64,000 nt of DNA from Longimicrobiales bacterium. GTDB taxonomy: Bacteria > Gemmatimonadota > Gemmatimonadetes > Longimicrobiales > Gaopeijiaceae. The notes under the pieces are model-generated. The model had not been told where the DNA came from, searched no databases, and was given only the letters and a program-made list of their open reading frames with translations. Each line of letters starts with the position of its first letter. Positions within the stretch are counted from its first letter, which is position 1. The DNA lies in the NCBI GenBank assembly GCA_035477395.1, contig DATIKQ010000033.1:5862-69861 (forward strand). The letters run 5' to 3'. Positions 1 through 64,000 of the stretch are shown piece by piece. Made by a program: the position numbers and the translations under genes.

Positions 1-36
1 AAGGTCCTTCCGCTCCCTCTGGCGGGAGGGAATCCG

Positions 37-624
37 GTGAGCGCCCGGGAGCGCATCCTCGCCCGCGTCCGGGGCGCTTTGGAGGAAAAGGAACGGGCGC
101 CCCACCCCGGCGCCTTCCGGGGGCCGCGCCCCGAGCCACTCGACGGAGACCCCGTGGAGGGGTTCTGCACGCTCTTCCGCCGCGCCGGCGGGGAAGTGGT
201 GCGCGTCGCCGACGAGCCCGCCGCCGTTGCATGGGTGGGCGACTTCTCCACCACCTTCGGATCGGTGGCGGTGGGCGCCACCCTGCCGCCGCCCCTGGTC
301 CCTGCGTCGCGGCCCTCCGCGCCGCCCGAGTCCGCCGAGCTCGGGATCTCCATGGCGCTGGGCGCCGTCGCCGAGACCGGATCGCTCCTTCTGGATTCCG
401 CGGACGGACGACGCACCCAACTCCTCCCCCCCACGCACCTCGTCGTCGTGCGGGCGCCCTCGATCCATCCCACGCTGGCCGGTGCGCTGGCCTCCGTGCG
501 CTCCACTCTCCCCGCGACGCTGGGCCTGCACTCGGGGCCCAGCAAGTCCGCCGACATCGGCCAGGTCCTGGTCCGGGGCGTGCACGGCCCCGGGCGCGTC
601 GTGGCCCTCGTCATCGAAGCCTAG
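37..624 (+). CDS. lutC: LutC/YkgG-family lactate-utilisation protein C (LUD domain)
   Basis: 195-aa ORF with a GTG start just downstream of GGGAGGG. The C-terminal HSGPSKSADIGQVLVRGVHGPGRVVALVIE matches the LUD-domain signature. lutA/lutB would lie upstream of the window. Confidence 0.8.
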   Translation: MSARERILARVRGALEEKERAPHPGAFRGPRPEPLDGDPVEGFCTLFRRAGGEVVRVADEPAAVAWVGDFSTTFGSVAVGATLPPPLVPASRPSAPPESAELGISMALGAVAETGSLLLDSADGRRTQLLPPTHLVVVRAPSIHPTLAGALASVRSTLPATLGLHSGPSKSADIGQVLVRGVHGPGRVVALVIEA

Positions 625-669
625 CCGCTCTTCCCATCCACCTCTGCGAATGCCTGCGAGCCCAAGAGA

Positions 670-1218
670 ATGCCTCCGTCCCCGGTCACCCTCGCCGTCC
701 TCCAGGCCCTGGAAGGCGCCGGCGTCACCCATGTGCTCGGCGTCCCCGACAACACCTCCGCCCCCCTCTTCGACGCGCTGCAGGGACACCCAGGGATCCG
801 CCTTGTGGCGGTGACCCGCGAGGGTGAGGCCTTCGCCATCGCGTCGGGGCTCTGGCTCGGCGGGGCCACGCCCCTCGTCGTGGTGCAGAACACCGGCTTC
901 CTCGAGTCCGGGGATGCGCTCCGCGGCACCGCCGTCCGCATGGGCGCGCCCCTGCCCTTCGTGGTCACAGGACGGGGCTATGCGAAGATGGAGGCCGCCG
1001 GGCTGGGCCCGGAGACGCCGCGGACCCCAGAGCTCCTCACCCGCGCCGACCTGGATTCGGTGGCGTTCATGACCGAGCCCACGCTGCATGCGTGGGGTAT
1101 CCCCTACGAGACGTGCAGGCGCGGTGACGACCCCGGGGCGGCTCTCGCCCGCCTTGTCGCCGAAGCCCGTTCGGGGGACCACCCCCGCGCCCTCCTCCTC
1201 ACCGCGGAGCTCGCCTGA
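670..1218 (+). CDS. TPP-dependent decarboxylase, small alpha (PYR-domain) subunit; sulfopyruvate/phosphonopyruvate decarboxylase ComD-like
   Basis: 182 aa. TPP-enzyme N-terminal pattern VTHVLGVPDNTSAPLFDAL...VTREGEAFAIASG...VVVQNTG. Split architecture, with the partner ORF 2 nt downstream. Confidence 0.7.
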   Translation: MPPSPVTLAVLQALEGAGVTHVLGVPDNTSAPLFDALQGHPGIRLVAVTREGEAFAIASGLWLGGATPLVVVQNTGFLESGDALRGTAVRMGAPLPFVVTGRGYAKMEAAGLGPETPRTPELLTRADLDSVAFMTEPTLHAWGIPYETCRRGDDPGAALARLVAEARSGDHPRALLLTAELA

Positions 1219-1220
1219 CC

Positions 1221-1814
1221 ATGCTCACCCGCGCACAGCTCCTCGAGCCCCTGGCCGCCCACCGCACCGACGAGGTGGTGGTCACCACGATGAGCGTCAC
1301 CCGCCCCTGGGGCCGGCTCTCCAGCCACGACCTGGACTTCGCCTCCGCCGACTCGGCCATGGGTCACACCGCGGACCTGGCCCTCGGCATCGCTCTGGCC
1401 CGGCCCGACCGCCGCGTCGTATGCCTCAACGGCGACGGAAGCATGCTCATGACCCTGGGCACGCTCGCCACCGTGGTGGGTTCCGGCGTCACGAACTACC
1501 TCCTCGTGGTCGTGGTGAACGGTTCGTACGAGATCACCGGCCACCAGCCCATCCCCGGGAAGGGGAAGGTGGACTTCGGCGCGCTCGCCAGGGGAGCCGG
1601 ATTCCCGCGGGTGTTCGGCTTCGATGATCCCGCGGCCTGGGCCCAGGCGGTCCCCGACCTCCTGAGCTCCCCCGGGCCCACGTTCGCCCACGTCCTCGTG
1701 GAGCCCACCGCCGAGGGGCCCATCTCCCGCCGGGCCGCCGAGGAGGCGCGGTACCTGAAGGTGAGCCTGGCCGATTGGTCCCGCACCATGCGTGCGGCGC
1801 TGGTGGGCGCTTAA
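1221..1814 (+). CDS. TPP-dependent decarboxylase, beta (TPP-binding) subunit; ComE-like
   Basis: 197 aa. Thiamine-diphosphate binding motif LNGDGSMLMTLGTLATV...VVVVNGSYE (GDG...N). Confidence 0.7.
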   Translation: MLTRAQLLEPLAAHRTDEVVVTTMSVTRPWGRLSSHDLDFASADSAMGHTADLALGIALARPDRRVVCLNGDGSMLMTLGTLATVVGSGVTNYLLVVVVNGSYEITGHQPIPGKGKVDFGALARGAGFPRVFGFDDPAAWAQAVPDLLSSPGPTFAHVLVEPTAEGPISRRAAEEARYLKVSLADWSRTMRAALVGA

Positions 1815-1904
1815 CGCTCCGCATGTCAGGCGCATCCATTCCTCAGAGCCGGGTGGATGGACCTCCCGGTGGAGCACGGTGGACACGAGACAAGGAGCAC
1901 GACG

Positions 1905-2564
1905 ATGAAGCGGACGATGGGTGGCGCGGCTCTGCTTGCCGCACTGGTGGCCCTCGCCCCGGCGCAGTTGGACGCACAGATGGGCCCGCGCGGTCAGCGC
2001 GCCATGGGTCCCGCACTCCGGGGGGGCGGGGTTGAGATGATCCTCAACCAGAAGGAGCGTCTCGAGCTCACCGATGCCCAGGTGAAGCAGCTCGACCAGA
2101 TCCGCCAGGAGGCGGTGCAGCGCCGGACGGAGCACCAGGCCCAGATGGCCGAGCTCAGGTCGAAGGTGCGCTCGGGGCAGGAGAAGCCCGAGGCGCTCCG
2201 CGAGCAGGTGGAGGCCCGGCGCCAGGTCGCCGCGGCCATGCAGGAGGCACAGCGGGAGCGCGTCGAGGGCATCCTCAACGACGCCCAGAAGGAGAAGGTG
2301 CAGGACTGGGCCCAACAGGGCCGCGCGTTCCGGATGGGGCGGCAGAGCGCCCTTCGCGGCGGTGCAGGCTTCGGTCCCGGCGCGTGGGCCGGTCCCGGGC
2401 GCCAGCCCGCCATGCGCGGCGGCTTCGGCCAGGGAATGCAACGCATGCACCAGCAGTGGGGCCCCGGGGCTGTGGGCCCCAGGGGCGGCCGGGCAATGAT
2501 GCGCCGCGGTCCCGGCGGGGGCTGGGGTTTCGGAGCCCCGGCGGATTCCATCCCCCCGAAGTGA
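1905..2564 (+). CDS. Periplasmic Spy/CpxP-like (LTxxQ-motif) protein with Gly/Met/Arg-rich tail
   Basis: ATG 1905 lies 7 nt after AAGGAG. Signal peptide MKRTMGGAALLAALVALAPAQL. LTxxQ-like repeats LELTDAQVKQLDQI and ILNDAQKEKVQDW. Confidence 0.6.
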   Translation: MKRTMGGAALLAALVALAPAQLDAQMGPRGQRAMGPALRGGGVEMILNQKERLELTDAQVKQLDQIRQEAVQRRTEHQAQMAELRSKVRSGQEKPEALREQVEARRQVAAAMQEAQRERVEGILNDAQKEKVQDWAQQGRAFRMGRQSALRGGAGFGPGAWAGPGRQPAMRGGFGQGMQRMHQQWGPGAVGPRGGRAMMRRGPGGGWGFGAPADSIPPK

Positions 2565-2622
2565 CCCGCATCGGATAGACGACGGGCACCGCGAACCCCC
2601 CAACCCCTCCTCGCGGGCGCCC

Positions 2623-2654
2623 CGGCCCCGTCCGGCTTCGGCCGGGCGGGGCCG
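2623..2654. terminator. GC-rich hairpin between convergent genes (bidirectional terminator candidate)
   Basis: cggccccgtccggc / ttcg / gccgggcggggccg gives a 14-bp stem (one G-U) with a tetraloop, followed by cttgctt. Confidence 0.6.
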
Positions 2655-2675
2655 CTTGCTTGGCCCACCGCGCGC

Positions 2676-4589
2676 TCAGCCGCCTCCCGGGACCTGCCCT
2701 CTGAGCCAGGCCCTCAGGTCGCCCACGTCGTAGCGCCCATTCCGGTTCCCCACGTCGTCCAGGTAGCGGGCCTCCACCGAGGTCAGGGCCGATGCCCGGG
2801 AGCGGAGGAACGCCTGGAGGAGCCTCTCGTCCGCCACGACCCACCCGGTGGTGGCCAGCGTCGCCCCCACCTCCGGCGCCGCGGCGCCGCGGGCGTCGGT
2901 GACCCGGAGCACGAGGTCGAAGGGTCCGGTTTGGGTCAACGTCCCCGACAGCACGAGCTCGTCCCCCTCCGCCACCACGCTCGTGCCAGAGGGTACCGAG
3001 CCCGACGCCATGTAGGGCATGACGCCTCCGGCGATCCGGAGGCGCCTCTCGAAGGGCGCCACCAGCGAGACCGAGAGCGACTCCGCCGGGGCCATGATCC
3101 GGGGCGAGGCCCCGGTGGAGAGTCGGAGCACGGCCTTGCCGCCGTTCACGGTGATCTCGTGGAAGGTCACCGAGGTGGCGGCACCCGTAGCGTGGAGGTA
3201 GAGCGCCGGCCGGGTCCCGAAGTGGAGCTTCTGGACGCTCCCTCCCACGCCCCACGCGTCCCCCGCCTCCCCGCGGTTGCCACCCTCCAGGGCGTTGCGC
3301 TGGAGGCCCCGGTTGTCGTCCTGCTCCAGCAGGGACAGTAAGTAGGGCGCGCCCGAGCCAGGGGCGGGACGGAACTCGCCCGACTCGTCCAGATGGTAGA
3401 CCAGGACTCCCTCGGCGGGGAGCTCGGCGTCGAAGCCGGCTCGGGTGCGGTACTCGACCAGGAGCGCCTCCCGCCCCGGGGCATCCAGGGGAATGCGCAG
3501 CGCTTTGCCGGACACCTGCACCGGATCCAGAACCACCTCCTGATCCCACACTTCGCCCACGGTGACGTAGTCCAGCCACCCGAGCACATGCTTGGATCGG
3601 GCGCTCAGGTGGGTGGGCCCGAACGGGGCACGCGAGGCCGGGACCGGCCCGCATCCCCACGAACCCGCAGCCATGAGCTCCCAGCACCCGATCACCCAGC
3701 GGCGCACCTCGGCGCCGCCGACGGCCGTGGGGTGGTAGTAGTCGGGCAGACCCAGCACGTGTCCGAACTCGTGGGCGATGGTCCCCGCATCCATGGGGCT
3801 CACGCCACCGCAGTCCACCGCGCTCTGGACGATGTACCCATCCACCCGCACCCGCCCTCCCGAGGGGGTGCGGTCCTGGGACGAGAACGGCTGATCGTCG
3901 TTCTGCGGCGAGATGGCCCACAGGTGCGGCCAGATCCCGGGCCCCCCGCACGATGCCGCCACCTCGATGAACTGGAACGCGATGGCGTCCACGAGCCCGT
4001 CGTCGTCCCCGGAGTTCGGCATCCCGTCGGGGCCGTCGTTGTCGTAGGCTCCGAAATCCACCACCGGGTCCACCGCCGCCAGCGTCTCCAGCAGATATGC
4101 CCCCACGCGGGCGTCCGAGCCCAGCCCGGCGCTGTCGCCCACCACCACCGCCCGCGGGAGGGAGGTGCGCACCCACGGAAGCACGTCCCCGGTGACGCGG
4201 AACCTCCCCCGGGACATCTCCTGGTACGCCCCGGTGAGCGTCCCCCGGGGCGCCGGCCCGTCGAAGATGAGGCGCTGCATGTCGGCGCTGCTCACGTGGG
4301 GCGCGGGCGAGTCCGAGAAGAGCGCCGGCAGCACCAGCATCCTTTTGGTTCCCAGCGTGACGACGGTCTGCGGGCGTCCCTCCGGGCCCACGGTGAAGAG
4401 CCCGTTGGGGAGCGTGAAGGCCCGCGGGTCGGCGGAAACCCGCCGCTGATACGCCGCGGGAAGCACGGTGCCCCGGCCTTCGACGGGCGCCGCCACATGC
4501 TGCGCCGCCGACGCACCCGGTCCACCCAGCAGCGTCAGCGCTACCGCGGCCAGGCGCGCCGCAGCCCCGGTCCGTGGGCGCGACCTCAA
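2676..4589 (-). CDS. M6-family (immune inhibitor A-like) zinc metalloprotease, secreted
   Basis: HEFGHVLGLPDYY (HExxH). TTG 4589 is the only plausible start not overlapping the upstream gene, and it is followed by the signal-like RLAAVALTLLGGPGASAAQ. The C-terminus has a dockerin-like Ca motif YLDDVGNRNGRYDVGD. Confidence 0.75.
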   Translation of the reverse strand: MRSRPRTGAAARLAAVALTLLGGPGASAAQHVAAPVEGRGTVLPAAYQRRVSADPRAFTLPNGLFTVGPEGRPQTVVTLGTKRMLVLPALFSDSPAPHVSSADMQRLIFDGPAPRGTLTGAYQEMSRGRFRVTGDVLPWVRTSLPRAVVVGDSAGLGSDARVGAYLLETLAAVDPVVDFGAYDNDGPDGMPNSGDDDGLVDAIAFQFIEVAASCGGPGIWPHLWAISPQNDDQPFSSQDRTPSGGRVRVDGYIVQSAVDCGGVSPMDAGTIAHEFGHVLGLPDYYHPTAVGGAEVRRWVIGCWELMAAGSWGCGPVPASRAPFGPTHLSARSKHVLGWLDYVTVGEVWDQEVVLDPVQVSGKALRIPLDAPGREALLVEYRTRAGFDAELPAEGVLVYHLDESGEFRPAPGSGAPYLLSLLEQDDNRGLQRNALEGGNRGEAGDAWGVGGSVQKLHFGTRPALYLHATGAATSVTFHEITVNGGKAVLRLSTGASPRIMAPAESLSVSLVAPFERRLRIAGGVMPYMASGSVPSGTSVVAEGDELVLSGTLTQTGPFDLVLRVTDARGAAAPEVGATLATTGWVVADERLLQAFLRSRASALTSVEARYLDDVGNRNGRYDVGDLRAWLRGQVPGGG

Positions 4590-4999
4590 GGCCTGAGCTC
4601 CAGCCTGTAGCCCGCGAGGCCCCGGATCCGGTCGTCGGGGCCCGAGACCTCCACCAGGATGCCCGTGGGGGGCTTCGTCGTGTCCGCCACCTGGACGGTG
4701 AAACGGAGGCCCCCGCCCGCCAGGTTCACCACCACGACGTGGACCGTGTCTCCGTGGGCCTCCGCGAACACCCGCCCCTCGGAGGGGCCGACGGCGCCCA
4801 TCCCCATCCCCAGCAGGGTGACCAACGCCGCACCCTCGGCGCCGTTGGGCGAGACCACCGTCGCGGTGAGCGTCCCGGGTGCCGAGGCCGGCCCCTCGTC
4901 TCCGCACGTCCCAAGGGCCAGGGTCGCCGTCAGGCAGACGATGGCCCGGACACCCCTCGGCCTCGTCCGTCCTGGTCCGCGCACCGGGTCGCCTTCCAT
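4586..4999 (-). CDS. Small lipoprotein of unknown function
   Basis: 137 aa from ATG 4999. Lipobox LTATLALGTCG. Its stop TGA overlaps the TTG start of the M6 protease (TTGA). Confidence 0.6.
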   Translation of the reverse strand: MEGDPVRGPGRTRPRGVRAIVCLTATLALGTCGDEGPASAPGTLTATVVSPNGAEGAALVTLLGMGMGAVGPSEGRVFAEAHGDTVHVVVVNLAGGGLRFTVQVADTTKPPTGILVEVSGPDDRIRGLAGYRLELRP

Positions 5000-5007
5000 G
5001 CCCTCAT

Positions 5008-5943
5008 CTACGGGTGTCGGAGCGGGACCTTTCCGGGACCCAGCGCCACCGACATGGCCCGGTATCCTTCCTCCACGAAGTACTCGATGTGCTGGAGTTC
5101 GAATCCGCCGTAGCCGTCGAGGCGGGGCCGCACGTACAGGAGTGGCGGGCCCTGCCAGGCTTCCACCAGCTCCCGTCGGAGTCGGTGCGTCACGATCGAG
5201 AGGATGCGCTGGTGAACCGCCGGAATCCCCTGGCGCAGGATCTGCTCCGCATCCGCCTCCTCGCCGGAGCCGACGTCGATCCCCAGGATCCCGGTGGCGC
5301 CCTCCTCGACCGCCCGGAGGAGTCCCAGGGGTTGCTGGGTCCCCCCGTCCACGAAGAAGCGTCCGCCGATCTCGGCGGGGGGGTAGAGCACCGGGAGCGC
5401 GGCCGACGCGTACAGGGCCTCCCCCAGCGGCACGTCGGTGCGTGCTCCCGCCCCGAACCACTCGGTCCTCCCCGTGGCCAGGTCCACCGCGTTCACGAGC
5501 AGAGGGAGCCTCATGGCATCCCAACCGGACGCGGGGAGGATCCCTTCGAGGTAGTCCCTGAGCGTTTCGCCCCGGAAGACGCTGGTCTGCCGGATCCCGT
5601 TGACCAGAACCGCGCGGCGGTTGACGCGCGCGATGTCGGCGCGCCGGAGCGACCGGGCCAGGATCCGCATGTCCTTCCAGTCAGCCCCGGAGGCCGCCAT
5701 CGCCCCCACCAGCGCCCCGATGCTCGTGCCCACGATCCCCGCAACCCGCACGCCTGCTTCGCCCAGGGCCCTCCACACGCCGATGTGCGCCAACCCCTTC
5801 AGGGCACCCCCTCCGAGCACCAGCCAGGGGCGGTCGCCAAGGGACCCTACATCGGGGGTCGGGGTACCTGACGACCCTTCGTTTCGGTGGGGCTGGAGGC
5901 CCTCTGCCGGCTTCGTTCCTGGCCTGGGTTCCACTTGTTTCAA
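5008..5943 (-). CDS. Patatin-like phospholipase
   Basis: Oxyanion GGGALKG, nucleophile elbow GTSIG (GxSxG), and catalytic Asp motif FFVDGG. Confidence 0.85.
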   Translation of the reverse strand: MKQVEPRPGTKPAEGLQPHRNEGSSGTPTPDVGSLGDRPWLVLGGGALKGLAHIGVWRALGEAGVRVAGIVGTSIGALVGAMAASGADWKDMRILARSLRRADIARVNRRAVLVNGIRQTSVFRGETLRDYLEGILPASGWDAMRLPLLVNAVDLATGRTEWFGAGARTDVPLGEALYASAALPVLYPPAEIGGRFFVDGGTQQPLGLLRAVEEGATGILGIDVGSGEEADAEQILRQGIPAVHQRILSIVTHRLRRELVEAWQGPPLLYVRPRLDGYGGFELQHIEYFVEEGYRAMSVALGPGKVPLRHP

Positions 5944-5974
5944 GACGAGGGAAAGTCTAGGTTTTGAGATCGAG

Positions 5975-5988
5975 AATCATTCGTGATT
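5975..5988. promoter_or_regulatory. Candidate operator palindrome upstream of sufC
   Basis: AATCA-ttcg-TGATT sits inside the only AT-rich stretch (5950-5995) of the patatin/sufC divergent spacer. It partly resembles Fur-box half sites (AATCATT). Confidence 0.25.
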
Positions 5989-6024
5989 ACCGCCCGACGC
6001 CCTGATCCTACCCTCGAGGACCCG

Positions 6025-6819
<795 letters not shown>

Positions 6820-6828
6820 GGGGGCGAC

Positions 6829-8244
6829 ATGCCGCAGAACGAGACCATCCACGACCTCGGGCTGGACGAGTACAAGTTCAACTTCGTGACCGAAGGGAAG
6901 CCCGTCTTCGAGGCGAAGAAGGGGCTCAGCGAGGAAGTCGTCCGTCAGATCTCCGCCCACAAGGGCGAGCCCGAGTGGATGCTCGAGTTCCGCCTGAAGG
7001 CGCTCGATGTCTACGAATCCAAGCCCATGCCCACCTGGGGCGGCGACCTGAGCGGACTGGAAGCCGTGCTCGACGAGATCCACTTCTACGTGCGCCCCCA
7101 GGACCGCATGGGGCACACGTGGGACGAGATTCCCAAGGAGATCAAGGACACGTTCGAGAAGCTCGGCATCCCTGAGGCCGAGCGTAAGATCCTGGCGGGC
7201 GTCGGCGCCCAGTACGAGTCGGAGATGGTGTACCACTCCCTGAAGAAGGAGTGGGAGGAGAAGGGCGTCATCTTCGACTCCATCGAGGACGGGCTCCGGA
7301 AGCATCCCGACCTCTTCCGGGAGCACTTCTCCACCATCATCCCCACCCACGACAACAAGTTCGCCGCCATGAACTCGGCGGTGTGGTCGGGTGGGTCGTT
7401 CGTCTACATCCCGAAGAACGTGAAGCTAGACACGCCGCTCCAGGCCTACTTCCGCGTCAACCAGGAGCGGATGGGGCAGTTCGAGCGCACGCTCATCATC
7501 GTGGACGAGGGAGCCAACGCCCACTACATCGAGGGGTGCACGGCGCCGGTGTACAGCACCGAGTCGTTCCACTCGGGCGTGATCGAGATCGTGGTGAAGA
7601 AGAACGCCCGGTTCCGCTACACGACCATCCAGAACTGGTCGAACAACATGTACAACCTCGTCACCCAGCGGGCCGTCGTGCACGAGGGCGGGCACATGGA
7701 GTGGCTGGACGGGAACCTGGGCTCCAAGCTCACCATGAAGTACCCGTCCTGCTACCTGGTGGGCGAGGGCGCACACGGCGAGATCCTGTCCATCGCGTAC
7801 GCGGGCAATGGCCAGCACCAGGACACGGGCGGAAAGGTGGTGCACGTCGCCCCCCGCACCACGTCGTCCATCGTGTCCAAGTCCATCTCCAAGGGGACCG
7901 GGCGGGCGACGTACCGCGGCCTCCTGAAGGTGCACCAGGGTGCGCACCACGCCCGCTCCAACGTCGAGTGCGACGCGCTCCTCATCAACGACACGTCGCG
8001 CACCGACACCTACCCGTACATCGAGATCGAGGAGAACGACGCCAACGTCGGTCACGAGGCCTCGGTCTCCAAGATCGGTGAGGAGCAGCTCTTCTACCTG
8101 ACGAGCCGGGGCATCCGCGAGGACGAGGCCATGGCCATGATCGTCCGCGGGTTCATCGAGCCCATCGCCAAGGAGCTCCCACTGGAATACGCGGTCGAAC
8201 TCAACCGGCTCATCGAGCTGGAGATGGAAGGATCCGTCGGATGA
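6829..8244 (+). CDS. sufB: Fe-S cluster assembly scaffold SufB
   Basis: 471 aa. Typical SufB N-terminus ([10 protein letters not shown]...), C-terminal [21 protein letters not shown], and its position between sufC and sufD. Confidence 0.95.
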
Positions 8245-9584
8245 CCACCACGACCGTGAAGGAAGGCGTCACCGGCGCCTTCACCGCCGCAGCCGTCGGG
8301 AGATTGGGCGCCGCCGAGCCGGCGTGGCTCCGCGAGCGCCGGGCCCACGCCTGGGACGTCTACGAGCGCACGCCCATGCCCACGACCCGGTCGGAGGAAT
8401 GGCGCTATACCGACCTGCGCCGGAAGCTGGACCTGAGTGCCCTCTCGTGCTGCACCACCCCGGCCGCTCGCGACGACTTCACCTCCTGGCCCCTGCGCCT
8501 GCGCGAGGCCATGGCCCAGGACCGGGAGGCCTCAGGACACCTGGTCATCATCGACGGCCGCGTGGTGCACGCCGACCTGGCGGCCGAGATGGCGACCAAG
8601 GGCGTCGTGCTCATGTCCCTCCACGAGGCCGTGGAGAAGCACGAGGCACTCGTGAGGAAGCACCTCGCGACGGAGGCCGTGCCCGCCGAGGAGGGGAAGT
8701 TCGCCGCCCTGAACGCGGCGCTCTGGAACGACGGGATCTTCCTCCACGTCCCCAAGGGGGTGCACCTCGACCAGCCGGTTCGGGTCACCCGCTGGTACAG
8801 CGAATCCGGCGTCGCCTACTTCTCGCGCACGCTCATCGTCGCAGAGACCGCCAGCCAGGTGTCGTTCGTGGACGAGGTCCTCTCCGACGACTTCGCCGCC
8901 CAGACCCTCACCTCCTCGGCGGTGGAGGTCTTCGCCATGGACGGCGCCAAGGTGCAGTACGTGGCCGTGCAGCGCCTGGGGCGGGGCGGGTTCTACCAGT
9001 CCGTGCAGCGCACGCTGGCCCAGCGTGACGCCACGCTGGACACGCTCAACGTCGCTTTGGGAGGGACCACCACCCGAGTGGACCTCAACGCCCGTCTCCT
9101 GGGGCCCGGCTCCAACTCCGACATGCTGGGCCTCTATTTCGGCGACGAGGACCAGCACTTCGACTTCAACACCAGCCAGGACCACGTGGCGCCCAACGCG
9201 GGGAGCGATCTCCTCTACAAGGGTGCGTTGGACGGACACAGCCGCGCCGCGTTCCGCGGGATCATCCGGGTGCACAAGGGCGCCCAGCGCACCGACGCCT
9301 ACCAGAAGATCCGCAACATCCTGCTCTCTCCCCATGCCCGCGCCGACTCGCTTCCCAACCTGGAGATCGAGGCCGACGACGTGAAGTGCTCCCACGGCGC
9401 CACGGTGGGCCAGCTCGACGCAGAGGCGAAGTTCTACCTCATGAGCCGCGGGATGAACCGCACGCAGGCCGAGCGTCTGGTCGTCCTCGGCTTCCTCGGT
9501 GAGGTTCTCTCCAGGCTCCCGCTGGGTGGCGTGTCCGAGAAGGTGACGCGGGTGATCCAGGAGAAGCTGAAGCACCATGTGTGA
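8241..9584 (+). CDS. sufD: Fe-S cluster assembly protein SufD
   Basis: 447 aa. ATGA overlap with sufB. SufBD-family C-terminal half ([23 protein letters not shown]). Confidence 0.9.
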
Positions 9585-9763
9585 GCTGGGCCCTCCAGGT
9601 AGGCCGCGGGGCTGGATGCGCCGCCCTTCGGGGGCCGCTCGCCTTTCGAGCACCTGGGTCGCTCCACCGCCTGAGGTACCGGCTCGCTTAGCGGCGGCGC
9701 GTCGTCCATGCCGCGCCGCCGATGCCCCCTGCGGGCGACACATCCCGCCCCACGGCCGATCCC

Positions 9764-10072
9764 ATGCCTGAGCTCACCAAGGTCGCCTCGCTCTCTCAGG
9801 TTCCCGCGGGCACGCTGAAGGGCGTGATGGCCAAGATGCAGCCGCTGGTGCTGGCGAACGTGGACGGCGACATCTACGCTCTCGAGGACCAGTGCTCCCA
9901 CCAGGAGTATCCCCTGGCCGATGGTGAGCTGGACGGCGGTGACGTGGTCTGTCTGCATCATGGGGCGCGCTTCGATGCGCGCTCCGGCAAGAACAAGGGC
10001 CTCCCTGCGGTGCGTCCGGTGAGGGTTTTCCCCGTCCAGATCCGCGACGGCGACATCTACGTGGAGCTGTGA
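9764..10072 (+). CDS. Rieske (2Fe-2S) ferredoxin-type protein embedded in the suf operon
   Basis: CSHQEYPL...CLHHGARF gives the CxH...CxxH Rieske ligands. About 102 aa from ATG 9764. Confidence 0.85.
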   Translation: MPELTKVASLSQVPAGTLKGVMAKMQPLVLANVDGDIYALEDQCSHQEYPLADGELDGGDVVCLHHGARFDARSGKNKGLPAVRPVRVFPVQIRDGDIYVEL

Positions 10073-10091
10073 GGTGACGAGAGGTGACGAC

Positions 10092-11321
10092 ATGAGCGCG
10101 CTCGACGTGACCGCTCTGCGCCAGGACTTCCCCGCGCTGCACCAGGAGGTCAGCGGGAAGCAGCTCGTGTACCTCGACAACGCGGCCACGTCGCAGAAGC
10201 CACGCGCCGTCCTCGACGCCCTCGCGTCGTACTACGAGAGGGACAACGCCAACGTCCACCGCGGCATCCACGAGCTCTCCCGTCGCGCCACGGTGGCCTA
10301 CGAGGAGGCCCGGGGGAAGGTGGCCCGATTCATCGGCGCCGCCGATCCCGCGGAGGTCGTGTGGACCCGGGGCACGACCGAGTCCATCAACCTGGTGGCG
10401 CAGGCCTGGGGGCTGGACACGGTGAAGCCGGGCGACGAGATCCTCCTCTCCGTCATGGAGCACCACTCCAACCTGGTTCCATGGCAGATCCTGGCCCGGC
10501 GCACCGGCGCCCGCCTCCGCTTCATCGAGCTCGACGATGAGGGGAAGCTCGTCCTGGACGACCTTCCCACGCTCCTGAATGACCGGACCCGGCTGGTGGC
10601 CGTCACCCACGTGTCGAACGCGCTGGGCACGATCAATCCGGTGAAGGAGATCGTCGCCGCGGCCAAGCGCGTGGGCGCGCTCGTGCTCATCGACGGGGCT
10701 CAGGGCGTGGTCCACACAAAGCTCGATGTGCAGGACCTGGGCGCGGACTTCTACGCGTTCAGCGGCCACAAGATGTGCGGCCCCACGGGGATCGGCGTGC
10801 TCTGGGCGCGGCGCGCGTTGCTCGAGGCCATGCCGCCGTGGCAGGGCGGCGGCGACATGATCGAGTTCGTCGACCGCGACATGAGCACCTGGGCGGACGT
10901 GCCCCACAAGTTCGAGGCGGGCACGCCCAACATCGCCGGGGCCATCGGCCTCGGCGCCGCGGTGGAGTACCTGGCGTCGGTCGGGATGGACGCCATCGCC
11001 GCCCACGAGCGCGAGCTGGTGCGCTATGCCATGGAGCGCATGGAGCGGATCCCGGGCCTGCGGATCTACGGCCCCCACGACCCGGCCGAGCGCTCCGCCG
11101 TGGTGGCGTTCACCCTGGGCGACGCCCACCCCCACGACATCTCCACCATCCTGGACTCGGAGGGGATCGCGGTCCGGGCCGGCCACCATTGCGCTCAGCT
11201 GGTCATGAAGCGGTTCGGGCTCGCCGCCACCGCCCGTGCCTCCTTCTACCTCTACAACACCCGAGCCGAGGCGGATCGCCTGGTCGAGGGGCTGGAGACG
11301 GTCCGCTCCATCTTCGGCTGA
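10092..11321 (+). CDS. sufS: Cysteine desulfurase SufS (class V aminotransferase)
   Basis: PLP-lysine context FSGHKMCGPTGIG and catalytic Cys loop RAGHHCAQ. The alternative start is GTG 10074. Confidence 0.95.
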   Translation: MSALDVTALRQDFPALHQEVSGKQLVYLDNAATSQKPRAVLDALASYYERDNANVHRGIHELSRRATVAYEEARGKVARFIGAADPAEVVWTRGTTESINLVAQAWGLDTVKPGDEILLSVMEHHSNLVPWQILARRTGARLRFIELDDEGKLVLDDLPTLLNDRTRLVAVTHVSNALGTINPVKEIVAAAKRVGALVLIDGAQGVVHTKLDVQDLGADFYAFSGHKMCGPTGIGVLWARRALLEAMPPWQGGGDMIEFVDRDMSTWADVPHKFEAGTPNIAGAIGLGAAVEYLASVGMDAIAAHERELVRYAMERMERIPGLRIYGPHDPAERSAVVAFTLGDAHPHDISTILDSEGIAVRAGHHCAQLVMKRFGLAATARASFYLYNTRAEADRLVEGLETVRSIFG

Positions 11322-11391
11322 GTCGGACGGTCGGCGCCGAGCAGCGCTCCTGTCGCGCCGGCCACCCTCCTCGCTCTACATTGGACGGCAC

Positions 11392-11844
11392 ATGGAGACA
11401 CCGCCCCTCAACTCGCTCTATCAGCAGCTCATCCTCGAGCACTACCGGAACCCGCGCAACAAGTCGGAGCTCCCGGACAAGACCGTGGAGATCCACATGC
11501 GGAACCCGACGTGCGGGGACGAGATCCGCCTTCAGCTGCACGTGGAGGACGGCCGCATCACCGACGCCCGCTTCGTGGGGCAGGGGTGTTCCATCTCCCA
11601 GGCCGCCGTCAGCATGATGACGCAGCTCATCAAGGGCCGCTCCCTGGGCGAGGCGGACGGGGTCGCGGAGCGCTTCAAGGCCATGATGCACGGTGACCCC
11701 GACGTGGCGAAGGACAAGAGCATGGGAGACCTGCGCGCGCTGGCTGGAGTCAGCAGGTTCCCCGTGCGGGTGAAGTGCGCGCTCCTGGGCTTCGACGCGC
11801 TCCAGGAGGCACTCAAGAAGACAGCGGAGGAAGGAGGGCACTGA
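11392..11844 (+). CDS. sufU: SufU/IscU-like sulfur acceptor / scaffold
   Basis: NPTCGDE, GQGCSISQA and VKCALL ligand motifs. 150 aa from ATG 11392. Confidence 0.9.
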   Translation: METPPLNSLYQQLILEHYRNPRNKSELPDKTVEIHMRNPTCGDEIRLQLHVEDGRITDARFVGQGCSISQAAVSMMTQLIKGRSLGEADGVAERFKAMMHGDPDVAKDKSMGDLRALAGVSRFPVRVKCALLGFDALQEALKKTAEEGGH

Positions 11845-12386
11845 CCACGTCCGAGATCTCTTCGGCCCACCTGCCCGACACCCCGGCGGGGCCCCTCACC
11901 ATCTGGGTCTCACCGAAGGGCGTGCGCCGGCTGGAGTTCGGCCCCCTTCCCAAGGACGCCCACGCCGACCCGCCCGAGGCCTGGCCCGAGGCGCTGCGCG
12001 CCGCCGTGGCCCAGATTCAGGGGTACTTCGCCCGCGAGCGCCGGAGCTTCGATCTTCCGCTCGACCTCGAGGCCGTGACCGGGTTCCAGCGCGAGGTCTA
12101 CGACGAGTTGATGAAGGTCCCCTATGGACGGGTGATCACGTACGGAGACCTGGCGGATGCCGTCGGGCGTGCCGAGCTGGCCAGGGCCGTGGGTCAGGCG
12201 GTGGGCGCCAACCCCGTTCCCATCCTCATCCCTTGTCACCGCGTGGTCGCCGCCGAGGGGCGACTGGGCGGGTTCACCGGGGGCCTCGCCATCAAGGCGG
12301 CCCTGCTCCGGACCGAGAACGTGGACGTGGAGGGGGAGACCGATTCCAGCCGCATCCGCCCCGAGGTGCTCCGCCTCGAGCTCTGA
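11841..12386 (+). CDS. ogt: Methylated-DNA--protein-cysteine methyltransferase (start codon uncertain)
   Basis: Active site IPCHRVVAAEGRLGGFTGG. The N-terminal boundary is ambiguous: GTG 11775 overlaps sufU by 70 nt, or a non-canonical codon follows AAGGAGGG at 11831-11838. Confidence 0.8.
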   Translation: MTTSEISSAHLPDTPAGPLTIWVSPKGVRRLEFGPLPKDAHADPPEAWPEALRAAVAQIQGYFARERRSFDLPLDLEAVTGFQREVYDELMKVPYGRVITYGDLADAVGRAELARAVGQAVGANPVPILIPCHRVVAAEGRLGGFTGGLAIKAALLRTENVDVEGETDSSRIRPEVLRLEL

Positions 12387-12474
12387 GTCCCGTCGCGTCC
12401 GACCCGCCGAACACGGCCCGGGGTCCGGTGTAGTAGCTCCGATTCCCGACGCTCCCAGCTCAGGCCAGGAACCC

Positions 12475-13086
12475 ATGCGCCCCGTTCGCTCCAGCCTTCT
12501 CCTTGTCGCCGTTGCACTCGCCGCCTGCGGAGGATCCCGGGAGGCAGACACGGCCTCCATGCCCGTGGACACGCTGATCAAGCCCATGGAGCGCGAGCCC
12601 CTCACCGAGGCGGACCTGGCCGGCTTCACCCTGGCCGAGCTCGTACTCGAGCTTCCCTGGACCACCAATCAGGTTGGGCGGGCCGCCGCCGGGGGTGCGC
12701 CTGCGAGCTCGATCCGTGGCGCCGAGGTCGGCGGCCACGAGGGGTTCGACCGGGTCGTCTTCCTCCTCGACGACGACGAGCCGGTGCCCGGCTACGACAT
12801 CGCCATCGCGGCCGCGGGGGCTTCCCTACCCTGCGGTGAGGGAGGGTACGAGCTCACCGCGGCGCGCTCCCTGGTGGTCAGCTTCCGACCGGCCAGGCTC
12901 GCGCCCGACGACGTGACCGGCTCGCCCGCGGGCATCCGCAGCACCGGAGCCTCCCGCATGGCGCGCGCGGGCGTCGCTTGCGATACCGGGGACGCCGTCG
13001 TGTGGGTGGCCGAGCTTCCCCAGGGCGACCAGATGAGGGTGCTCGAGCTCCGCGACCCCAGCCGCATCGCCGTGGACGTCCGCTAG
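12475..13086 (+). CDS. Lipoprotein, AMIN-like C-terminal domain, function unknown
   Basis: Lipobox LLLVAVALAACGG. The C-terminal VVWVAELPQGDQMRVLELRDPSRIAVDV resembles AMIN-domain ends. Confidence 0.5.
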   Translation: MRPVRSSLLLVAVALAACGGSREADTASMPVDTLIKPMEREPLTEADLAGFTLAELVLELPWTTNQVGRAAAGGAPASSIRGAEVGGHEGFDRVVFLLDDDEPVPGYDIAIAAAGASLPCGEGGYELTAARSLVVSFRPARLAPDDVTGSPAGIRSTGASRMARAGVACDTGDAVVWVAELPQGDQMRVLELRDPSRIAVDVR

Positions 13087-13134
13087 GCAGAGGTGCGGGC
13101 GGGCCAGCCGGACCCACCGCTTCCCCGCCGCGGG

Positions 13135-14418
13135 TCACCCCACCGTGGGGTCCAGGAGCACCTTGATGGAGCCCGACTTCCGCCGGTTCGCCGCGGCGGA
13201 GAGGGCGTCGCGGACCTGCGCGAGCGGATAGACGTGGGTGACCATCTCGGACACCGGCGCCCGCGTCTCCACCAGCAGGTCGTGGGTGATCTGGAACGTG
13301 TGGGCGTGGCCTCCGCGCCACTCCTCCCGCCCATAGCACACGAAGCCCTTGATGTTCAACTCCCTGGCCCACACGAACGTGAGGTCGAGCTTCCGGATCT
13401 CGGCGGCGCACCCAAGCATGACGATGCGCCCCCTGGGCGCGGCGAAGCGGAGGCACTGCTTGATGGTCTGGGCGCTCCCCACGCAGTCGTAGACCAGGGG
13501 GAATCCGCCTCCCGCGTAGACCTCGTCGCCCACGATGGGCATGTACCCCTGGGCTCCGGTCTCCACCAGGGCCTCCCGGGCTTCGTCGCCGGGGGAGACC
13601 ACCGAGCTCGCCCCCAGCTTCCTGGCCAGGGAGGCCTCGTTCCCACGCTTGATCTGCGCCACCAGCTCGCCCTCGAACCCGGCGGCCCTCAGCGACCAGA
13701 TGGTCCCCAGCGCGATGGGGCCGCTCCCCACCACCAGAGCGGGGCCCGTCCCCCACGGCCGCATCCCCAGCGCCGCGTGCATCCCCACGGAGATGGGCTC
13801 CACCAGCGCCGCGGTGCGGTCGTCCAGCGCGTCGGCCACGGGGAAGATCTGGCTCTCGTGGGCCACCATCTCCTGTGCCCACCCACCGGGCAGGTCCCGG
13901 TGATAGCCGATGGTGACGCCGCGGGCCAGGCCATGTCCCGCGATCTGCAGATCCCCTTCCTCGCCCTGGCGCTCGCATGTCGCCGACAACCCCGCGCGGC
14001 ATGACGCGCAACCCCGCTCTCCCGGGAACCCCCGGAGCGTGCACGAAACCACCGGATCCACGGTGACGCGCTGCCCCACCTCCACGGAGCGCACGGCGGG
14101 GCCCACCTCTGCCACCCGACCCAGGATCTCGTGCCCGAGGATCGCCGGGAACGAACCGAAGGGCTCCATGGCCGGGCTGGCCTTGAACGTCAGGTTGCCC
14201 ACATCCGTGCCGCAGATCCCCGCCTTCAGGACCTCGACCCGCACCCAATCCGCCCCGGGGAGCGGAGGAGAGCCGCGCTCCTCCAGCCGGAGCCCGCTGG
14301 CGCCCCCGAAGACGAACGCCTCGGAGAGCCCTCCCAGGGCCTTCCCCAGGACGTAGCCCGGGACCGTCACATTGAAGGAGACCGCGCGCACGGTCCGGCC
14401 CGTTTCCCTTCCGCTCAC
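13135..14418 (-). CDS. Zn-dependent MDR-family alcohol/polyol dehydrogenase with N-terminal extension
   Basis: GICGTDV catalytic-zinc motif, Cys cluster CASCRAGLSATC (structural Zn), and Rossmann VVGSGPIALG. The GTG start overlaps the stop of the upstream gene (GTGA). Confidence 0.8.
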   Translation of the reverse strand: MSGRETGRTVRAVSFNVTVPGYVLGKALGGLSEAFVFGGASGLRLEERGSPPLPGADWVRVEVLKAGICGTDVGNLTFKASPAMEPFGSFPAILGHEILGRVAEVGPAVRSVEVGQRVTVDPVVSCTLRGFPGERGCASCRAGLSATCERQGEEGDLQIAGHGLARGVTIGYHRDLPGGWAQEMVAHESQIFPVADALDDRTAALVEPISVGMHAALGMRPWGTGPALVVGSGPIALGTIWSLRAAGFEGELVAQIKRGNEASLARKLGASSVVSPGDEAREALVETGAQGYMPIVGDEVYAGGGFPLVYDCVGSAQTIKQCLRFAAPRGRIVMLGCAAEIRKLDLTFVWARELNIKGFVCYGREEWRGGHAHTFQITHDLLVETRAPVSEMVTHVYPLAQVRDALSAAANRRKSGSIKVLLDPTVG

Positions 14419-14972
14419 CCGAGTATCCCGACGGGCCCGAAGAGCCGGTTCCCCGGCACCCTCGGGTCGTCGCTGCGATAGAACTCGTGGACCATATCCA
14501 TGAGTTCATCCCTCGTGACCGCGCCGTCGCCGTCCACGTCCAGGTCCAGGAAGACCAGGCGCGCCATGGCGGCCTTCAGCCCGTAGATGCCGTAGAAGTT
14601 GCAGAACTCGTCGGCCCCCAGCACACCATCCCCGTCGGTGTCGAAGAGCTCGAACAGGCGATCAGCCAACTGGGCCACCTCGTTCCGGTAGCGGGCATCA
14701 TCATCGAGCACGCCCTCCCAGTGGCGCAGCCACTCCAGCAGGTCCACCGCCGCGTTGTCATCGGCATCCGCCGAAGCCCTCAAGGTCTCCCAGCGCAGGA
14801 GAAACCCTTCGTAGATGGCACGGTGCTGCGGGGTCTTCTCCGCCGCGAGGTGCAAGGCGCGCACGTTCTCCGCCACGCGTTCGAAGTCCGCCCGGGCGAT
14901 GCGCCCATCGTCGTCCACGTCGTAGAGACGGAAGTAGTGGGTGAGCTTTTCCTTCTGGAGCGGGGTGAGCAT
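14415..14972 (-). CDS. Calerythrin / sarcoplasmic-Ca-binding-protein-like EF-hand protein
   Basis: EF loops DVDDDGRIARADF, DTDGDGVLGADEF and DVDGDGAVTRDEL. The N-terminus KLTHYFRLYDVDDDGRIARADFERVAENV parallels calerythrin (from memory). Confidence 0.75.
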   Translation of the reverse strand: MLTPLQKEKLTHYFRLYDVDDDGRIARADFERVAENVRALHLAAEKTPQHRAIYEGFLLRWETLRASADADDNAAVDLLEWLRHWEGVLDDDARYRNEVAQLADRLFELFDTDGDGVLGADEFCNFYGIYGLKAAMARLVFLDLDVDGDGAVTRDELMDMVHEFYRSDDPRVPGNRLFGPVGILG

Positions 14973-15047
14973 GGGCGTGAGAGGGATCGGGGGGATCGAC
15001 GCCGGCCTGACCCTTCAACATAGCGTGCGCCTGCGCCGGAAGCCTCC

Positions 15048-17561
15048 CTAGGGCGCCTTCCTGGGCTTGGTCCGGCGGGTGGGCTCGGCAGCGAGTGGGT
15101 CCTCCGGCCAGGAGTGCTTCGGATAGCGACTGCGGAGGTCCTTGCGGACCTCGAAGTAGGCACCTCTCCAGAAGCTGCCCAGGTCCCGGGTGACCTGCAC
15201 CGGCCTCCGTGCCGGCGAGAGCAGGTGGACGGTGAGGGGCACGCGGCCGCCTCCCACGGTGGGCGTCTCCTCGAGCCCGAAGACCTCCTGCAGGCGCACG
15301 GCCAGGACGGGGGCGGACGGATCCCCGTAGTCCAGCATGATGCGCGAACCGCTGGGTACCTCCAGGTGGGTGGGGGCGAGCCGGTCCAGGTCGGCCCTCC
15401 GATTCCAGGGAAGGCTGGAGAGGAGCGCCTCGACCACCTCCACACGCCCCAGGTCGTCCAGCGACCGCATTCCGCCGAGGAAGGGCACGAGCCACCCCTC
15501 CAGCGACGTGATGAGCCCTTCTGCCGAGGTATCGGGCCAAGGATCCCCCTCCAGCGCCCGGAGGAACGCCAGTCGCTCCCTGAGCTGCGTCGCCTCCCTC
15601 GACCACCGAAGCACGTGGAGGCCCCGCGCGCGCACGCCCTCGCACAGGGCTCGCGCCACCACGCCCGGGTCCGGGTCGCGGAGCGCGCCCTCCCCCAGCA
15701 CCAGCGCCCCCAGCCTGCGGATCCTCCGGGCCTGGACCCTCCCCGCGGCGTCGTCCCAGGCCACCTCCTCGACGATCTCCGCCTGGCCGCCCAACGCCTC
15801 CTCGAGGTCGGCGAGCGCAAGTGCTGCCGCCTGGAAGACCCGCCCCTCCCGCCCCCTGGCGTCAAGGTCGAGGACCACCAGCCATGCCTCACCGGCCAGG
15901 GGATCCGAGGTATCCACGGTCACACCCCTCCCGTTCCGCAGGAGGTACCGTCCCCGGGAGCCCGCCCGGAGCTGCCCTACCCGGTCGGGGTACGCCAGCG
16001 CGGCCAAGAGCCCCACTGGCCCCTCTCCTCCGCCTCCGGCGTCCCTTCGGAGCCGGATCGCCGCGCGGCGTCTCAAGGCCTCCGCCTGCTGCCGCACCCG
16101 GCTCACCGCCGCGCCGTCCACGCCGAGTACGCGCGGAAGGCCTCGCGCACCCTCGCCCACCGCCTCCAGGCGTAGCCGCACGTCCACCTCCGGCCGCCCT
16201 CCGGCGGTGCGCAGGACATCGCGCTCCTCGAGGAGCGCCGCCAGGTCGCATGCCACGGCCCCCCACCCCCGCTCCGCCCCCTGCAGGACCATGTGCGCCA
16301 GACGGGGGTGGACACCGAGCTCGGCCATGCGCCGGCCGTGGGCCGTGAGGGAGCCGTCGGCGTCGAGCGCCTCCAGCTCCCGGAGCAGCTCCCCGGCCTG
16401 GGCCAGCGGCGCGGTGCCAGGCGGGTCGAGCCATGTCAGCTCGCCGGGTTCTGCGCCGAAGGCCGCGAGATCCAGGACCAACGGCGCCAGGTCCGCCTCC
16501 CGGATCTCCGGCGCCCTCGCCGGCACCATCCCCTGCTCCTCCTGCCTCGTCCACAGCCGGAAGCACACCCCGGGCGCCGTGCGCCCCGCTCGCCCGCGGC
16601 GCTGGTCCGCGGCGTCCCGGGTGACCCGGAGCGTCTCCAGGCGCGTCATCCCGGTGCCCGGATCGAAGCGGGCGACGCGCATCAAGCCCGCATCCACCAC
16701 CACCCGGACCCCCTCGATGGTGAGCGACGACTCCGCGATGGCCGACGACAATACCACCTTCCTGCGCCCCGGCGGGCTCGGGCGCAGCGCCTGATCCTGG
16801 ATCTCGCGAGGGAGAAGGCCGAAGAGCTCGTAGACGCTCACGTCCGGCGGAAGATCCCCGGCCAACGCCTCCCCTGTGCGGCGGATCTCCGCGGCGCCCG
16901 GGAGGAAGACCAACATGTCCCCTTCCTGCTCACGCAGCGCAGCACGCACCGTATCCGCCACGATGGGCTCGATCCACCCGCTCACCGGATGGTCGCGCCA
17001 GCGCGTCTCCACCGGGTGGACCCGACCTTCCGCGCGCACCACCGCGGCCCCCCCCAGGAGCCGGGCTACCGGCTCGGCGTCCAGCGTGGCCGACATGACC
17101 AGCACCCGGAGCTCCGGACGGAGCAGCCGGCGGGCGTGGAGGGTCAGCGCGAGGCCGGCGTCCGCCTGGAGGGACCGCTCGTGGAACTCGTCGAAGATCA
17201 CGAGCCCGATGCCTTCGAGCGCGGGATCGGACTGGAGCATGCGGGTGAGGATGCCCTCGGTCACCACCTCGATGCGGGTGGCCCGGCCCACCCTGGTCTC
17301 CAGCCGCATGCGGTATCCCACCGTGCCGCCGGCGTCGGGCTCCCCCAGGAGCTCCGCCATGCGCAGGGCCGCCGCCCGGGCCGCCAGCCGCCGGGGCTCC
17401 AGGACGACGATCTTCCCTCCCTTGAGCCACGGCTCGTCCAGCAGCGCCAGGGGCACGAGGGTGGTCTTCCCGGCTCCGGGGGGTGCCACCAGCACCCCCG
17501 ACGAGCCCTCCGCGAGGGCGCGCTGCAACTCCGGGAGCGCCTCCTCCACAGGGAGGGCCAC
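15048..17561 (-). CDS. hrpB: ATP-dependent RNA helicase HrpB
   Basis: Walker A APPGAGKTT, DEAH box FDEFHERS, and a long HrpB-type C-terminal domain. I chose GTG 17561 because the longer ORF to 18161 would overlap the upstream S51 peptidase gene. Confidence 0.9.
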   Translation of the reverse strand: MALPVEEALPELQRALAEGSSGVLVAPPGAGKTTLVPLALLDEPWLKGGKIVVLEPRRLAARAAALRMAELLGEPDAGGTVGYRMRLETRVGRATRIEVVTEGILTRMLQSDPALEGIGLVIFDEFHERSLQADAGLALTLHARRLLRPELRVLVMSATLDAEPVARLLGGAAVVRAEGRVHPVETRWRDHPVSGWIEPIVADTVRAALREQEGDMLVFLPGAAEIRRTGEALAGDLPPDVSVYELFGLLPREIQDQALRPSPPGRRKVVLSSAIAESSLTIEGVRVVVDAGLMRVARFDPGTGMTRLETLRVTRDAADQRRGRAGRTAPGVCFRLWTRQEEQGMVPARAPEIREADLAPLVLDLAAFGAEPGELTWLDPPGTAPLAQAGELLRELEALDADGSLTAHGRRMAELGVHPRLAHMVLQGAERGWGAVACDLAALLEERDVLRTAGGRPEVDVRLRLEAVGEGARGLPRVLGVDGAAVSRVRQQAEALRRRAAIRLRRDAGGGGEGPVGLLAALAYPDRVGQLRAGSRGRYLLRNGRGVTVDTSDPLAGEAWLVVLDLDARGREGRVFQAAALALADLEEALGGQAEIVEEVAWDDAAGRVQARRIRRLGALVLGEGALRDPDPGVVARALCEGVRARGLHVLRWSREATQLRERLAFLRALEGDPWPDTSAEGLITSLEGWLVPFLGGMRSLDDLGRVEVVEALLSSLPWNRRADLDRLAPTHLEVPSGSRIMLDYGDPSAPVLAVRLQEVFGLEETPTVGGGRVPLTVHLLSPARRPVQVTRDLGSFWRGAYFEVRKDLRSRYPKHSWPEDPLAAEPTRRTKPRKAP

Positions 17562-17563
17562 GG

Positions 17564-18358
17564 CTACGAGATGAGCTCGGGCTCCAGCACTTCCTCCACC
17601 ACCTTGCCGCCGACCAGCCCCACGCGGTACGCCTTGGCTCCCGCCACCGTGGCCACGACCCGCCTGACCTCGTTGTCCTCGAAGTAGATGCCCGCGGAGT
17701 TGTCGCAGGCGTAGCCCGGCTTCAGCACCCCCGAAGCGATGAGGCGGTGGTAGGTGGGACGGCGCTGCTCCTCCCCGTCGTAGTGCGGCGAGTGGCTGCC
17801 CTTGAGGAAGCCGAGGCACTCCACCTTGGTCAGTTCCTTCGGGCGCGAGTCCGTGGTCCCCTCCTCGAACCAGCACAGGGAGCCGGCGCTCGCCCCACCC
17901 AGGACGATCCCCCGGTCCCACGCCTCCCGCAGCACCTGGTCGATTCCGTGCGCCTTCCAGATGACCTGCTGGTTCAGGGTGTTTCCCCCGGACACCACGA
18001 TCCCGTCCATGGAGAGGAGCACCTCGTCCCACCCCCGGTCCATGGAGTAGCTGCTGATGAAGCTCCCCTGGTCGAAGGGGACCACGTCCAGCGTCGCGCA
18101 GGTGCGGTACCAGCGCAGCGTACCCGTTTCGCTGTCCGCGGAGGCGGTGGGGAGGTAGCATAGCCGCGGCCGCGGCTTCCCTGTGAGCTCGGCCATGTAG
18201 CGGATGAACGCGGCGCCGTATCCTCCGCCGGCGATGAGGATCTTCCGCGTGGCCCGACTCCCCGGCCGGCTTCCCGCTTCGCGCGGAAGGGGAAGCCCTT
18301 CGGTGCCCAGCGTCACCGCGCCCACTGCCGAGGCGGCAAGGAACTCACGTCTCTCCAT
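17564..18358 (-). CDS. Peptidase S51 (peptidase E / cyanophycinase-like) with Tat-type signal
   Basis: MERREFLAASAVGAVTLG twin-arginine leader. Class-I glutamine-amidotransferase-like core (VVSGGNTLNQ..., LGGASAGSLCW). Confidence 0.65.
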   Translation of the reverse strand: MERREFLAASAVGAVTLGTEGLPLPREAGSRPGSRATRKILIAGGGYGAAFIRYMAELTGKPRPRLCYLPTASADSETGTLRWYRTCATLDVVPFDQGSFISSYSMDRGWDEVLLSMDGIVVSGGNTLNQQVIWKAHGIDQVLREAWDRGIVLGGASAGSLCWFEEGTTDSRPKELTKVECLGFLKGSHSPHYDGEEQRRPTYHRLIASGVLKPGYACDNSAGIYFEDNEVRRVVATVAGAKAYRVGLVGGKVVEEVLEPELIS

Positions 18359-18498
18359 GGAAACCCTCCGATCAATCCGTGGCTTACTGTCCGTGTTGCC
18401 CCCATCCTGAGGCCCCGGATGGCCTTGCGTCCAGCCCTGGGGATCGCCTTCGTGCTGAATCCCGGGTCCCGCCGTACCGCCCGCGCCAGGAGCGACGC

Positions 18499-19773
18499 AT
18501 GAAGACCGCCATCCTCGCCGGCTGCCGAACCCCCTTCCTCCGGTCGGGGACCGGCCTGTCGGAGCTCACCGCCATCGAGCTGGGGAAGGTCGCGGTGCGG
18601 GAGGCGCTGGGTAGGAGTGGCGTCCGGCCCGACGCGGTCGGCCATCTGGTGTACGGCACCGTGGTGCACGACGCGCAGGCGCCCAACCTGGCCCGGGAGG
18701 TCGGCCTGGCCACGCTGCCGAAGGCCGTGCCGGCCTATACCGTCTCCCGCGCGTGCACCTCCGCCAACCAGGCCATCGCGGATGCCTGCCAGCTCATCGA
18801 GGTGGGCCAGGCCGACGTGGTGGTGGCGGGCGGCGCCGACTCGCTCTCCCACGTCCCCATCATGGCGTCCCGCCGGCTGTCGAAGGCGCTTGTAGAAGCG
18901 TCCAAGGCGAACAGTCTGCGGGCCCGGCTCTCCGCGTTCAGGGGCGTCCGCCCCCGGGACCTGATCCCCATGGCCCCGGCCATCGCGGAGCCCTCCACCG
19001 GCGAGACCATGGGTGCGGCGGCGGAGCGCATGGCCAAGGAGAACGGGATCCGCCGTGAGGAGCAGGACTCCTGGGCGCTCCGCTCCCACCTCCTGGCGGC
19101 AGCCGGGACCGCCGACGGGCGGCTCCCCGCCGAGATTGCCCCGATCTATCTGTCGCCCGGGTTCGGACCCGTGTTGGCCGCCGACAACGGGATCCGGCCC
19201 GACACGTCCCTCGAAGCGTTGGCGAGGCTGCGACCGGTGTTCGACCAGAAGCACGGGTCGGTCACCGCAGGCAACGCTTCCCCGCTCACCGACGGCGCCT
19301 CCGCGCTGGTCCTCATGAACGGGGACAGGGCCCTCGCCGAGGGACGAGCGCCTCTGGGCTGGGTCAGGAGCTGGGCCTGGGCGGCGCTCGATCCGGCCGC
19401 CCAGCTCCTCCAGGGACCGGTCTACGCCGCACCGGCGGCGTTGGACCGGGGCGGGCTCTCCATGAAGGACATCGGCCTCATGGAGATGCACGAGGCCTTC
19501 GCCGCCCAGGTGCTCTCCAACCTCCAGGCCCTCTCGTCCGCCGACTTCGCCCGGCGCGAGCTGGGGCGGACCGACGCCGTCGGGCACCCGGACCCCGAGC
19601 GCATCAACGTCATGGGAGGCTCCATCGCCATCGGCCACCCCTTCGGAGCCACCGGCGCGCGCCTCACGTTGACGCTGGTCAACGAGATGGCTCGGCGCGA
19701 CGTGCAGTTCGGGCTCCTCACGCTCTGCGCCGCAGGGGGCATGGGCTTCGCCATGGTGCTGGAGCGCAGGTAA
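18499..19773 (+). CDS. Acetyl-CoA C-acyltransferase (thiolase, FadA/FadI-like)
   Basis: Acyl-enzyme Cys in VSRACTSANQA. C-terminal signatures NVMGGSIAIGHPFGATG and LCAAGGMG. Confidence 0.9.
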   Translation: MKTAILAGCRTPFLRSGTGLSELTAIELGKVAVREALGRSGVRPDAVGHLVYGTVVHDAQAPNLAREVGLATLPKAVPAYTVSRACTSANQAIADACQLIEVGQADVVVAGGADSLSHVPIMASRRLSKALVEASKANSLRARLSAFRGVRPRDLIPMAPAIAEPSTGETMGAAAERMAKENGIRREEQDSWALRSHLLAAAGTADGRLPAEIAPIYLSPGFGPVLAADNGIRPDTSLEALARLRPVFDQKHGSVTAGNASPLTDGASALVLMNGDRALAEGRAPLGWVRSWAWAALDPAAQLLQGPVYAAPAALDRGGLSMKDIGLMEMHEAFAAQVLSNLQALSSADFARRELGRTDAVGHPDPERINVMGGSIAIGHPFGATGARLTLTLVNEMARRDVQFGLLTLCAAGGMGFAMVLERR

Positions 19774-19815
19774 CCTGCGCGGAGGTCAGGGCGTGACCCA
19801 GCGGTCGCCGGCCGG

Positions 19816-20289
19816 TCAGCCCGCCTTCCCCACCGCCGCCAGGATGTCGTCGAAGGGGGGCATGAGGCCCGAGTCCTCCGAGACCCAGGCGTACGCCACC
19901 TTCCCGCTCCGGTCCACCACGAATGCCGCGCGCTTGGCCACGCCCTTCATCCCGTGGAAGTCGGGATAGAGCACGCCGTAGACGGTGGCCGCCTCCTTGT
20001 TGAAGTCGGACAGGATGGGAAACGGCACCCCCGTCTCCTCGGCGAACTTCCTGTTCACGAACGGGGAGTCGATGCTGATGCCCAGAACCGTGGCACCCAC
20101 GCCCTCCCACCGGGGCCAGTCCTCGGCGAGTTGGCACATTTCGGCGGTGCAGACCCGCGAGAAGGCCAGGGGAAAGAAGAGAACGACCACGGGGCTGCCG
20201 CGAAGCCCTGAAAGGGTGACGCGCGCCGGGCCCGGCGCGGGGGCCAGGGAGAAGTCGGGGGCCTGCTCGCCGACGGTGACGTGCGGCAT
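19816..20289 (-). CDS. Peroxiredoxin (AhpC/TSA-Bcp-like, 1-Cys type context)
   Basis: FFPLAFSRVCTAEM peroxidatic-Cys motif. 157 aa. Confidence 0.85.
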   Translation of the reverse strand: MPHVTVGEQAPDFSLAPAPGPARVTLSGLRGSPVVVLFFPLAFSRVCTAEMCQLAEDWPRWEGVGATVLGISIDSPFVNRKFAEETGVPFPILSDFNKEAATVYGVLYPDFHGMKGVAKRAAFVVDRSGKVAYAWVSEDSGLMPPFDDILAAVGKAG

Positions 20290-20328
20290 GGAACTCCAGG
20301 GGTCGGGGGAGAGGATGCGGCGCGTCGG

Positions 20329-20832
20329 TTACCCCCGCCCCCCGATGCGGGTGCCCGCAACGGCGCGGATGCGCTCCTCCAGACGGTGCGGCGAGTCGCT
20401 CCCCACGTAGAGGCGGGTTCCGTCCCGCAGGTGCAGCACCACGGCGTGGTTGCCCCGGGCGCTCCACACCTTTCTCCCGTCCTTCCCCCAGCGGATTCCC
20501 CAGCCCCCGAACTCGCGCAGCGGGCTGTATGTCACCGATTCAGTGCGCACGATCTGGTCGTAGCGCACCCTCTTCGAGATCAGTCCGGCGGAGCCGAGGC
20601 CCACCGTCAGGTGGTCGCGATACAGCCGAACGGACAGCCCCGCGACCAACAGTTGCACCCCCACGGCGACGCCGCCCACGACCATGGCACCCCAGAAGCG
20701 GTCCTGGTCCGAGCCCGGGCCCGTCATGGAGACGTTGGCCATGGCGATGAACATGACCCCCCAGAACATGACGAGGATCCACCCGGACCACGAGCTCCAT
20801 TCCCTGTAGACCGGCGTTTTCTGGGGATCCAT
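20329..20832 (-). CDS. Membrane protein with bacterial PH-like domain
   Basis: Two TM helices (WILVMFWGVMFIAMA, GAMVVGGVAVGVQLLVAGL), then GGWGIRWGKDGRKVWSARGNHAVVLHLRDG. ATG at 20832. Confidence 0.45.
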   Translation of the reverse strand: MDPQKTPVYREWSSWSGWILVMFWGVMFIAMANVSMTGPGSDQDRFWGAMVVGGVAVGVQLLVAGLSVRLYRDHLTVGLGSAGLISKRVRYDQIVRTESVTYSPLREFGGWGIRWGKDGRKVWSARGNHAVVLHLRDGTRLYVGSDSPHRLEERIRAVAGTRIGGRG

Positions 20833-20995
20833 GGTTCCACCTCGGGGGCACCGAATCGGGACGACGTGCGCGGCCCCACGAGAGGAGTACGGTTGCCGCC
20901 GGAGGTTTCTTCTCCCAGACTGCCCCCGACCCGGACTGCCCGGGGGGCCCCGACCGGAGCGACGCGACGTGGACGAAGGAACCAGCCACAAGGGC

Positions 20996-22447
20996 ATGCA
21001 CGGATATCAGCGCGTCGGGCCCGTCCTCGGCGCAGTGGCCTTCTTCCTCATGCTTCTGGTGCCGCCCCCGGCGACGCTCGGCTCGGAGGGGTGGCGTACC
21101 GCCGCCGTGGCCGTCCTCATGGCCACCTGGTGGATGACCGAGGCCATCCCCATCCCCGTCACGGCGCTGCTTCCGCTCGTGCTCTTCCCGGCCCTCGGCA
21201 TCCTGGCGGCCCCCGAGGCGTCGGCGCCCTATGCAAACGAACTCATCTACCTGTTCATGGGGGGCTTCCTGCTGGCGGCCGCGCTGGAGAAGTGGGGTCT
21301 CCACCGCCGCATCGCCCTGCGGATCATGTCCTGGGTGGGGACGAAGCCGAGCCAGCTGGTCCTCGGGTTCATGGTGGCCACCGCCTTCCTCTCGATGTGG
21401 ATCAGCAACACCGCCACCGCCGCCATGATGTTCCCTATCGCCCTGGCCGTAGGGGAGATGCTCCGTCCCAAGGACCACGAGGGCGTCTACCACTTCGGCA
21501 TCGCGCTCATGCTGAGCGTGGCGTACGCCGCGTCCATCGGAGGGATCGCGACGCTCATCGGCACACCGCCCAACGCCGTGCTGGCCGGGGCCGCCAGCGA
21601 GATGCTGGGGCGCCAGATCGGGTTCCTGGAGTGGATGGCCGTCGGCGTCCCCGTCACGGCCCTGATGATCCCGCTGGCCTGGCTGCTCCTCGTGAAGGTG
21701 ATGCACCCCCCGGGGAAGCTCTCCGGCGACGCCGCGGAGATCATCGAGGCCGAGCGCGCCAAGCTCGGTCCCATGTCGAAGGGCGAAAGGGTCACGGCCA
21801 CGGTCTTCGCCCTCACGGCGCTGGCCTGGGTGATGCGCGAGGAGAAGGATCTGGGCGCCTTCGTCATCCCGGGCATCGAGACCTGGATGCCCGCGGTCCG
21901 TGATTCCACCATCGCCATGCTGGCGGCGGCGGTCCTCTTCGTCTGGCCCACGGACTGGAAGAAGGGTGAGTTCGCCCTGGACTGGAAGACGGCCCGGAAG
22001 ATCGAGTGGGGTGTCCTTGTCCTCTTCGGCGGCGGCCTCTCCCTGGCCGCGGCCATGGACCAGTCGGGGGTGGCCGCTTGGATCGGGGGAGTCGTCGCCC
22101 AGCTCGGGAACGTCCCCGAATGGGTGGCGGTGGTCGCCGTCGCGACGCTCCTCATCTTCCTCACCGAGCTCACGTCCAACGTGGCGGTCACAGCCATGGC
22201 CATGCCCGTCATGGCGGGAACAGCGGCCGCGCTCGGCATTGACCCCATGCTCCTCATGACGACGGCCGCAATCGGCGCGTCCATGGCCTTCATGCTTCCC
22301 GTGGCCACGCCGCCCAACGCCATCGTGTTCAGCTCGGGCTACCTGACCGTCCCCCAGATGGCCCGGGTGGGGTTCTTCCTGAACCTCATCGCCATCGTCG
22401 TCGTGACGATCCTCTCCGAGACGCTCATCCCCCTCTTCCTCCTCTGA
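20996..22447 (+). CDS. DASS/SLC13-family anion:sodium symporter
   Basis: About 483 aa and polytopic. N-terminal ATWWMTEAIPIPVTALLP and C-terminal repeat TELTSNVAVTAM...LPVATPPNAI are typical of the family. Confidence 0.8.
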   Translation: MHGYQRVGPVLGAVAFFLMLLVPPPATLGSEGWRTAAVAVLMATWWMTEAIPIPVTALLPLVLFPALGILAAPEASAPYANELIYLFMGGFLLAAALEKWGLHRRIALRIMSWVGTKPSQLVLGFMVATAFLSMWISNTATAAMMFPIALAVGEMLRPKDHEGVYHFGIALMLSVAYAASIGGIATLIGTPPNAVLAGAASEMLGRQIGFLEWMAVGVPVTALMIPLAWLLLVKVMHPPGKLSGDAAEIIEAERAKLGPMSKGERVTATVFALTALAWVMREEKDLGAFVIPGIETWMPAVRDSTIAMLAAAVLFVWPTDWKKGEFALDWKTARKIEWGVLVLFGGGLSLAAAMDQSGVAAWIGGVVAQLGNVPEWVAVVAVATLLIFLTELTSNVAVTAMAMPVMAGTAAALGIDPMLLMTTAAIGASMAFMLPVATPPNAIVFSSGYLTVPQMARVGFFLNLIAIVVVTILSETLIPLFLL

Positions 22448-22462
22448 GGGAGGGGCGGAGGC

Positions 22463-23419
22463 TCAGCGGACCGTGCACGACGTCGCGCCGCCGCAGGGCC
22501 TGGCCACCATGATCCCGTCCTGACCCCGGATCCGCCGCACGCGCGTCGGAATCGGTTCCGCGCTGATCTCCACCGAGTCCCCCACCAGCGGGGCGTGCAT
22601 CAGCCTGAGCGAGCCGTCCACCCAGAGCGCCAGTCCCGTGTGCGCCACGTCCATCCCCGGCGCCGTGCTCGTCGCGGCGATGATGTCCCCATCCCGGATC
22701 CCCGCACTTGCCGCCTCCAACGCGTCCTCCGGAATCCACCAACGCCCGGCCGCGCTGAGGCGCTGCTCGACCTGCTGCACCGCCTCCAACGCCGACGAAT
22801 CCTCCATGAGCTGACGATAGGCGTCCCGGTGGGTGGTCATGAAGTCCACCACCCCCGTGTCCCGCACGCCGCCGAGCTCCCGTGTGACGTCCCGCACCAG
22901 CCCTTTCGCCTCTCCATCGGCGATCCAATCGGAGAAGTAGTGAAGCCGGCTGGGGTAGCCCCGGAGCTCGCCCCCCCTGTAGCGGATCCGGGTCAGGATC
23001 CGTTCGTAGCGCTCCTCGGCCTCCCCGCGCCGCTCCAGGAGTTGCCGGGCATCGGGTTCGCGGATGAAGCCGGTCAGGGCGAGGACGTTCTCCACGAACG
23101 TGACGCAGTCCAGCCCGCGGAAGCCGATCACGAGCCTCTCCGGACCGGGTGGCTCCAGCGTGTGGGGCACGTAGGGGGTCCCTACGAAGGTGCGGCCGAT
23201 GGCCGCCATGGCGGCCCCCATGGGCACCGTGTCCAGACCCTGCCCGAGGGCCCACGCCGCCTTCCCGTGGAATGCGGCCCATTCGGCGTCGTCCCAGGGC
23301 GCTCGGGTGGCGGGGCGAGCGGCCGCGGCCAGGAGCAGCGCCGTAGACAGCGCTGCGACCGCGCGCCCGAGGGCTCGGCTCCGGGTCCTGGCTCGTCCCC
23401 ATCCTGGCGCGGGATGCAT
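22463..23419 (-). CDS. DUF1460-like (N-acetylmuramoyl-L-alanine amidase-like) secreted protein
   Basis: Signal-like N-terminus. GTPYVPHTLE...GLDCVTFVENVLAL motif block recalled from the DUF1460 family. Confidence 0.45.
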   Translation of the reverse strand: MHPAPGWGRARTRSRALGRAVAALSTALLLAAAARPATRAPWDDAEWAAFHGKAAWALGQGLDTVPMGAAMAAIGRTFVGTPYVPHTLEPPGPERLVIGFRGLDCVTFVENVLALTGFIREPDARQLLERRGEAEERYERILTRIRYRGGELRGYPSRLHYFSDWIADGEAKGLVRDVTRELGGVRDTGVVDFMTTHRDAYRQLMEDSSALEAVQQVEQRLSAAGRWWIPEDALEAASAGIRDGDIIAATSTAPGMDVAHTGLALWVDGSLRLMHAPLVGDSVEISAEPIPTRVRRIRGQDGIMVARPCGGATSCTVR

Positions 23420-23621
23420 ATCTGTAACGGTCAGTCCGACTTGTGGTTACATGGAATGCGGACACCGGGTCCCTGCCCCGCGTGACGTCCTCCCCGGGGG
23501 TCCGAACGGTGGAAGCTAGGCTGTGCCGGCCGGCGGCGGCAACGCTCCCGGGACGTGAACCCCCCGGTCCCGGGCGGGTAATCCCGGGTCCGATGCCCCC
23601 TTCCCGCAGGAGAACACGAGC

Positions 23622-24038
23622 ATGCCATACCCCGAGTTCATGTTGGCGCCCATGCGCCAGGACCTCGTCAACGTGGGCTTCACCGAGCTTCGGACCCCTG
23701 CGGACGTGGACGAGATCCTGGGGAAGGAGAGGAGGACGACACTCCTGGCGGTGAACTCGGTGTGCGGCTGCGCCGCAGCCATGATGCGGCCGGCCGTGTA
23801 CCTCTCCCTACAGGGCGAGAAGAGGCCCGAAGTCCTCACCACCGTCTTCGCCGGCCAGGACCTCGACGCCACCGACCGGGCCCGCCACTACATCGTTGGG
23901 TATCCCCCCTCCTCCCCCTCCGTCGCACTCTTCAAGGACGGGGAGTTGGTGCACTTCATGGAGCGGCACCGGATCGAGGGCCGCCACCCGGAGGACATCG
24001 CAGCCGACCTGCGCGAGGCCTACTCCCGGTTCTGCTGA
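23622..24038 (+). CDS. Bacilliredoxin (BrxA/BrxB, YphP/YqiW, DUF1094 family)
   Basis: 138 aa. MPYPEFMLAPMRQDL...LLAVNSVCGCAA with the CGC redox motif. Confidence 0.8.
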   Translation: MPYPEFMLAPMRQDLVNVGFTELRTPADVDEILGKERRTTLLAVNSVCGCAAAMMRPAVYLSLQGEKRPEVLTTVFAGQDLDATDRARHYIVGYPPSSPSVALFKDGELVHFMERHRIEGRHPEDIAADLREAYSRFC

Positions 24039-24065
24039 TCCGAGCCCACAGACCACCTGTGCGAC

Positions 24066-24096
24066 AGGCCGCGGGGGCTCCGAGCCCCCGCGGCCT
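24066..24096. terminator. Strong bidirectional terminator hairpin
   Basis: aggccgcgggggc / tccga / gcccccgcggcct gives a perfect 13-bp stem between convergent genes. Confidence 0.7.
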
Positions 24097-24128
24097 CCTC
24101 GTGCCCTGCGGCAGGCGCGCCGCCTTCT

Positions 24129-24815
24129 CTAGGAATCCCCAAACCTGCGGCGGTCCCGGGATTCCTGCTTCCTGCGCCGGCGCGCGTCCCGGGCGCTCTC
24201 TCCGGGATGGCGCACCGAGATGTCCACGCCCCCCATCACGGCCAGCCCGGCGATGCGCAGCGTGGGCGCGGACGGGTCGTGGTCCTGCTCTCCCGCATCC
24301 TCGAAGCCGCCCATGATCCCGATGCCGTGGCTCTCCACGTTGACGCCCGGAGGCACGATGATGTCCACGCCGCCCATGATGGCGAGCACCTGCACCTGCG
24401 TGACACCCCGCGGAAGCGCGGCTTCCCGGAAGTCCAGCTCCGCACCCCCCATGAGGGTGAAGGCGAAGTTCGTGCGGGCAGGGCTCCAGTGCCCCTTCCG
24501 GATCGCGCCGCCCATGACGGCGACCACGAATCCCTGGTCCCTCTCGTGGGCAGCCGGAACGACCCGCCGCCGGGCCCGTGGCCCCGGCACGGTGCCGCCC
24601 GAGCGCACCGCGGGCAGGTTCATCTCGGGAAGATCCTGGAGTAGCCGCCGCAACTCGTCCACCGATGCGGCCCGGTGTGCCACCTCCACGCGCCGCTCGA
24701 ACTCCTCCACCGGAATGGCGTCGTTGGCGAAGTGCTCGCAGAGCGCGTCGATGGTGGCCTGCCGTGTCTCGCCGAGCGGCTTGGCGCCCGGACTACTCCC
24801 CGCTCCCGTCTCCAT
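24129..24815 (-). CDS. DUF1707 (SHOCT-like) + LiaF-C-terminal-like repeat protein
   Basis: N-terminal IDALCEHFANDAIPVEEFERRVEVAHRAASVDELRRLLQDL. Five xMGG beta-repeat units (VMGGA, LMGGA, IMGGV, IMGGF, VMGGV). Confidence 0.6.
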   Translation of the reverse strand: METGAGSSPGAKPLGETRQATIDALCEHFANDAIPVEEFERRVEVAHRAASVDELRRLLQDLPEMNLPAVRSGGTVPGPRARRRVVPAAHERDQGFVVAVMGGAIRKGHWSPARTNFAFTLMGGAELDFREAALPRGVTQVQVLAIMGGVDIIVPPGVNVESHGIGIMGGFEDAGEQDHDPSAPTLRIAGLAVMGGVDISVRHPGESARDARRRRKQESRDRRRFGDS

Positions 24816-24836
24816 GCTCCTCCAATGCCCTCCGCC

Positions 24837-26510
24837 TCAGCCCGTGGGACGCTCGTAGGCGACCTGCCCGTCCACCACCGTCATGTCTACGCGCGTGTCC
24901 CCCAGAGTCTTCGGGTCCTGGCGCGTCACATCCCGGTCGAGGATCACGAGGTCGGCCAGCATCCCCGTCGCGATTCGCCCCACGCGGTCCTCCATGAACC
25001 CAGCCTTCGCGCCGCCCTCGGTGTACGCCCGAAGCGTCTCATCCACCGTGATCTTCTGCTCCGGCACCCACCCCTCCGGGTTGGCGCCGTCGAAGGTGCG
25101 CCGGGTCACCGCTGCATCCAGGCCCAGGATGGGATCGATGGGTGCCACCGTCCAATCCGATCCGAACGCGAGCGTCGCGCCGGCGTCCAGGAGAGAGCGG
25201 AAGGCGTACGTCGTCTTGATGCGCTCGGGCCCGATGCGCTTCTGCGCCCAACGCCCGTCGTCGGCTGCGTGGTAGGGCTGCATCGCGGCGATGACGCCGA
25301 TCTCCGCGAACCGGGAGAGGGCCGCCGGGCTGAGGTGCTGGGCGTGCTCGATGCGGAACCTCCGGTCCCGCGGCCCGTGGGCCGCGGCCACGTCCCCGTA
25401 GACGCCCAGGAGCCAATCGTTGGCGGCGTCGCCGATGGCGTGCACCAGGATCTGGAGTCCCGCGGCATCACCCGCCTCAATCATGGTGCGGAGCTCGGCC
25501 GAGTCCGTCACCATCAGGCCGGAGGTGCCGGGTTCGTCGTCGTAGGGCTCGTGGAACCACGCAGTGGTGGAGCCCAGGGACCCGTCCACGAAGGCCTTCA
25601 ATCCACCCCACCAGAGCCGGTCGTCACCCCGGCCGTTCGCCGCCACGAAGTCGCGCAGGCGCTCCCAGGTGGAGAGTTGCACCACCGAGTACACGCGCAG
25701 GGGCAGCTCGCCCCGCGCGTGGGCTCTCCGATAGGTCTCGAGATTGTCCCAGCCCGCCATGTCGTGGATCTGGGTGACACCCCGCTCCAGGGCGTGCCGG
25801 GCAGCGGCCTGCAGCGCCCTGTCCAGGTCGGCCTCGGACGGCTCGGGAATCGCTCGCCCCACGATGCCCATGGCCTCGTCCTTGAAGACGCCCGCGGGCG
25901 CACCGGTGCGGGCATCCCTCACGATCGTGCCCCCCTCCGGGTCGGCCATGCGTCCCTGGGCATCCACGCCGGCCAGGCGCAGGGCCACGCTGTTGGCCAG
26001 AGACATGTGCCCGTCCAGGCGATTCACGAACACCGGATGGTCGGGAGTCACCGAGTCCACCCACTCTTTCCGGGGGAGCTCGCCACCCCACAGCTCGTGG
26101 TCCCAATCCCCACCCGTGATCCACGTGCCGGCGGGCACGGTTTTCGCGAACTCGCCGATCCTGCGGGCGAACTCCTCCGGCGTGGACGCGTCGCGGAGGT
26201 CCACGCCGGCGAGCTTGAAGCCCCCGTCGAGGAAGTGGGTGTGGGAGTCGATGAACCCGGGCATGAGCATGCGCCCCGCCAGGTCCACCACCCTGGTGGA
26301 ATCCCCCACCAACTCCTCCACCTCGGCGTCGGTGCCCACGGCTAAGATGCGGCCGTCCTTCACCGCCACGGCGGTGGCGGACGGTGCAGCGGGGTCACCG
26401 GTCCAGACCGCACCCCCGCGGAACACCAGGTCCGCCATGCCCTCTTCAGGGGCCGTGCACCCCGATGCGAAGAGCACGCCCGCGGCGACAACAGCCCACA
26501 CCCTCTTCAT
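24837..26510 (-). CDS. Amidohydrolase-family (Amidohydro_3-like) metallo-hydrolase lipoprotein
   Basis: Lipobox VLFASGC. Metal-binding FIDSHTHF, and later VHAIGD and IEHAQH. Confidence 0.75.
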   Translation of the reverse strand: MKRVWAVVAAGVLFASGCTAPEEGMADLVFRGGAVWTGDPAAPSATAVAVKDGRILAVGTDAEVEELVGDSTRVVDLAGRMLMPGFIDSHTHFLDGGFKLAGVDLRDASTPEEFARRIGEFAKTVPAGTWITGGDWDHELWGGELPRKEWVDSVTPDHPVFVNRLDGHMSLANSVALRLAGVDAQGRMADPEGGTIVRDARTGAPAGVFKDEAMGIVGRAIPEPSEADLDRALQAAARHALERGVTQIHDMAGWDNLETYRRAHARGELPLRVYSVVQLSTWERLRDFVAANGRGDDRLWWGGLKAFVDGSLGSTTAWFHEPYDDEPGTSGLMVTDSAELRTMIEAGDAAGLQILVHAIGDAANDWLLGVYGDVAAAHGPRDRRFRIEHAQHLSPAALSRFAEIGVIAAMQPYHAADDGRWAQKRIGPERIKTTYAFRSLLDAGATLAFGSDWTVAPIDPILGLDAAVTRRTFDGANPEGWVPEQKITVDETLRAYTEGGAKAGFMEDRVGRIATGMLADLVILDRDVTRQDPKTLGDTRVDMTVVDGQVAYERPTG

Positions 26511-26703
26511 GAGGACCCCTCCCTTGGAAGCAGCTCGGGCCCCGACTCGTGCGGCGCACTGGGCGGGCCCGGGGTGAGGTTACCCGGACCTCCGGGGGGG
26601 GGCAAGCAGTATGAGGTGGCGGAGATCAGCGCCCCGGGGCATCTTCTGGTCGGCGAATCGCGCCGCCGCCCCCGCAGCCTGCCAATGAGCCGAGGACACC
26701 AGG

Positions 26704-27102
26704 ATGCCCTTCCGCCTTCACCCTCGTCACGCTGTCCTGCTCTGCCTGCTGGTGCTCGGCATCACGGGCTGCGCCTCGACAGGAGGGACGGGCGCCGGCG
26801 GGCAGCCGGGCGGCCACCGCGCCTCCAACCGCATCGACGCCGCCGAGCTCGCCCCGCTCGCGGAGCTGGACGTCCACCAGGTGATCAGCCGCGTCCGCCC
26901 CGGCTGGCTGCGGGGCGGGCCGCAGGGTCAGTTGCCCGTGATCGTCCTGGACGGGTCACCCCAGACGAGTGGCCCCGAGATGTTGGGCACGTTCCGCGCC
27001 GCGGACGTCACCGCCCTCGAGTACATGAGCGCCAGCGACGCCACCACCCGCTTCGGCACGGGGTACTCCGGCGGCGCCATCCTCGTCACAACGAAGCACT
27101 AG
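26704..27102 (+). CDS. Stand-alone TonB-dependent-receptor plug-like lipoprotein, copy 1
   Basis: Lipobox LVLGITGC. VISRVRPGWL...VIVLDGSP...VTALEYMSASDATTRFGTGYSGGAILVTTK parallels the plug-domain consensus (vDG...ie.ie.l.g..a...yG..a.gG.I.i.TK). Confidence 0.6.
   Translation: MPFRLHPRHAVLLCLLVLGITGCASTGGTGAGGQPGGHRASNRIDAAELAPLAELDVHQVISRVRPGWLRGGPQGQLPVIVLDGSPQTSGPEMLGTFRAADVTALEYMSASDATTRFGTGYSGGAILVTTKH
27037..27061 (+). repeat. 25-nt identical direct repeat, copy A (in plug-like gene 1)
   Basis: gacgccaccacccgcttcggcacgg, in frame, encoding DATTRFGT. Confidence 0.9.
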
Positions 27103-27111
27103 GAGCGCACC

Positions 27112-27501
27112 ATGACGCTTCGGCACACCGTGCGGACCACGCTCCCTCTCCTGCTCCTCGCCCTCGCCGCGGCAGCCTGCTCCACCCGTGCGGGGTCGGC
27201 GGGTGCCACCCCGGCGAGGAGCTCCATGGAGCGAATCACCGAAGCGGAGTTGGAGCCCATCGCGCAGCTGTCGGCATTCGAGGCCATCCAGCGCCTGCGT
27301 CCCCGCTGGCTGCAGTCCCGGACGGGGTTGCTCCCCACGGTCCATGTGGACGGCAGCGTCCGCGGCGATGGCGAGGAGATCCTCGCTTCCATCCCCTCCT
27401 CGGAGGTGGAGGGGATGCAGTACCTGAGCGCCTCGGACGCCACCACCCGCTTCGGCACGGACTACGCCAGCGGCGCGATCCTGATCACCACCAAGAAGTA
27501 G
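27112..27501 (+). CDS. Stand-alone TonB-dependent-receptor plug-like lipoprotein, copy 2 (paralog)
   Basis: Lipobox LALAAAAC. AIQRLRPRWL...VHVDGS...VEGMQYLSASDATTRFGTDYASGAILITTK. Lies 9 nt after copy 1. Confidence 0.6.
   Translation: MTLRHTVRTTLPLLLLALAAAACSTRAGSAGATPARSSMERITEAELEPIAQLSAFEAIQRLRPRWLQSRTGLLPTVHVDGSVRGDGEEILASIPSSEVEGMQYLSASDATTRFGTDYASGAILITTKK
27436..27460 (+). repeat. 25-nt identical direct repeat, copy B (in plug-like gene 2)
   Basis: The same 25-mer gacgccaccacccgcttcggcacgg, in frame, 399 nt downstream of copy A. Confidence 0.9.
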
Positions 27502-27519
27502 GGCGCGAAGTCCGGAGCG

Positions 27520-28704
27520 CTACGAGGCTGCGCCTCCCGCCAGAGCCCGGGCAAAACGCTCCAGCACGTCGGCGCACGCTCCGATCTGGGCGACCTCGAT
27601 CCACTCGTCGGCACAGTGCGCCTGGGCGATGTCCCCGGGCCCGTAGCACACGGCCGGGATCCCCGCCTCGTTGAGGAATGCCGCGTCCACCCACGCGGTC
27701 ATCCCTGTCACCGCCCTGGGAACGCCCACCGCATCCCCGGCCTCGAGGAGCCCCTGCACCAAGCGGGAGGAGACCGGCACCTCGGTCCCCGGCCGCTCCA
27801 GCGTCACCTCCAACGATGCGACCAGCGAAGGCTCGCCCCCGGCCAGCCCCGCCATCACGCTTCGGAAGTCCGCGAGCACGTCGGCGGTCGTCTCTCCCGG
27901 AAGGGTCCGCCGTTCGATGAGGAGCTCGCAGGCGTCGGGATAGACGGACTCGGCAGTCCCGCCCCTGATGGTCCCCGCGTGGAACGAGCCGTGTCCGAGG
28001 AGGGGGTGCTCGGGCCGTCCGTTCAGCTCGGCTGCATAGGCGTCCAACGCCGCCAGATACAGGCCGGCGTGGCGGATGGCGTCCACGCCCAACTCCGGGC
28101 GCGAGCCATGGGCGGCTCGCCCCTCGAACAGAGCGCGCACCCACACGAACCCCTTGTGGGCGGGCATCACCGCCAGCGTGGTGGGCTCGCATACGACCGC
28201 CAGGTCCGCCGACACGCCGGAGCGAACCAGGGCGTCCATGCCCAGGCTCGCATGCTCCTCGTCGGCGGTGAGCGCCACCACGAGGCGCGGTCTCGGCCCA
28301 CCGCACGCCAGGCGTGCCGCGGCCGCCAGGAGCGCGGCCACGCCCCCCTTCATGTCGCAGGATCCCCGTCCCTGGAGGATCCCCGCGTGCACGGGACCAC
28401 CGAAGGGCGGCACGGACATCCCCTCCACCCCCACCGTGTCCAGGTGCCCGTTGAGGAGGAGGGTGGGCCCGTCGCCATCCAGGGTGGCCACCACGTTGCA
28501 GCGGCCCGGGGCGACCTCCACCACCTTCGTGTCCAGGCCCCACGCCGTCAGCCAGTCGGCGCAGGTTCCGGCCATCTCGGCTTCCCCCGCACCCCCGGGA
28601 GACAGCGTCGGATTCACCGAGGGGATCGCGACGAGGGCCTGCGTCAGGGCTACTGCGTCCCCCTCCCGCGCTCGCTTCAGGACGTCCCGCTCCACCGCGC
28701 TCAT
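27520..28704 (-). CDS. M20-family metallopeptidase / deacylase (ArgE/DapE-like)
   Basis: LLLNGHLDTVGV, GRGSCDMKGG and LTADEEHAS motifs. ATG 28704 (MSAVERDVL) is preferred over the longer ORF. Confidence 0.85.
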   Translation of the reverse strand: MSAVERDVLKRAREGDAVALTQALVAIPSVNPTLSPGGAGEAEMAGTCADWLTAWGLDTKVVEVAPGRCNVVATLDGDGPTLLLNGHLDTVGVEGMSVPPFGGPVHAGILQGRGSCDMKGGVAALLAAAARLACGGPRPRLVVALTADEEHASLGMDALVRSGVSADLAVVCEPTTLAVMPAHKGFVWVRALFEGRAAHGSRPELGVDAIRHAGLYLAALDAYAAELNGRPEHPLLGHGSFHAGTIRGGTAESVYPDACELLIERRTLPGETTADVLADFRSVMAGLAGGEPSLVASLEVTLERPGTEVPVSSRLVQGLLEAGDAVGVPRAVTGMTAWVDAAFLNEAGIPAVCYGPGDIAQAHCADEWIEVAQIGACADVLERFARALAGGAAS

Positions 28705-28888
28705 GTCACAATCTCCTCTTGGAGGACTCAGTTTTCCGAGGATCGGACGTGCAAAGCTGAGGCGCAAGTCTCCGTCGGACCACGATTTCCGCCTTGGTGC
28801 GCCACGTTTCCCGACCCCGGGATCCGCCGGCCGTTGGCATGATTCGTGCTGTGGCCTTCGCTGGACGTACCCCCTAAGGAGCACGAGC

Positions 28889-29059
28889 ATGAAAGCCCTC
28901 ACCGTCGGTCTCATCGGCGCTGCCGCTCTGGTGGCCGGCATCCTCATCGTCCGTGAGATCCGGGCCGGCGAGGAACCATCCCGGTCCCGCGAGCTCCGCG
29001 CTGGCGAATCCGAGCCCTCCTACCTGTCCTTGGAGCGCATCCGGAAACTCGGCTACTGA
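28889..29059 (+). CDS. Small (56-aa) single-TM protein, unknown function
   Basis: ATG lies 7 nt after AAGGAG. MKALTVGLIGAAALVAGILIV TM helix followed by a charged tail. A hairpin follows downstream. Confidence 0.5.
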   Translation: MKALTVGLIGAAALVAGILIVREIRAGEEPSRSRELRAGESEPSYLSLERIRKLGY

Positions 29060-29114
29060 CTGACTGAAGGAAGGCGTCGGCCGCCTCTCTTCGGAAACCG
29101 GGCCCCGTGACGAG

Positions 29115-29150
29115 AATGCGGCGGGAGGATCGATGTCCCCCCGCCGCATT
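29115..29150. terminator. Hairpin terminator between convergent genes
   Basis: aatgcggcggg / 14-nt loop / cccgccgcatt, followed by tcctttcc. Confidence 0.55.
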
Positions 29151-29186
29151 TCCTTTCCGGCCGGTCCAAGCCCGTCCGGGCTCTGC

Positions 29187-29420
29187 TCAGTCGAAGTGTG
29201 CCCGGTTCTTCTCGATGTAGCTCGTCCACTCCGCCGGCACGTCCGTGTCGGGGAAGATGGCCTGGACCGGACACTCGGGCTCGCAGGCCCCGCAGTCGAT
29301 GCACTCGTCGGGGTGGATGTAGAACTGGTCGGACGCCTCGTAGATGCAATCCACGGGGCAAACCTCCACGCAACTCGCGTCCTTGGTCTCGATGCAGGGC
29401 TCAGTGATCACGTACGCCAT
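29187..29420 (-). CDS. fdxA: 7Fe (3Fe-4S + 4Fe-4S) ferredoxin, FdxA type
   Basis: [28 protein letters not shown]...[24 protein letters not shown] lies after GGAGGC. Confidence 0.85.
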
Positions 29421-29520
29421 GGAGCCTCCCGAACGGTCCTGTTCTTTCGACTTCCCGCCAGAGCAGGTCAAGGACTAACCAAAGGCCCCGACACCCGCAA
29501 GACACACACAAGGGACGCTT

Positions 29521-30108
29521 CTACTCGCGCGCGAGCCTCTTGGCGAAGGTACGCCCCCAGTGTTCGTAGCGCTGGGCCAGCCGCGGGTGGGTCCGATGGG
29601 CCATGGGCAGGTACACCGCCATCGCCTCCCGGTGCACGGCGGCGCGCCAGGCGTGATCCGCGTCTCGAAGGTGCCCGTGGCGCAGATGATCCAGGCGCTC
29701 GGCCAGGGCGACGAGCCTCACCCGCTCCTCTGCGATGACCAGGTCGTAGGCCAGACCTTCGCCGCCGGGCATGGGCACCGCTCCCGCCAACGCCGCCACG
29801 TCGGTGCCCAGGACGCGGTGGAGGATGCTGGGTGGGATTCGGAGCTCAGCGTCCTCGGACTCCACGACGGCCGCCGCCGCCAGCGTCACCGGGTCCACGC
29901 CGCCCACGTCCCGCAGGAGGATCAGCACCGAGCGCCCCGGGTGGAGAAAGGCCGGGTGACGATCATCGCCCAGCGCGCCGGCCCTGTGCTCCATGGCAAG
30001 GGCGTGGGCGCTGCTAACGGCTCGGATGCCCTCGGCGGAGACGCCCAGCGATCGGGCGGTCCGGACCACGCTGGCGGCCATGGCCGCCCCCCGATCCTCT
30101 CCTTCCAC
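29521..30108 (-). CDS. SpoT/RelA-type HD-domain-like protein with degenerate metal dyad
   Basis: AHALAMEHRAG...HPAFLHPGRSVLILLRDVGGVDPVTLAAAAVVESED aligns to the HD_4 pattern (H.gQ...PY..HP..VA.iL...D..t..AAlLHDvvED). VE replaces HD. Confidence 0.5.
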   Translation of the reverse strand: MEGEDRGAAMAASVVRTARSLGVSAEGIRAVSSAHALAMEHRAGALGDDRHPAFLHPGRSVLILLRDVGGVDPVTLAAAAVVESEDAELRIPPSILHRVLGTDVAALAGAVPMPGGEGLAYDLVIAEERVRLVALAERLDHLRHGHLRDADHAWRAAVHREAMAVYLPMAHRTHPRLAQRYEHWGRTFAKRLARE

Positions 30109-30110
30109 GG

Positions 30111-30941
30111 CTAAGGCTCCAGATGCCGGCGCAGGTGCTCCAGCGTACGGTCCATGGCTTCACGCAGCTCCGGTGAGACCCCTCCGAACGGGTGCCCCAC
30201 CTCGAGGGTGTGTCCGGCCCCTTCGACGCGATGGAGCCCAGCTCCCGGGTTGGCTCGTACCAGCGCATGCGCGTCGCCGGGCCACACCGTGAGGTCCTCG
30301 GTGCCGTGGATGATCAGCCAGGGAGCCGTGATCCGCGATGCTGCGGCCCTCACGTCCAACTCGACCCGGTGCGCCTCGAAGTCCTCCAGGAGCTCCACCC
30401 CCACCGGCATCTGCTCCCCGTTGCGCTGGTTCAGCACCCAGATCCGCCCTCCGGCGCGCCACAGGGCCCTCGTCTCCTCCGTCCACCGATCGAAGTGGGC
30501 GACCGCCGCCCACGTCACGAGCGCGCCGACCCTCGGCTCGGCGGCGGACGCCAGCACCGCGTGTCCCCCCCCGCGGCTGTGGCCAAGGAGCGCCGCACGC
30601 CGCGGTCTCCGGGGCAGGAGGTCTCCGTCCAGCACCTCCGCGAGCACGGCCCGCAGCTCCTCCTGCTCCAGGGAGAGCGTGTTCGACGCGAACCGGTCGA
30701 GGTCGGTGATGCGCACCGGATCGCCCGCGATGCCGTTGCGAGAGAAGTTGAAGGTCACCACGGCGTAGCCGGCACCGACGAGTTGCTCGGCCACCCAGGG
30801 GAAGAAACCCCAGTCCTTGAAGCCCTTGAAGCCGTGGGCCAGCACCACCGCAGCACGCGGTGGCGGCCCGTCGGGAATGCGGATGTCCCCCCGGAGGGTG
30901 TCTCCCGGGCGGGGCTCGCGCGTGAAGGGGAGCCGGATCAC
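30111..30941 (-). CDS. Alpha/beta hydrolase
   Basis: Nucleophile elbow GHSRGG, and C-terminal HGTED...GAGH. The GTG start overlaps the upstream stop (GTGA). Confidence 0.7.
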   Translation of the reverse strand: MIRLPFTREPRPGDTLRGDIRIPDGPPPRAAVVLAHGFKGFKDWGFFPWVAEQLVGAGYAVVTFNFSRNGIAGDPVRITDLDRFASNTLSLEQEELRAVLAEVLDGDLLPRRPRRAALLGHSRGGGHAVLASAAEPRVGALVTWAAVAHFDRWTEETRALWRAGGRIWVLNQRNGEQMPVGVELLEDFEAHRVELDVRAAASRITAPWLIIHGTEDLTVWPGDAHALVRANPGAGLHRVEGAGHTLEVGHPFGGVSPELREAMDRTLEHLRRHLEP

Positions 30942-31501
30942 ACCTTCCGCCACTCCACGTCCGGGGTTCCCGCGCGACGGTTCTCCATGCGGGCGAAGGT
31001 GAACAGCAGGTCCGAGAGCCGATTCAGGTACATCACGATCCCCTCCTCGACCTGCTCCACCGCGGCGAGGTGCACCACGGCCCTCTCGGCCCGTCGGCAG
31101 ACGGTCCGCGCCAGGTGGAGGGCGGCGGCGCCCGGCGACCCGCCGGGAAGGATGAACGCACGCAGCGGCTCGAGTTCGCCGTCGGCGGCGTCCATCCACA
31201 CCTCCATCTCCGCCACCCGCCCCCGGGGGAGATCGGGAAGCCCTTTCGGCCGGGGCCGGGCGTCCTGGCTGGGCGCGGTCGCGAGGAGCGCGCCGACCGC
31301 GAAAAGGTCGTGCTGGATGAGACCCAGGCGCTCCCGGATCTCCGCGTCCGCCACCGCCGCGGCCGCCACCCCCACGCTGGCGTTCAACTCGTCCACCGTC
31401 CCGTAGGCGCATACCCGGTGGTGCTCCTTGGAGACGCGCCCGCCGCCGAAGAGCGCGGTGTCGCCGGCGTCGCCGGTCCGCGTGTAGATCTTCATGATCA
31501 C
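30938..31501 (-). CDS. PduO-type ATP:cob(I)alamin adenosyltransferase
   Basis: MKIYTRTGDAGDTALFGGGRVSKEHHRVCAYGTVDELN is the hallmark N-terminus of this family. Confidence 0.9.
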   Translation of the reverse strand: MIMKIYTRTGDAGDTALFGGGRVSKEHHRVCAYGTVDELNASVGVAAAAVADAEIRERLGLIQHDLFAVGALLATAPSQDARPRPKGLPDLPRGRVAEMEVWMDAADGELEPLRAFILPGGSPGAAALHLARTVCRRAERAVVHLAAVEQVEEGIVMYLNRLSDLLFTFARMENRRAGTPDVEWRKV

Positions 31502-31743
31502 CGTAGCCTGGTCAGTTGCCGCAGCGCCTGCGCCTTCTCCAGCAGCGAAGAAACCTTCCCCTCCTGGGTCGGGACGGACAGGAGGTCCCGGATGTCCAGG
31601 AGCACCTCCAGGTGGATCTGGTCACGCTGGAAGTCCAGATCCAGCTTGGCCATCCCCCCTTTGTCGTCGCGCTCCTGGGCGGCGCGGAACGCCTCCCGGA
31701 AGGCCCCTTCCAGGCTCTGGATCACACGGTCGCGCTCGCGCAT
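31498..31743 (-). CDS. Small hypothetical protein (81 aa)
   Basis: Balanced, Lys/Glu/Asp-containing composition unlike the shadow ORFs. Its stop overlaps the PduO GTG start (GTGA). Confidence 0.5.
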   Translation of the reverse strand: MRERDRVIQSLEGAFREAFRAAQERDDKGGMAKLDLDFQRDQIHLEVLLDIRDLLSVPTQEGKVSSLLEKAQALRQLTRLR

Positions 31744-31755
31744 GGGTCGGCCCTC

Positions 31756-32439
31756 CTACAAGGCCGCCAGCACGCGCGCGCCGGGGCCGGAGTGAAAGTA
31801 GCCCGCGACGGTCTCCCGCAGCTCGTCCAACCGGCCCACGAAGTAGTGGTCCGCCCCGGAGATCCGGACCAGCGTGATGTGCGGCCCCATGGGCCGAAGC
31901 AACTCCGCCGCCGCGGCCCCCGATCCAAACCCGTCGTCCTCGCCCTGGACCACCAGGACCGGCTTGTCGGCCCGGGACAGAAAGGAGTGGTCGTACTCCG
32001 GCTTCTTCACCGGGAGCCCCAGGCCCAGCAGCGCCACCACGCGCCGGTCCCCGGTCCCGACCCCCAGGCCCACCATGGCGCCGAACGAGAAGCCGCCCGC
32101 GACGAGGGGGAGCTCCGGGTACCGGGCCTCGAGCCAATCCAGCGCCGCGCGCAGGTCATCCTGCTCCCCGTGCCCGTCGTCATGGCTCCCCGTGCTCACG
32201 CCAACTCCGCGGAAGTTGAAGCGCAGCGCCACCAACCCAGCGTCGTTGAGGCCCTGGGCCGCGCGGTACACCGCCTTGGTGTGCAGGGTACCCCCGTGGA
32301 GCGGATGGGGATGGCACACCACCGCAGCACCGCGCGGCGCGTCCACGGGTTCCTTGACGACGGCCTCGAGCCAGCCGTGGGAAACGGGGATCTTCAAGGC
32401 CCGCGGTTCCTCCTCACGAACGAAAAATCCCGCCCGCAC
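31756..32439 (-). CDS. Alpha/beta hydrolase (short, dienelactone-hydrolase-like)
   Basis: GGFSFGA nucleophile elbow. HPHPLHGG near the N-terminus and GADHYF near the C-terminus. Confidence 0.65.
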   Translation of the reverse strand: MRAGFFVREEEPRALKIPVSHGWLEAVVKEPVDAPRGAAVVCHPHPLHGGTLHTKAVYRAAQGLNDAGLVALRFNFRGVGVSTGSHDDGHGEQDDLRAALDWLEARYPELPLVAGGFSFGAMVGLGVGTGDRRVVALLGLGLPVKKPEYDHSFLSRADKPVLVVQGEDDGFGSGAAAAELLRPMGPHITLVRISGADHYFVGRLDELRETVAGYFHSGPGARVLAAL

Positions 32440-32521
32440 GAGCCACTTCGCCTGTGCGGGACGGGTGCGGCCAAGCTATGTTGTGCAAGGTCGAAATGAG
32501 GGTCAAGGGAAGGGGGGATTC

Positions 32522-32962
32522 ATGTCTGACGCCGCCGCCGACCAGGAAATCGAACGCAAGGCCAACGAGCTCTACTGGGGATCGGAGTGGAGCGTCAACC
32601 AGATCGCTGACGAGCTGGACCTCTCCAAGGGCGTGCTCTACGGCATCATCCGGCCGCGACCCTCTGGCCTCGCGTGCCCCACGTGCGGTGAGGAGGTGGT
32701 CTATCCCAACCGCACGGCCAAGGAGCGCCGGTTGGTGGCGTGCGCGTCGTGCGGGTGGGGAGGCGAGGAGATGTCGGCGGATTCCGCGGGCGGTGAGGCA
32801 GGCGTGGTCCTGCCCCTCGGCGGCGGGCCCGACGAAGACGAGATCGTCATGCCGCCCATCCGTCTCTCCAGCTCGCGCCAGCGCGTGGTCCTCGGCGGCA
32901 TCCTCCTCGGGGCAGCCGCCGGCCTGGCCCTGGTGATCTGGGCGCGACGCCGGAAGAAGTAG
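32522..32962 (+). CDS. Membrane-anchored HTH + zinc-ribbon protein
   Basis: WSVNQIADELDLSKGVLYGII (HTH-like), CPTCG...CASCGW (4-Cys ribbon), and C-terminal TM VVLGGILLGAAAGLALVIW followed by RRRKK. Confidence 0.5.
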   Translation: MSDAAADQEIERKANELYWGSEWSVNQIADELDLSKGVLYGIIRPRPSGLACPTCGEEVVYPNRTAKERRLVACASCGWGGEEMSADSAGGEAGVVLPLGGGPDEDEIVMPPIRLSSSRQRVVLGGILLGAAAGLALVIWARRRKK

Positions 32963-32979
32963 CCCGCTCCGACAAGGAC

Positions 32980-34176
32980 ATGCCGATCCGCGTCGCCCCC
33001 CAGAGGGACCCGAGGAGCATCGTCACGCCCGATGCGTTCGAGGTCGCTCCCGCGCTCCTGGGCCTCCCTCTGGCCAGCCCTCGGAGGCGTCTCGCCGCGC
33101 TCCTCGTCGACCTGGGCGTCATCGGCGTCATCACGCTCCTCACGAAGAACTTCGCCCTCGTCCTGGGTCTGGTCGCCGCGGCACTCTTCATCCGGGAGGG
33201 CTTCAAGCGCACCCCGGTGCAGGGAAGCGCATTCGGACGAGCCATGCGCATGAGCGTGGGGTGCCTCGGCACCTGGATCGGCATCATCACCATCGTCGCC
33301 GGGATGGCGATGGCGGGTAAGCTGGGCAGCGACGGAGGCGAGCCATCCGGGAGCCCCAGCCCCTCCGACGTCCCTGAGGCCCGACTCTCGGGCGTGGCCG
33401 GCCTCGTGACCCTCATCGAGGGCGTCGGCGACGCCCGACGGATCGAGCGGGCGGAAACCCGCAGCGAGGCACTTGCCGCTGCCACCGACCTGGCCCGTCG
33501 GGGTTTCGCGGCCGGGATGTCGAAGGAGCAGGTGCAGCATGTGCTCGTGGACGTGCTCCCCGACGATGCCGTATGGAGCCCGGAAACGGAGATCATCGTC
33601 GACCAAGCCATGGCCGCGGCGCTCGGAGACACCGCGCTGGTGAGGGAGACGGCGAAGCTCGCGGCAGCCGACAGCGCGGAAGCCGATACCACGGTCACGG
33701 GAGTTCTGGACCCCGTCCTGGCCGACAGCCTGCGCTCGATGCAGGTCCGCGTGGCGAGCCTCACGGTGTCGACGGAGTCCCAGCAACGCGAACTGCAATC
33801 CCTCCGCGAGGAGCTCCGCCAGGAGCAGGAGGGCGGCGCGCTCCTCGCCTCATTCCGGGGCATCCTCGACGAGCTCGGGTTCGGCTTCGGATGGGCGTCG
33901 CTCTATCTCACGATCATGCTCTCGTGGTGGAAGGGCCAGACCATCGGGAAGCGCCTCCTCAAGATCCGGGTCCTGAGGCTGGACGGTGAGCCCATCACCT
34001 GGTGGACGGCGTTCGAGCGGGCGGGCGGGTACGCCGCCGGGCTCGCCACCGGGCTTCTCGGATTCGCCCAGGTATACTGGGACTCGAACCGCCAGGCCAT
34101 CCACGACCGGATCGTCGGAACGGTGGTCGTCATGGACGGGGCCGAGAAGGTCGTGGACTGGGAGAAGGCCCTGTGA
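32980..34176 (+). CDS. RDD-family membrane protein with large internal insertion
   Basis: RRLAALLVDLGVIGVITLL at the N-terminus and GQTIGKRLLKIRVL...IHDRIVGTVVV at the C-terminus form an RDD domain. About 200 aa of soluble coiled-coil-like insert separates the two halves. Confidence 0.6.
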   Translation: MPIRVAPQRDPRSIVTPDAFEVAPALLGLPLASPRRRLAALLVDLGVIGVITLLTKNFALVLGLVAAALFIREGFKRTPVQGSAFGRAMRMSVGCLGTWIGIITIVAGMAMAGKLGSDGGEPSGSPSPSDVPEARLSGVAGLVTLIEGVGDARRIERAETRSEALAAATDLARRGFAAGMSKEQVQHVLVDVLPDDAVWSPETEIIVDQAMAAALGDTALVRETAKLAAADSAEADTTVTGVLDPVLADSLRSMQVRVASLTVSTESQQRELQSLREELRQEQEGGALLASFRGILDELGFGFGWASLYLTIMLSWWKGQTIGKRLLKIRVLRLDGEPITWWTAFERAGGYAAGLATGLLGFAQVYWDSNRQAIHDRIVGTVVVMDGAEKVVDWEKAL

Positions 34177-34201
34177 GCACGCACCCGCGAGGAAGCACGT
34201 G

Positions 34202-35056
34202 ATGACCGACCAGCCCTACGAGCCCGACGTTCCCTCGCAGGAGGAGGTGGTGGCGCGCGGCGTAGACGACCGCTTCGAGCGACGCGTCGTGATGGCGGTC
34301 CCCGACCGGCACAACCCGAAGCTCCACCAGCTCATGGAGGCCGTGAACGCCGACGACGACCTCTACGGACTGTGGCTGGCTGCCAACGTGAACGCCATGG
34401 AGCGGCTCTCCATGACGGACCATGGGCCGGTTCACGTGAAGATCGTCATGAACCTCGCCGTGCGCATGCTGCGCCTCCTCATGGAGGCCGGCGTCCAGCC
34501 TTCGGTGGTGCACGACTACGCCATGGAGCCCGAGGATGCCGAGATCGTGGTGACCCTGGCGGCCCTGCTCCACGACCTGGGCATGTCCATCCACCGTGTG
34601 GACCACGAAGCGTTCTCCCTGTTCGTGGCCCAGGACAAGCTCCGCCAGATCCTCCCGGGGCTCTATGACGAGCGGCGCTCCACCGTCATCCGCTCCGAGG
34701 TCCTCCACGCCATCATCTCGCATCGCTCCGGGGGGAGGCCGATGACGCTGGAGGCGGGCGTCGTGCGCATCGCCGACGCCCTCGACATGGCGAAGGGCCG
34801 TTCGCGCATCCCCTTCGCCGCCGGATCCCTCTCCATCCACTCCGTGTCCGCGGCGGCGATCGAGGGGGTGAGACTGGAGCGGGGGTCGGAGTGCGCCATC
34901 CGGGTCACGGTGGACATGTCCAATTCGGCGGGGCTGTTCCAGCTGGACCAGCTGCTCCGGGAGAAGCTCAAGGGGAGTGGGCTGGAGCGCCACATGGAGA
35001 TCCGGGCGAGGCTCGGCGAGGAGGAGAAGCGCCTCCTCACCGACTTCACCCTCTGA
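34202..35056 (+). CDS. HD-domain phosphohydrolase
   Basis: HGPVHVKIV...LAALLHDLGMSIHRVDHE...RIADALD gives the H...HD...D metal ligands. Confidence 0.7.
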   Translation: MTDQPYEPDVPSQEEVVARGVDDRFERRVVMAVPDRHNPKLHQLMEAVNADDDLYGLWLAANVNAMERLSMTDHGPVHVKIVMNLAVRMLRLLMEAGVQPSVVHDYAMEPEDAEIVVTLAALLHDLGMSIHRVDHEAFSLFVAQDKLRQILPGLYDERRSTVIRSEVLHAIISHRSGGRPMTLEAGVVRIADALDMAKGRSRIPFAAGSLSIHSVSAAAIEGVRLERGSECAIRVTVDMSNSAGLFQLDQLLREKLKGSGLERHMEIRARLGEEEKRLLTDFTL

Positions 35057-35084
35057 TGAGCCCGCACGCTCCACGGCCGCATCG

Positions 35085-35822
35085 ATGGACGTCACCGTCT
35101 CCTTCCCGCTCGCCTTCGCCGCCGGCCTGGTCTCGTTCCTGTCTCCGTGCGTGCTCCCGGTCGTGCCGAGCTACGTGGCGTTCGTCTCCGGCTTGACGCT
35201 CGAGGAGCTCCGGGACGGAAGCTCACGCTCCGCTCGACGGAGCGCGGTCGTCCACTCGCTGCTCTTCGTCGTCGGCTTCACCGCCGTCTTCATGACGTTG
35301 GGTTGGGCGGCCACGTCCGCAGGGCAGGTTCTCGCCCACCTCCTCCCCTGGCTGAATCGCGCCGGTGGCCTCGCCCTCATCGTGTTCGGCCTCTATCTGG
35401 CCGGGCTTCTCCGGGTGCCGGGCCTTTCCCGCGAGTTCCGCGTGCACCTCGCGTCCAGGCCCTCGGGCTGGACCGGCTCGTTCCTCGTGGGCGTGGCGTT
35501 CGGCGCCGGGTGGACCCCGTGCATCGGGCCCGTGCTCGCCTCCATCCTCCTCTACGCCGGCATGGAAGCCACGCGCGGCGAAGGCACGGCGCTCCTGGCC
35601 ACGTACGCGGCCGGGCTGGGGGTTCCCTTCGTGGCCGCTTCCGCCATGTTCAACGGGTTTCTCGCCGGCCTGCACCACGTCCGGAGATGGATGGTGCCGC
35701 TGGGTCGCCTCGCTGGCGCGCTGCTGGTTCTCGTGGGGCTGATGATGGTCACCGGGAGCTACGCGACGCTGGCAGGAGCGCTGGCCGGAATGGGACAGCT
35801 CGTGAACCTGGAGATGCCATGA
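35085..35822 (+). CDS. ccdA: Cytochrome c biogenesis / thiol-disulfide electron transporter CcdA (DsbD_2 family)
   Basis: GLVSFLSPCVLPVVPSY and GAGWTPCIGPVL give the two conserved membrane Cys. Six TM helices. Confidence 0.85.
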   Translation: MDVTVSFPLAFAAGLVSFLSPCVLPVVPSYVAFVSGLTLEELRDGSSRSARRSAVVHSLLFVVGFTAVFMTLGWAATSAGQVLAHLLPWLNRAGGLALIVFGLYLAGLLRVPGLSREFRVHLASRPSGWTGSFLVGVAFGAGWTPCIGPVLASILLYAGMEATRGEGTALLATYAAGLGVPFVAASAMFNGFLAGLHHVRRWMVPLGRLAGALLVLVGLMMVTGSYATLAGALAGMGQLVNLEMP

Positions 35823-36541
35823 AGGCGCACGGTGTGCTGGCGGTGGTCGCCGCCCTGGTGGGCGCGGCCGCGTGCGCCGACGCCCCAGCCAGCGGCGACG
35901 AAGGAACGGAGGCGGCCAGCCGCGAGCTCCTGGCCGCCGCGAGCACCGCCACTGACGAGGCGGATCCCCAGACGCTGGACATCTCCCAGCTGGGCATGAA
36001 CCGGGGTGCCGGCGATGCCCCGGTGCGCATCATCGAGTTCTCCGACTATGGGTGCGGCTACTGCCGGAAGTTCCACCAGGAAACCTGGCCCGTGCTGCTC
36101 CGGGACTTCGTGGACGCGGGAAAGGTGGAGTGGAAGTTCCTCCCCTACGTGACCGGGATGTTCGGGAACACCACGGCCGCCACGACGGCGGCGGAGTGCG
36201 TGCTGGAGCAGGGCGACACGCTCTTCCACACCATGAACGGCCTCATCTGGGAGCACCAGAGCGAGTGGAAGCGGTCCGCCGACCCCGCCTCGATTCTCCG
36301 CGGCCTGGCGCACGACACCGGTGCCGAGCTGCTGCGGTACGACTCCTGCCTGTCCCAGGGCCGCCGGACGCAGCGGGTGGAGGGAGCGAACGCCCTCGCC
36401 CGGCAGATCGGGGTGCGCGCCACCCCGACCTTCTTCGTCGTGGGGTATCCCCCGATCCAGGGCGCGCTCCCCACGGACGCCTTCGTCCAGATCCTCACCA
36501 TGGTGTACAACGAATCAGCCAAGCCGGGTGGGGCGCCCTGA
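35819..36541 (+). CDS. DsbA-family thioredoxin-fold lipoprotein
   Basis: ATGA overlap with ccdA. Lipobox LVGAAAC. Redox motif SDYGCGYCRKFH. Confidence 0.8.
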   Translation: MKAHGVLAVVAALVGAAACADAPASGDEGTEAASRELLAAASTATDEADPQTLDISQLGMNRGAGDAPVRIIEFSDYGCGYCRKFHQETWPVLLRDFVDAGKVEWKFLPYVTGMFGNTTAATTAAECVLEQGDTLFHTMNGLIWEHQSEWKRSADPASILRGLAHDTGAELLRYDSCLSQGRRTQRVEGANALARQIGVRATPTFFVVGYPPIQGALPTDAFVQILTMVYNESAKPGGAP

Positions 36542-36557
36542 CGCCACCCGCGCGCTC

Positions 36558-37442
36558 GTGACCCTCCACCTCCTCCTCCGAGTCGCCGCCGCGGCCGCCA
36601 CGCTCCTGGCGCTGGCGTGCGGCCCCGTGTCCACCGGCGGAGGTCCCGGATGCCAGCCGTCCCTCACCGCCGTGCGCCTGGCCGACGACATCCAGGAGGC
36701 CTCGGGCGTCGCCGCGAGCCTCCGCCATTCCGGCATCTTCTGGACCCACAACGACGCGGGCTCGGTGCTCTTCGCCGTGGACGGGGCGGGCGCCGTCGTG
36801 GCCCGCTTCCCGATCCGGCCCTCCCTCCGCGACTGGGAGGACGTGGCCGTCGCCGGGTGCCCCCAGGGCGGGTCGTGCCTGTACCTCTCCGACCTGGGAG
36901 ACAACTACGAGGAGCGGACGTTCGGGGAGATTCTCCGCGTCTCGGAGCCCGACCCGGCTGAGCCCGACACCCTCCGGGCGGAGGTCTTCCCGGTGCGGCT
37001 CCCTGAGGGCGCCCGGGACATCGAGGCGCTCCTGGTCCTCCCCGGGGAGCGCATCCTCGCCATCACGAAGGGGCGGAACCACGCCGTCACGGTCTACCGC
37101 TACCCTGGAGCCTTGCGAGCGGACACGGTGACGCTGGAAGAGGTGCAGCGGCTCTCCGACGGCCCTCGCATCCTCCCGCGGCAGGTCACCGGCGGCGCCG
37201 TCTCTCCCCGTGGAGGCCTGGTCGCCCTCCGCACGTACGAGTCTCTCCAGTTCTATCGGATCGTCGCCGACACCCTGGTGCCCGTGGAGGGCGGTCTCGT
37301 GAACCTTCGCCCGCTCCTCGAGAGCCAGGGGGAAGGCGTGGGAATCGGCCTCGACGGCTCCGTGGTGCTGGCTTCCGAGGGCGGCCCCGCCGGTGCGCCC
37401 GGGTCCCTTTCCTTCATGCGCTGCCAGATCGACGGCATCTGA
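36558..37442 (+). CDS. Lipoprotein, putative beta-propeller (SdiA-regulated/phytase-like) fold
   Basis: GTG 36558. Lipobox LLALACG. Pattern DIQEASGVA...IFWTHNDAGS...DWEDVAV...LYLSDLGDN resembles that family. Confidence 0.4.
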   Translation: MTLHLLLRVAAAAATLLALACGPVSTGGGPGCQPSLTAVRLADDIQEASGVAASLRHSGIFWTHNDAGSVLFAVDGAGAVVARFPIRPSLRDWEDVAVAGCPQGGSCLYLSDLGDNYEERTFGEILRVSEPDPAEPDTLRAEVFPVRLPEGARDIEALLVLPGERILAITKGRNHAVTVYRYPGALRADTVTLEEVQRLSDGPRILPRQVTGGAVSPRGGLVALRTYESLQFYRIVADTLVPVEGGLVNLRPLLESQGEGVGIGLDGSVVLASEGGPAGAPGSLSFMRCQIDGI

Positions 37443-37532
37443 CCGACGTTGCGCCTATGCTCGGCGCAGCGCACCCTGAGGGCGTTGCCATGCCGTCGTA
37501 CCGCAGTCCCGGCCCCCAACGCCGAGGTCCTC

Positions 37533-40337
37533 ATGTCCCCACGTCGTGCCCGTCGTGTCGGCGCGTTGGCGGTGCTGATCTTCGCCGCCATCGCCGCCGC
37601 AGGTCCAGCCCAAGCGCAGGAGCTCACAACCCCAGAGGCCTTCTTCGGCCACGCCATCGGCGCGGATTACCAGCTACCCAACTACACGAAGTTCGAGGCC
37701 TACTGGCGCATTCTTGACCTCGAGAGCCCCAGGATGGTCGTGCAGGAGATCGGCAGGACCGCGGAGGGCCGGGCGCAGCTCATGGCCATCGTGACGTCCC
37801 CCGAGAACCACGCGAAGCTCGCCCGCTACAAGGAGATCTCCCAGCGCCTCGCGCTGGCCGAGGGCGTCACCGAGGAGGAGGCCAAAGCCCTGGCCAGGGA
37901 GGGCAAGGCCGTGGTCTGGATCGACGGCGGCCTCCACGGCTCCGAGGTGCTCGGTGCGCAGCAGCTCATGGAGACCATCTGGCAGATGGTGAGCCGCAAC
38001 GACGAGGAGACGCTCCGATTCCTCGACGACGTGATCACGCTCTTCGTCCACGCCAACCCGGACGGGCAGGAGATCGTCAGCGATTGGTACATGCGCGAAG
38101 CCGACCCGCTCAAGCGCACCACGGGCGGGATCCCGCGGCTCTACCACAAGTACGTGGGGCACGACAACAACCGCGACTCGTACATGGCTGCCATGCCTGA
38201 GACCGAGAGCATGTCCCGGCAGCTCTACATCGAGTGGATGCCGCAGATCATGTACAACCACCACCAGGTGGGCCCGGCAGGCGCCGTCATGTTCGCGCCG
38301 CCGTTCCGGTATCCGGCCAACTACAACATCGACCCCCTGGTCCTGGCGGGCATCGAGCAGGTCGGCATGGCCATGCAGGCGCGCTTCCTGTTCGAGGGGA
38401 AGCCCGGCGTTACCATGAAGGAGGGCGGTCCTTTCTCCACGTGGTGGAACGGGGGCCTCCGCACCACGACCTACTTCCACAACCAGATCGGGATCCTCAC
38501 CGAGACCCAGGGGAATCCCACGCCCATCCAGGTCCAGTTCGTCCCCAGCCGGATCCTTCCGGATGGGGACTACTTCATGCCCATCGCCCCGCAGCCCTGG
38601 CATTTCCGTCAGTCGGTGGATTACGAGGTGACCGCCAACAAGGCGATCCTGGATCACGCTTCCCGGAACCGCGAGCAACTCCTGCTCAACATCTGGAAGG
38701 TGGGGCGGAGCCAGATCGAGAAGGGGAGCACCGACACGTGGACCGTGACGCCCACGCGGGTCGCCCGCCTCTACGAGGCCCTCGAGCGGGATGGGAATCC
38801 CGAGCGGTTCCTGGGTCCCCAGACCGGAGCCCTGGCTGGCTACTTCTCCTCGGGGGTCCCCGCTCGATACTTCGAGTCGGAGCTCCGCAGGCCCGAGGAC
38901 CGTGACCCGCGAGGCTATGTCATCCCCTCCGACCAGCGGGACTTCCCCACGGCCACCAAGTTCGTCAACGCCCTCATCAAGTCCGGGGTGACCGTCCACC
39001 GCGCCACGGCTCCCTTCGTGATCGGCGCCAAGCGGTATCCGGCCGACTCCTGGGTGGTGAAGACCGCCCAGGCCTACCGGCCTCACGTTCTCGACATGTT
39101 CGAGCCCCAGGACCACCCGAACGACTTCAAGTACGAGGGCGGCCCACCCGTTGCCCCCTATGACAATGCCGGCTACACGCTCGCCTTCCAGATGGGGATC
39201 CAGTTCGACCGCATCCTCGAGGGCTTCGAGGGTCCCTTCGAGCGGGTCACGGGCTTGCGGCGCCCGCCCGCCCGAGCGGTCTCGGGCATCCCCGGCGCAG
39301 CCGGGTTCCTCCTCAGCCACGCGCAGAACGACGTGGCGGTGGTCACGAATCGGCTGCTGGCTGAGGGCATGCGGGTTAACTGGCTAAAGGAGTCCATCAC
39401 GGTTAGTGGCACGACCTATCCGGCTGGTACAGTCTACGTGCCTGCCGCCCAGGGCGTTGTGGAAAAGCTGTCACAGTGGGCCGCCGAGTTGGGTGTGGAT
39501 GTTCATGGCGTCTCGACTGCGCCACGAGTCCCGGCCCTCGAGCTCAACTCCGTCCGCGTCGGGCTCTGGGACCAGTACGGGGGATCCATGCCCTCCGGTT
39601 GGACGCGTTGGCTGTTCGAGCAGTTCGAGTTCCCCTTCGAGGTGGTCTATCCCAAGACGCTCGACGGGGGCGACCTGCGCAAACAGTATGACGTTCTGGT
39701 TTTCGTGACCGACGCCATCCCCACCTCCGATGAGGGAAGCTCGGGCTTCGAGATCTTCGGAGATGCCCCAACGGACATCCCGGAGCAGTACCGGGCCTGG
39801 CTCGGGTCGGTGACCGTGAAGGAGACGGTGCCGCAGCTCCTCCGCTTCATGGAGGAGGGAGGCACGATCATCGCGGTGGGGTCCTCGGTGGCCATCGCCA
39901 CCCACGCCGGGCTCCCCCTTACGGACCACCTCGTGGACGGGGAGGGCCGGCCCGTGGGGGAGGGGGACTACTACGTCCCGGGATCCGTGCTACGGGTGCG
40001 GGTGGACACCACCAGGCCCATCGCATGGGGCCTGGAGGAGGAGTTGGACGTCTTCTTCGACAACAGCCCGGTGTTCCGGCTCCAGCCCGCCGCGGTCGGC
40101 ATGGGGCTCAAGCCGGTGGCATGGTTCGATTCTCCCGCGCCGCTGAGGAGCGGCTGGGCGTGGGGGCAGCACCGGCTGCAGGGCGGGGTAGCCATGGCAG
40201 AGGCGCAAGTTGGTAATGGCAACCTTTTCCTCTTCGGCCCCGAGGTCACGCAGCGCGGCCAGCCCCACGGCACCTTCAAACTCCTCTTCAACGGCATATT
40301 CCTGGCGGCGGCCACCGAGGGGCGTCCCATCTCCTGA
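37533..40337 (+). CDS. Large secreted M14-family metallocarboxypeptidase with C-terminal extension
   Basis: Signal ALAVLIFAAIAAAGPAQAQE. Zn ligands in GGLHGSEV (HxxE), and VHANPDGQ. About 934 aa. Confidence 0.75.
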   Translation: MSPRRARRVGALAVLIFAAIAAAGPAQAQELTTPEAFFGHAIGADYQLPNYTKFEAYWRILDLESPRMVVQEIGRTAEGRAQLMAIVTSPENHAKLARYKEISQRLALAEGVTEEEAKALAREGKAVVWIDGGLHGSEVLGAQQLMETIWQMVSRNDEETLRFLDDVITLFVHANPDGQEIVSDWYMREADPLKRTTGGIPRLYHKYVGHDNNRDSYMAAMPETESMSRQLYIEWMPQIMYNHHQVGPAGAVMFAPPFRYPANYNIDPLVLAGIEQVGMAMQARFLFEGKPGVTMKEGGPFSTWWNGGLRTTTYFHNQIGILTETQGNPTPIQVQFVPSRILPDGDYFMPIAPQPWHFRQSVDYEVTANKAILDHASRNREQLLLNIWKVGRSQIEKGSTDTWTVTPTRVARLYEALERDGNPERFLGPQTGALAGYFSSGVPARYFESELRRPEDRDPRGYVIPSDQRDFPTATKFVNALIKSGVTVHRATAPFVIGAKRYPADSWVVKTAQAYRPHVLDMFEPQDHPNDFKYEGGPPVAPYDNAGYTLAFQMGIQFDRILEGFEGPFERVTGLRRPPARAVSGIPGAAGFLLSHAQNDVAVVTNRLLAEGMRVNWLKESITVSGTTYPAGTVYVPAAQGVVEKLSQWAAELGVDVHGVSTAPRVPALELNSVRVGLWDQYGGSMPSGWTRWLFEQFEFPFEVVYPKTLDGGDLRKQYDVLVFVTDAIPTSDEGSSGFEIFGDAPTDIPEQYRAWLGSVTVKETVPQLLRFMEEGGTIIAVGSSVAIATHAGLPLTDHLVDGEGRPVGEGDYYVPGSVLRVRVDTTRPIAWGLEEELDVFFDNSPVFRLQPAAVGMGLKPVAWFDSPAPLRSGWAWGQHRLQGGVAMAEAQVGNGNLFLFGPEVTQRGQPHGTFKLLFNGIFLAAATEGRPIS

Positions 40338-40364
40338 GGCGTCGTGGAGGACGGTGCGACATGG

Positions 40365-40450
40365 GACGGGGGCCCGGCAGGCGGAATCGGGCCCCCGTCC
40401 GAGAGGCCCCCAGTGCGCCCCAGTCCGAGAGGCGCCGGCCGGCGCCTCTC
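40365..40450 (+). terminator. Two tandem GC hairpins after the M14 gene
   Basis: Hairpin 1: gacgggggccc / 13 nt / gggcccccgtc. Hairpin 2: gagaggcgcc / ggcc / ggcgcctctc, then ttgccgtctcc. Each is followed or preceded by the repeated word gtccgagaggc. Confidence 0.65.
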
Positions 40451-40475
40451 TTGCCGTCTCCGGTCGCGATGAATA

Positions 40476-40494
40476 TGGTTGCGTATGGCAACCA
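40476..40494. promoter_or_regulatory. Inverted repeat overlapping the MarR start region (candidate autoregulatory operator)
   Basis: TGGTTGC-gtatg-GCAACCA gives perfect 7-bp arms. It overlaps the candidate start codons 40479/40485/40494. Confidence 0.4.
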
Positions 40495-40979
40495 TGCACG
40501 GGTCCGCGGCCGATTCTCTCATCCAGGCCAAGGCATTCCAGCGCGCGCTCCTGGAGTTGCTTCCGCTGGTCGAGTTCCGGGAACGCGAGCTCGCGGCCGC
40601 CTACGGCATCAGCCTCACCCAGTGCCTCGCACTCAGGCTCTGGGCGGAGGAGAGGGCACTCTCGGTCAACGATCTGGCGGCGCGCCTCTATCTGGACAAG
40701 AGCACGGCCAGCCGGGTGGCCTCAGGGCTCGAGACCAAGGGGTATCTGGTCAGGACCAGGGACCGCCAGGACGGCAGGGTCGTCCGGCTCGAGCCGACTC
40801 CCGCGGGCCATCGGCTCCGTGGGCGCATCGAGGACGACATGGCGCTCGTCCATGCCGAGCTCCTCTCGGACTTCGATCCGGAAGTCCGGTCGGCCCTCAC
40901 GCGCATGATCTTGCGGGTGGTGGGGTCGTTCAGTGCGCGTGTCCGAGCCTCACGCGGGACATGCCGCGTGGTCGGCTGA
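40485..40979 (+). CDS. MarR-family transcriptional regulator
   Basis: Winged-helix core LTQCLALRLWAEERALSVNDLAARLYLDKSTASRVASGLETKGYLVRTRDRQDGRVVRLEPTPAG. Confidence 0.85.
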   Translation: MATMHGSAADSLIQAKAFQRALLELLPLVEFRERELAAAYGISLTQCLALRLWAEERALSVNDLAARLYLDKSTASRVASGLETKGYLVRTRDRQDGRVVRLEPTPAGHRLRGRIEDDMALVHAELLSDFDPEVRSALTRMILRVVGSFSARVRASRGTCRVVG

Positions 40980-41007
40980 TCGGCGGCCTCGGTCGGCGCC
41001 GGCCCCC

Positions 41008-41673
41008 TCACCCCCAGATGTCGAAGAAGTCCACCTGACCACCGGCCGAGCCGCCACGGCTCCCGTCCGTCAGGTACCCGCCCAGGATCCTGACCGCCTC
41101 CTGCGCACGGCGCTCCCGGGGAATCGGGTCCGCTCGACCTTCGCCGCCACCCTCCTCGAGCACCGCCAGGATCGCCTGGAGCCCCAGGCGTACTCCCACC
41201 TGCGGGTCTGGATGGCTCATCTCCCCGGCCCGCGCCAGGAGGAGCCCCTCGATGCCTCCGAGGACATGCGCCTGGAAGGCCCCGAACGCCCCGTCGCCGG
41301 CTCCGGATGACCGCCGCAGGTCCCTGAGGTAGGTGGCCCGGGCCGTGACCGCCTCCGCCAGGAGGCGAACCGCACCCTCCACCACTTCCTCCAACCCCAG
41401 CCCCTCCATCTCCCGGGAGGCGACCGCCTCGTCCCACCTCGCCGCGGCCTCCCGCCACATGCGCTCTCCCAGGTAGGCGAGGAGCTCGTCCTTGCCCGCG
41501 AAGCGGGCATAGAAGGACCCCACCGACGATCCCGCACGCTCCACGATCGCCTGCACGGTCAGTCCGTCCAGGCCGCCCTCGTCCAGGATCTGGAGGGAGG
41601 CGCGCACGATCCGCTCCAGTGTCCGGCGGGAGCGCAACTGCCTGGGAGGATGCAGGGGAAGGAGGTCTGTCAC
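41008..41673 (-). CDS. TetR/AcrR-family transcriptional regulator
   Basis: N-terminal HTH RIVRASLQILDEGGLDGLTVQAIVERAGSSVGSFYARFAGKDELL. Confidence 0.85.
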   Translation of the reverse strand: MTDLLPLHPPRQLRSRRTLERIVRASLQILDEGGLDGLTVQAIVERAGSSVGSFYARFAGKDELLAYLGERMWREAAARWDEAVASREMEGLGLEEVVEGAVRLLAEAVTARATYLRDLRRSSGAGDGAFGAFQAHVLGGIEGLLLARAGEMSHPDPQVGVRLGLQAILAVLEEGGGEGRADPIPRERRAQEAVRILGGYLTDGSRGGSAGGQVDFFDIWG

Positions 41674-41683
41674 GGGCAGCTCC

Positions 41684-41697
41684 TAGAACAAGGTTCT
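41684..41697. promoter_or_regulatory. Palindrome in AT-rich patch upstream of the TetR gene (candidate operator)
   Basis: TAGAAC-aa-GGTTCT-type inverted repeat 11 nt upstream of the GTG start. Followed by gattctaacaaag. Confidence 0.35.
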
Positions 41698-41880
41698 GAT
41701 TCTAACAAAGCACACATGCGGCTCTCCTGCAAGGCTTCCATGGAACCCGCCCCGAGGTGGACGCACCCCCGGGTCCAGGCGCACCGACGGGCGCGCGGCA
41801 TCGAGGTCCTGACGCCGCCCTGACGCGCCATTCCCACGCTCGCACCCCCCTCAGGGTGCGTCTTCCCACCTGGAGTCCCC

Positions 41881-42786
41881 ATGTTGCCACCCAACCATCC
41901 CCCGGCGCTCTCCCTCCTCACCCACCCGTACCGGAGCCTCATCCCCGTCACCGGAGGAAAGCGACAGCTCCGCTCCGACGGGAGAGGCCCGGGGAGCGCC
42001 CTGGTCTGGTGCCTCCGCGCCGGAGCCCACGAACAAGACATCTCCGTGGTGCGGGACCGACCAGGGGGCCTGGCCCTGGTCGTCGTGCTCCCCCCCTCGG
42101 CGGCGCCGGCGTCGGACGCCGGTCTCCTCGCCACGGTCGACTCCGTGCGCCCCGCGGCCGTGCTCCCCTTCCATCCTGAGCCGGACGTGGACGATCTCGC
42201 CTCCTTGCTCCGCCGGCCCCCCGAGGACCTGGCCGTGGAGGTCACCGACTACGTGGCGTGGCGCGGTCTCAAGCTGGACCGGGAGACCGTCCACCTCATC
42301 CGCCGGATCGTGGCGCTCTCGGCCGATCTCAGGTCCATCACGGCCCTGTGCCGGTCCCTCTACATGTCCCGGCGCGCGCTGGGCCGGCGCTTCGTGGCCC
42401 ATGGTCTCCCGGTCCCGTCCCACTGGCTTCACTTCGCCCGCCTGCTGAGGGTGGCCATCCGCCTCCAGAACACCGAGGACAGCGTCCTTGCCGTGGGCTT
42501 CGAGGTGGGATACCCGGACGCCTTCTCCCTGAGCAATCAGATGGTGCGCCTCACCGGGTATCGCCCCTCCGACGCGCGGGCGTTCCTCGGGTGGGAGTGG
42601 CTCATGGAGGCCTGGCTGCGCAGAGAGGCGGACGAGGGCGCCCTCGCCCCCGACCTCACTCTCGACATCCTCGCCGATCCCCGGGCCGCGATGGTGCTCG
42701 GGCTCCGCTCGCCCGTCGGGATGGTGGCTGAGAACGGGCCGGACACGCTTCTGTCCCAGGGTAGCCCTGGGAAGGCTGCCGGATGA
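41881..42786 (+). CDS. AraC-family-type HTH regulator
   Basis: C-terminal two-HTH block ITALCRSLYMSRRALGRRFVAHG...VLAVGFEVGYPDAFSLSNQMVRLTGYRPSDARAF. Confidence 0.65.
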   Translation: MLPPNHPPALSLLTHPYRSLIPVTGGKRQLRSDGRGPGSALVWCLRAGAHEQDISVVRDRPGGLALVVVLPPSAAPASDAGLLATVDSVRPAAVLPFHPEPDVDDLASLLRRPPEDLAVEVTDYVAWRGLKLDRETVHLIRRIVALSADLRSITALCRSLYMSRRALGRRFVAHGLPVPSHWLHFARLLRVAIRLQNTEDSVLAVGFEVGYPDAFSLSNQMVRLTGYRPSDARAFLGWEWLMEAWLRREADEGALAPDLTLDILADPRAAMVLGLRSPVGMVAENGPDTLLSQGSPGKAAG

Positions 42787-45700
42787 GGGGGTTGCCGACG
42801 GGCCGGAGCCATCGGAGATTCGCCACCTCCCCCCTGGTGCACCATCATGAGGCCGCGCTCCCCCCCGGCGGAGCGTCGGGGGATCTACGCGTGAGCGCAG
42901 CCAGAACCGAACATGACCGGCCGCAGTTGACGCTCTTCGGGGGCCCGCTGCTCCAGCGTAGCCCTGGTGTGCCCGTCCTCCTCACGCCGTCCCACGAGCG
43001 CCTCCTCGCCCTGGTGTGGGGGCATGAGGATCGGGGCATCTCCCGCACCTCCGCCATCTGGCTCCTCTGGGAGGAGGAGGACGCCCCGAGGTCCCGCCAG
43101 CGCCTGAGGCAGCTTCTGCACGACCTCGGCACCCGCCTCGGCTTCAGGCCGCTGGCCAGCCACGGCGAGGGCCGCCTCGTGCCGGGCTCGGGACTCGTTG
43201 CATCGGATCTGGACCACTTCCATCACGCGCTCACCGCCCACGACCTCACCAAGGCCCTCTCCCTCTTCCGCCTCGGGTTCGCGTCGCGACTGGACGGGCG
43301 CACGGGGGGCGAGGAGTACGAGGACTGGCTGCTGGCGAAGCGCGAGGCCTTGCGGCGCATGCTCAGGGAGGCCGCCGCCCGGGCGTGGGACCAGGCCCGG
43401 CCGGCCGGAGCCTGGGAGCGGGCGCTGGATGCCGCGGAGGTGCTCGCGGCGCTCGACCCCGGGAATGAGGCCACGGTGACCAAGCTCGTGGAGGCGCGGG
43501 CCGTGACCGGCCGCATCCTGGGCGCGCAGCAGGCCGCGTGCGACTTCCTGGCCGGCCTCCCCTCGGGCACGCACCCGACCCGCGAGGCCGCCGCGCTCTT
43601 CGACCGCGTCCGCGACATGGGCCCAGCGCCCATCGTGACCGGCCCTTCGAACCGTGCCCAGCCACCGCTGGTCGGACGGCGGCATGCGCTCCAGGTCGCT
43701 CGCGGCGCCCTGGACCGGGTCGCGATGGGGAGCTTCGAGTTCCTGCTCTTCCGTGGCGAAGGTGGAGCCGGCAAGACGCGTCTCATGGAAGAGGTCCGCA
43801 GAGAGGCGGACGTGGCCGGGTTCCGCTGTCTCGGCGCCAGGCCCGTCGAGCTCGAACGAAGGATCCCCCTGAACCCTCTCGTCGACATGCTCGGCGATCC
43901 GTCCGTGGCTCCGCACATCCGGGGCCTCGACGAGCCGTGGCGCGCCGTCATCGCCTCCCTGCTGCCCACCCTTCCGGCGGGCATGGATCCCCCGGTGGTG
44001 CCACCCATCGCGGAGACCAGCCTCAGCCGCCGCCTCTACGACGCCTTCGCCACGCTCTTTGCCGCGATGGCCGACTCCGGCCCCCACCTGCTCTTCCTGG
44101 ACGACCTCCACTGGGCGGATGCGACGACCGTGGCGGTCCTCCAGTTCGTGCAGCGCCGCTGGCGCTCGGGTCCCCTGGGCGTCGTCGCCGCCATCCGCCC
44201 CGAGCTGATCAGCGGGTCCGACGAAGTGGCACGCTATCTCTCGAACAGCGGGGACCTCCCCGTGACGGCGGTGGAGCTCGACGACCTCACGGAAGGCGAG
44301 GCCCGCACGCTCCTCGATCTCGTGGCCGGCACCGAGCTCGACGCCCCGGCAGCCGACAGGCTCTTGGCGCTGGGCGGCAGGAACCCGTTCTATCTCATCG
44401 AGCTCACCCGCGACTTCGTGGCCGGGAAGGTGCAGCTCCCCGAGCTGCCCACCGAGGCGATCACGCTGCCCATCTCGCTGCGACAGCTCCTCGAGCCGAG
44501 GATCCAGGAATTGGGAGACGCAGCGGCCAACGTCGCCGCACATCTGGCCGTATGGGGCCGCGCGATCACGCTGCCGGAGCTCGCACTTCTCACGCGGAGT
44601 TCACTCGAGGACGCTGCCGGAAGCGTGGAGGAGCTGGAGCGCTGCCGCCTCGCGACGGTCGAAGTGGGGCAGGTGAGCCTCGGCCACGAGCTCTTCAGGA
44701 GCACCATCTACCAGAGCCTGACCGCCACGCGCCGATCACTCCTTCATGGACGCGTGGCCGAGTTCCTGAACGAACAGGACGGGCAGCAACCCGGCGAGAC
44801 AGCGATCCACTTCGCCCGCGCCGGCCACGCAGCGGGTGCGGCCAGGAGAGGGCGTGAGGCAGCCGACCGTGCCCTCGAGAGCGGAGCCATGGCGGAGGCC
44901 GCCTACTTCCTCCAGCTCGTAGTGGAGAACGTGGGCGATGCCACGCTCAAAGCGGAGGCGACGGCAGACCTGGCGAAAGTGCTCCACATGAACCGTGAGA
45001 TCACGCGCGCCAATCCCATGCTCGAGCTCGCGGCATCCCGCCTGCGCGCGGTCGGCCGGCACGACCGAGCCCTGCGCATGGACATCCGGCGCGTGGAGGG
45101 CCTGGCCGAGGTCGGCGCCGCGCCGCTCTCCGACCTTCTGGATCGCCTCGCCACCATCAAGTCGCTCGCCCGATCCGCCAACGACGACGAAGCCCTCGCC
45201 CTCGCCCTCGACTCCGAGCTGCACCTCCTGCACCGCAGCGGCCGGGTCACCGAGATCCGCGCCCTCTTCGACGAGATCCGACCCGTCACCGGGAGCCCCG
45301 ACCGGGCGGCCGCCTGCCTGGCCAACGCCGCATTGGCCTTGAATGTGCTCTTCGGCGACGCAGACGAGGCACTACGGTGTGCCCGGGAGGCGGTGCGGAT
45401 TGCGGAGGCGGGGGAGGGTAGTAGGCACCGCCTGGAATGTCTCAATCGGCTCTTTCTCGTTCTCCTTTACCTCGGACGCGCAAGGACCCCCGAGGGCGCT
45501 ACGACTCTCGCCCGCGCGCGGCAGCTCTCTGTGAAGAGCGGAGACCTCCTGAACCGTTTCCAGATCGAGTCTAACCAGGGCGTCGCCGAAATGGACGCGG
45601 GCGATCTGGATGACGCGAGTCAGTCGTTCGCGTCTGCCGCCGGGATCCTCCGAGGTGCGCAGGCGGCTGTCATGCGTCTGAACCACCAATACAATCTTGG

Positions 45701-46178
45701 CGAGCTTGCGTACTTCGAGGGAGACTACCCAACTGCCTTGGAGCACTTCAGGGCATCCGAGCAGTCGCTTGGGCCCTCCGTAATGCCGGCTGATATCCGG
45801 TTCCTAGTGAATGCAGCGATCGGCCTCTGCTCGGTGGAACTAGGCGCCTTTTCGGAGGCAAGACGCCGGGAGGAGGCAGTACGCGCATTCCAAGAGGCTT
45901 GGCATTTTGACCCAACGCTCCCATTGACCTTCTCGGTCCGTCTCCTCGAACGGCGCGCATCCCTCGCTGAGGCTTACGCAGCGCTCAACGGCGCCATGCC
46001 GGAAGTCCGGCTACGCTTCCCTGTCGCTTGGCTGAAGCTCCTGCCGCTCGAGGCCCGGCTAGCCCGACGGCTCCGGAAGCCAAATTGGGGGACCGCTGTC
46101 CAAGCTGGCATTTCCTTGGCGCAGGAACTCCGGCTAATCACGCGGGCGCGCATCCTTGAGGACGTCCTCAGGGTCTGA
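42783..46178 (+). CDS. STAND-type regulator: SARP-like wHTH/BTAD + AAA_16 P-loop NTPase + TPR/helical-repeat sensor
   Basis: ATGA overlap with the AraC-like gene. BTAD-like DLDHFHHAL...ALSLFRLGF...EDWLLAKREAL...ALDPGNE. Walker A RGEGGAGKTRL and Walker B LLFLDDLHWADATT. About 600 aa of helical repeats. Confidence 0.75.
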   Translation: MRGLPTGRSHRRFATSPLVHHHEAALPPGGASGDLRVSAARTEHDRPQLTLFGGPLLQRSPGVPVLLTPSHERLLALVWGHEDRGISRTSAIWLLWEEEDAPRSRQRLRQLLHDLGTRLGFRPLASHGEGRLVPGSGLVASDLDHFHHALTAHDLTKALSLFRLGFASRLDGRTGGEEYEDWLLAKREALRRMLREAAARAWDQARPAGAWERALDAAEVLAALDPGNEATVTKLVEARAVTGRILGAQQAACDFLAGLPSGTHPTREAAALFDRVRDMGPAPIVTGPSNRAQPPLVGRRHALQVARGALDRVAMGSFEFLLFRGEGGAGKTRLMEEVRREADVAGFRCLGARPVELERRIPLNPLVDMLGDPSVAPHIRGLDEPWRAVIASLLPTLPAGMDPPVVPPIAETSLSRRLYDAFATLFAAMADSGPHLLFLDDLHWADATTVAVLQFVQRRWRSGPLGVVAAIRPELISGSDEVARYLSNSGDLPVTAVELDDLTEGEARTLLDLVAGTELDAPAADRLLALGGRNPFYLIELTRDFVAGKVQLPELPTEAITLPISLRQLLEPRIQELGDAAANVAAHLAVWGRAITLPELALLTRSSLEDAAGSVEELERCRLATVEVGQVSLGHELFRSTIYQSLTATRRSLLHGRVAEFLNEQDGQQPGETAIHFARAGHAAGAARRGREAADRALESGAMAEAAYFLQLVVENVGDATLKAEATADLAKVLHMNREITRANPMLELAASRLRAVGRHDRALRMDIRRVEGLAEVGAAPLSDLLDRLATIKSLARSANDDEALALALDSELHLLHRSGRVTEIRALFDEIRPVTGSPDRAAACLANAALALNVLFGDADEALRCAREAVRIAEAGEGSRHRLECLNRLFLVLLYLGRARTPEGATTLARARQLSVKSGDLLNRFQIESNQGVAEMDAGDLDDASQSFASAAGILRGAQAAVMRLNHQYNLGELAYFEGDYPTALEHFRASEQSLGPSVMPADIRFLVNAAIGLCSVELGAFSEARRREEAVRAFQEAWHFDPTLPLTFSVRLLERRASLAEAYAALNGAMPEVRLRFPVAWLKLLPLEARLARRLRKPNWGTAVQAGISLAQELRLITRARILEDVLRV

Positions 46179-46220
46179 GGTGGCTTCTCCGAGTTGAGAC
46201 CCACCACTCCGCCCGTCGTG

Positions 46221-54350: not shown

Positions 54351-55418
54351 TCAGCCTCCCAGGAACTCGCTGAAGTACTCCTCGACGCCGACGAGCCGAT
54401 CCGTCATCCCGTCGTCGAAGGCCGACTTCAGGAAGGTCTCCAGAGCGTGGCGGTTCGGCTCCAGGCCGTGCTGGTGGAAGTCGGATCCGAGGAAGCGCAC
54501 CGTATCCTCCAGGTCCGCCATCTCCCAGGGCGTGCCGTAGGGAAAGAGCGTCCGCGCCGCCATGAACGCGCGCTCGCACTCCTGGAACGTCTCCACGAGC
54601 CTCGCGCCCAGCCCCGGCGTATTCTCCAGGATCCCCTTGCGCAGCACCAGCGTGTGCTGCGGCGGATAGCATGCGGTATCGCGGAAGTACTGCTTCTCGA
54701 CCGTGCGGAAGTCCGGCACGACGCGAACGATCGGTCCGCGCTCGGGATCGTGCCGGCGGGGGACTCCGGGCGCGAAGTAGGCGTCGAGCTCGCCCGCGAT
54801 CAACATGTCGCTCATCGTCCGGCCGCGCGGGGCGTGGGTCACGTGCGGAGGGTACGGCACCAGCGAGGCCGCTTCGTTCGGGGTGTCCGCGCCGCCCACC
54901 ACCCACCGGATGGCCTTGGGATCCTGCCCGAGCCAGCGAACGAAGTGGCGATACCAGACCGCGCCGCTCGCCGCCCAGTTGTAGATGCCGATGCGGTGCC
55001 CGTTCAGGTTGCCCGGCGAGAGCTCGGCACCCTTGCGCGTGTACAGGTCGCGCGCGGTGAAGTTGCGGAGCAGGAAGACCGGCACGGCCGCGAGGGAGTC
55101 GTCGCCCTCGGCCACCTTCAGGAGGTGACCCAACATGGACCGCTCGCCCCCGTGCAGCGCGGGGTCGGTCTGCGCCCGCGCGAGCATCTCGCTTCGCGGC
55201 CCCCGCACCCAGGTGAGCTTCGGGTCCGACATGGACACGTCGCCCGAGATGAGCGGCGCGTACCGCTCGTATGGGGTGATGGCGAGCGCTAGACCATCCT
55301 CCCTCTCGCGTGCCACCCGAGGTGCCGTGGGCCCGGCGAACGCCGTGTCGGCCATCAGCCCGGCTCCGGCCACGGACCCGGAAACCCTCAGGAACCGCCT
55401 CCTCGAAACCGGTCGCAT
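54351..55418 (-). CDS. Tat-signal periplasmic-binding-fold protein (NMT1/SsuA-like; family often annotated 4,5-dihydroxyphthalate decarboxylase)
   Basis: MRPVSRRRFLRVSGSVAGAGLMA twin-arginine leader. AVPVFLLRNFTARDLY...LNGHRIGIYNWAASGAVWYRHFV block. Its stop is 4 nt before the Memo-AMMECR1 start. Confidence 0.55.
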   Translation of the reverse strand: MRPVSRRRFLRVSGSVAGAGLMADTAFAGPTAPRVAREREDGLALAITPYERYAPLISGDVSMSDPKLTWVRGPRSEMLARAQTDPALHGGERSMLGHLLKVAEGDDSLAAVPVFLLRNFTARDLYTRKGAELSPGNLNGHRIGIYNWAASGAVWYRHFVRWLGQDPKAIRWVVGGADTPNEAASLVPYPPHVTHAPRGRTMSDMLIAGELDAYFAPGVPRRHDPERGPIVRVVPDFRTVEKQYFRDTACYPPQHTLVLRKGILENTPGLGARLVETFQECERAFMAARTLFPYGTPWEMADLEDTVRFLGSDFHQHGLEPNRHALETFLKSAFDDGMTDRLVGVEEYFSEFLGG

Positions 55419-55580
55419 GGTCCCTCCCGGGAACGCGTTGGGCAGGCCCCTCATACTCCCCTGGGAGCCCCGGCCGTGCAACCCCGGCGGGGATCGGGGC
55501 CGGTGCGGGCCCAGGCTCGACAGACGGACCCCCGCCTCCCACGTTGTGGCAATGCACCGACCACTCCATGGAGACCCCGC

Positions 55581-55976
55581 ATGAGCAGCCCCACCCATCT
55601 CCCTGTCCAGGCTTCAGGCCTTCCCAAGCCCATCGGCCCCTACTCCCCCGCCATGGCACTCGATCGCCTGATCCTCGTGTCGGGCCAGGGCGCCACCGAC
55701 CCGGCCACCGGAGCCATCGCCGGGCTCGACGTGGAGACGCAGACCGAGCAGGTCTTCCGCAACATGGGCGCGATCCTCCAGGCGGCCGGGAGTGATCTCC
55801 AGCACGTGCTGCGGTGCGGCGTATTCCTCGTGGACATGCGGGACTTCGAGAGGATGAACGCCGTCTACGCCAAGGTCTTCGGGGAGCACAGGCCGGCGCG
55901 CACCACCGTCCAGGTGGCGGCGCTCCCGGATCCGAGGCTCCGGGTGGAGATCGACGCCATCGCGTACCGGCCCTAG
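55581..55976 (+). CDS. RidA/YjgF-family reactive-intermediate deaminase
   Basis: PKPIGPYSPA...LVSGQ...TEQVFRNMGAILQAAG...VFLVDMRDF..MN.VY...ARTTVQVAALP...VEIDAIA. Confidence 0.9.
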   Translation: MSSPTHLPVQASGLPKPIGPYSPAMALDRLILVSGQGATDPATGAIAGLDVETQTEQVFRNMGAILQAAGSDLQHVLRCGVFLVDMRDFERMNAVYAKVFGEHRPARTTVQVAALPDPRLRVEIDAIAYRP

Positions 55977-56033
55977 TTCGCTAAGAGCAAGTCCGACCTG
56001 CATTTACGGGCACGAGTCCCGTCCGCGCGACCT

Positions 56034-56798
56034 TCACCCTGGGCGGCGGACGACGAAGAACTCGTAGGCGTAGTACTCCGAGTGCAGGCGGTGGATCTCG
56101 GGCTCCCGCGCCAGCCGATCGAGGATGGCCAACGCCTCCGCGTCGGCGGCGTACTTCCCTCGAAGCTCCCCGATACGCTTCGTCATCGGCGTGTAGAAAT
56201 CACCCCACCAGGCTTCGTCGGTCAGGGTGAAGTGGCCAACCAACGAGAAGCCGCAGATCCGGATCGACGCCAGGACGTCGGGGACCCACCCCATCGTCGG
56301 GTAGTCCACGTCGAAGCTCGCCTTCACCTCCGGCGGCGGGCCCTCCTTCCGCCAGACCGCTTCGGTGAACGCGAGGTGACCGCCCGGCCGCAGCAGCCCG
56401 CGGCAGATCCCCAGGGCGTTGTCGATGCCGACGTTGTAGAGCGCTCCCTCGGACCACACCAGATCGAAGCTCGCGGGCGGCAGCTCCAGGTTGGACATGT
56501 CGCCGACGACGGCGCGGATGCGGCTGCCCAGCCCGCGCTCCTCCACCGTCGAGCGAAGCCGCCGGATGCTCGGGGCGTGCCTGTCCACAGCGATGATGGG
56601 GCCCGAGGTGAACTCGGCCAGATGAAGCGTCTGGGCACCGGTGCCGCAGCCCAGGTCGAGCACCGCAGGGTCCGCCGGCAGGTCCCGGCACAGCTCGAAG
56701 GCCCTCGCCGCGCAGGCACGGCTTCCCGGACCTTGCCGGGGCAGCGCCCCGAAGAGCTCCAGGAGGATGTCCCAGAAGCGCGGATCGGGTCCGTTCAT
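56034..56798 (-). CDS. Class I SAM-dependent methyltransferase
   Basis: Motif I VLDLGCGTGAQT, and post-I/II DLVWSEGALYN. Last gene of the lipid operon. Confidence 0.8.
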   Translation of the reverse strand: MNGPDPRFWDILLELFGALPRQGPGSRACAARAFELCRDLPADPAVLDLGCGTGAQTLHLAEFTSGPIIAVDRHAPSIRRLRSTVEERGLGSRIRAVVGDMSNLELPPASFDLVWSEGALYNVGIDNALGICRGLLRPGGHLAFTEAVWRKEGPPPEVKASFDVDYPTMGWVPDVLASIRICGFSLVGHFTLTDEAWWGDFYTPMTKRIGELRGKYAADAEALAILDRLAREPEIHRLHSEYYAYEFFVVRRPG

Positions 56799-56802
56799 GC
56801 CC

Positions 56803-57312
56803 CTAACCCTCCCGGTTGGCCCGCCGCCGGACCATGAGCACGTGGCGGCCGGCCGGGACGTCGTCGAACTCCCGGTCCTTCCGGAAGCCGGCCTTGGCGA
56901 AGGCGCTCTGCGAGGCCTGGTTCTCGACCGACGCCGCCGCGATGACGAAGGGCACCGCGGGATCGGCCAGGGCCGACTCCGCGACCAGCGAGATCGCGCA
57001 GGGTCCCACGCCCCTGCCGGTGTCGGACACCTCGCCGATCAGGATGTCGATGTCGATGACGCTCTCGGGAATGTCGTGGAGTCCGGCCTCGTCGAGCTCC
57101 TGGCGCGTGGGGTGCTGCCACAGCACGACCCCCACCTTGCGGCCGTCGGCTTCGATGATCGCGCGCCGGGTCCCGGCAGGCGGCTCCCGCAACAGGCGTG
57201 CGTTTCCCTCGGGCTCGCCCCAGAAACGCCGGACATGGTCCGCGCGCAGCCACCGCTCGATGAGGCAAAGGTCACCGGCCCCCACCTCGGTCAAGCACAC
57301 CGATAAGATCAA
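56803..57312 (-). CDS. GNAT-family N-acyltransferase (Acetyltransf_8-like)
   Basis: LIERWLRADHVRRFWG N-terminal motif. IDILIGE...GRGVG...N.AS..AFAKAGF core. TTG 57312 lies 1 nt after the upstream TGA. Confidence 0.7.
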   Translation of the reverse strand: MILSVCLTEVGAGDLCLIERWLRADHVRRFWGEPEGNARLLREPPAGTRRAIIEADGRKVGVVLWQHPTRQELDEAGLHDIPESVIDIDILIGEVSDTGRGVGPCAISLVAESALADPAVPFVIAAASVENQASQSAFAKAGFRKDREFDDVPAGRHVLMVRRRANREG

Positions 57313-57313
57313 G

Positions 57314-58060
57314 TCAGACCTTGACTTGCGGCAGTCTGGCCGCGATCCACCACGTCCGGTACACCGCGGTTCCCAGCGTTCCCAGGGCCACGATCCCCAG
57401 GACCACGGCCAGGATCGCGCCCTGTTCCCGCCCCACCCAGGTCGAGACGGCCGGATCGAGGATGGCGCCGAACCCGAGCAGCAGGAGCCGCTCCGCCCGC
57501 TGCATGATGCCCACCTTGCAGACCACCCCCACACTCTCCCCTCGGGCACGGGCATAGCTCACGAGCAGGGAGCCTCCGAGGGCGGTCACCACCAGGACCA
57601 GCACCAGCGCCGACTCCTGGAAGAAGACCGCCAGCCCCACGAACGCGGCGAACTCGGCGAAGCGGTCCAGCGTCGAGTCCAGGAAGGCCCCATGCTCGCC
57701 GGCCACCCCCAATGCCCGCGCGAGGCGGCCGTCCACCACGTCCGACCAGCCCCCGAGGAGGATGGCCCATCCGGCCAGGGTCAGATGCCCCTGGGCGAAG
57801 AGCACCGCCGCCAGGACCCCGAACGCCACCCCCAGGAGGTTGAAGAAGAGAGGGCCGAGGCCGAGGGCCAGGGCCGCCCGGTCCACCGGCCCCTGGAACC
57901 AGAAGAACCAGTTCCGCAGGAATCCACCCAGGACGAACGAGCCCCGGTCCGCCACCTCGTGGGGGTCCCTCCCCCGCCGCGCCGCGCCGAGGGCGAAGAC
58001 CGGCATGGACAGGAGGGCGGCACCCAGGACCGCCAGCAGGAACGTGATCTCGGACCTCAT
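57314..58060 (-). CDS. CDP-alcohol phosphatidyltransferase-family phospholipid synthase (head-group specificity unknown)
   Basis: Signature D-x2-DG-x2-AR...G-x3-D-x3-D seen as SDVVDGRLARALGVAGEHGAFLDSTLDRF. Polytopic. ATGA overlap with the upstream gene. Confidence 0.85.
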   Translation of the reverse strand: MRSEITFLLAVLGAALLSMPVFALGAARRGRDPHEVADRGSFVLGGFLRNWFFWFQGPVDRAALALGLGPLFFNLLGVAFGVLAAVLFAQGHLTLAGWAILLGGWSDVVDGRLARALGVAGEHGAFLDSTLDRFAEFAAFVGLAVFFQESALVLVLVVTALGGSLLVSYARARGESVGVVCKVGIMQRAERLLLLGFGAILDPAVSTWVGREQGAILAVVLGIVALGTLGTAVYRTWWIAARLPQVKV

Positions 58061-59034
58061 GCGGGGCCCTCCCTGTCGGGGCGGGTGAAGAGCACTCGGA
58101 AGACGCGCGGCCACAGGAAGACCAGAGGCCACCGGCGTTCCAGCGGCGTGAGGGCGATGGTGATGCCCAGTCTCCGCTCCGCCTTGCGGTGCACATAGGG
58201 GAGCCAGTTGTCGAAGGTGACGACGTGCTTGAGCCAGCGCGCCGTGGCCCGGACCTTCGATCGGCGGAAGTGACGGTCCCACCGGCGCCGCTCCGAGGCC
58301 GGCCGGGGGGCGGCGAAGCGGTATCCGTCGGAGGCGACCACCAGGATGCCGTCTTCGGCCGCCCTCCGGAGCACCGTCTCCAGATAGCCGCGGAAGTGCT
58401 CCCGCTGCGCCTCGAAGACCGTGCTCGATCGGTCGCGGGCTTCGGGGCGCAACTCTCCCCCGTAGCAGACTTCGAGGATCCGGCGCCCCACCGCCTCGGC
58501 GTCGAAGGGCTCGTCCAGGTAGGGGCCGATCCAGGACAGGACTCCCCGGCGAGCCCCGTCCACAGCGTCCTCGAGCGCCCTGGCCTCGTCGGACCCCGCC
58601 ACCCACACCACGGCCACCTTCTGCACCAGACGTCCGAGGAGGAAGTGGTCCTTCGGGCGGGGTCCCAGAGCTGCCAGGAAGTGTTCACGGCTGACGATGA
58701 GGCACTTGGCGATCCCCTCCGAGCCCTGTCCAGGCGTGAAGGCGATGACGCTCGGAGGCAGGACCCCGGCCAACGCGGTCATCACCCGCGCCGAGCGGTG
58801 GAGCTCCCCCGCATCGCGTAGCGCCTCGTAGAACGACGGGTAATCGGAGACGACCACGACGAAGTCCAGGGCGCTGTTCTTGTCCGGCCGGGCACCGAGG
58901 AGGTGCGAGCCGTAGAGAAGGACGGCCCTGACCGTGCCCCGGCCAGCGCGGGCCAGCGCCTCGGCCATGGTCCCGGCGGAGATGATCACGGGCGTGGCTT
59001 CGGGCGCGGACGGACCGTCCACCGGTACCATCAT
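58057..59034 (-). CDS. Tam41/Mmp37-like nucleotidyltransferase (putative non-CdsA phosphatidate cytidylyltransferase)
   Basis: Blocks VLLYGSHL, LDFVVVVSDYPSFY, HFLLGRLVQKV, VCYGGELR and ...FEAQREHFRGYL parallel yeast Tam41 blocks FGYGSGVF, IDIILGV, FYLAGRLQKPV, SYAGDIR and NFERFQEYY (recalled from memory). ATGA overlaps on both sides. Confidence 0.6.
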   Translation of the reverse strand: MMVPVDGPSAPEATPVIISAGTMAEALARAGRGTVRAVLLYGSHLLGARPDKNSALDFVVVVSDYPSFYEALRDAGELHRSARVMTALAGVLPPSVIAFTPGQGSEGIAKCLIVSREHFLAALGPRPKDHFLLGRLVQKVAVVWVAGSDEARALEDAVDGARRGVLSWIGPYLDEPFDAEAVGRRILEVCYGGELRPEARDRSSTVFEAQREHFRGYLETVLRRAAEDGILVVASDGYRFAAPRPASERRRWDRHFRRSKVRATARWLKHVVTFDNWLPYVHRKAERRLGITIALTPLERRWPLVFLWPRVFRVLFTRPDREGPA

Positions 59035-59801
59035 GCGGGATCCAGCTTCCTGAGATCCGCCAGGGACTCCACCATGTGCTGGCGCATGGCCTCACCGAAG
59101 GCATCCGTATCACCGCGGGGATCCGCCCACTCGAAGGGCCCCACGAGCTTCGTCCGTCCCCGGATGTCCCCGACTCCACGGAGGAAGTCCTTCAGCTTCG
59201 CGCGCTGCCAGAACCCATCGGCAACGAGCACGTAGACGGTCCAGGGCCGCTGCTTGAGGATGAGCTTGAGGCCGGTGGGCCTGTAGCGTCCGATCTCCCC
59301 GTCCCTGCTCCGCGTTCCCTCCGGGAAGATGGCCAGCGGCACGTCCGAGGAGCGCGCCGCGTCACGGATGGAGGCGAGCATCCGCTTGGTCTCGTTGGAG
59401 TTTGCCTTGGGGTCCACCACCGGGTATTGATAGAGCCGGATCATATGCGAGATTAGCGGGATCCAGCGCTGATAACGCTTCCGGGTGACGATTTTCGGAT
59501 ACGTTCCGTGGATGGCCGAGACCACCAGGGGGATGTCCAGCACCGACTGGTGGTTCATCAGGACCAGGACCCCCTCCCGCCCCTGGATGCTCGGTACCGA
59601 TTGGACTTGGGCGCCTCCCACGAGGCGCAACGTGGCAAGGATGCCGTTCGCGAGGAAACGCTGCCACCGGCTGAAGGCCCCGATGCGGCGGGGTGGCGTG
59701 GCATGCGCCCAAGGGGCCACGAAGGCCCGCTGGATCGGATCGAGGAGCACGAGGGCCAGGAGGATGATCGACAGGGCCAGGTAGCCACGGAGCGTCTTCA
59801 A
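59031..59801 (-). CDS. plsC: 1-acyl-sn-glycerol-3-phosphate acyltransferase (PlsC family)
   Basis: NHQSVLD (HX4D) and FPEGTRSRDGE motifs. TTG 59801 gives MKTLRGYLALSIILL. The track's TTG 59918 would leave only 14 nt to the divergent gene. Confidence 0.85.
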   Translation of the reverse strand: MKTLRGYLALSIILLALVLLDPIQRAFVAPWAHATPPRRIGAFSRWQRFLANGILATLRLVGGAQVQSVPSIQGREGVLVLMNHQSVLDIPLVVSAIHGTYPKIVTRKRYQRWIPLISHMIRLYQYPVVDPKANSNETKRMLASIRDAARSSDVPLAIFPEGTRSRDGEIGRYRPTGLKLILKQRPWTVYVLVADGFWQRAKLKDFLRGVGDIRGRTKLVGPFEWADPRGDTDAFGEAMRQHMVESLADLRKLDPA

Positions 59802-59932
59802 CGGAGTTCCAGGTCGCAGGGTCCGGGCAGGGGTTCGCGGGTCGCTCGTGACCGCCAACGCTAATCGGAAGCTCCAAGGGGCATCAAGGCGGGACGTCTC
59901 AACAGGGGATTCGACCAAGGAAGGTGAGGCAT

Positions 59933-60595
59933 ATGGAGTTCACATACTACCGGTACAAGAACGTCGTTGGTGGGTACTTCGAGATGCCCACCGGTGACGC
60001 CCGTGCGCTTCTCCCGTCTCATCTGCAGCCGGTCGAGCCGCAGCACTCCCGCAGCATCTTCGCGGTGACCTGCTTCGAGTTCACCGACAGCCTGGTGGGT
60101 CCCTACAACGAGGTCGTGCTGGGCGTCGTCGTCCCCCCCCTCGTCCAACCGGGCAAGCCCTTCCCCAGGGCCGGGTTCTACCCCTTCATGGTGGGCACGT
60201 CGACCGTTGCTTCGCGCCAGCACGCCATCGAGCGGTGGCACCTGCCGCACTACATCAAGGACCTGGACATCCGCTTCACCGAGGCGGCCGGGAGGATGGA
60301 CGTCGCGGTACGGGATGACGGCGAGCCGGTCTTCGACCTGGTGGTGACGGCCCACGAGTACCACCCCATGAAGAACCTGTACAACTGCTTCATGGCGGAC
60401 GCCGACGGGCACTACAAGGCCAACATCTACATGGAGGCGGCCCACTCCGAGCACGAGAACGAGCGGGGATCCATCACGCTGCACGCCCACGCCATGACGA
60501 CGGGGCTCACGATCGAGGACGTCGCCACGTCGCCCTTCCGTGAGGAATGGTATCAGGCCGGGCTGCAGACCTTCGAGCCGCTGGAGACGCTCTGA
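59933..60595 (+). CDS. Acetoacetate-decarboxylase-like (ADC-fold) family protein
   Basis: ATG lies after AAGGAAGGTGAGG. The pattern ...ARALLPSHLQPVE...IFAVTCFEFTDSLVGPYNEVVLGVVV resembles the ADC-like family N-terminal half. Recognition is by pattern only. Confidence 0.4.
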   Translation: MEFTYYRYKNVVGGYFEMPTGDARALLPSHLQPVEPQHSRSIFAVTCFEFTDSLVGPYNEVVLGVVVPPLVQPGKPFPRAGFYPFMVGTSTVASRQHAIERWHLPHYIKDLDIRFTEAAGRMDVAVRDDGEPVFDLVVTAHEYHPMKNLYNCFMADADGHYKANIYMEAAHSEHENERGSITLHAHAMTTGLTIEDVATSPFREEWYQAGLQTFEPLETL

Positions 60596-61533
60596 AGGAC
60601 CGGAGGGTCTTCGTCATCTTCAACCCCGCTTCCGGACGGGGGCGGGGCGCACGTCGCCTCGCCAGCTATCGGTCGCTGCTGGAGGAGCACCTCCCCGGTG
60701 TCGAGATCGGCACAACCAGCCGCCCCGGCGAGGAGCGGGGGCTCGCGGAGCGGGGGCTGGATGCCGGAGCCGACGTGATCGTTGCGGTGGGAGGCGACGG
60801 CACGTGGAGCAACGTCGCCGACCGCGTCGTCGCTTCCGGCCGCTCCGACGTCTCGTTCGGGATCCTCCCCAATGGGACCGGTAACGACTTCGGCCGCAAT
60901 CTGGGCTTCGACCCGGCGAACGCTCGCGAGGCCGTCCGGGTCCTGGCCACTGGGCACACCCGGCTCGTGGACGTCGGCCGCCTGGACACGCCGAGCGCCT
61001 CCGAGCACACGCCGGACCGCGTGGAGTCCCGCCATTTCCTGAACCTGGTGGGCTTCGGCTTCGATGTGGCCGTCATCGACGCTGCGGCCCGGGCGCGCTT
61101 CCTCAGGGGCGAGCTGCTCTACAAGGTGACCGCGCTGCAGCAACTCTTCCGCTTTCTCGGCACGCGCATCGGCGTCCAGACCGCCGGTGGCGACGTAAGG
61201 GACGGGCGCCACCTCATGCTGACGGTCTCCAACGGGCGTTACTTCGGCGGCGGCTTCCCCATCGCGCCTGCGGCGACGCCGTTCGACGGGCGGCTGCACG
61301 CATGCCGCATCATGGACGCGCCACCCCTCGGCCGCCTCAACCTCTTCAACCTTGCCGAGACGGGCCGCCACGTGACGTCGGAGCGCGTGGAGATTCTCGA
61401 CGCCGAGAGCTTCCGCCTCTCGTTCGACGCTCCGCCGCGCTTCGAGATGGACGGGGACGTCCGGCAGGCGTCGGCCCCCGTCCTTGAAGTCCGGATCCTC
61501 CCCGCGGCGCTCAGGGTCGTCGTGCCCGCCTGA
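60547..61533 (+). CDS. Diacylglycerol/lipid kinase catalytic-domain protein (YegS/BmrU-like)
   Basis: VFVIFNPASGRGRG and VIVAVGGDGTWSNV (GGDGT). ATG 60547 overlaps the upstream gene by 49 nt, and I saw no canonical alternative start. Confidence 0.8.
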   Translation: MVSGRAADLRAAGDALKDRRVFVIFNPASGRGRGARRLASYRSLLEEHLPGVEIGTTSRPGEERGLAERGLDAGADVIVAVGGDGTWSNVADRVVASGRSDVSFGILPNGTGNDFGRNLGFDPANAREAVRVLATGHTRLVDVGRLDTPSASEHTPDRVESRHFLNLVGFGFDVAVIDAAARARFLRGELLYKVTALQQLFRFLGTRIGVQTAGGDVRDGRHLMLTVSNGRYFGGGFPIAPAATPFDGRLHACRIMDAPPLGRLNLFNLAETGRHVTSERVEILDAESFRLSFDAPPRFEMDGDVRQASAPVLEVRILPAALRVVVPA

Positions 61534-61606
61534 GCTCGGCACCATCGGAGGCGCGGGCGCCGAAGGCCCGACCGGTGGCTCAGGCGCTCTCTGTGATATA
61601 GAGTAC

Positions 61607-61636
61607 TTGACGTCCTGGTGCGCTCCACTGTAGAAT
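61607..61636 (+). promoter_or_regulatory. Sigma70-type promoter giving a probably leaderless mRNA
   Basis: TTGACG - 18 nt - TAGAAT. The -10 element ends 6 nt before ATG 61643, and there is no SD. Confidence 0.55.
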
Positions 61637-61642
61637 CCCCCC

Positions 61643-62260
61643 ATGACGCTTCCCTCGCCCCGACTCCGCACCCCGAACCGCCCCCCGGTGGCCCTCCACG
61701 ACCGGGCCATGGACAACCTCCGCTACATCCGGGAGACGATGGAGCGCTCCCAGTCCTTCACTGCGGTTCCCGGGCTGGGCGGCGTACTCATGGGACTCAT
61801 CGCTCTCGGCGCGTCGCTGGTGGCCGTCCGGGCGCCATCGACGCTGGCCTGGGTGACCGTCTGGATGGGCGCCGCCGTCGTATCGTTCGGCGTGGCCGTG
61901 GTCGCCATGAGCCGCAAGGCTCGCTCGGCAGGAGGGAAGCTCCTCGAGGGCGCGGGTTGGAAGTTCACCTGGAACCTGACGCCGCCGCTCCTGGTGGGCG
62001 CGTTGCTGACGCTCGCGCTCACCCGCGCGGGCGCGACGCAGCTCCTCCCCGGGGCCTGGCTGCTCCTCTACGGAACCGGCGTCGTGACCGGTGGGGCGTT
62101 CTCGGTACGGGTGGTGCCCCTGATGGGCTTTGCGTTCATGCTCTCCGGAGCCGCGGCGCTCTTCGTGCCCCCAGGGTGGGAGAACGTGATCATGGCCGCC
62201 GGGTTCGGCGGCCTGCACATCGTGTTCGGCATCGTGATCTGGAGGCGGCATGGCGGCTAA
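61643..62260 (+). CDS. Polytopic membrane protein, unknown function, paired with wHTH regulator
   Basis: 205 aa with about 6 TM helices. Overlaps the downstream regulator by 11 nt. Confidence 0.6.
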
Positions 62261-62654
62261 GCGGGAGTCGGTGGCCCGGAGCGAGGTCGAGGTGAGCCGC
62301 TCTCCGGCCCCCCTGGGGAGCATCACCGGGCAGGGTGCCGAGGCGGGCCCGTTGGAGCTGGATCGCCTCATCCACGAGCGGGTCCGTCTCGGAATCGTCA
62401 GCGCGCTGGCAGTCAATGGTCTCATGCCCTTCACAGACCTGCGGAACCTCCTCGGCACCACGGACGGGAACCTCAGCGCCCATGCCCGCCGTCTCGAGGA
62501 TGCCGGCTACGTGCTTTGCCACAAGTCCTTCGAGGGCCGGACCCCCCGTACGGATTTCGAGCTGACGCCCCGGGGTCGAAAGGCGCTGCGCGCCTATCTG
62601 GATCACATGGAAGCCATCATCCGCGCCACGCGTGACCGGGAGGCCGGTTCATGA
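62250..62654 (+). CDS. Winged-helix (HTH_34-like) transcriptional regulator
   Basis: [77 protein letters not shown]. Confidence 0.75.

Positions 62655-64000: not shown

What the first reader, a model, noticed from the sequence alone, without database searches (positions are those of the whole stretch)
56034..59918. Translationally coupled phospholipid operon built on a Tam41/Mmp37-type (non-CdsA) CDP-DAG synthase, extended by GNAT and SAM-methyltransferase genes
Five minus-strand genes are packed head to tail:
- A PlsC acyltransferase (NHQSVLD, FPEGTRS).
- A 325-aa protein.
- A CDP-alcohol phosphatidyltransferase (SDVVDGRLARALG...FLDSTLDRF).
- A GNAT.
- A class I SAM methyltransferase.

The junctions seen directly are ATGA at 59031-59034 and ATGA at 58057-58060. 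TGA 57314-57316 is followed by TTG 57312, and a 4-nt gap precedes ATG 56798.

The 325-aa protein matches block by block what I recall of yeast Tam41:
- LLYGS vs GYGSG.
- LDFVVVV vs IDIILGV.
- HFLLGRLVQK vs FYLAGRLQKP.
- CYGGELR vs SYAGDIR.
- REHFRGYL vs FERFQEYY.

If that holds, one transcript would encode LPA -> PA -> CDP-DAG -> phospholipid using the mitochondrial-type cytidylyltransferase rather than CdsA. The two trailing modifying enzymes suggest head-group N-acylation and/or methylation, so the product could be an undescribed lipid. Bacterial Tam41 homologs are known structurally, but I am not aware of a described dedicated operon of this composition.
Basis: partly seen in the sequence, partly recalled or inferred. 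Interest (0 to 1): 0.75.

Follow-up and report, generated by a model that had tools for sequence, protein, structure and literature searches.

The report
Bacterial operon with mitochondrial-type lipid enzyme
A soil-type bacterium (phylum Gemmatimonadota) carries a conserved three-gene membrane-lipid operon whose middle gene, so far labelled "hypothetical", is a very divergent relative of the mitochondrial enzyme Tam41. Tam41 makes the activated lipid CDP-diacylglycerol. The two extra genes at the end of the operon are an unrelated add-on.

Summary
The five head-to-tail minus-strand genes and their ATGA overlaps are real.

**The 325-aa protein.**
- It has no direct Pfam, NCBIfam or PDB sequence hit.
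- Its AlphaFold model's only good structural neighbours are Tam41 CDP-DAG synthases (7ecd, 6ig4/6ig2).
- A profile of its wider family hits solved Tam41 sequences at E = 2e-11.
- 39 of 69 family members reach PF09139 at E of 0.01 or better.
- I read it as a divergent, unannotated Tam41 subfamily.

**The conserved core.**
- The PlsC-like / Tam41-like / PIP-synthase-like triad is kept in essentially all 80 Gemmatimonadota species genomes sampled.
- It also occurs as PlsC–Tam41 and Tam41–CDP-OH-transferase fusions elsewhere.
- It faces a conserved divergent block: ADC-like gene, YegS-type lipid kinase, membrane protein, HTH regulator, UppS.

**The GNAT and methyltransferase.**
- They are not part of the conserved system.
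- They are missing from an 86%-identical relative. Among the other related loci, only the GNAT appears, partially, in a truncated 93%-identical locus.
- The same pair recurs at 73% identity in an unrelated context.

**Best reading:** LPA or DAG → PA → CDP-DAG (Tam41-type) → probably phosphatidylinositol phosphate.

**Open points:** whether CdsA is absent from the genome, and what the final lipid is. Neither could be tested here.

**Novelty:** a new variant of a known kind, of moderate interest.

The parts
59031..59801 (-). PlsC-type lysophospholipid (probably lysophosphatidate) acyltransferase. The ORF is open to 59918, but the likely start is TTG 59801.
   Evidence: - PF01553, 55 bits.
- NHQSVLD and FPEGTR motifs.
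- The only PDB sequence hit is T. maritima PlsC, 5kym, at 4.9e-9.
- Conservation starts at LKTLRGYL.
- Present in 82/83 related loci.
- Fused to the Tam41-like protein in P0137, P0147, P0149, P0156 and P0273.
58057..59034 (-). Divergent Tam41/Mmp37-family nucleotidyltransferase, a putative CTP:phosphatidate cytidylyltransferase. It has an NTase domain, a helical/winged domain and a basic C-terminal tail.
   Evidence: - No direct Pfam, NCBIfam or PDB sequence hit.
- AF2 model: pLDDT 84.7, pTM 0.84.
- Foldseek top hits are Tam41 (7ecd, 6ig4, 6ig2) at E 3e-7 to 6e-5.
- The family profile A2 hits 6ig2 at 2.2e-11 and 7ecd at 5e-7.
- 39/69 members hit PF09139.
- The last 80 residues carry a net charge of +13.
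57314..58060 (-). CDP-alcohol phosphatidyltransferase of the PIP-synthase / archaetidylinositol-phosphate-synthase type.
   Evidence: - PF01066, 48 bits.
- Signature DVVDGRLARALGVAGEHGAFLDSTLD.
- NCBIfam best hits are AIP synthase at 121.8 bits and PIP synthase at 104 bits. Both fall below the equivalog cut-offs.
- Best PDB hits are PIP synthases: 5d91 at 1e-15 and 6h53 at 2e-13. PgsA 7drj scores only 8e-3.
- Present in 79/83 loci.
56803..57312 (-). GNAT (Acetyltransf_8, AAC(6')-like). A lineage-specific addition, the first gene of a GNAT-MTase cassette. Probably not part of the lipid system.
   Evidence: - PF13523, 60.6 bits.
- Found near the triad only in L004, which is 93% identical.
- A 73%-identical homologue overlaps the MTase homologue in the unrelated locus L090.
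56034..56798 (-). Class I SAM methyltransferase, the second gene of the GNAT-MTase cassette. Probably not part of the lipid system.
   Evidence: - Methyltransf_25/11.
- 70-77% identical homologues in Planctomycetota, Lentisphaerae, Myxococcota-type, Thermodesulfobacteriota and Actinobacteria MAGs.
- Found in varied contexts.
- Absent from all related Tam41-like loci.
59802..59932 (.). Divergent intergenic region between the PlsC-like gene and the ADC-like gene. Presumed to hold promoters for both operons.
   Evidence: - Sequence read directly.
- No sigma-70 consensus found.
- The role is inferred from gene starts only.
59933..60595 (+). Acetoacetate-decarboxylase-fold protein of unknown role. 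The most conserved neighbour of the triad.
   Evidence: - PF06314 at 22.3 bits, below the cut-off.
- Homologues are 63-75% identical and mostly pre-annotated PF06314.
- The AF2 model has modest quality (pLDDT 69.6). In the Foldseek search with it, the top 23 hits are all ADC superfamily, with E about 1e-9 for the best.
- Present in 75/83 loci.
60547..61533 (+). YegS/Rv2252/BmrU-family lipid (diacylglycerol) kinase. It overlaps the end of the ADC-like gene by 49 nt.
   Evidence: - PF00781 plus PF19279.
- TIGR00147 at 125.5 bits, above the 118.65 cut-off.
- Present in 67/83 loci.
- A DAGK_cat gene directly overlaps a Tam41-like gene in the distant locus L084.
61643..62260 (+). 205-aa multi-pass membrane protein of unknown function. 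Conserved member of the divergent block.
   Evidence: - No Pfam hit on record for its homologues.
- Present in 56/83 loci.
62250..62654 (+). Winged-helix (HTH_34-type) regulator in the divergent block.
   Evidence: - Pfam annotation of homologues.
- Present in 54/83 loci.
62651..63391 (+). Cis-prenyltransferase (UppS-type). Last conserved gene of the divergent block. It is followed by a 4HBT thioesterase (63393-63830), not by cdsA.
   Evidence: - PF01255 in homologues.
- Present in 53/83 loci; the 4HBT gene is present in only 17/83.

Best explanation
The conserved unit is a three-gene, start/stop-overlapping operon that makes an anionic glycerophospholipid through its own CDP-diacylglycerol supply.

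**Proposed steps.**
1. The PlsC-like enzyme acylates lysophosphatidate to phosphatidate (PA).
2. The divergently encoded YegS-type kinase gives a second route to PA, from diacylglycerol.
3. The 325-aa protein is a peripheral membrane enzyme. It has a Tam41-type nucleotidyltransferase/winged-helix core and a strongly basic C-terminal tail. It transfers CMP from CTP to PA to give CDP-DAG.
4. The integral-membrane CDP-alcohol transferase, closest to bacterial PIP synthases, transfers the phosphatidyl group to a phosphorylated alcohol, most likely inositol phosphate. This gives PIP, the precursor of PI.

**The add-on.** The GNAT and methyltransferase are a separately acquired two-gene cassette that landed downstream in this lineage.

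**Shown here.**
- Gene order and overlaps.
- Family and fold assignments.
- Phylum-wide synteny.
- Gene fusions.
- Independence of the cassette.

**Inferred.**
- Every enzymatic activity.
- Identity of the acceptor alcohol.
- Co-transcription.
For: **Tam41 relationship.**
- Foldseek top hits are exclusively Tam41. 7ecd scores E 3e-7 over 278 aligned columns, with TM 0.69 normalised to the target. 6ig4/6ig2 score 4e-7 to 6e-5. The next family, ANT(4'), has TM about 0.3.
- Profile A2 hits SpTam41 at 2.2e-11 and FbTam41 at 5.1e-7 over profile positions 19-219.
- 39/69 members hit PF09139.
- Invariant family residues G42, S43, D57, K110 and R135, plus the nearly invariant R196, align with the Tam41 motifs YGSG, IDF, IKYG, AGRFQKP and GDIR.
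- Only one NTase-type acidic residue is kept, as reported for Tam41 (PMC11646218).
- The C-terminal 80 residues have a net charge of +13. This matches the positively charged C-terminal membrane anchor of Tam41 (PMC7018664).

**Functional coupling.**
- The triad is present in 82/83 (PlsC-like) and 79/83 (CDP-OH transferase) Gemmatimonadota loci.
- PlsC-Tam41L fusions and a Tam41L-CDP-OH_P_transf fusion exist.
- A DAGK_cat gene overlaps a Tam41-like gene in L084.

**Acceptor.**
- PIP synthases are the best PDB hits, at 1e-15 to 3e-13, against 8e-3 for PgsA.
- The M. tuberculosis inositol-phosphate residues R94, Y133, K135 and R137 (PMC6506517) align with R, Y, R and R of the window protein.
- The Eisenbacteria locus L086 also carries PatA-like and PimA-like (GT4) genes nearby.

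**Cassette.**
Against: - The window protein itself has no PF09139 hit at E up to 10.
- hhalign of the narrow alignment A1 against single Tam41 sequences is weak, with P = 0.019 and 0.074.
- PF09139 matches in relatives cover only profile positions of about 95-225 out of 322.
- The CDP-OH transferase is below the NCBIfam equivalog cut-offs for PIP and AIP synthase.
- No inositol-phosphate synthase or PIP phosphatase was seen in the window or in related loci.
- The ADC-like protein is the most conserved neighbour and has no role in this scheme.
- Three deep-branching loci add an alpha-oxoamine synthase, which hints at a non-glycerol lipid.
- No activity, transcript or lipid data exist.
Confidence: 0.62

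Rival explanations
1. The Tam41-like enzyme activates a lipid phosphate other than phosphatidate. One example is a ceramide- or amino-alcohol-type lipid phosphate made with the help of the lipid kinase and the ADC-like protein, and in some lineages an alpha-oxoamine synthase. The PIPS-like transferase would then build a non-glycerol inositol-phosphate lipid from a CDP-activated intermediate.
For: - In L083 (deep Gemmatimonadota), L085 and L086 (Candidatus Eisenbacteria), an Spt/BioF/Kbl-like alpha-oxoamine synthase directly precedes ADC-like and then DAGK_cat. L086 adds a Zn-ADH. All sit next to PlsC-Tam41L and the CDP-OH transferase.
- The DAGK_cat family also includes ceramide and sphingosine kinases (my own knowledge).
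- The ADC-like gene is unexplained by the glycerolipid scheme.
Against: - The alpha-oxoamine synthase is absent from the window and from 77 of 80 Gemmatimonadota loci.
- The PlsC fusion argues for PA as the immediate substrate.
- All characterised Tam41 enzymes use PA.
- The synthase scores well below the Spt equivalog cut-off, 363 bits against 640.
- The same gene set also fits a PI/DAG recycling loop that serves inositol-phosphoceramide synthesis.
Confidence: 0.1
2. The GNAT and methyltransferase act on the head group of the lipid made by the upstream three genes and give an N-acylated and/or methylated novel lipid.
For: - The genes are tightly packed on the same strand: a 1-nt and a 4-nt spacer, with no terminator-like site.
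- Operon accretion is sometimes functional.
- AAC(6')-like GNATs act on aminocyclitol or aminosugar substrates.
Against: - GNAT and MTase are absent downstream of the triad in the related loci. The exception is the truncated 93%-identical L004, which keeps part of the GNAT. They are also absent from the 86%-identical L005.
- The same overlapping pair, 73% identical for each protein, sits between PEPCK and PQQ/patatin genes in L090 with no lipid triad.
- The MTase is 70-77% identical across unrelated phyla and occurs alone in other contexts.
Confidence: 0.1
3. The 325-aa protein is a nucleotidyltransferase for a soluble substrate. It might make CDP-inositol or nucleotidylate a small molecule. 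The CDP-alcohol transferase would then use that CDP-alcohol with diacylglycerol, in a Kennedy-type route.
For: - Some CDP-alcohol transferases use CDP-alcohol plus a lipid acceptor. A putative CDP-inositol route has been proposed in Bacteroidetes (PMC9246714).
- Weaker fold matches include aminoglycoside nucleotidyltransferases.
Against: - The known CDP-inositol enzymes are NTP_transferase (GlmU-like) proteins, not Tam41-like.
- Tam41 structures are by far the best neighbours, with TM 0.57-0.69 against about 0.3.
- The basic, aromatic-rich C-terminal tail suggests membrane binding.
- Fusion to PlsC places the protein next to PA synthesis.
- The transferase is closest to CDP-DAG-using PIP synthases.
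Confidence: 0.08

Closest known systems
Tam41/TAMM41 (Mmp37, PF09139) mitochondrial CDP-DAG synthase, and its characterised bacterial homologue (Firmicutes Tam41, PDB 7ecd)
   Same: - NTase plus winged-helix fold.
- Colinear conserved motifs with a single acidic NTase residue.
- Positively charged C-terminal region and no transmembrane helix.
- Soluble/peripheral design, unlike the integral-membrane CdsA.
   Different: - Too divergent for PF09139, NCBIfam or direct PDB sequence searches.
- Identity to Tam41 structures is 10-16%.
- It has its own strongly conserved C-terminal motifs, TF(D/A)NWLPY and LERRWPLxFLWPR.
- It is embedded in a conserved bacterial operon and sometimes fused to PlsC or to the CDP-alcohol transferase.
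- Activity is untested.
Actinobacterial/Bacteroides PIP synthase pathway (PgsA1/PIPS; BT_1523) and the M. tuberculosis lipid kinase Rv2252
   Same: - CDP-alcohol transferase signature and conserved inositol-phosphate-contacting residues.
- The YegS/Rv2252-family kinase is encoded alongside.
- L086 has PatA-like and PimA-like neighbours, reminiscent of the mycobacterial pgsA1-patA-pimA cluster (the comparison is from my own knowledge).
   Different: - Below the equivalog cut-offs.
- An extra N-terminal segment of about 50 residues.
- No MIPS or PIP phosphatase gene in the neighbourhood.
- CDP-DAG is apparently supplied by a Tam41-type enzyme encoded in the same operon, rather than by CdsA.
Canonical bacterial uppS-cdsA arrangement (CdsA, PF01148)
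   Same: - A cis-prenyltransferase gene lies in the same conserved neighbourhood as a putative CDP-DAG synthase gene.
- That uppS and cdsA are adjacent in many bacteria is from my own knowledge.
   Different: - The enzyme is unrelated to CdsA in fold and topology.
- No CdsA signature is present in the window or in about 1.06 Mb of related loci.
- Whether CdsA exists elsewhere in these genomes is unknown.

Membership tests
Tam41/Mmp37 CDP-DAG synthase (PF09139) | Direct significant match of the protein to the PF09139 model | tested here: not met
   - No PF09139 hit at E up to 10. The only hit is PF18765 Polbeta NTase at E 0.093.
- No NCBIfam hit.
Tam41/Mmp37 CDP-DAG synthase (PF09139) | Sequence homology to experimentally characterised Tam41 proteins, at profile level or through intermediates | tested here: met
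   - Profile A2 (69 full-length relatives found at phmmer E of 6e-18 or better) hits 6ig2/6ig4 at 2.2e-11 and 7ecd at 5.1e-7.
- 39/69 members hit PF09139, the best at 7.5e-12.
- The narrow alignment A1 alone is weak, with P = 0.019 and 0.074.
Tam41/Mmp37 CDP-DAG synthase (PF09139) | NTase domain plus winged-helix domain fold, with Tam41 as nearest structural neighbour | tested here: met
   - AF2 model: pLDDT 84.7, pTM 0.84.
- The Foldseek top five hits are all Tam41, at E 3e-7 to 6e-5 with target-normalised TM of 0.55-0.69.
Tam41/Mmp37 CDP-DAG synthase (PF09139) | Conserved active-site pattern: GS...single Asp of the NTase motif, plus basic residues (K, R) that hold CTP | tested here: met
   - G42, S43, D57, K110 and R135 are invariant across 69 relatives, and R196 is nearly so.
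- These residues align with the Tam41 motifs YGSG, IDF, IKYG, GRFQKP and GDIR.
- The single-acidic-residue feature is described in PMC11646218.
- Residue-level roles in Tam41 could not be checked. The structure papers are not held.
Tam41/Mmp37 CDP-DAG synthase (PF09139) | Positively charged C-terminal membrane-binding region; no transmembrane helix | tested here: met
   - Residues 246-325 hold 20 K/R and 7 D/E, a net charge of +13. They are helical in the model.
- The feature is described in PMC7018664.
- Actual membrane binding was not tested.
Tam41/Mmp37 CDP-DAG synthase (PF09139) | CTP:phosphatidate cytidylyltransferase activity | not testable with these tools
   Needs an enzyme assay or complementation of a CdsA-depleted strain.
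CDP-alcohol phosphatidyltransferase, PIP-synthase type | PF01066 match and the D1xxD2GxxAR...GxxxD3xxxD4 signature | tested here: met
   - PF01066 at 48.1 bits, above the cut-off of 22.
- DVVDGRLARALGVAGEHGAFLDSTLD.
CDP-alcohol phosphatidyltransferase, PIP-synthase type | Score above the NCBIfam equivalog cut-offs for PIP or AIP synthase | tested here: not met
   - NF040950: 121.8 bits against a cut-off of 180.
- NF045883: 104 bits against 170.
- NF052561: 96.8 bits against 350.
CDP-alcohol phosphatidyltransferase, PIP-synthase type | Residues that bind inositol phosphate in M. tuberculosis PgsA1 (R94, Y133, K135, R137) | tested here: met
   - The alignment to 6h53 gives DSTLD-R, and SY-A-R-A-R for Y133/K135/R137, with K135 replaced by R.
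- Residue roles come from PMC6506517.
- This is alignment-based only.
CDP-alcohol phosphatidyltransferase, PIP-synthase type | A supply of inositol phosphate (MIPS) and a PIP phosphatase in the genome | tested here: inconclusive
   - No MIPS motifs in the window or in about 1.06 Mb of related loci.
- The rest of the genome could not be searched.
PlsC/LPAAT acyltransferase (PF01553) | HX4D and (F)PEGTR motifs, Pfam match, similarity to a solved PlsC | tested here: met
   - NHQSVLD and FPEGTRS.
- PF01553 at 55 bits.
- 5kym at 4.9e-9.
- TIGR00530 scores 44.5 bits, below its cut-off of 102.95. Substrate specificity is therefore not established.
YegS/Rv2252/BmrU lipid kinase | Score above the TIGR00147 cut-off; DAGK_cat plus YegS_C domains | tested here: met
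   - TIGR00147 at 125.5 bits, above 118.65.
- PF00781 at 96 bits and PF19279 at 87 bits.
Translationally coupled operon | Overlapping stop/start codons, conserved order in relatives, and a single transcript | tested here: inconclusive
   - Overlaps and conserved order are met.
- Transcription is not testable here. No promoter or terminator consensus was found anywhere in 55400-60700.

The most novel reading that the evidence does not exclude
The ancestral module has six genes: an alpha-oxoamine synthase, the ADC-fold protein and a DAGK_cat lipid kinase, facing the PlsC-like, Tam41-like and PIPS-like genes. This arrangement is still intact in Candidatus Eisenbacteria and in one deep Gemmatimonadota lineage. 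In this reading it builds an inositol-phosphate lipid on a non-glycerol (sphingoid or amino-alcohol) backbone. The route would go through a CDP-activated lipid phosphate that is not CDP-DAG, which would be a liponucleotide not described so far.

A second, separate novel reading is that Gemmatimonadota lack CdsA altogether. They would then use this Tam41-type enzyme, encoded next to uppS where cdsA sits in many bacteria, as their only housekeeping CDP-DAG synthase. I give that reading a probability of roughly 0.2.
Probability: 0.08. Interest if true: 0.85.

Novelty: new variant of a known kind. Interest (0 to 1): 0.55.

Why it matters
**What is already known.** CDP-DAG is the hub of phospholipid synthesis. 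Bacteria are assumed to make it with the integral-membrane enzyme CdsA. The unrelated peripheral enzyme Tam41 is known mainly from mitochondria, plus one characterised Firmicutes homologue.

**What this adds.**
- A large Tam41-related subfamily: 636 clusters at 50% identity with E of 0.001 or better.
- The subfamily is invisible to Pfam and NCBIfam and is labelled "hypothetical" in the source annotations that carry a name.
- It is conserved across Gemmatimonadota and wired into an operon with the enzymes that act just before and after it. In other lineages it is physically fused to those enzymes.

**What follows from it.**
- Hundreds of genes get a testable annotation.
- Gemmatimonadota are predicted to make inositol (or related) phospholipids.
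- There is a natural system for asking why a cell would use a Tam41-type rather than, or in addition to, a CdsA-type synthase.
- It adds bacterial diversity relevant to the origin of mitochondrial Tam41.

Tried and rejected
- **Direct family assignment of the 325-aa protein.** Pfam at E up to 10, NCBIfam, phmmer against PDB, and the narrow profile A1 against PDB gave nothing relevant.
- **hhalign of A1 against single Tam41 sequences.** The sequences were re-typed from the alignment. The result was weak, with P = 0.019 and 0.074. I use it only for residue mapping.
- **Search for cdsA and MIPS.** Regex searches for the CdsA PROSITE-type signature and for MIPS motifs found none in the window or in 89 sequences totalling 1.06 Mb. 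This says nothing about whole genomes.
- **Promoter and terminator scan.** Nothing was found, which is uninformative at 70% GC.
- **Tam41 structure papers.** Jiao 2019, Kimura 2022 and Tamura 2013 are not held. Published catalytic-residue numbering could not be checked.
- **Literature searches.** No paper links Gemmatimonadota or a bacterial operon to Tam41.
- **Polar lipids of Gemmatimonadota.** Nothing useful was found.
- **ADC-like protein.** The fold is confirmed, but the region that might hold a catalytic lysine (residues 142-173) is modelled with low confidence. Its chemistry stays open.
- **Chance adjacency of the five genes.** I considered and rejected this on synteny and fusions.
- **The GNAT/MTase as conserved members.** I considered and rejected this on synteny and on the L090 cassette.

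Full report
**1. Observation**

The window has about 70% GC.

The junctions read as described:
- ATGA at 59031-59034 and at 58057-58060.
- TGA at 57314-57316, one base, then TTG at 57312.
- TAG at 56803-56805, four bases, then ATG at 56798.

Pfam confirms four of the five assignments:
- PF01553 acyltransferase.
- PF01066 CDP-alcohol phosphatidyltransferase.
- PF13523 GNAT.
- Methyltransf_25/11.

The quoted motifs are there, and the CDP-alcohol transferase signature is intact.

One refinement concerns the acyltransferase. Conservation across homologues starts at LKTLRGYL, so its start is probably TTG 59801 rather than 59918. That leaves a 131-bp divergent intergenic region before the next gene.

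**2. The 325-aa protein**

There is no PF09139 hit even at E = 10. There is no NCBIfam hit, and no meaningful PDB sequence hit with the single sequence or with a profile of 30 close homologues. The close homologues that carry a source name are Gemmatimonadota "hypothetical proteins", and none of the 120 listed has a Pfam domain.

Three independent lines nevertheless tie it to Tam41.

*Structure.* An AlphaFold2 model built on the alignment is confident (pLDDT 84.7, pTM 0.84). Its five best Foldseek matches in the PDB are all Tam41:
- The Firmicutes enzyme with CTP-Mg, 7ecd: E 3e-7, 278 aligned columns, target-normalised TM 0.69.
- S. pombe Tam41, 6ig4/6ig2: E 4e-7 to 6e-5.
- The next fold family, aminoglycoside nucleotidyltransferases, drops to TM about 0.3.

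*Profile through intermediates.*
- An exhaustive phmmer search found 636 representative clusters.
- A profile of 69 full-length members (A2) hits SpTam41 at E 2.2e-11 and Firmicutes Tam41 at 5.1e-7, over profile positions 19-219.
- 39 of the 69 members hit PF09139 on their own.

*Residues and architecture.*
- G42, S43, D57, K110 and R135 are invariant across the 69 relatives, and R196 is nearly invariant. They align with the Tam41 blocks YGSG, IDF, IKYG, AGRFQKP and GDIR.
- Only one NTase-type acidic residue is present, as reported for Tam41 (PMC11646218).
- The last 80 residues are helical and carry a net charge of +13. This matches the positively charged C-terminal membrane anchor of Tam41 (PMC7018664).

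I conclude that this is a divergent Tam41 subfamily. Its activity is inferred, not shown.

**3. Neighbours in the operon**

*Acyltransferase.*
- Its only PDB sequence hit is T. maritima PlsC.

*CDP-alcohol transferase.*
- It is much closer to PIP synthases than to PgsA. The scores are 5d91 at 1e-15, M. tuberculosis PgsA1 at 2e-13 and PgsA at 8e-3.
- Its best NCBIfam models are archaetidylinositol-phosphate and PIP synthase, but both score below the equivalog cut-offs.
- The residues shown by mutagenesis to matter for inositol-phosphate binding in PgsA1 are R94, Y133 and R137, together with K135 (PMC6506517). They align with R, Y, R and R here.

An inositol-phosphate acceptor is therefore the best guess. 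No MIPS gene was seen nearby.

**4. Conservation**

A scan of one genome per GTDB species returned 80 loci, all Gemmatimonadota (Gemmatimonadales and Longimicrobiales MAGs). I ran tblastn with the window's proteins against 83 held loci:

| Gene | Loci with a hit |
|---|---|
| PlsC-like | 82 |
| CDP-OH transferase | 79 |
| ADC-like | 75 |
| YegS-type kinase | 67 |
| 205-aa membrane protein | 56 |
| HTH regulator | 54 |
| UppS | 53 |
| GNAT | 1 (L004, 93% identical, truncated) |
| Methyltransferase | 0 |

Called genes in two long contigs show the same layout, with 4-nt overlaps.

Beyond the phylum:
- The Tam41-like domain occurs fused to PlsC (P0137, P0147, P0149, P0156, P0273), including in a Candidatus Eisenbacteria MAG.
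- It occurs fused to a CDP-OH transferase (P0180).
- In L084 a DAGK_cat gene overlaps a Tam41-like gene that does hit PF09139.

These fusions and overlaps are strong evidence that the acyltransferase, the kinase, the Tam41-like enzyme and the transferase act in one pathway.

**5. The GNAT and methyltransferase**

- In the 86%-identical relative L005, the CDP-OH transferase is followed directly by RidA and Memo-AMMECR1. The window therefore carries an insertion.
- The methyltransferase has 70-77% identical homologues in Planctomycetota, Lentisphaerae, Anaeromyxobacteraceae, Thermodesulfobacteriota and Actinobacteria MAGs.
- It sits in varied contexts.
- In L090 the same GNAT (73% identical) overlaps the methyltransferase homologue (73% identical). 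The pair lies between PEPCK and PQQ/patatin genes, with no lipid genes nearby.

This is a portable two-gene cassette. The reading that it modifies the lipid head group is not supported. Co-transcription in this genome remains possible.

**6. The divergent block and an open thread**

The ADC-like protein is more conserved than the Tam41-like one, at 63-75% identity. It has the acetoacetate-decarboxylase fold. It has no place in the simple glycerolipid scheme.

In L083, L085 and L086 an alpha-oxoamine synthase directly precedes ADC-like and the kinase. Its best NCBIfam matches are serine palmitoyltransferase, BioF and Kbl, all below their cut-offs. L086 adds a Zn-ADH, and it also carries PatA-like and GT4 genes about 5 kb away.

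Two readings fit:
- A PI/DAG recycling loop that serves inositol-phospho-sphingolipid or PIM-like synthesis. The kinase would recycle DAG to PA, and the Tam41-like and PIPS-like enzymes would regenerate PI(P).
- More radically, CDP-activation of a non-glycerol lipid phosphate.

I rate the second reading at about 8%.

**7. CdsA**

The window contains no CdsA signature. Here uppS is followed by a thioesterase, not by cdsA. The rest of the window is ordinary chromosome: Suf, thiolase, peptidases and thymidine kinase.

**8. Known or new**

- I found no paper describing this subfamily, its operon or its presence in Gemmatimonadota.

I file it as a new variant of a known kind. It is an unannotated, highly divergent Tam41 subfamily with a conserved, sometimes fused, PA → CDP-DAG → PIP-type operon.

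Scores:
- Confidence in the mechanistic reading: about 0.62.
- Interest: 0.55.

Noticed in passing
L085:5099-10456; L086:3749-10516; L083:1857-7688: In three deep-branching loci (a JGI metagenome contig, Candidatus Eisenbacteria, and one Gemmatimonadota MAG), an alpha-oxoamine synthase directly precedes ADC-like and then the YegS-type kinase. The synthase is Spt/BioF/Kbl-like and scores below all equivalog cut-offs. L086 adds a Zn-ADH. All sit next to PlsC-Tam41L and the PIPS-like gene. This may be the ancestral form of the module.
   Followed up: partly
L086:467-2442: A Lip_A_acyltrans (PatA-like) gene and a GT4 glycosyltransferase (PimA-like) gene lie about 5 kb from the Eisenbacteria PlsC-Tam41L/PIPS-like genes. 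The layout is reminiscent of the mycobacterial pgsA1-patA-pimA cluster.
   Followed up: no
Proteins P0124 (1152 aa) and P0125 (756 aa): The Tam41-like domain is fused to a C-terminal cytochrome P450 domain in two metagenomic proteins. P0124 also has about 400 unassigned N-terminal residues. This is unexplained.
   Followed up: no
window 56034-57312; L090:4492-5762: The GNAT-methyltransferase pair is a portable cassette. L090 carries the same overlapping pair at 73% identity. The methyltransferase is 70-77% identical across at least five phyla, which suggests frequent horizontal transfer of a gene with an unknown, possibly detoxifying, function.
   Followed up: partly
window 54351-55598 (-): A 415-aa ORF with high GC3 and no Pfam or NCBIfam hit lies between RidA and the Memo-AMMECR1 gene. 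In the 86%-identical relative L005, RidA and Memo-AMMECR1 are only about 135 bp apart, and tblastn with the 415-aa protein found no match in any related locus. It looks like a second lineage-specific insertion.
   Followed up: partly
window 62651-63830 (+): The UppS gene is followed by a 4HBT thioesterase rather than by cdsA. UppS sits in the same conserved block as the putative non-CdsA CDP-DAG synthase. This raises the possibility of in-situ non-orthologous displacement.
   Followed up: no
window 60547-60595: The YegS-type kinase ORF (ATG 60547) overlaps the end of the ADC-like gene by 49 nt. There is no alternative standard start codon between 60547 and the conserved kinase domain.
   Followed up: partly
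window 46000-48000: GC drops locally to 0.616, against about 0.70 elsewhere. The region holds a MASE9/HD_5 (HD-GYP-type) gene at 46221-47639 and an ORF with no Pfam hit at 47902-48633.
   Followed up: no
window 13135-14972 (-): An EF-hand protein (14415-14972) lies immediately upstream of a Zn-dependent alcohol dehydrogenase (13135-14418). That dehydrogenase is 36% identical to the ADH placed next to the lipid kinase in L086.
   Followed up: no
L084:5788-7703: In a distant genome (GCA_037439705.1), a DAGK_cat gene overlaps the start of a Tam41_Mmp37-positive gene by 4 nt, with no PlsC or CDP-OH transferase adjacent. The kinase-Tam41 pairing is therefore broader than the full operon.
   Followed up: no
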